The notes beneath the pieces were generated by a model. The model searched no databases. It had not been told where the DNA came from and saw only the letters and a program-made list of their open reading frames with translations. A DNA stretch of 14,121 bases from Gemmatimonadales bacterium (GTDB taxonomy: Bacteria; Gemmatimonadota; Gemmatimonadetes; Gemmatimonadales; GWC2-71-9): positions 1 to 14,121 of the forward strand of contig JBBQFH010000049.1 of NCBI GenBank assembly GCA_038321865.1, read 5' to 3'. Shown one piece after another: positions 1 through 14,121 of this stretch (position 1 is the stretch's first letter; each line of letters starts with the position of its first letter). The position numbers and the translations under genes are program-made.

Positions 1-1
1 G

Positions 2-2197
2 CAGGCCACGGCGGAGAAGGAGATTACCGCGCGGAGCGACGTCTACTCCCTCGGCAGCGTGCTCTATGAGATGCTCACCGGCAATCCGCCCCACACCGGT
101 GCGTCGGCCCAGCAGATCATCATGAAGATCGTGACCGAGGAGGCCGCGCCGGTCACCAAACTGCGCAAGGCCGTGCCACCGAATGTGGCCGCCGCCGTGG
201 CGAAGTCGCTGGAGAAGCTGCCGGCCGACCGGTTCGAGAGCGCCAGGGCATTTGGTGAGGCGCTGGTCAATCCGGGGTTCCGACACGGCACGGTGCTGCT
301 CACCGGCGTCCCGGGACGGCAGGGCGGTTCGCGCTGGCGCGACCCGTTCACGCTCGGTCTCGCGGCGTTCGCCGTGGCCGCCGCCGCCGTCGCGGCCTCG
401 GCGATGCTCCGTTCGACCTCGGCCGGCAATGGTTCGGTTGGACGATATGCCGTTGTTCTCGACAGCACGGCTCCACTCGTGTTCCGGGGCAACCTGGAAC
501 CCGGACGCCTGGCCCTGACGCCCGATGGGCAATCCCTCGTGTATGCCGGCTATCATCCCGTCGCGCAGAACCAGTCACCCGCCAGCGTGCTGTTCGTGCG
601 GCCACTCGGCAGCCTGGCTTCCCGGGTACTGCCGGGCACGGAGCGCGCCGTCCTGCCGGCGGTCTCATGGGACGGGTCGCTCGTGGCCTTCGAGACGGGA
701 GCGCAGGGCGGTATCAGCGCCGTCCCCCTCGGTGGCGGTCCCGCCATCTTCCTCACCGATTCGTCCGTTGCCAGTGGCCCCGCCTGGGGTCCCGACCGTT
801 TCGTGTATTTCCTCACCGAGTCCGGAGCGATCCGCCGGGTCTCGGGGAATGGGGGGCCCGTCGAGTCCGTGAGCCAACTGCCGCCGATTCCCGGCGGCGG
901 CACCTACGAGTGGCTCATGATCCTTCCGGATGGGCGGGGCGCCCTGGTGGGCCAGCGGGGATCAGAGCAGGCCGACGATGCCCGCTTCTCGCTGCGGACG
1001 GTGGATCTCGCGTCCGGTAAACTGGGCATCGCCCTGCCGGGCATCGCGGCCCGCTATGTGGCCGAGGCGAAGGCACTGGTCTACATCACGTTTGACGGGT
1101 CCCTGATGGCGGTGCGGTTCGATCCGGTTGCGCGCAAACTGCGGGGTCGTCCGCAGGCGATGGCCACCGGTGTGACCACGCGGGGAAGGGGGCAGACGGA
1201 CTTCGACCTCGCGGGCGGGAATCTCGCGTATGCCCTCGAGGGCACCAACGGCACCGAATACATCGCGTGGGTCAACCGCGCCGATGGCGGCATGGCCGCG
1301 GTCGACAGCGCCTGGCGCGACATCGAATTCGAGTCGTTTGCACTCTCGCCGGACGGAACGCGCCTGGCCATCTCGATCGACGGCGGCGGATTTGGCGGGA
1401 GTGTCCCCAGCAAGGCGCGGCAAGACATCTGGGTCAAGCAGCTGGATCACGGCCCCATTACGCGCATCACCTTCAACGGGGATGGCAACAGCGATCCTGC
1501 CTGGTCGGCAGACGGCCAGTTCCTGAGCTACGTCTCGATGCGGGGTGGGCGCCGCAGCTTGTGGCGGCGACGGGCCGACGGGGTCGGCGAGGAGCAGCCC
1601 GTCGCCTCGCTTCCCCGCGACATCATCGAGTCCCGGTGGTCGGGCGACGGCGCGTGGCTGGTGGCGAGCGTCGCCGGCGGGAGGTCCTGGGACATCCTGG
1701 CGATGCACCTCGGCGTCGACAGCACCTTGCGGCCACTCCTGGCCGCGGCGTACAACGAGTGGAAACCCGATCTCTCGCCGGACGGCAAGTGGCTGGCCTA
1801 CGTCTCCAATGAGTCGGGCGGCAGCCAGGTCTTCGTCCAGCCATTCCCCGACGTGCAGCAGGGGAAGTGGCAGATCTCCCTCGACGGCGGCACCGACCCT
1901 GTGTGGAGCGCCGACGGCAAGGAGCTCTACTTCCGTTCGGAAGACGGCAGCCAGATCTTTGCCGCCGACATGTCGCGCGGGCCGGGGCTGGCGGAGCGGC
2001 GGAAACTGTTCAAGGCACAGACGGTGAACAGCTTCGAGGTCAACCGGCAGGACCGGATGTTCAGCGTGTCACACGACGGCCAGCGGTTCCTGGTGTCGGC
2101 CAATCGGGACGAGGACCGATCCGGCAACCTCGTAATCGTGCAGAATTTTCTCACCGAGCTCAAGGCGGCGATGGCGGGAGACAGGCGGGCGCCATGA
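2..2197 (+). CDS. Receptor-like Ser/Thr protein kinase, copy 1 (5'-truncated by the window): kinase C-lobe, TM helix, TolB-like/PD40 beta-propeller ectodomain
   Basis: The frame is open from base 2 (QATAEKEITARSDVYSLGSVLYEMLTGNPPHTG...ADRFESA, kinase subdomains IX-XI), so the track start at 59 is internal. TM FTLGLAAFAVAAAAVAASAML lies at 347-409. PD40-like blades include ALTPDG, ALSPDGTRLAI, PAWSADG, PDLSPDGKWLAY and PVWSADGKELYF. Stop TGA 2195-2197. Confidence 0.93.
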   Translation, partial: QATAEKEITARSDVYSLGSVLYEMLTGNPPHTGASAQQIIMKIVTEEAAPVTKLRKAVPPNVAAAVAKSLEKLPADRFESARAFGEALVNPGFRHGTVLLTGVPGRQGGSRWRDPFTLGLAAFAVAAAAVAASAMLRSTSAGNGSVGRYAVVLDSTAPLVFRGNLEPGRLALTPDGQSLVYAGYHPVAQNQSPASVLFVRPLGSLASRVLPGTERAVLPAVSWDGSLVAFETGAQGGISAVPLGGGPAIFLTDSSVASGPAWGPDRFVYFLTESGAIRRVSGNGGPVESVSQLPPIPGGGTYEWLMILPDGRGALVGQRGSEQADDARFSLRTVDLASGKLGIALPGIAARYVAEAKALVYITFDGSLMAVRFDPVARKLRGRPQAMATGVTTRGRGQTDFDLAGGNLAYALEGTNGTEYIAWVNRADGGMAAVDSAWRDIEFESFALSPDGTRLAISIDGGGFGGSVPSKARQDIWVKQLDHGPITRITFNGDGNSDPAWSADGQFLSYVSMRGGRRSLWRRRADGVGEEQPVASLPRDIIESRWSGDGAWLVASVAGGRSWDILAMHLGVDSTLRPLLAAAYNEWKPDLSPDGKWLAYVSNESGGSQVFVQPFPDVQQGKWQISLDGGTDPVWSADGKELYFRSEDGSQIFAADMSRGPGLAERRKLFKAQTVNSFEVNRQDRMFSVSHDGQRFLVSANRDEDRSGNLVIVQNFLTELKAAMAGDRRAP
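104..144 (+). repeat. 41-bp exact direct repeat between copies 1 and 4 (partner 7901-7941)
   Basis: TCGGCCCAGCAGATCATCATGAAGATCGTGACCGAGGAGGC occurs at both positions and encodes SAQQIIMKIVTEEA. Confidence 0.85.
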
Positions 2198-4839
2198 ATA
2201 TCGACGGGCTCACGGCCGCCCTCGCCGACCGCTACCGCATCGAGCGCGAGCTCGGGCAGGGGGGCATGGCGACGGTCTACCTCGCGACCGACCTCCGCCA
2301 CGAGCGACAGGTCGCGATCAAGGTGCTCCGGCCCGATCTCTCCGCCTCGATCGGCAGCGACCGCTTCCTCCAGGAAATCCGGATCGCCGCACGCCTCAGT
2401 CATCCGCACATTCTTCCGCTGCATGACTCGGGCGAAGCGGCCGGTCTTCTCTTTTACGTGATGCCGTACGTCCCCGGCGAATCGCTGCGCCAGCGCATCG
2501 CGCGCGAGGGCGAGCTGCCGGTGCCGGACGCCGTGAGGATTCTCCGTGACGTGACGGATGCGCTCTCGTACGCCCACGAGCACGGCGTCGTCCATCGCGA
2601 CATCAAGCCCGAGAACATCCTCCTCAGCGGGCGGCACGCGCTCGTCGCCGACTTCGGCGTCGCCAAGGCGGTCAGCGAGGCCACCGGCCGGAGCCGGCTG
2701 ACGACCGCCGGCGTGGCGCTTGGGACGCCGTCCTACATGGCGCCCGAGCAGGCGGTCGCGGATCCGCATGTCGATCACCGGGCCGACATCTATGCGGTCG
2801 GCATCGTCGGCTATGAGATGATCGCCGGCGAGCCGCCATTCACCGGCAGCTCGCCACAGCAGATTCTCGCCGCGCAGGTGACCGAGGCGCCGAGGCCGGT
2901 GACGGCCCGGCGCCCCGCCGTCCCAACGTTGGTCGCCGACGCGGTCATGCGCTGCCTCGAGAAGAAACCCGCCGACCGCTGGCAGAGCGCCGGTGACCTG
3001 CTCGCACAGCTCGAGGCGGCACAAACGCCGACCGGCGGCAGCACGCCCACGGACACTCGGCCGATTGCCGCAACGCGCGCGCGCCGCTCCCCACGGCTCG
3101 TCGCCGGTGCGGCCGGCCTGCTGCTGGTGGCAGCCGCCCTCGTCGTCTGGCGCCGGAGCTCGTCGTCGCGCGCGCCAGCCGCGCCGGCGGTGTCCGTGCG
3201 TGATCGGACCCAGCTCACTTTCACCGGCCACGTGCAGTCGCCGGCGATCTCACCCGACGGCAAGCAGCTCGCCTACGTCACCAAGGAATGCGACGAGACC
3301 CGGTGCGCCTACGGGGTCGATGTGCAGGATGTGGGCGGGACCACCACGCGCCGTGTGCTCGCTGGAGCGGCCTCGGCGTACTTCGTGGAGTGGAGTCCCG
3401 ATCGTCGCAACCTGCTGGTGACGGGAACCATGTCCGGCCGGTGGGGCACGTGGCTGGTGTCGCTCGTCGGTGGGGCACCACGATGGGTGGGAACGGGCGG
3501 TGGTGTGTCCGGTGGCGGCGTCGCGTTCTTTGCCGGGGGCGACTCGCTCCTCGTCTCGCCTGGCATGGGCATCGACACGATTCAATATGTGCGGGTCGCC
3601 AGCCTGTCCGGCCTCGTGCGCGACAGCATCGCCGTGCGCAGCGCCGGCCTCCGGTTCGCCGGCGTCGGGGCGATTCCCGGCACCAGCTGGATCGAGGTGA
3701 CGTTCATCCGCACGGGAACGAACCGGGGCGAGCGGCGCATCATCGACCGCAACGGCCGTGAAACCGCTCGGGCGGCAATTCCACTCGGCGCAAGCCGAAA
3801 CAGCGCCGACGCGCTGTGGATTTCCGATGAAGGACCGGCGGATCAGTCGGTCATCACCCGGGTCGCGTTCGATCGTGCCCGCGGGGTGCTCGCGTCGCAG
3901 GTCGACACGGTGTACGTCGGCCGTTTCACCAGCTTCTCGGTGACCGAGGATGGCGCGGCGCTCGTGGTGGACGACGGCACCTATCAGCACAGCGTGTACG
4001 CGCTCAGCATCGCGGATGCGCTCGCCGGTCACTTTCCCGATCAGCGCCGCCTGCTGCAGGGGTCCACCAATGTTCGCGCCCTGATTTCACCCGAAGGCGG
4101 TCGTGTCCTGCTGGGACGCACGATCCCGACCACCAGCGGCCGCCCGGACTACCGGTGGACGCTCATGCCGTTCGACGGCGGGCCGGAATCTCCTCTCGCC
4201 GTGCCATCCAACACGCAATCGGCGTTCTGGGTCGATTCCGCGACCGTCGCCACCATCCGCGCCGAAGCGGGCCGGTCGACATTTGCCCTGGTCAACGCCG
4301 CCACCGGGGCCGCGCGGTTCGAGTTCTCCCCGCCGGACTCCACGGTATGGGACTTCGCGCCGCTGCGCGACGGGGGCTGGGCGTGGCTGACCGGGAACGG
4401 GTCGATCCAGGCCCGGGTCGGCGGGCGAACCGTCGCGCTGCCGAGGCCGGCGTGGTACGAGGTGATCATCGGCATGAGCACGTCGCCAGCCGGCCGGATC
4501 GCGTATCGCGGCTGGAACGCCGGCACCACCGATACGATGGGCGTGAGCGCGGTCTCGCCACCGGACACCGCTTCGGCGTCATGGTATTCGCAGTTCACGG
4601 ACGACGGACGCGTGCTCTCGCTCGATGACGGCACGATCCTGTTTCTGGCCTGGGAAACGGCAGAGAACGTGACGCTGGTCCACCTCTCTGCGCCGGGCAC
4701 GGCCCGGCGCCTCGGCACGATTCCGCGCCCGGTCGTCAGCGTTGGTGTCTCGTCCGATCTCAAGCGCGCCAGCGTCACGACCCGCGACTACTTCGGCGAT
4801 GCGTGGATGATGCGGGTCACCGGGCGGGCAGCGAAGTAG
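2194..4839 (+). CDS. Receptor-like Ser/Thr protein kinase, copy 2 (881 aa), divergent subfamily with a different beta-propeller ectodomain
   Basis: ATG 2194 overlaps the copy 1 stop (ATGA), and MNIDGLTAALADRY matches the paralog N-termini. Motifs: LGQGGMATV, VAIK, QEI, HRDIKPENILL, DFG, GTPSYMAPEQ, DIYAVG. TM LVAGAAGLLLVAAALVVW at 3097-3150. Blades SPAISPDGKQLAY and WSPDRRNLLV. Stop TAG. Confidence 0.93.
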   Translation: MNIDGLTAALADRYRIERELGQGGMATVYLATDLRHERQVAIKVLRPDLSASIGSDRFLQEIRIAARLSHPHILPLHDSGEAAGLLFYVMPYVPGESLRQRIAREGELPVPDAVRILRDVTDALSYAHEHGVVHRDIKPENILLSGRHALVADFGVAKAVSEATGRSRLTTAGVALGTPSYMAPEQAVADPHVDHRADIYAVGIVGYEMIAGEPPFTGSSPQQILAAQVTEAPRPVTARRPAVPTLVADAVMRCLEKKPADRWQSAGDLLAQLEAAQTPTGGSTPTDTRPIAATRARRSPRLVAGAAGLLLVAAALVVWRRSSSSRAPAAPAVSVRDRTQLTFTGHVQSPAISPDGKQLAYVTKECDETRCAYGVDVQDVGGTTTRRVLAGAASAYFVEWSPDRRNLLVTGTMSGRWGTWLVSLVGGAPRWVGTGGGVSGGGVAFFAGGDSLLVSPGMGIDTIQYVRVASLSGLVRDSIAVRSAGLRFAGVGAIPGTSWIEVTFIRTGTNRGERRIIDRNGRETARAAIPLGASRNSADALWISDEGPADQSVITRVAFDRARGVLASQVDTVYVGRFTSFSVTEDGAALVVDDGTYQHSVYALSIADALAGHFPDQRRLLQGSTNVRALISPEGGRVLLGRTIPTTSGRPDYRWTLMPFDGGPESPLAVPSNTQSAFWVDSATVATIRAEAGRSTFALVNAATGAARFEFSPPDSTVWDFAPLRDGGWAWLTGNGSIQARVGGRTVALPRPAWYEVIIGMSTSPAGRIAYRGWNAGTTDTMGVSAVSPPDTASASWYSQFTDDGRVLSLDDGTILFLAWETAENVTLVHLSAPGTARRLGTIPRPVVSVGVSSDLKRASVTTRDYFGDAWMMRVTGRAAK
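2217..2255 (+). repeat. 39-bp direct repeat at the 5' end of kinase genes (exact partner 9915-9953; one mismatch at 12572-12610)
   Basis: CGCCCTCGCCGACCGCTACCGCATCGAGCGCGAGCTCGG, encoding ALADRYRIERELG. Confidence 0.85.
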
Positions 4840-4859
4840 AGCGGGAGGCCAACTTCCGG

Positions 4860-4888
4860 TTGCTCCCCGCCGATCCGCACCGTACCTT
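4860..4888 (+). promoter_or_regulatory. Putative sigma70-type promoter upstream of copy 3
   Basis: TTGCTC (4860-4865), a 17-nt spacer, then TACCTT (4883-4888). It sits in the only real intergenic gap (4840-4914), 26 nt before ATG 4915. Pattern match only. Confidence 0.5.
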
Positions 4889-4914
4889 CTCCCCACCTCT
4901 CCCAATGGCCCCGC

Positions 4915-5742
4915 ATGCCCGCACCCGAACGGCTGACCCAGAGTCTCGCCGAGCGCTATCGCATCGAGCGCGAGCTGGGGCAGGGTGGGATGGCGACGGT
5001 GTACCTCGCCGCCGACCTGAAGCATGACCGCCATGTCGCGCTCAAGGTCCTCAAGCCCGAGCTGGCCGCCGTGCTCGGCGGCGAGCGGTTCGTCGTCGAG
5101 ATCAAGACGACGGCGGCCCTGCAGCATCCGCACATCCTCCCGCTGTTCGACTCCGGCGAAGCCGGCGGCTTCCTCTATTACGTGATGCCGTACATCGAAG
5201 GGGAGACCCTTCGCGACCGGCTCACGCGGGAAACCCAGCTCGCCGTGGACGACGCGGTGCGGATCGCCACGAATGTGGCCGACGCGCTCGACTACGCGCA
5301 CCGCCACGGCGTGATCCACCGCGACATCAAGCCCGAGAACATCCTGCTGCACGACGGCCGTCCGATGGTCGCCGACTTCGGCATCGCCCTGGCACTCAGT
5401 GCGGCGGCCGGCGGGCGCATGACCGAGACCGGCATGAGTCTCGGCACGCCGCACTATATGAGTCCCGAGCAGGCCACCGCCGACAAGGACATCACCAACC
5501 GCGCCGACATCTATTCGCTCGCCGCCGTCCGGGCGTTGCCCGTTATGGCCTCGCCTTTCCGGCCGGCCAGGAGCTGTTCGATGGCGCCTGGCGTACGTTT
5601 GCGCTGGCACCGGACGGCTCGTGGATTGTGTACGACGGTCCCGCGACGGCGGCCGACCACCAGCTCTGGATCAAGCGTCGCGACGCCTATCAGGCGACGC
5701 CGCTGTCGGGCACGGCGCACCGTGGCGCCAGCGCGCCGGTGA
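4915..5742 (+). CDS. N-terminal fragment of copy 3: Ser/Thr kinase subdomains I to the start of IX, with an out-of-frame tail
   Basis: MPAPERLTQSLAERYRIERELGQGGMATVY, VALK, HRDIKPENILL, DFG, GTPHYMSPEQ, DIYSL. Homology to the paralogs ends near 5530. Confidence 0.6.
   Translation: MPAPERLTQSLAERYRIERELGQGGMATVYLAADLKHDRHVALKVLKPELAAVLGGERFVVEIKTTAALQHPHILPLFDSGEAGGFLYYVMPYIEGETLRDRLTRETQLAVDDAVRIATNVADALDYAHRHGVIHRDIKPENILLHDGRPMVADFGIALALSAAAGGRMTETGMSLGTPHYMSPEQATADKDITNRADIYSLAAVRALPVMASPFRPARSCSMAPGVRLRWHRTARGLCTTVPRRRPTTSSGSSVATPIRRRRCRARRTVAPARR
5302..5360 (+). repeat. 59-bp exact direct repeat between kinase copies 3 and 4 (partner 7631-7689)
   Basis: CGCCACGGCGTGATCCACCGCGACATCAAGCCCGAGAACATCCTGCTGCACGACGGCCG occurs at both positions and encodes the catalytic loop region. 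Confidence 0.85.
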
Positions 5743-7235
5743 TTTCGCCGGACGGGAAGTGGATCGCCTTCAGCAGCAGCCGCCAGCTCCTGAAGATCGG
5801 CCGCGACGGCGGCTCGCCGATCAAGCTGGCGGATTCGCTTGGCGCCGGCAGCGCCGGCGCCGCGTGGCTCGATGACGGCACCATCGTCTATCGCGACGTG
5901 CACGACCGGTTGATGCGAGTCCCCGACACGGGAGGCGAAGCGACCGCGGCGTGGGCGCCGGGCACAAGTGGGATGCGCGCGTTCGCGCCTACGCCGTTGC
6001 CGGGTGCGCGGGGCGTTCTGGTGGTGCTCTGCAAGGATGCCGGATGCAGCCGCAGACCCATCGCGATGCTGGACTTCAAGTCCGGCCAGATGCACGAGCT
6101 GGTGCCGGACGCAGCGGAGGCCTGGTACGCACCGACCGGGCACCTGGTCTTCGTCCGCCGGGATGGTGGAGTGTTCGGCGCGCCGTTCGACGTCAAGCGG
6201 GAGCGGCTCACCGGGCCATCCGTCCCGCTGCTGGACGGTGTGCAGGTACGGGCGGTTCCTGCATTCGCCGTCTCGGCATCTGGATCGATGCTCATGATCG
6301 CCGGCCCGGCTGATGCCGCGACCGGAACTCTGGTTGAAGCGGTCTGGGTCACGCGCGACGGCAAGGTGACGCCGGTCGACACGGCATGGCAGTTTCGGAC
6401 CGGAGGCAACGCCGGACGCGCCTTGTCACCCGACGGACGGCGTCTCGCGCTCACGATCGCAGCAGAGGGTGGCAACGACATCTGGGTGAAAGACCTGGAC
6501 CATGGGCCGCTGTCGCGCCTGAGCAGCGATCCCGGACCCGAAATCCGCCCTCGCTGGACTCCGGACGGCCGCTCGGTACTCTATATATCGTCGTCCCAGA
6601 TGCTGCTCCGCCGCCGGGCGGACGGCACGCTTCCGCCGGACACGCTGCTCCGGCTGCCGGAACCGATCTTCGAGGCGCAATGGTCGCGCGACGGTGCGTG
6701 GATTGTGGTGCGAGTCGGCGGCCAGGATGGGACCCGGGACATCTGGGCCCGGCAGGTCGGGAAAGACAGCACGGCACGGCGGGTGCTCGCCTCGCCCGCC
6801 GACGAGAACGCGGTGGCGCTCTCGCCGGACAGCCGATGGATCGCCTACCAGTCGAACGAAACGGGCACGCCGGAGGTGTTCGTGCGGCCGTTTCCCGATG
6901 TCTCAGCAGGGAAGTGGACCGTGTCGCTCGGTGGCGGATCGGAGCCGATCTGGTCGCACAGCGGAAAGGAGCTGTTCTACATCGACGACCATCAAAACAT
7001 GGTCGCGGCCCGGGTGCGCAGCACCGGTTCGACTGCGTTCGAGGTGACCGAGCGGAAGGTGCTGTTCTCCACCGCTCCGTTCATGCTGACGGTGAACTAC
7101 AGCTCACACGATGTGACACCGGACGATCAGCGCTTTCTGATGGTTCGCCGCGCCGGCGTGACGGATTCGGTCCGCACGGCAATCGTGCTGACGGAGAACT
7201 GGTTCGAGGAGTTGCGGGCGCGGATGGGGAAGTAG
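5520..7235 (+). CDS. C-terminal fragment of copy 3: TolB-like/PD40 beta-propeller ectodomain with no native start (ORF track starts it at GTG 5628)
   Basis: Blades ISPDGKWIAF, ALSPDGRRLAL, PRWTPDGRSV, ALSPDSRWIAY and PIWSHSGKELFY. The C-terminal IVLTENWFEELR resembles the paralog ends. Homology extends upstream of 5628 to the junction. Confidence 0.55.
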   Translation, partial: RRRPGVARYGLAFPAGQELFDGAWRTFALAPDGSWIVYDGPATAADHQLWIKRRDAYQATPLSGTAHRGASAPVISPDGKWIAFSSSRQLLKIGRDGGSPIKLADSLGAGSAGAAWLDDGTIVYRDVHDRLMRVPDTGGEATAAWAPGTSGMRAFAPTPLPGARGVLVVLCKDAGCSRRPIAMLDFKSGQMHELVPDAAEAWYAPTGHLVFVRRDGGVFGAPFDVKRERLTGPSVPLLDGVQVRAVPAFAVSASGSMLMIAGPADAATGTLVEAVWVTRDGKVTPVDTAWQFRTGGNAGRALSPDGRRLALTIAAEGGNDIWVKDLDHGPLSRLSSDPGPEIRPRWTPDGRSVLYISSSQMLLRRRADGTLPPDTLLRLPEPIFEAQWSRDGAWIVVRVGGQDGTRDIWARQVGKDSTARRVLASPADENAVALSPDSRWIAYQSNETGTPEVFVRPFPDVSAGKWTVSLGGGSEPIWSHSGKELFYIDDHQNMVAARVRSTGSTAFEVTERKVLFSTAPFMLTVNYSSHDVTPDDQRFLMVRRAGVTDSVRTAIVLTENWFEELRARMGK

Positions 7236-7237
7236 GC

Positions 7238-9889
7238 ATGGACGGATCAATGGGCGCACGCCTGAGCTCGGCCGTTTCCGACCGGTACCTGATCGAGCGC
7301 GAGCTCGGCCGGGGCGGCATGGCCACGGTGTATCTCGCCCAGGATCGCAGGCACGACCGGCTGGTGGCGCTCAAGGTCCTGAAGCCCGAGCTCGCCGCCG
7401 TGCTCGGTGCCGAGCGCTTCGTACAGGAGATCAAGACCACCGCGGCGCTGCAGCACCCGCACATCCTTCCGCTCTTCGATTCTGGCACCGCCGACGGCTT
7501 CCTCTACTACGTGATGCCGTACATCCAGGGCGAAACGCTTCGCGGCAAGCTCGATCGCGAAACCCAGCTCGGCATCGAGGAGTCCGTGCGGATCACGACG
7601 AACGTCGCCGACGCGCTGGATTACGCGCATCGCCACGGCGTGATCCACCGCGACATCAAGCCCGAGAACATCCTGCTGCACGACGGCCGGCCGATGGTGG
7701 CCGACTTCGGCATCGCCCTCGCGCTCAGTGCCGCCGCCGGCGGGCGGATGACCGAGACCGGCATGTCGCTGGGCACGCCGCACTACATGAGCCCCGAGCA
7801 GGCCACCGCCGACAAGGAGATCTCCGGTCGCTCAGACATCTACTCGCTCGGCTCGGTCCTGTACGAGATGCTGACGGGCAATCCGCCGCACACCGGATCC
7901 TCGGCCCAGCAGATCATCATGAAGATCGTGACCGAGGAGGCGGCTCCAGTCACGAAGCTCCGGAGAGCGGTGCCGCCGAATGTAGCGGCGGCCGTGGCGA
8001 GGGCGCTGGAAAAGCTGCCCGCCGACCGGTTCGACAGTGCGCAGAGCTTCGCGCGCGCGTTGAACGACCGCGCATATCGTCCGGCTCGCGCCACCGCTCG
8101 CTGGTCGGTTCGTACGATCGTGCTCACCGGCGCGGTCACCCTTGCGTGCGCACTGGCTGTTGTCGCGGTGAGTGCGGCATGGGTGAACCGTCGAGCCGCG
8201 CCGGACCCGTCGCCGGGACGGGTCCAGTTCGTCGTCACGGCGAAAGGCGCGGCCGAGCCAGTGTACACCCTGACCTGGCCCGCAGTCGTTTCGCCCGATG
8301 GCCGCGCGATCGTCTACGCCGGCGCCGCCGGCAATGGCACCTATCAGTACTATTTGCGCGACGCCGGCCAGCTCGACTCGCATGCCATCCCCGGCACGAT
8401 TGAGGCGTCGCTGCCGACCTTCTCGCCGGACGGACGGTGGGTCGCGTTCCAGGCGCAGGACGGCCGGGTGAAAAAGGCCCGCCTCGATGGCAGCGCGCCC
8501 ATCGCTTTGGCCGAATACCACCAGGGCAACGGCATGGCGTGGTCGCCGCGCGGCGTCATCGTACTCGGCGCCGGCAGCAAGTGGCTGGGTCTCTCACGCA
8601 TGTCCGAGAACGGCGGCGCCCTCGCACCACTCACGACGCCGGACAGCGCCCACGCCGGCTGGCACATCTGGCCGGTCGTGCTCGCCGACGGCAGGACGAT
8701 CGTGTTCTCGGTGTGGAACTCGATGGATCCGACCCAGGGCTCCGAGCTCGCGTTCACATCGCTCGACGACCCTGTCGTCCACCTGACCGGCCTGCATGCG
8801 TTGCGTGCGCTGGGCGCGAGCGGTGAATACCTAGTCTACATCGCCGCTGACGGCGTCGTCATGGCGACGCGGTTCAATTTCCGGAATCGTCACGCCGTCG
8901 GAAGCTCGGTCGCGCTCATCGATTCGATTCCGGTGTGTCCGGTCTGCAACGGGGATGCGGCCGTCAGCCTGTCGGCGGGCGGAGCCCTCGCGTACATGCG
9001 CGGCGGCCCTCGCCGGCGCCTCGTGTGGGTGAATCGAGACGGCACCGAGACGAACGCCGGCCCCGACGCCGCGCTGATCCTGACGCCGCGAATCTCGCCG
9101 GACGGGAGCAGGATCGCAGCGGAGATCGACGCCGCGGGGCGGAAGGACATCTGGGTCTACCAGATCGCCACGCGCACGATGACGAGGATCACGACCGACG
9201 GCGACAATTCCGCCCCCGCATGGGGGGCGGACGGTCGCAGCATTCTCTTCCTCTCGGCGCGTGCGGGGCGTACGGCATTCGTGCGGCAGCCGCTCGATGC
9301 GAGCGCCGATGCAGCGCCGATCCTGAGCGGCATCGAAGGGCTGGAATGGGGCGCCGCGCTGTCCCCGGACGAGCGGCACGTCATCCGTCAATCCTCGACC
9401 GGTGCCACGATCAGCCTGGTGACGGCCGCCGTCGGTGGAGATTCGCAGCGGACCTTCGTTTCGGGCAACTATAACGCATGGGGCGCGCGATTCTCGCCCA
9501 GCGGCAGGTCGGTCGCGTATGCGTCGGACGAGTCCGGACGGACGGAGGTGTACATCAGGTCGTTCCCCGGTCCGGGAGTTCGCGTCCAGGTATCCGCGGG
9601 TGGAGGGTCGGAGCCGGTATGGTCCCGCGACGGACTCCGCCTGTATTACGCGGCGGGCAACCAGATGACGAGCGCCACGCTCGCGCCCGAGCCGAACGTA
9701 TCGGTCGTCACGCGCGACTCGCTCTTCTCTGCGCCATTCTTCGGCACGTACCTGACGCCGGCGACGTACGACGTCGGACCCGATGGCCGACTGCTCGTAC
9801 TCAAGCCTGATGAAGCGCACCTGCAGCTCGTGGTCGCGCTGAACTGGACCTCGGACCTGGGCGCTCGGGTCGCCGCGCCCACACCATGA
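7238..9889 (+). CDS. Receptor-like Ser/Thr protein kinase, copy 4 (883 aa): kinase, TM, TolB-like/PD40 ectodomain
   Basis: ATG 7238 lies 2 nt after the upstream TAG and follows purine-rich GGGGAAG; ATG 7250 is an alternative start. Motifs LGRGGMATV, VALK, QEI, HRDIKPEN, DFG, SPEQ, DIYSLG. TM 8117-8185. Blades VSPDGRAIVY, FSPDGRWVAF, ISPDGSRIA, FSPSGRSVAY, PVWSRDG. Confidence 0.92.
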   Translation: MDGSMGARLSSAVSDRYLIERELGRGGMATVYLAQDRRHDRLVALKVLKPELAAVLGAERFVQEIKTTAALQHPHILPLFDSGTADGFLYYVMPYIQGETLRGKLDRETQLGIEESVRITTNVADALDYAHRHGVIHRDIKPENILLHDGRPMVADFGIALALSAAAGGRMTETGMSLGTPHYMSPEQATADKEISGRSDIYSLGSVLYEMLTGNPPHTGSSAQQIIMKIVTEEAAPVTKLRRAVPPNVAAAVARALEKLPADRFDSAQSFARALNDRAYRPARATARWSVRTIVLTGAVTLACALAVVAVSAAWVNRRAAPDPSPGRVQFVVTAKGAAEPVYTLTWPAVVSPDGRAIVYAGAAGNGTYQYYLRDAGQLDSHAIPGTIEASLPTFSPDGRWVAFQAQDGRVKKARLDGSAPIALAEYHQGNGMAWSPRGVIVLGAGSKWLGLSRMSENGGALAPLTTPDSAHAGWHIWPVVLADGRTIVFSVWNSMDPTQGSELAFTSLDDPVVHLTGLHALRALGASGEYLVYIAADGVVMATRFNFRNRHAVGSSVALIDSIPVCPVCNGDAAVSLSAGGALAYMRGGPRRRLVWVNRDGTETNAGPDAALILTPRISPDGSRIAAEIDAAGRKDIWVYQIATRTMTRITTDGDNSAPAWGADGRSILFLSARAGRTAFVRQPLDASADAAPILSGIEGLEWGAALSPDERHVIRQSSTGATISLVTAAVGGDSQRTFVSGNYNAWGARFSPSGRSVAYASDESGRTEVYIRSFPGPGVRVQVSAGGGSEPVWSRDGLRLYYAAGNQMTSATLAPEPNVSVVTRDSLFSAPFFGTYLTPATYDVGPDGRLLVLKPDEAHLQLVVALNWTSDLGARVAAPTP

Positions 9890-12546
9890 CGGTGCCGAAT
9901 GTCGCGCTGACCGTCGCCCTCGCCGACCGCTACCGCATCGAGCGCGAGCTCGGCGCCGGCGGGATGGCGACGGTCTACCTGGCCGAGGATCTGAAGCACG
10001 GCCGGAGAGTCGCCATCAAGGTGCTTCGGCCCGAGCTGGCCGCGGTCATCGGCGCCGAGCGATTCGTGCGGGAAATCCGGACGATCGCGGCGCTGCAGCA
10101 TCCGCACATTCTGGGGCTCATCGACAGCGGCGAGGTGGAGGGGACCGCCTGGTACGCCATGCCGTTCGTGGAAGGGGAGAGTCTCCGCGACCGGCTCACG
10201 CGGGAGAAGCAGCTGCCCATCGCCGACGCGGTCCGCCTCGCCGGCGAGGTGGCCAGTGCGCTCGACTACGCGCATCGGCACGGCGTGATCCACCGCGACA
10301 TCAAGCCGGAGAACATCCTGCTGCACGACGGCTCGGCGCTGGTGGCCGATTTCGGGATCGCGCTCGCGGTCTCCAGCGCGAGCGGCACCCGCATGACCGA
10401 GACCGGGATGAGTCTCGGCACCCCGCACTACATGAGCCCCGAGCAGGCGATGGGCGAGCGCGAGATCACCGCGCGCTCCGACGTGTATGCTCTGGGCTGC
10501 GTGACCTACGAGATGCTGGTCGGCGAGCCGCCCTTCACCGGCCCCACGGCCCAGGCCATCGTCGCCCGGATGATGACGGAGGCGCCGCGTTCGCTTGCGG
10601 CCCAGCGGAGCACCGTCCCGCCCGCGGTCGAGGACGCGGTGATGACGGCGCTCGCCAAGCTGCCGGCCGACCGGTTCGCCTCGGCCGCGGAGTTCGCGGC
10701 GGCGCTCAGGAGTGATACGGGGCCGCGGCGGACGACGGCGATGCCCGCGCCCGCTCGTCGGAGTGCCCGCCCGGCCCGGATCGCCGCCGCCGCCGCCATC
10801 CTCACCCTCGTCGGCCTCGCGGCGTGGGGCTGGCTCCGCCCAGCGCAATCGGTGCTACCGGCGACCCGGCGCGTAGACGTGGCGCTCCCCGATTCGGCGC
10901 CGATCGAGTTCGTGGGTGAGGCACCGATCGGCGTCGGCCAGACCGCGCTCGCGCTCTCGCCCGACGGCCGGACGCTGGTATACGTCGGTGGCGGTGCCGG
11001 CCGGCGCACCCGGCTGTTCGTTCGCCCCCTCGACCGCTTCGAGGCCACGCCTCTTGCGGGCACCGACGGCGCCTACGGGCCGTTCTTTTCTCCCGACGGC
11101 GACTGGATCGGCTTCTTCGCCGAGAATCAGCTGCGGAAAGTGTCAGTCAGCGGCGGGGCCGTGTCGGTCCTCGCGGATGCGCCGGGCTCGACCGGCGGCG
11201 CCTGGTCGGAGGACGGAAGGATCGAGTTCCTCACCGCAGCCGGTGCCGACTGGAACGAGGTCGCGGCGGCGGGCGGGAAGTCGCGCGTCGTCTCGCACCG
11301 GCATTCGGGAGCCCTCAAGCCCCTCGGCTTTCTGCCCGGTGGACACTGGCTCCTCTGCACCACGTACGTGGACGAAGGGTTCTACATCCTGGTGGCACTT
11401 GCCACCGACGGACGGGACGCGCGCGTCCTGGTGCGGAACGGCGCCGCCCGGCCATGGCATGAGGGCTCGATCGTACCGGACGACGCCCTCCTCGGTGCGT
11501 CGCCGCAGTACGATCGCCGCGGCTCGCTGCTCTACACCCGCGCCGATGGCTCGCTCATGGCCGTCCGCTTCGACGCGAGCCGCCTCGAGGTGCAGGGTGA
11601 GCCCGTCACCGTCGCCCTTGGCCTTCGCCGCGAGTCGTGGACCGGTCACGCGCAGGTCGCGCTCGCAGGCGATGGGACGCTGGCTTATGTCACGGGAGCC
11701 AACTCCGACGTCGGCCCGCTCGCCTGGCTCGACCGGAGCGGCCGGCTCGACACGCTGCCGTTCCCAGTCGTGGGCTCGCTCGGCACCGACGTCTCGTCCG
11801 ACGGCAGAAGCCTCGCGGTCGCCATTCCGGCGATCGGCGGGAGCCTCGAACTCTGGGTGTATGATTTTGCGAGCGCCCAGCGGCAGCGGGTACTCGGCGG
11901 GCTCTGCGCGTCGGAGGTGCGCTGGTCGGCCGATGGCCGGACGGTCCTGGCCTGCCTCACAGGTGTCGGGCTCGTCCGCCTCGATCCGGCGCGGCCCGGT
12001 CGCATCGACACGCTCGCGCCGAATCGGGTCAATCCATCGTCGCCATCCCGTGACGGCCGCCTGCTCCTCCTGGGATCAGTCGATACCGATTCGGAGTTCG
12101 TGCTCGCGCTGGACGGGCGGAGCCGGCCGACTTCGGTGCCCTACACCACGACCGGCCCGTATCAGCCGAGCTTTTCTCCGGATGGTCATTGGGTGGCGTC
12201 GCTGGGACAACAGAACGGGGTATTCGTCGAGCCGTATCCGGTCACCGGGGAGGTCTACCGTGTCTCCGGTCAGCTCGAGGGCGATGTGCCCTCATGGTCG
12301 CCCGACGGACGCGAAATCATCTTTCCGTCGGCCTCGCAGCTCTACGCCGTGGCGGTGCAGCCCGGCCCGACGTTCCGCTTCGGCGCGCCGAGGCTCATCG
12401 CGGCGCAGCGGCTCGCCAATATCTCGGGGAGACCGTATGCGATGGCCCCCGACGGACGGCGGTTCCTGATTCGCGTGCCCACCGCGGAGCATGCGGCGCG
12501 GTCCATCCATCTGGTGTTGAACGGCGGCCCGGCGGCGGGACGGTGA
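9886..12546 (+). CDS. Receptor-like Ser/Thr protein kinase, copy 5 (886 aa): kinase, TM, TolB-like/PD40 ectodomain
   Basis: ATGA overlap with the copy 4 stop. Motifs LGAGGMATV, VAIK, REI, HRDIKPEN, DFG, SPEQ, DVYALG. TM IAAAAAILTLVGLAAWGWL at 10780-10836. Blades LSPDGRTLVY, FSPDGDWIGF, FSPDGHWVA, WSPDGREIIF. Confidence 0.94.
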   Translation: MTVPNVALTVALADRYRIERELGAGGMATVYLAEDLKHGRRVAIKVLRPELAAVIGAERFVREIRTIAALQHPHILGLIDSGEVEGTAWYAMPFVEGESLRDRLTREKQLPIADAVRLAGEVASALDYAHRHGVIHRDIKPENILLHDGSALVADFGIALAVSSASGTRMTETGMSLGTPHYMSPEQAMGEREITARSDVYALGCVTYEMLVGEPPFTGPTAQAIVARMMTEAPRSLAAQRSTVPPAVEDAVMTALAKLPADRFASAAEFAAALRSDTGPRRTTAMPAPARRSARPARIAAAAAILTLVGLAAWGWLRPAQSVLPATRRVDVALPDSAPIEFVGEAPIGVGQTALALSPDGRTLVYVGGGAGRRTRLFVRPLDRFEATPLAGTDGAYGPFFSPDGDWIGFFAENQLRKVSVSGGAVSVLADAPGSTGGAWSEDGRIEFLTAAGADWNEVAAAGGKSRVVSHRHSGALKPLGFLPGGHWLLCTTYVDEGFYILVALATDGRDARVLVRNGAARPWHEGSIVPDDALLGASPQYDRRGSLLYTRADGSLMAVRFDASRLEVQGEPVTVALGLRRESWTGHAQVALAGDGTLAYVTGANSDVGPLAWLDRSGRLDTLPFPVVGSLGTDVSSDGRSLAVAIPAIGGSLELWVYDFASAQRQRVLGGLCASEVRWSADGRTVLACLTGVGLVRLDPARPGRIDTLAPNRVNPSSPSRDGRLLLLGSVDTDSEFVLALDGRSRPTSVPYTTTGPYQPSFSPDGHWVASLGQQNGVFVEPYPVTGEVYRVSGQLEGDVPSWSPDGREIIFPSASQLYAVAVQPGPTFRFGAPRLIAAQRLANISGRPYAMAPDGRRFLIRVPTAEHAARSIHLVLNGGPAAGR

Positions 12547-14121
12547 GCCAGATCCCCGGCCGTCTCGCCGCCGCCCTCGCCGACCGCTACCGTATCGAGC
12601 GCGAGCTCGGCCAGGGCGGCATGGCGACCGTGTATCTCGCCGAAGATCTCAAGCACAAGCGCCGCGTGGCGGTGAAAGTGCTCAAGCCCGAGCTCGCGGC
12701 GGTCCTCGGCGCCGAGCGGTTCGTGCAGGAAATCACGACGACGGCGGCGTTGCAGCACCCGCACATCCTGCCGCTGTTCGATTCCGGCGCTGCCGACGGC
12801 TTTCTCTACTACGTCATGCCGTACATCGAGGGTGAAACCCTGCGCAGCAAGCTGGACCGGGAGAAGCAGCTCGGGATCGAGGACGCCGTGCGGATCACCC
12901 GCGACGTCGCTGACGCGCTCGATTACGCGCACCGACGCGGCGTCATCCACCGGGACATCAAGCCGGAAAACATCCTGCTGCACGACGGCCGGCCCATGGT
13001 GGCCGACTTCGGCATTGCGCTGGCACTCAGTGCGGCGGCAGGCGGCCGCATGACCGAGACCGGCCTTTCCCTGGGCACGCCGCACTACATGAGCCCCGAG
13101 CAGGCGACCGCCGAGAAGGACATCACCGCGCGTTCGGACGTGTACTCGCTGGGCAGCGTGCTCTACGAGATGCTGACCGGCAATCCGCCGCATGTCGGTG
13201 CCACGGCGCAGCAAATCATCATGAAGATCGTCGCCGAAGATGCGCGGCCGGTCACGCAGCTGCGCCGCTCCGTCCCGCGAAACGTCGCGGCCGCCGTCCG
13301 CAAGGCGATCGAAAAGCTGCCGGGCGACCGCTTCGAGAGTGCTGCCGCCTTTGGCGCGGCGCTCGGGGACGTTCACTACGTGGATCCGGCGGCAAAGGCG
13401 GCCGCCGTGCCGCTCAGACAGAATCGCCCGGCCCTCCTGATGGCGGGCGTCGCCGCGCTGGCGGTGCTTGCGACCGGCTGGAGCTACGTCCGCCGGCCCC
13501 GCTCCGCGTCACCCCGCCCGCTCGCGCGGCTGGTCGTCGCCCTCCCTGATTCCCAGCCCCTGACCGCGTCGGCAGGCCGCCGAATCGCGTTCACGCCCGA
13601 CGGCCGCGCCTTCGTGTACGTCGCCGACGGACCGGCCGGGACGCGGCTCTTCCTGCGGCCGCTCGACGCAATCGAGTCCACCCCGATTCCCGGCAGTGAG
13701 GGCGCGACGAACCCCGCGTTCTCACCAGATGGAGAGACGATCGCGTTCGTCGCGTTCGGGCCGTTCGCGATCCGGACGATCCCGCGGGCGGGCGGTGCCG
13801 CCACGACCATCGCGAGCGGCACGAACCTGGTGTCCGGCGGTGGGGTGGACTGGGGAGCTGACGGCTGGATCTATTTCGATGGCGGCACTGGTATCACGCG
13901 CATCCGTCCCGACGGATCCGGGCGCGAGGTCGTGGCACCGATGAAGCCTGCGGAAGCAGCCGCCTGGCCGACGGTGCTCCCGAACGGCCGTGCCGTACTG
14001 CTCCGGGTGCGGCGCACCGGTGAAACCGAGCAGCAGTACACGATCGAGGCCGCTGATCTGCGAACGCGGGTCCGGAAGACCCTCGTCCGTGCGCTCGCCG
14101 CGCGCTACGACCCTGCCGGCT
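12543..14121 (+). CDS. Receptor-like Ser/Thr protein kinase, copy 6 (3'-truncated by the window; absent from the ORF track)
   Basis: GTG 12543 overlaps the copy 5 stop (GTGA). Hand translation: MSQIPGRLAAALADRYRIERELGQGGMATVYLAEDLKHKRRVAVKVLKPEL...HRDIKPENILLHDGRPMVADFG...GTPHYMSPEQ...DVYSLGSVLYEMLTGNPPH. TM ALLMAGVAALAVLATGWSYV at 13431-13490, then IAFTPDGRAFVY and PAFSPDGETIAF. No stop seen before the window end. Confidence 0.93.
   Translation, partial: MSQIPGRLAAALADRYRIERELGQGGMATVYLAEDLKHKRRVAVKVLKPELAAVLGAERFVQEITTTAALQHPHILPLFDSGAADGFLYYVMPYIEGETLRSKLDREKQLGIEDAVRITRDVADALDYAHRRGVIHRDIKPENILLHDGRPMVADFGIALALSAAAGGRMTETGLSLGTPHYMSPEQATAEKDITARSDVYSLGSVLYEMLTGNPPHVGATAQQIIMKIVAEDARPVTQLRRSVPRNVAAAVRKAIEKLPGDRFESAAAFGAALGDVHYVDPAAKAAAVPLRQNRPALLMAGVAALAVLATGWSYVRRPRSASPRPLARLVVALPDSQPLTASAGRRIAFTPDGRAFVYVADGPAGTRLFLRPLDAIESTPIPGSEGATNPAFSPDGETIAFVAFGPFAIRTIPRAGGAATTIASGTNLVSGGGVDWGADGWIYFDGGTGITRIRPDGSGREVVAPMKPAEAAAWPTVLPNGRAVLLRVRRTGETEQQYTIEAADLRTRVRKTLVRALAARYDPAG

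Follow-up and report, generated by a model that had tools for sequence, protein, structure and literature searches.

The 14,121-nucleotide stretch of Gemmatimonadales DNA analysed here (the window) lies within a tandem array of seven single-pass Hanks-type kinase genes, each joining a conserved kinase to one of a set of differing propellers that likely act as sensors, with signals likely converging on a few shared phosphothreonine outputs. The architecture of the array and its pattern of divergence are plain, ectodomains and kinase clades are paired in differing ways, and array content differs between close relatives, in keeping with the receptor repertoire of the original prediction. Gemmatimonadota are abundant and poorly understood. 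If our reading is right, bacteria can take up, drop and re-pair sensory inputs while their outputs stay wired as before, and the family would amount to a natural collection of hundreds of periplasmic binding modules, all carried by the same standard signalling stalk. The idea is testable, since the cultured Gemmatirosa kalamazoonensis has members of the family.

A closed array of seven units

We found six head-to-tail Hanks kinase/propeller genes on one strand of the window, with no gene in between (Table 1). Pkinase and PD40 were detected in all six (Pfam, E ≤ 0.001), some as partial or weak matches under the curated cut-off. The six same-strand kinase-transmembrane (TM)-propeller units originally predicted are present, except that unit 3 has no TM and a broken frame. 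The kinase repeats of the array are spaced at 2724, 2329, 2645 and 2657 nt, matching the predicted period of about 2.3–2.7 kb, and the short 2.3-kb step results from the unit 3 deletion. This out-of-frame deletion of about 355–380 nt has removed the C-lobe end and the TM; the kinase fragment retains its Hanks motifs without the C-lobe end and, from its sequence, is likely inactive.

The array was also predicted to be open at both edges, which holds within the window only because the contig ends there. The 3' end of contig C11 equals the window start over an exact overlap of 141 nt, and the window end overlaps the start of contig C37 by 29 nt, with one mismatch and the frame kept. Extended in this way, as had been suggested for counting units and finding flanking genes, the array closes at seven units over 18,481 nt, six intact and one broken, flanked on the other strand by DoxX-like and Uma2-like genes. 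The remaining kinase-rich contigs (C15, C26, C33, C50 and some small ones) gave no joins to one another, so the genome is not shown to have a single super-island.

Table 1. Features of the array; positions refer to the window unless a contig is named
Feature	Position	Strand	Remarks
Unit 1, 5' part	G000:C11 80953-81650		whole unit 917 aa
Unit 1, 3' part: kinase C-lobe, TM, 12-blade propeller ectodomain	1..2197	+	TM about 353-409
Unit 2, 881 aa	2194..4839	+	TM about 3094-3150; 4-nt start/stop overlap with unit 1
Unit 3 kinase fragment	4915..5742	+	matches kinase positions 3-206 until about 5523, then out of frame
Unit 3 propeller remnant	5521..7235	+	other frame; complete 12-blade domain, no TM
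Unit 4, 883 aa (879 if start is 7250)	7238..9889	+	TM about 8114-8170
Unit 5, 886 aa	9886..12546	+	TM about 10780-10836; 4-nt stop/start overlap
Unit 6, 5' part: kinase, TM, first blades	12543..14121	+	TM about 13434-13490; start overlaps unit 5 stop by 4 nt; rest on G000:C37 to 1129; 892 aa
Unit 7	C37 1196-3832		after unit 6

Along the array the intergenic gaps measure −4, 75, 2, −4, −4 and 66 nt, with 4-nt stop/start overlaps at three junctions. An integron-like cassette array was rejected, as the gap lengths and three spacers tested leave no repeated recombination sites between genes; each of these spacers occurs once in the genome, and none folds better than its shuffled versions. No hairpin, promoter or terminator above chance was found in the gap between units 2 and 3 (U2/U3), and no near-identical long repeat pair of the diversity-generating-retroelement type occurs inside the window.

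A chimeric assembly of dispersed paralogues, or of several strains, had been named as a refutation and could be suspected from a contig that is broken inside units at both ends and from U1/U2 and U3/U4 junctions that are unbridged among the eight unitig pieces listed. The unitigs themselves show no sign of it. Even-depth unitigs (8–10) bridge U2/U3, the U3 deletion, U4/U5 and U5/U6 without differences, the deletion junction being spanned by an independently assembled unitig (5427–6990) from run X1, which may be the source sample. The 4-nt overlaps are in frame, an 11-gene run is also found on the single 5.45-Mb chromosome of a relative, and 26 kinase domains lie within 105 kb of a 591-kb contig. 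A chimera is thus extraordinarily improbable.

Conserved kinases and divergent ectodomains

Identity among the seven units is 58.8–90.8% in the kinase and 27.1–36.5% in the ectodomain. Five units form one kinase group at 80–91%, unit 5 belongs to a second kinase clade (62–75% to the others), and unit 2, with a divergent propeller too, has the most divergent kinase of the array (59–64%), giving three kinase clades in one row. The nearly equivalent kinases of the original prediction are thus found in five units, but not in units 5 and 2, whose different clades may have other substrates; we infer equivalence at the level of kinase outputs. Hanks catalytic motifs (Gly loop, Lys, HRDxKPxN, DFG, GTxxYxxPE) are present in the six intact units and intact in all 181 full-length family members, and 178 of these 181 carry the activation-loop TxT. 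In alignments to PknB, equivalents of its N-lobe interface are retained in 173 and 181 of 181 members, with functional roles that we take to be those of PknB. The nearest solved kinase domains are of the PknB/Stk1/StkP type (PDB 3f69, 1mru and others; E 2e-53); NF033483 scores the units at 299–313, under its cut-off of 450, and Pfam matched no PASTA repeats in them. PADLOC PD-T4-6 models score on the kinase domains, the match being limited to the generic kinase fold. The antiphage kinases PD-T4-6, MADS6 and BREX PglW were rejected as identities on such fold-only matches, NCBIfam scores under cut-offs and no evident system genes nearby.

The ectodomain, as read from sequence, spans about 570 aa with 12 PD40/tricorn-type blade motifs spaced 40–53 aa apart, and it matches the families PD40, PF26549 and PF26550. 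By hydropathy, a TM is predicted for six units and for 181 of 182 members of the family; the kinase side has the higher net charge in 125 and the lower in 34. Close cysteine pairs occur in 48 of 181 ectodomains; shuffled sequences give 3.6, and among 181 kinases 1 has such a pair. Among nine non-kinase proteins scanned, the same ectodomain stands behind Trans_reg_C (four) or BTAD (three). Because of its blades, paired cysteines and occurrence behind DNA-binding outputs, the ectodomain is likely a periplasmic sensor, and TM, cysteines and alternative outputs together support the receptor topology first proposed. Within-type conservation exceeds family-wide conservation most strongly at loop offsets −8 and +8 in a blade geometry taken from TolB-type propellers, a signal that is partly ordinary loop variability. 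By sequence TolB matches best, over part of the ectodomain only; TolB of Tol-Pal was rejected (TIGR02800 score 96 versus a cut-off of 343, no TolB_N in the units), as were tricorn, S9 and DPP IV peptidases, with only propeller families matching and no catalytic peptidase domain. NHL did not match the ectodomain, the PknD sensor is absent among the best 60 PDB matches listed, and no PADLOC model matched the ectodomains.

The unit 4 ectodomain has a type-conserved CxxC and a nearest relative found at 64% identity; within its type, conservation reaches 90% or more at 252 of 560 positions. The unit 5 ectodomain type was met at 65% in two other genera, its rarity being a lower bound in a 151-genome family search that scored nine candidates per genome.

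A probably old ectodomain pool in varied pairings with kinases

Against five same-genus genomes, MAGs 66–91% complete in which repeats assemble badly, the ectodomains of the array units found best matches of 35–61%, compared with 79–83% for two orthologous pairs used as reference, and no orthologue-level ectodomain was found for any unit. The static cluster of one-to-one orthologues that had been put forward as a counter-explanation is thus not seen among relatives. Part of the repertoire is stable, as 12 of 43 receptors in genome G005 have an orthologue-level match in the source genome. In a search of 25 genomes, the ectodomain family had between 0 and 27 copies per genome, and pseudogenes and internal-deletion remnants recur in the receptor family.

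The 182 proteins fall into 113 ectodomain types, and of the 35 multi-member types, 10 are joined to two or more kinase clades. When ten types were tested, the ectodomain tree recovered each of them as a clade and the kinase tree recovered none (AU p of 9e-66 and 7.5e-5 for the conflict in two types tested). Ectodomain types persist at 60–65% identity across genera. The 11-gene run of the single-chromosome relative (G031) contains kinase-confined conversion-like tracts (91–99%, up to 461 nt); recent gene conversion was not found among the array's own kinases, whose longest identical run is 46 nt. Kinase identity is 85% within genomes and 83–84% between them, so purifying selection alone can explain the likeness of the array's kinases. 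Four-fold-site p between units is 0.39–0.52 for kinases and 0.50–0.71 for ectodomains; recent local tandem duplication was rejected on these far-diverged synonymous sites and the absence of long identical runs. Purifying selection is strong on both halves, with whole-domain ectodomain dN/dS of 0.14–0.38 in 19 of 19 close pairs; the whole-domain positive selection of an immune-type diversifying locus does not appear in them. Because the ectodomains are under purifying selection, we read their sequences as an old, reshuffled pool rather than the product of arms-race diversification.

Kinase loci in the genome number 85, of which 62 are clustered and 32 have an array-type propeller; this count equals about 2.7% of some 3,170 genes by our own gene calling. 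The candidate partners are about four FHA proteins (one an FHA-GAF-cyclase), four PP2C phosphatases and one strong PF07638 match, a kinase-linked ECF sigma, which agrees with the proposal of many inputs and few outputs. The locus itself is not the special one first supposed, being one of several clusters in this genome, and the order commonly has kinase-gene runs of this type. The ECF sigma gene belongs to one kinase outside the array, and at least six receptor genes are broken. Gene content beside kinase clusters (77 of 80 near genes, three receptor fragments having been dropped) was compared with 80 of 130 background genes: mobile, toxin-antitoxin or nuclease types number 8/77 versus 0/80 (p 0.003), and peptidases and peptide/amino-acid transporters are not enriched (5/77 versus 12/80, p 0.12). 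No cognate substrate or regulator gene was found within or beside the array.

Possible mechanism, alternatives and known systems

In the shared-output reading that we favour, ligand binding to top-face loops of the propellers would cluster the receptors; clustered kinases would undergo PknB-like dimerisation and activation-loop threonine phosphorylation, and the signal would be read by the few FHA proteins and reset by PP2C phosphatases. Conserved kinase DNA would serve as the recombination substrate for gain, loss, deletion and re-pairing of units. Their source would be an old and large pool of ectodomain types that purifying selection would maintain and that would be unevenly spread among lineages. 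Our best guess, offered tentatively and with the propeller class as its one basis, is that the ligands are peptides or segments of proteins that arrive in the periplasm; with peptidase and transporter genes not enriched near kinases, it has no support from context. A broader proposal, rather unlikely, is that Gemmatimonadales, with Acidobacteriota, have a bacterial counterpart of the receptor-kinase repertoires of eukaryotes. Here, hundreds of ligand-specific double-propeller types circulating between lineages would plug by recombination into a near-constant kinase that is also the homology arm, and cross-activating paralogues with a shared dimer interface would feed dozens of cues into a common phosphothreonine switch.

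The flexible DNA around kinase clusters, the broken receptor genes and the PD-T4-6 scores are what might be expected if the propellers recognised phage, predator or competitor molecules, the kinases triggered defence or dormancy and conflict drove turnover. We consider such immune-like surveillance improbable, however, given low ectodomain dN/dS in every close pair, types that persist across genera, PADLOC and NCBIfam matches confined to the generic kinase fold, and Pfam names of the 77 neighbouring genes that reveal no antiphage system; nothing ties the ectodomains to the phage or predator cues initially suggested. Each receptor might alternatively serve a dedicated pathway, with clustering and translational coupling reflecting an ordinary operon of old paralogues. 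Far-diverged synonymous sites, three kinase clades, the 4-nt overlaps and the kinase paired with an ECF sigma fit this account, but it is quite improbable: the array has no cognate gene in or beside it, about nine candidate partner genes face 85 kinase loci, and one ectodomain type occurs on different kinase clades. Very improbable indeed is a mostly neutral birth-and-death process, in which recombination-prone genes of one family accumulate in flexible islands and the majority of copies have little function. Variable copy number and recurring pseudogenes and deletion remnants would suit it, but not strong purifying selection on both halves, catalytic motifs intact in every full-length member, or the conserved positions of the unit 4 type.

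Among known systems, plant receptor-like kinase clusters resemble the array in being tandem, in combining conserved kinases with diverse ectodomains, and in showing presence/absence variation and pseudogenes. The plant-like organisation originally proposed holds for the tandem layout, conserved kinase and diverse ectodomain but not for topology, which is reversed in plants (N-terminal ectodomain); the sensor folds are unrelated, and the array family shows no sign of diversifying selection on ectodomains. CadC/ToxR-type membrane-tethered regulators have the same PD40 ectodomain behind a TM, with a DNA-binding domain rather than a kinase as output. The sensor of M. tuberculosis PknD is one small symmetric propeller of six NHL blades, whereas array units have two propellers with 12 PD40/tricorn-type blades. 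PknD is a receptor Ser/Thr kinase that shares with the units an N-terminal Hanks kinase, one TM and an extracytoplasmic beta-propeller, and dimerisation is its working activation model; it is a single gene, whereas genomes with the array family have dozens of paralogues each, with arrays and swapped halves (PMC1847690). Two activation-loop threonines and N-lobe interface residues of PknB/Stk1/StkP align with the units, but those kinases are PASTA-bearing single-copy cell-division kinases, and the units are neither (PMC13434768). Our searches found no characterised member of the family and no literature on such arrays, most subscription papers and supplements lying outside their coverage; 'kinase' is absent from the main text of a comparative genomics study of Gemmatimonadota (PMC11596202).

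An expansion of kinase-TM-WD40/TPR proteins is already published for Planctomycetota. In main-text passages on 'Ca. Uabimicrobium amorphum' (PMC11032199), expanded membrane STKs have WD40 or TPR ectodomains; the expansion is lineage-specific, with repeats predicted periplasmic and duplication or recombination invoked, as for our family. 'Tandem' there refers to domains inside a protein rather than gene arrays, Gemmatimonadota are not mentioned, and those passages hold no test of half-swapping or close-relative turnover, both of which were examined here. The available part of the account of Candidatus Solibacter usitatus Ellin6076 (PMC3174227) covers no domain architecture, arrays, shuffling or TolB, but it describes what we also see in the array family, many old STK paralogues (there <50% identical over full length) with no positive selection.

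Layout and integrity of the receptor kinase row

The window covers contig C49 from end to end, in a 3.40 Mb assembly of 139 contigs, and its + strand carries six genes head to tail, with 4-nt start/stop overlaps at three junctions and gaps of 75 and 2 nt at the others. The end of contig C11 is identical to the first 141 nt of the window, and the window's end overlaps the start of contig C37 by 29 nt, in frame and with one mismatch. These overlaps complete units 1 and 6 and add a seventh unit, giving a row of 18,481 nt bordered by DoxX-like and Uma2-like genes, both on the opposite strand. The array is real, partly decayed and somewhat larger than the six units seen in the window. The kinase-TM-propeller architecture predicted for six units holds overall and fails for unit 3, which lacks 355–379 nt corresponding to the kinase end and the TM, and whose propeller is out of frame. 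Unitigs of sequencing run X1 (possibly the source sample; depth 8–10) span this deletion, as well as three boundaries between units, with zero differences; two boundaries had no bridging unitig among the eight X1 pieces shown. The predicted pairing of conserved kinase with variable sensor was also upheld, as kinases are 58.8–90.8% identical across units (80.5–90.8% among units 1, 3, 4, 6 and 7) whereas ectodomains are 27.1–36.5% identical.

Elsewhere in this genome, five more receptor kinase genes are interrupted in the assembly by stops, frameshifts or deletions (see table). Kinase genes on C15/C50 and on C33/C74 share 90–97% identical tracts extending past the kinase, which we read as recent whole-gene duplicates or strain variants within the bin.

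Re-pairing of halves and turnover among relatives

Kinase arrays are common among relatives. Loci related to unit 4 were titled Gemmatimonadota in 72 of 73 cases (mostly Gemmatimonadales; the other is Thermoanaerobaculia), and on this basis the window's genome probably belongs to Gemmatimonadales. The single 5.45-Mb chromosome of G031 holds 11 kinase genes in succession, among them one remnant of an internal deletion, and 105 kb of G055 holds 26 kinase domains; on plasmid 2 of Gemmatirosa kalamazoonensis, kinase and propeller were confirmed at one of five matching places. Across 25 genomes, with at most 55 candidates scored in each, the ectodomain family varied from 0 to 27 copies and matches at E 1e-60 were confined to the order. 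Most of the ectodomain's Atlas neighbours come from Acidobacteriota.

In line with the original prediction, relatives do not carry one-to-one orthologues with conserved ectodomains for units 1–7: best identities in five same-genus genomes (66–91% complete; unit 6 queried by its C37 part) were 61, 56, 47, 35, 37, 42 and 37%. With the relative G005, 34 non-kinase orthologues had a median identity of 86%, biased upward by selection at ≥70%; two orthologous receptor pairs reached 79–83% in the ectodomain and a third candidate pair 66%. Of 44 G005 receptors queried, 43 had adequate coverage; their match in the window's genome was ≥75% for 12, 50–75% for 12 and <50% for 19. The unit-5 ectodomain type has 65% matches in two other genera, and the unit-4 type recurs at 58–64% in 11 database proteins. 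Because same-genus matches are low, yet types recur at 58–65% elsewhere, we read ectodomain types as old, stable and patchily spread. Outside arrays, one G005 kinase-propeller gene was not found at the matching place of the window genome's C25, a difference that may mean one receptor was gained or lost there.

From the window's genome and fetched loci we drew 182 full-length kinase-propeller proteins, a non-random sample collected around one query, whose ectodomains form 113 types at 50% identity (78 singletons; Chao1 265). In quick trees of 49 selected proteins, built without a mixture model and with types picked after the clustering was seen, all ten multi-member types were clades on the ectodomain tree (support 99–100) and none of the ten was a clade on the kinase tree. 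Type monophyly on the kinase tree was rejected for both types tested (p 9e-66 and 7.5e-5), as was the main kinase clade on the ectodomain tree (p 5e-73). High-identity tracts in G031 (91–99%, ≤461 nt) fall inside the kinase in all of the 30 longest cases, and some close pairs have a kinase dS 2- to 4-fold above ectodomain dS; by contrast, recent conversion was not found among the window's own kinases. The comparisons demonstrate the architecture, divergence and turnover of these receptors and the re-pairing of their halves.

Across 19 pairs, dN/dS was 0.14–0.38 for ectodomains and 0.03–0.15 for kinases, and both halves are therefore under purifying selection. A role in conflict is possible for the receptors, but these values give no sign of positive selection and we found no defence context; the suggested sensing of phage or predator cues gained no support.

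Ectodomain anatomy and candidate partners

A TM is present in 181 of 182 proteins, catalytic motifs are kept in 181/181 and a two-threonine activation loop in 178. PknB is the kinase's top PDB match (E 2e-53), and by alignment the equivalents of PknB N-lobe residues, which we take to be dimer contacts, are kept in 173 and 181 proteins. The kinase side carries the higher net charge in 125 proteins and the lower one in 34. Closely spaced cysteine pairs were seen in 48 ectodomains, against a mean of 3.6 and a maximum of 10 in shuffled sequences, and in one kinase. Ectodomains with an even number of cysteines outnumber those with an odd number by 68 to 20, where a Poisson expectation gives 36 to 78. 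This charge and cysteine pattern points to an ectodomain in the oxidising periplasm. With 12 blade motifs spaced 40–53 aa apart, precomputed PF26549 (named Tricorn_N), PF26550 and PD40 domains, and TolB as best solved-structure sequence match, the ectodomain is likely two six-bladed propellers; its propeller domain matches included no peptidase domain. At least 90 residues precede it in 113 of the best 150 representatives, 98 of which match the kinase profile; nine of those without a kinase match were scanned, and Trans_reg_C precedes the TM in four and BTAD in three. Joined to several output modules, the ectodomain is most readily interpreted as a sensor. The kinase's place is also taken by a small N-terminal multi-TM module that has no Pfam match (P0275, P0378 and a locus in the table), preceding TPR or propeller ectodomains at 6 loci.

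The window's genome has 85 kinase-domain loci, 62 of them ≤6 kb from another kinase; the same propeller follows in 32, and 53 scanned post-kinase regions gave PD40 in 29, TPR in 21 and no match in 3. Candidate partners are few: four confirmed FHA genes, four PP2C phosphatases and a single sigma factor, a strong PF07638 match, that adjoins its own kinase (PMC7826278 describes kinase-linked ECF groups). An FHA-GAF-cyclase would be a candidate reader converting kinase activity to cyclic nucleotide, and the FHA locus on C42 is possibly a type VI-like secretion locus. The most frequent kinase neighbours are PP2C and beta-lactamase-fold genes (12/113 loci each, partly the same loci). In categories that we assigned by hand, mobile, toxin-antitoxin or nuclease types made up 8/77 genes beside kinases versus 0/80 background genes (p 0.003), and no enrichment of peptidases or peptide transporters was found (5/77 versus 12/80, p 0.12).

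Coordinates of receptor remnants, atypical loci and candidate partners
Location	Locus	Feature
G000:C6 105382-108096		interrupted receptor kinase gene
G000:C15 33039-36004		interrupted receptor kinase gene
G000:C35 11888-15025		interrupted receptor kinase gene
G000:C50 2210-4892		interrupted receptor kinase gene
G000:C78 2758-4741		interrupted receptor kinase gene
G031:C1 4882307-4882924	L108	remnant in array, 205 aa; kinase N-lobe fused in frame to last propeller blades
G005:C12 75881-76315		further kinase remnant
G005:C14 46330-48987	L121	kinase-propeller gene amid genes syntenic with G000:C25
G019:C1 1680977-1692731	L159	two facing kinase-propeller genes flanking amidohydrolase, peptidase S51, cyanophycin synthetase cluster
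G021:C4 496963-502276	L157	amino-acid permease and POT peptide transporter between receptor kinase genes, same strand
	L063:13583-15361	multi-TM module in kinase's place
G000:C9 84432-86060	L133:4435-6060	FHA-GAF-adenylate/guanylate cyclase gene
G000:C3 126256-128298		triple FHA with C-terminal TM; adjoins PP2C gene
G000:C25 13737-16005		FHA-trypsin-like peptidase; adjoins PP2C gene
G000:C42 2696-8979	L132	FHA protein, ClpB/ClpV-like AAA+ ATPase, weak T6SS_VasE (TssK-like) match, E 6.5e-4

A proposed signalling model and known systems

We propose that ligand binding on propeller loops would cluster the receptors, that clustering would activate the kinases through dimerisation as in PknB/PknD (a model called debated in PMC13434768), and that the near-identical kinases would then have substrates in common. 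Type-specific conservation peaks fall at offsets read as top-face loops and may hint faintly at ligand-binding loops; peptides are our guess at the ligand class, from the propeller class.

The array is a typical example of a receptor family that is lineage-wide and unstudied, and its interest lies in the evolutionary modularity of that family more than in this locus itself. No description of tandem, half-swapping kinase arrays was found in the literature searched. Planctomycetota likewise have expanded kinase-TM-WD40/TPR proteins, according to PMC11032199, which also cites myxobacteria for such expansions, and old STK paralogues are likewise reported for Solibacter in PMC3174227.
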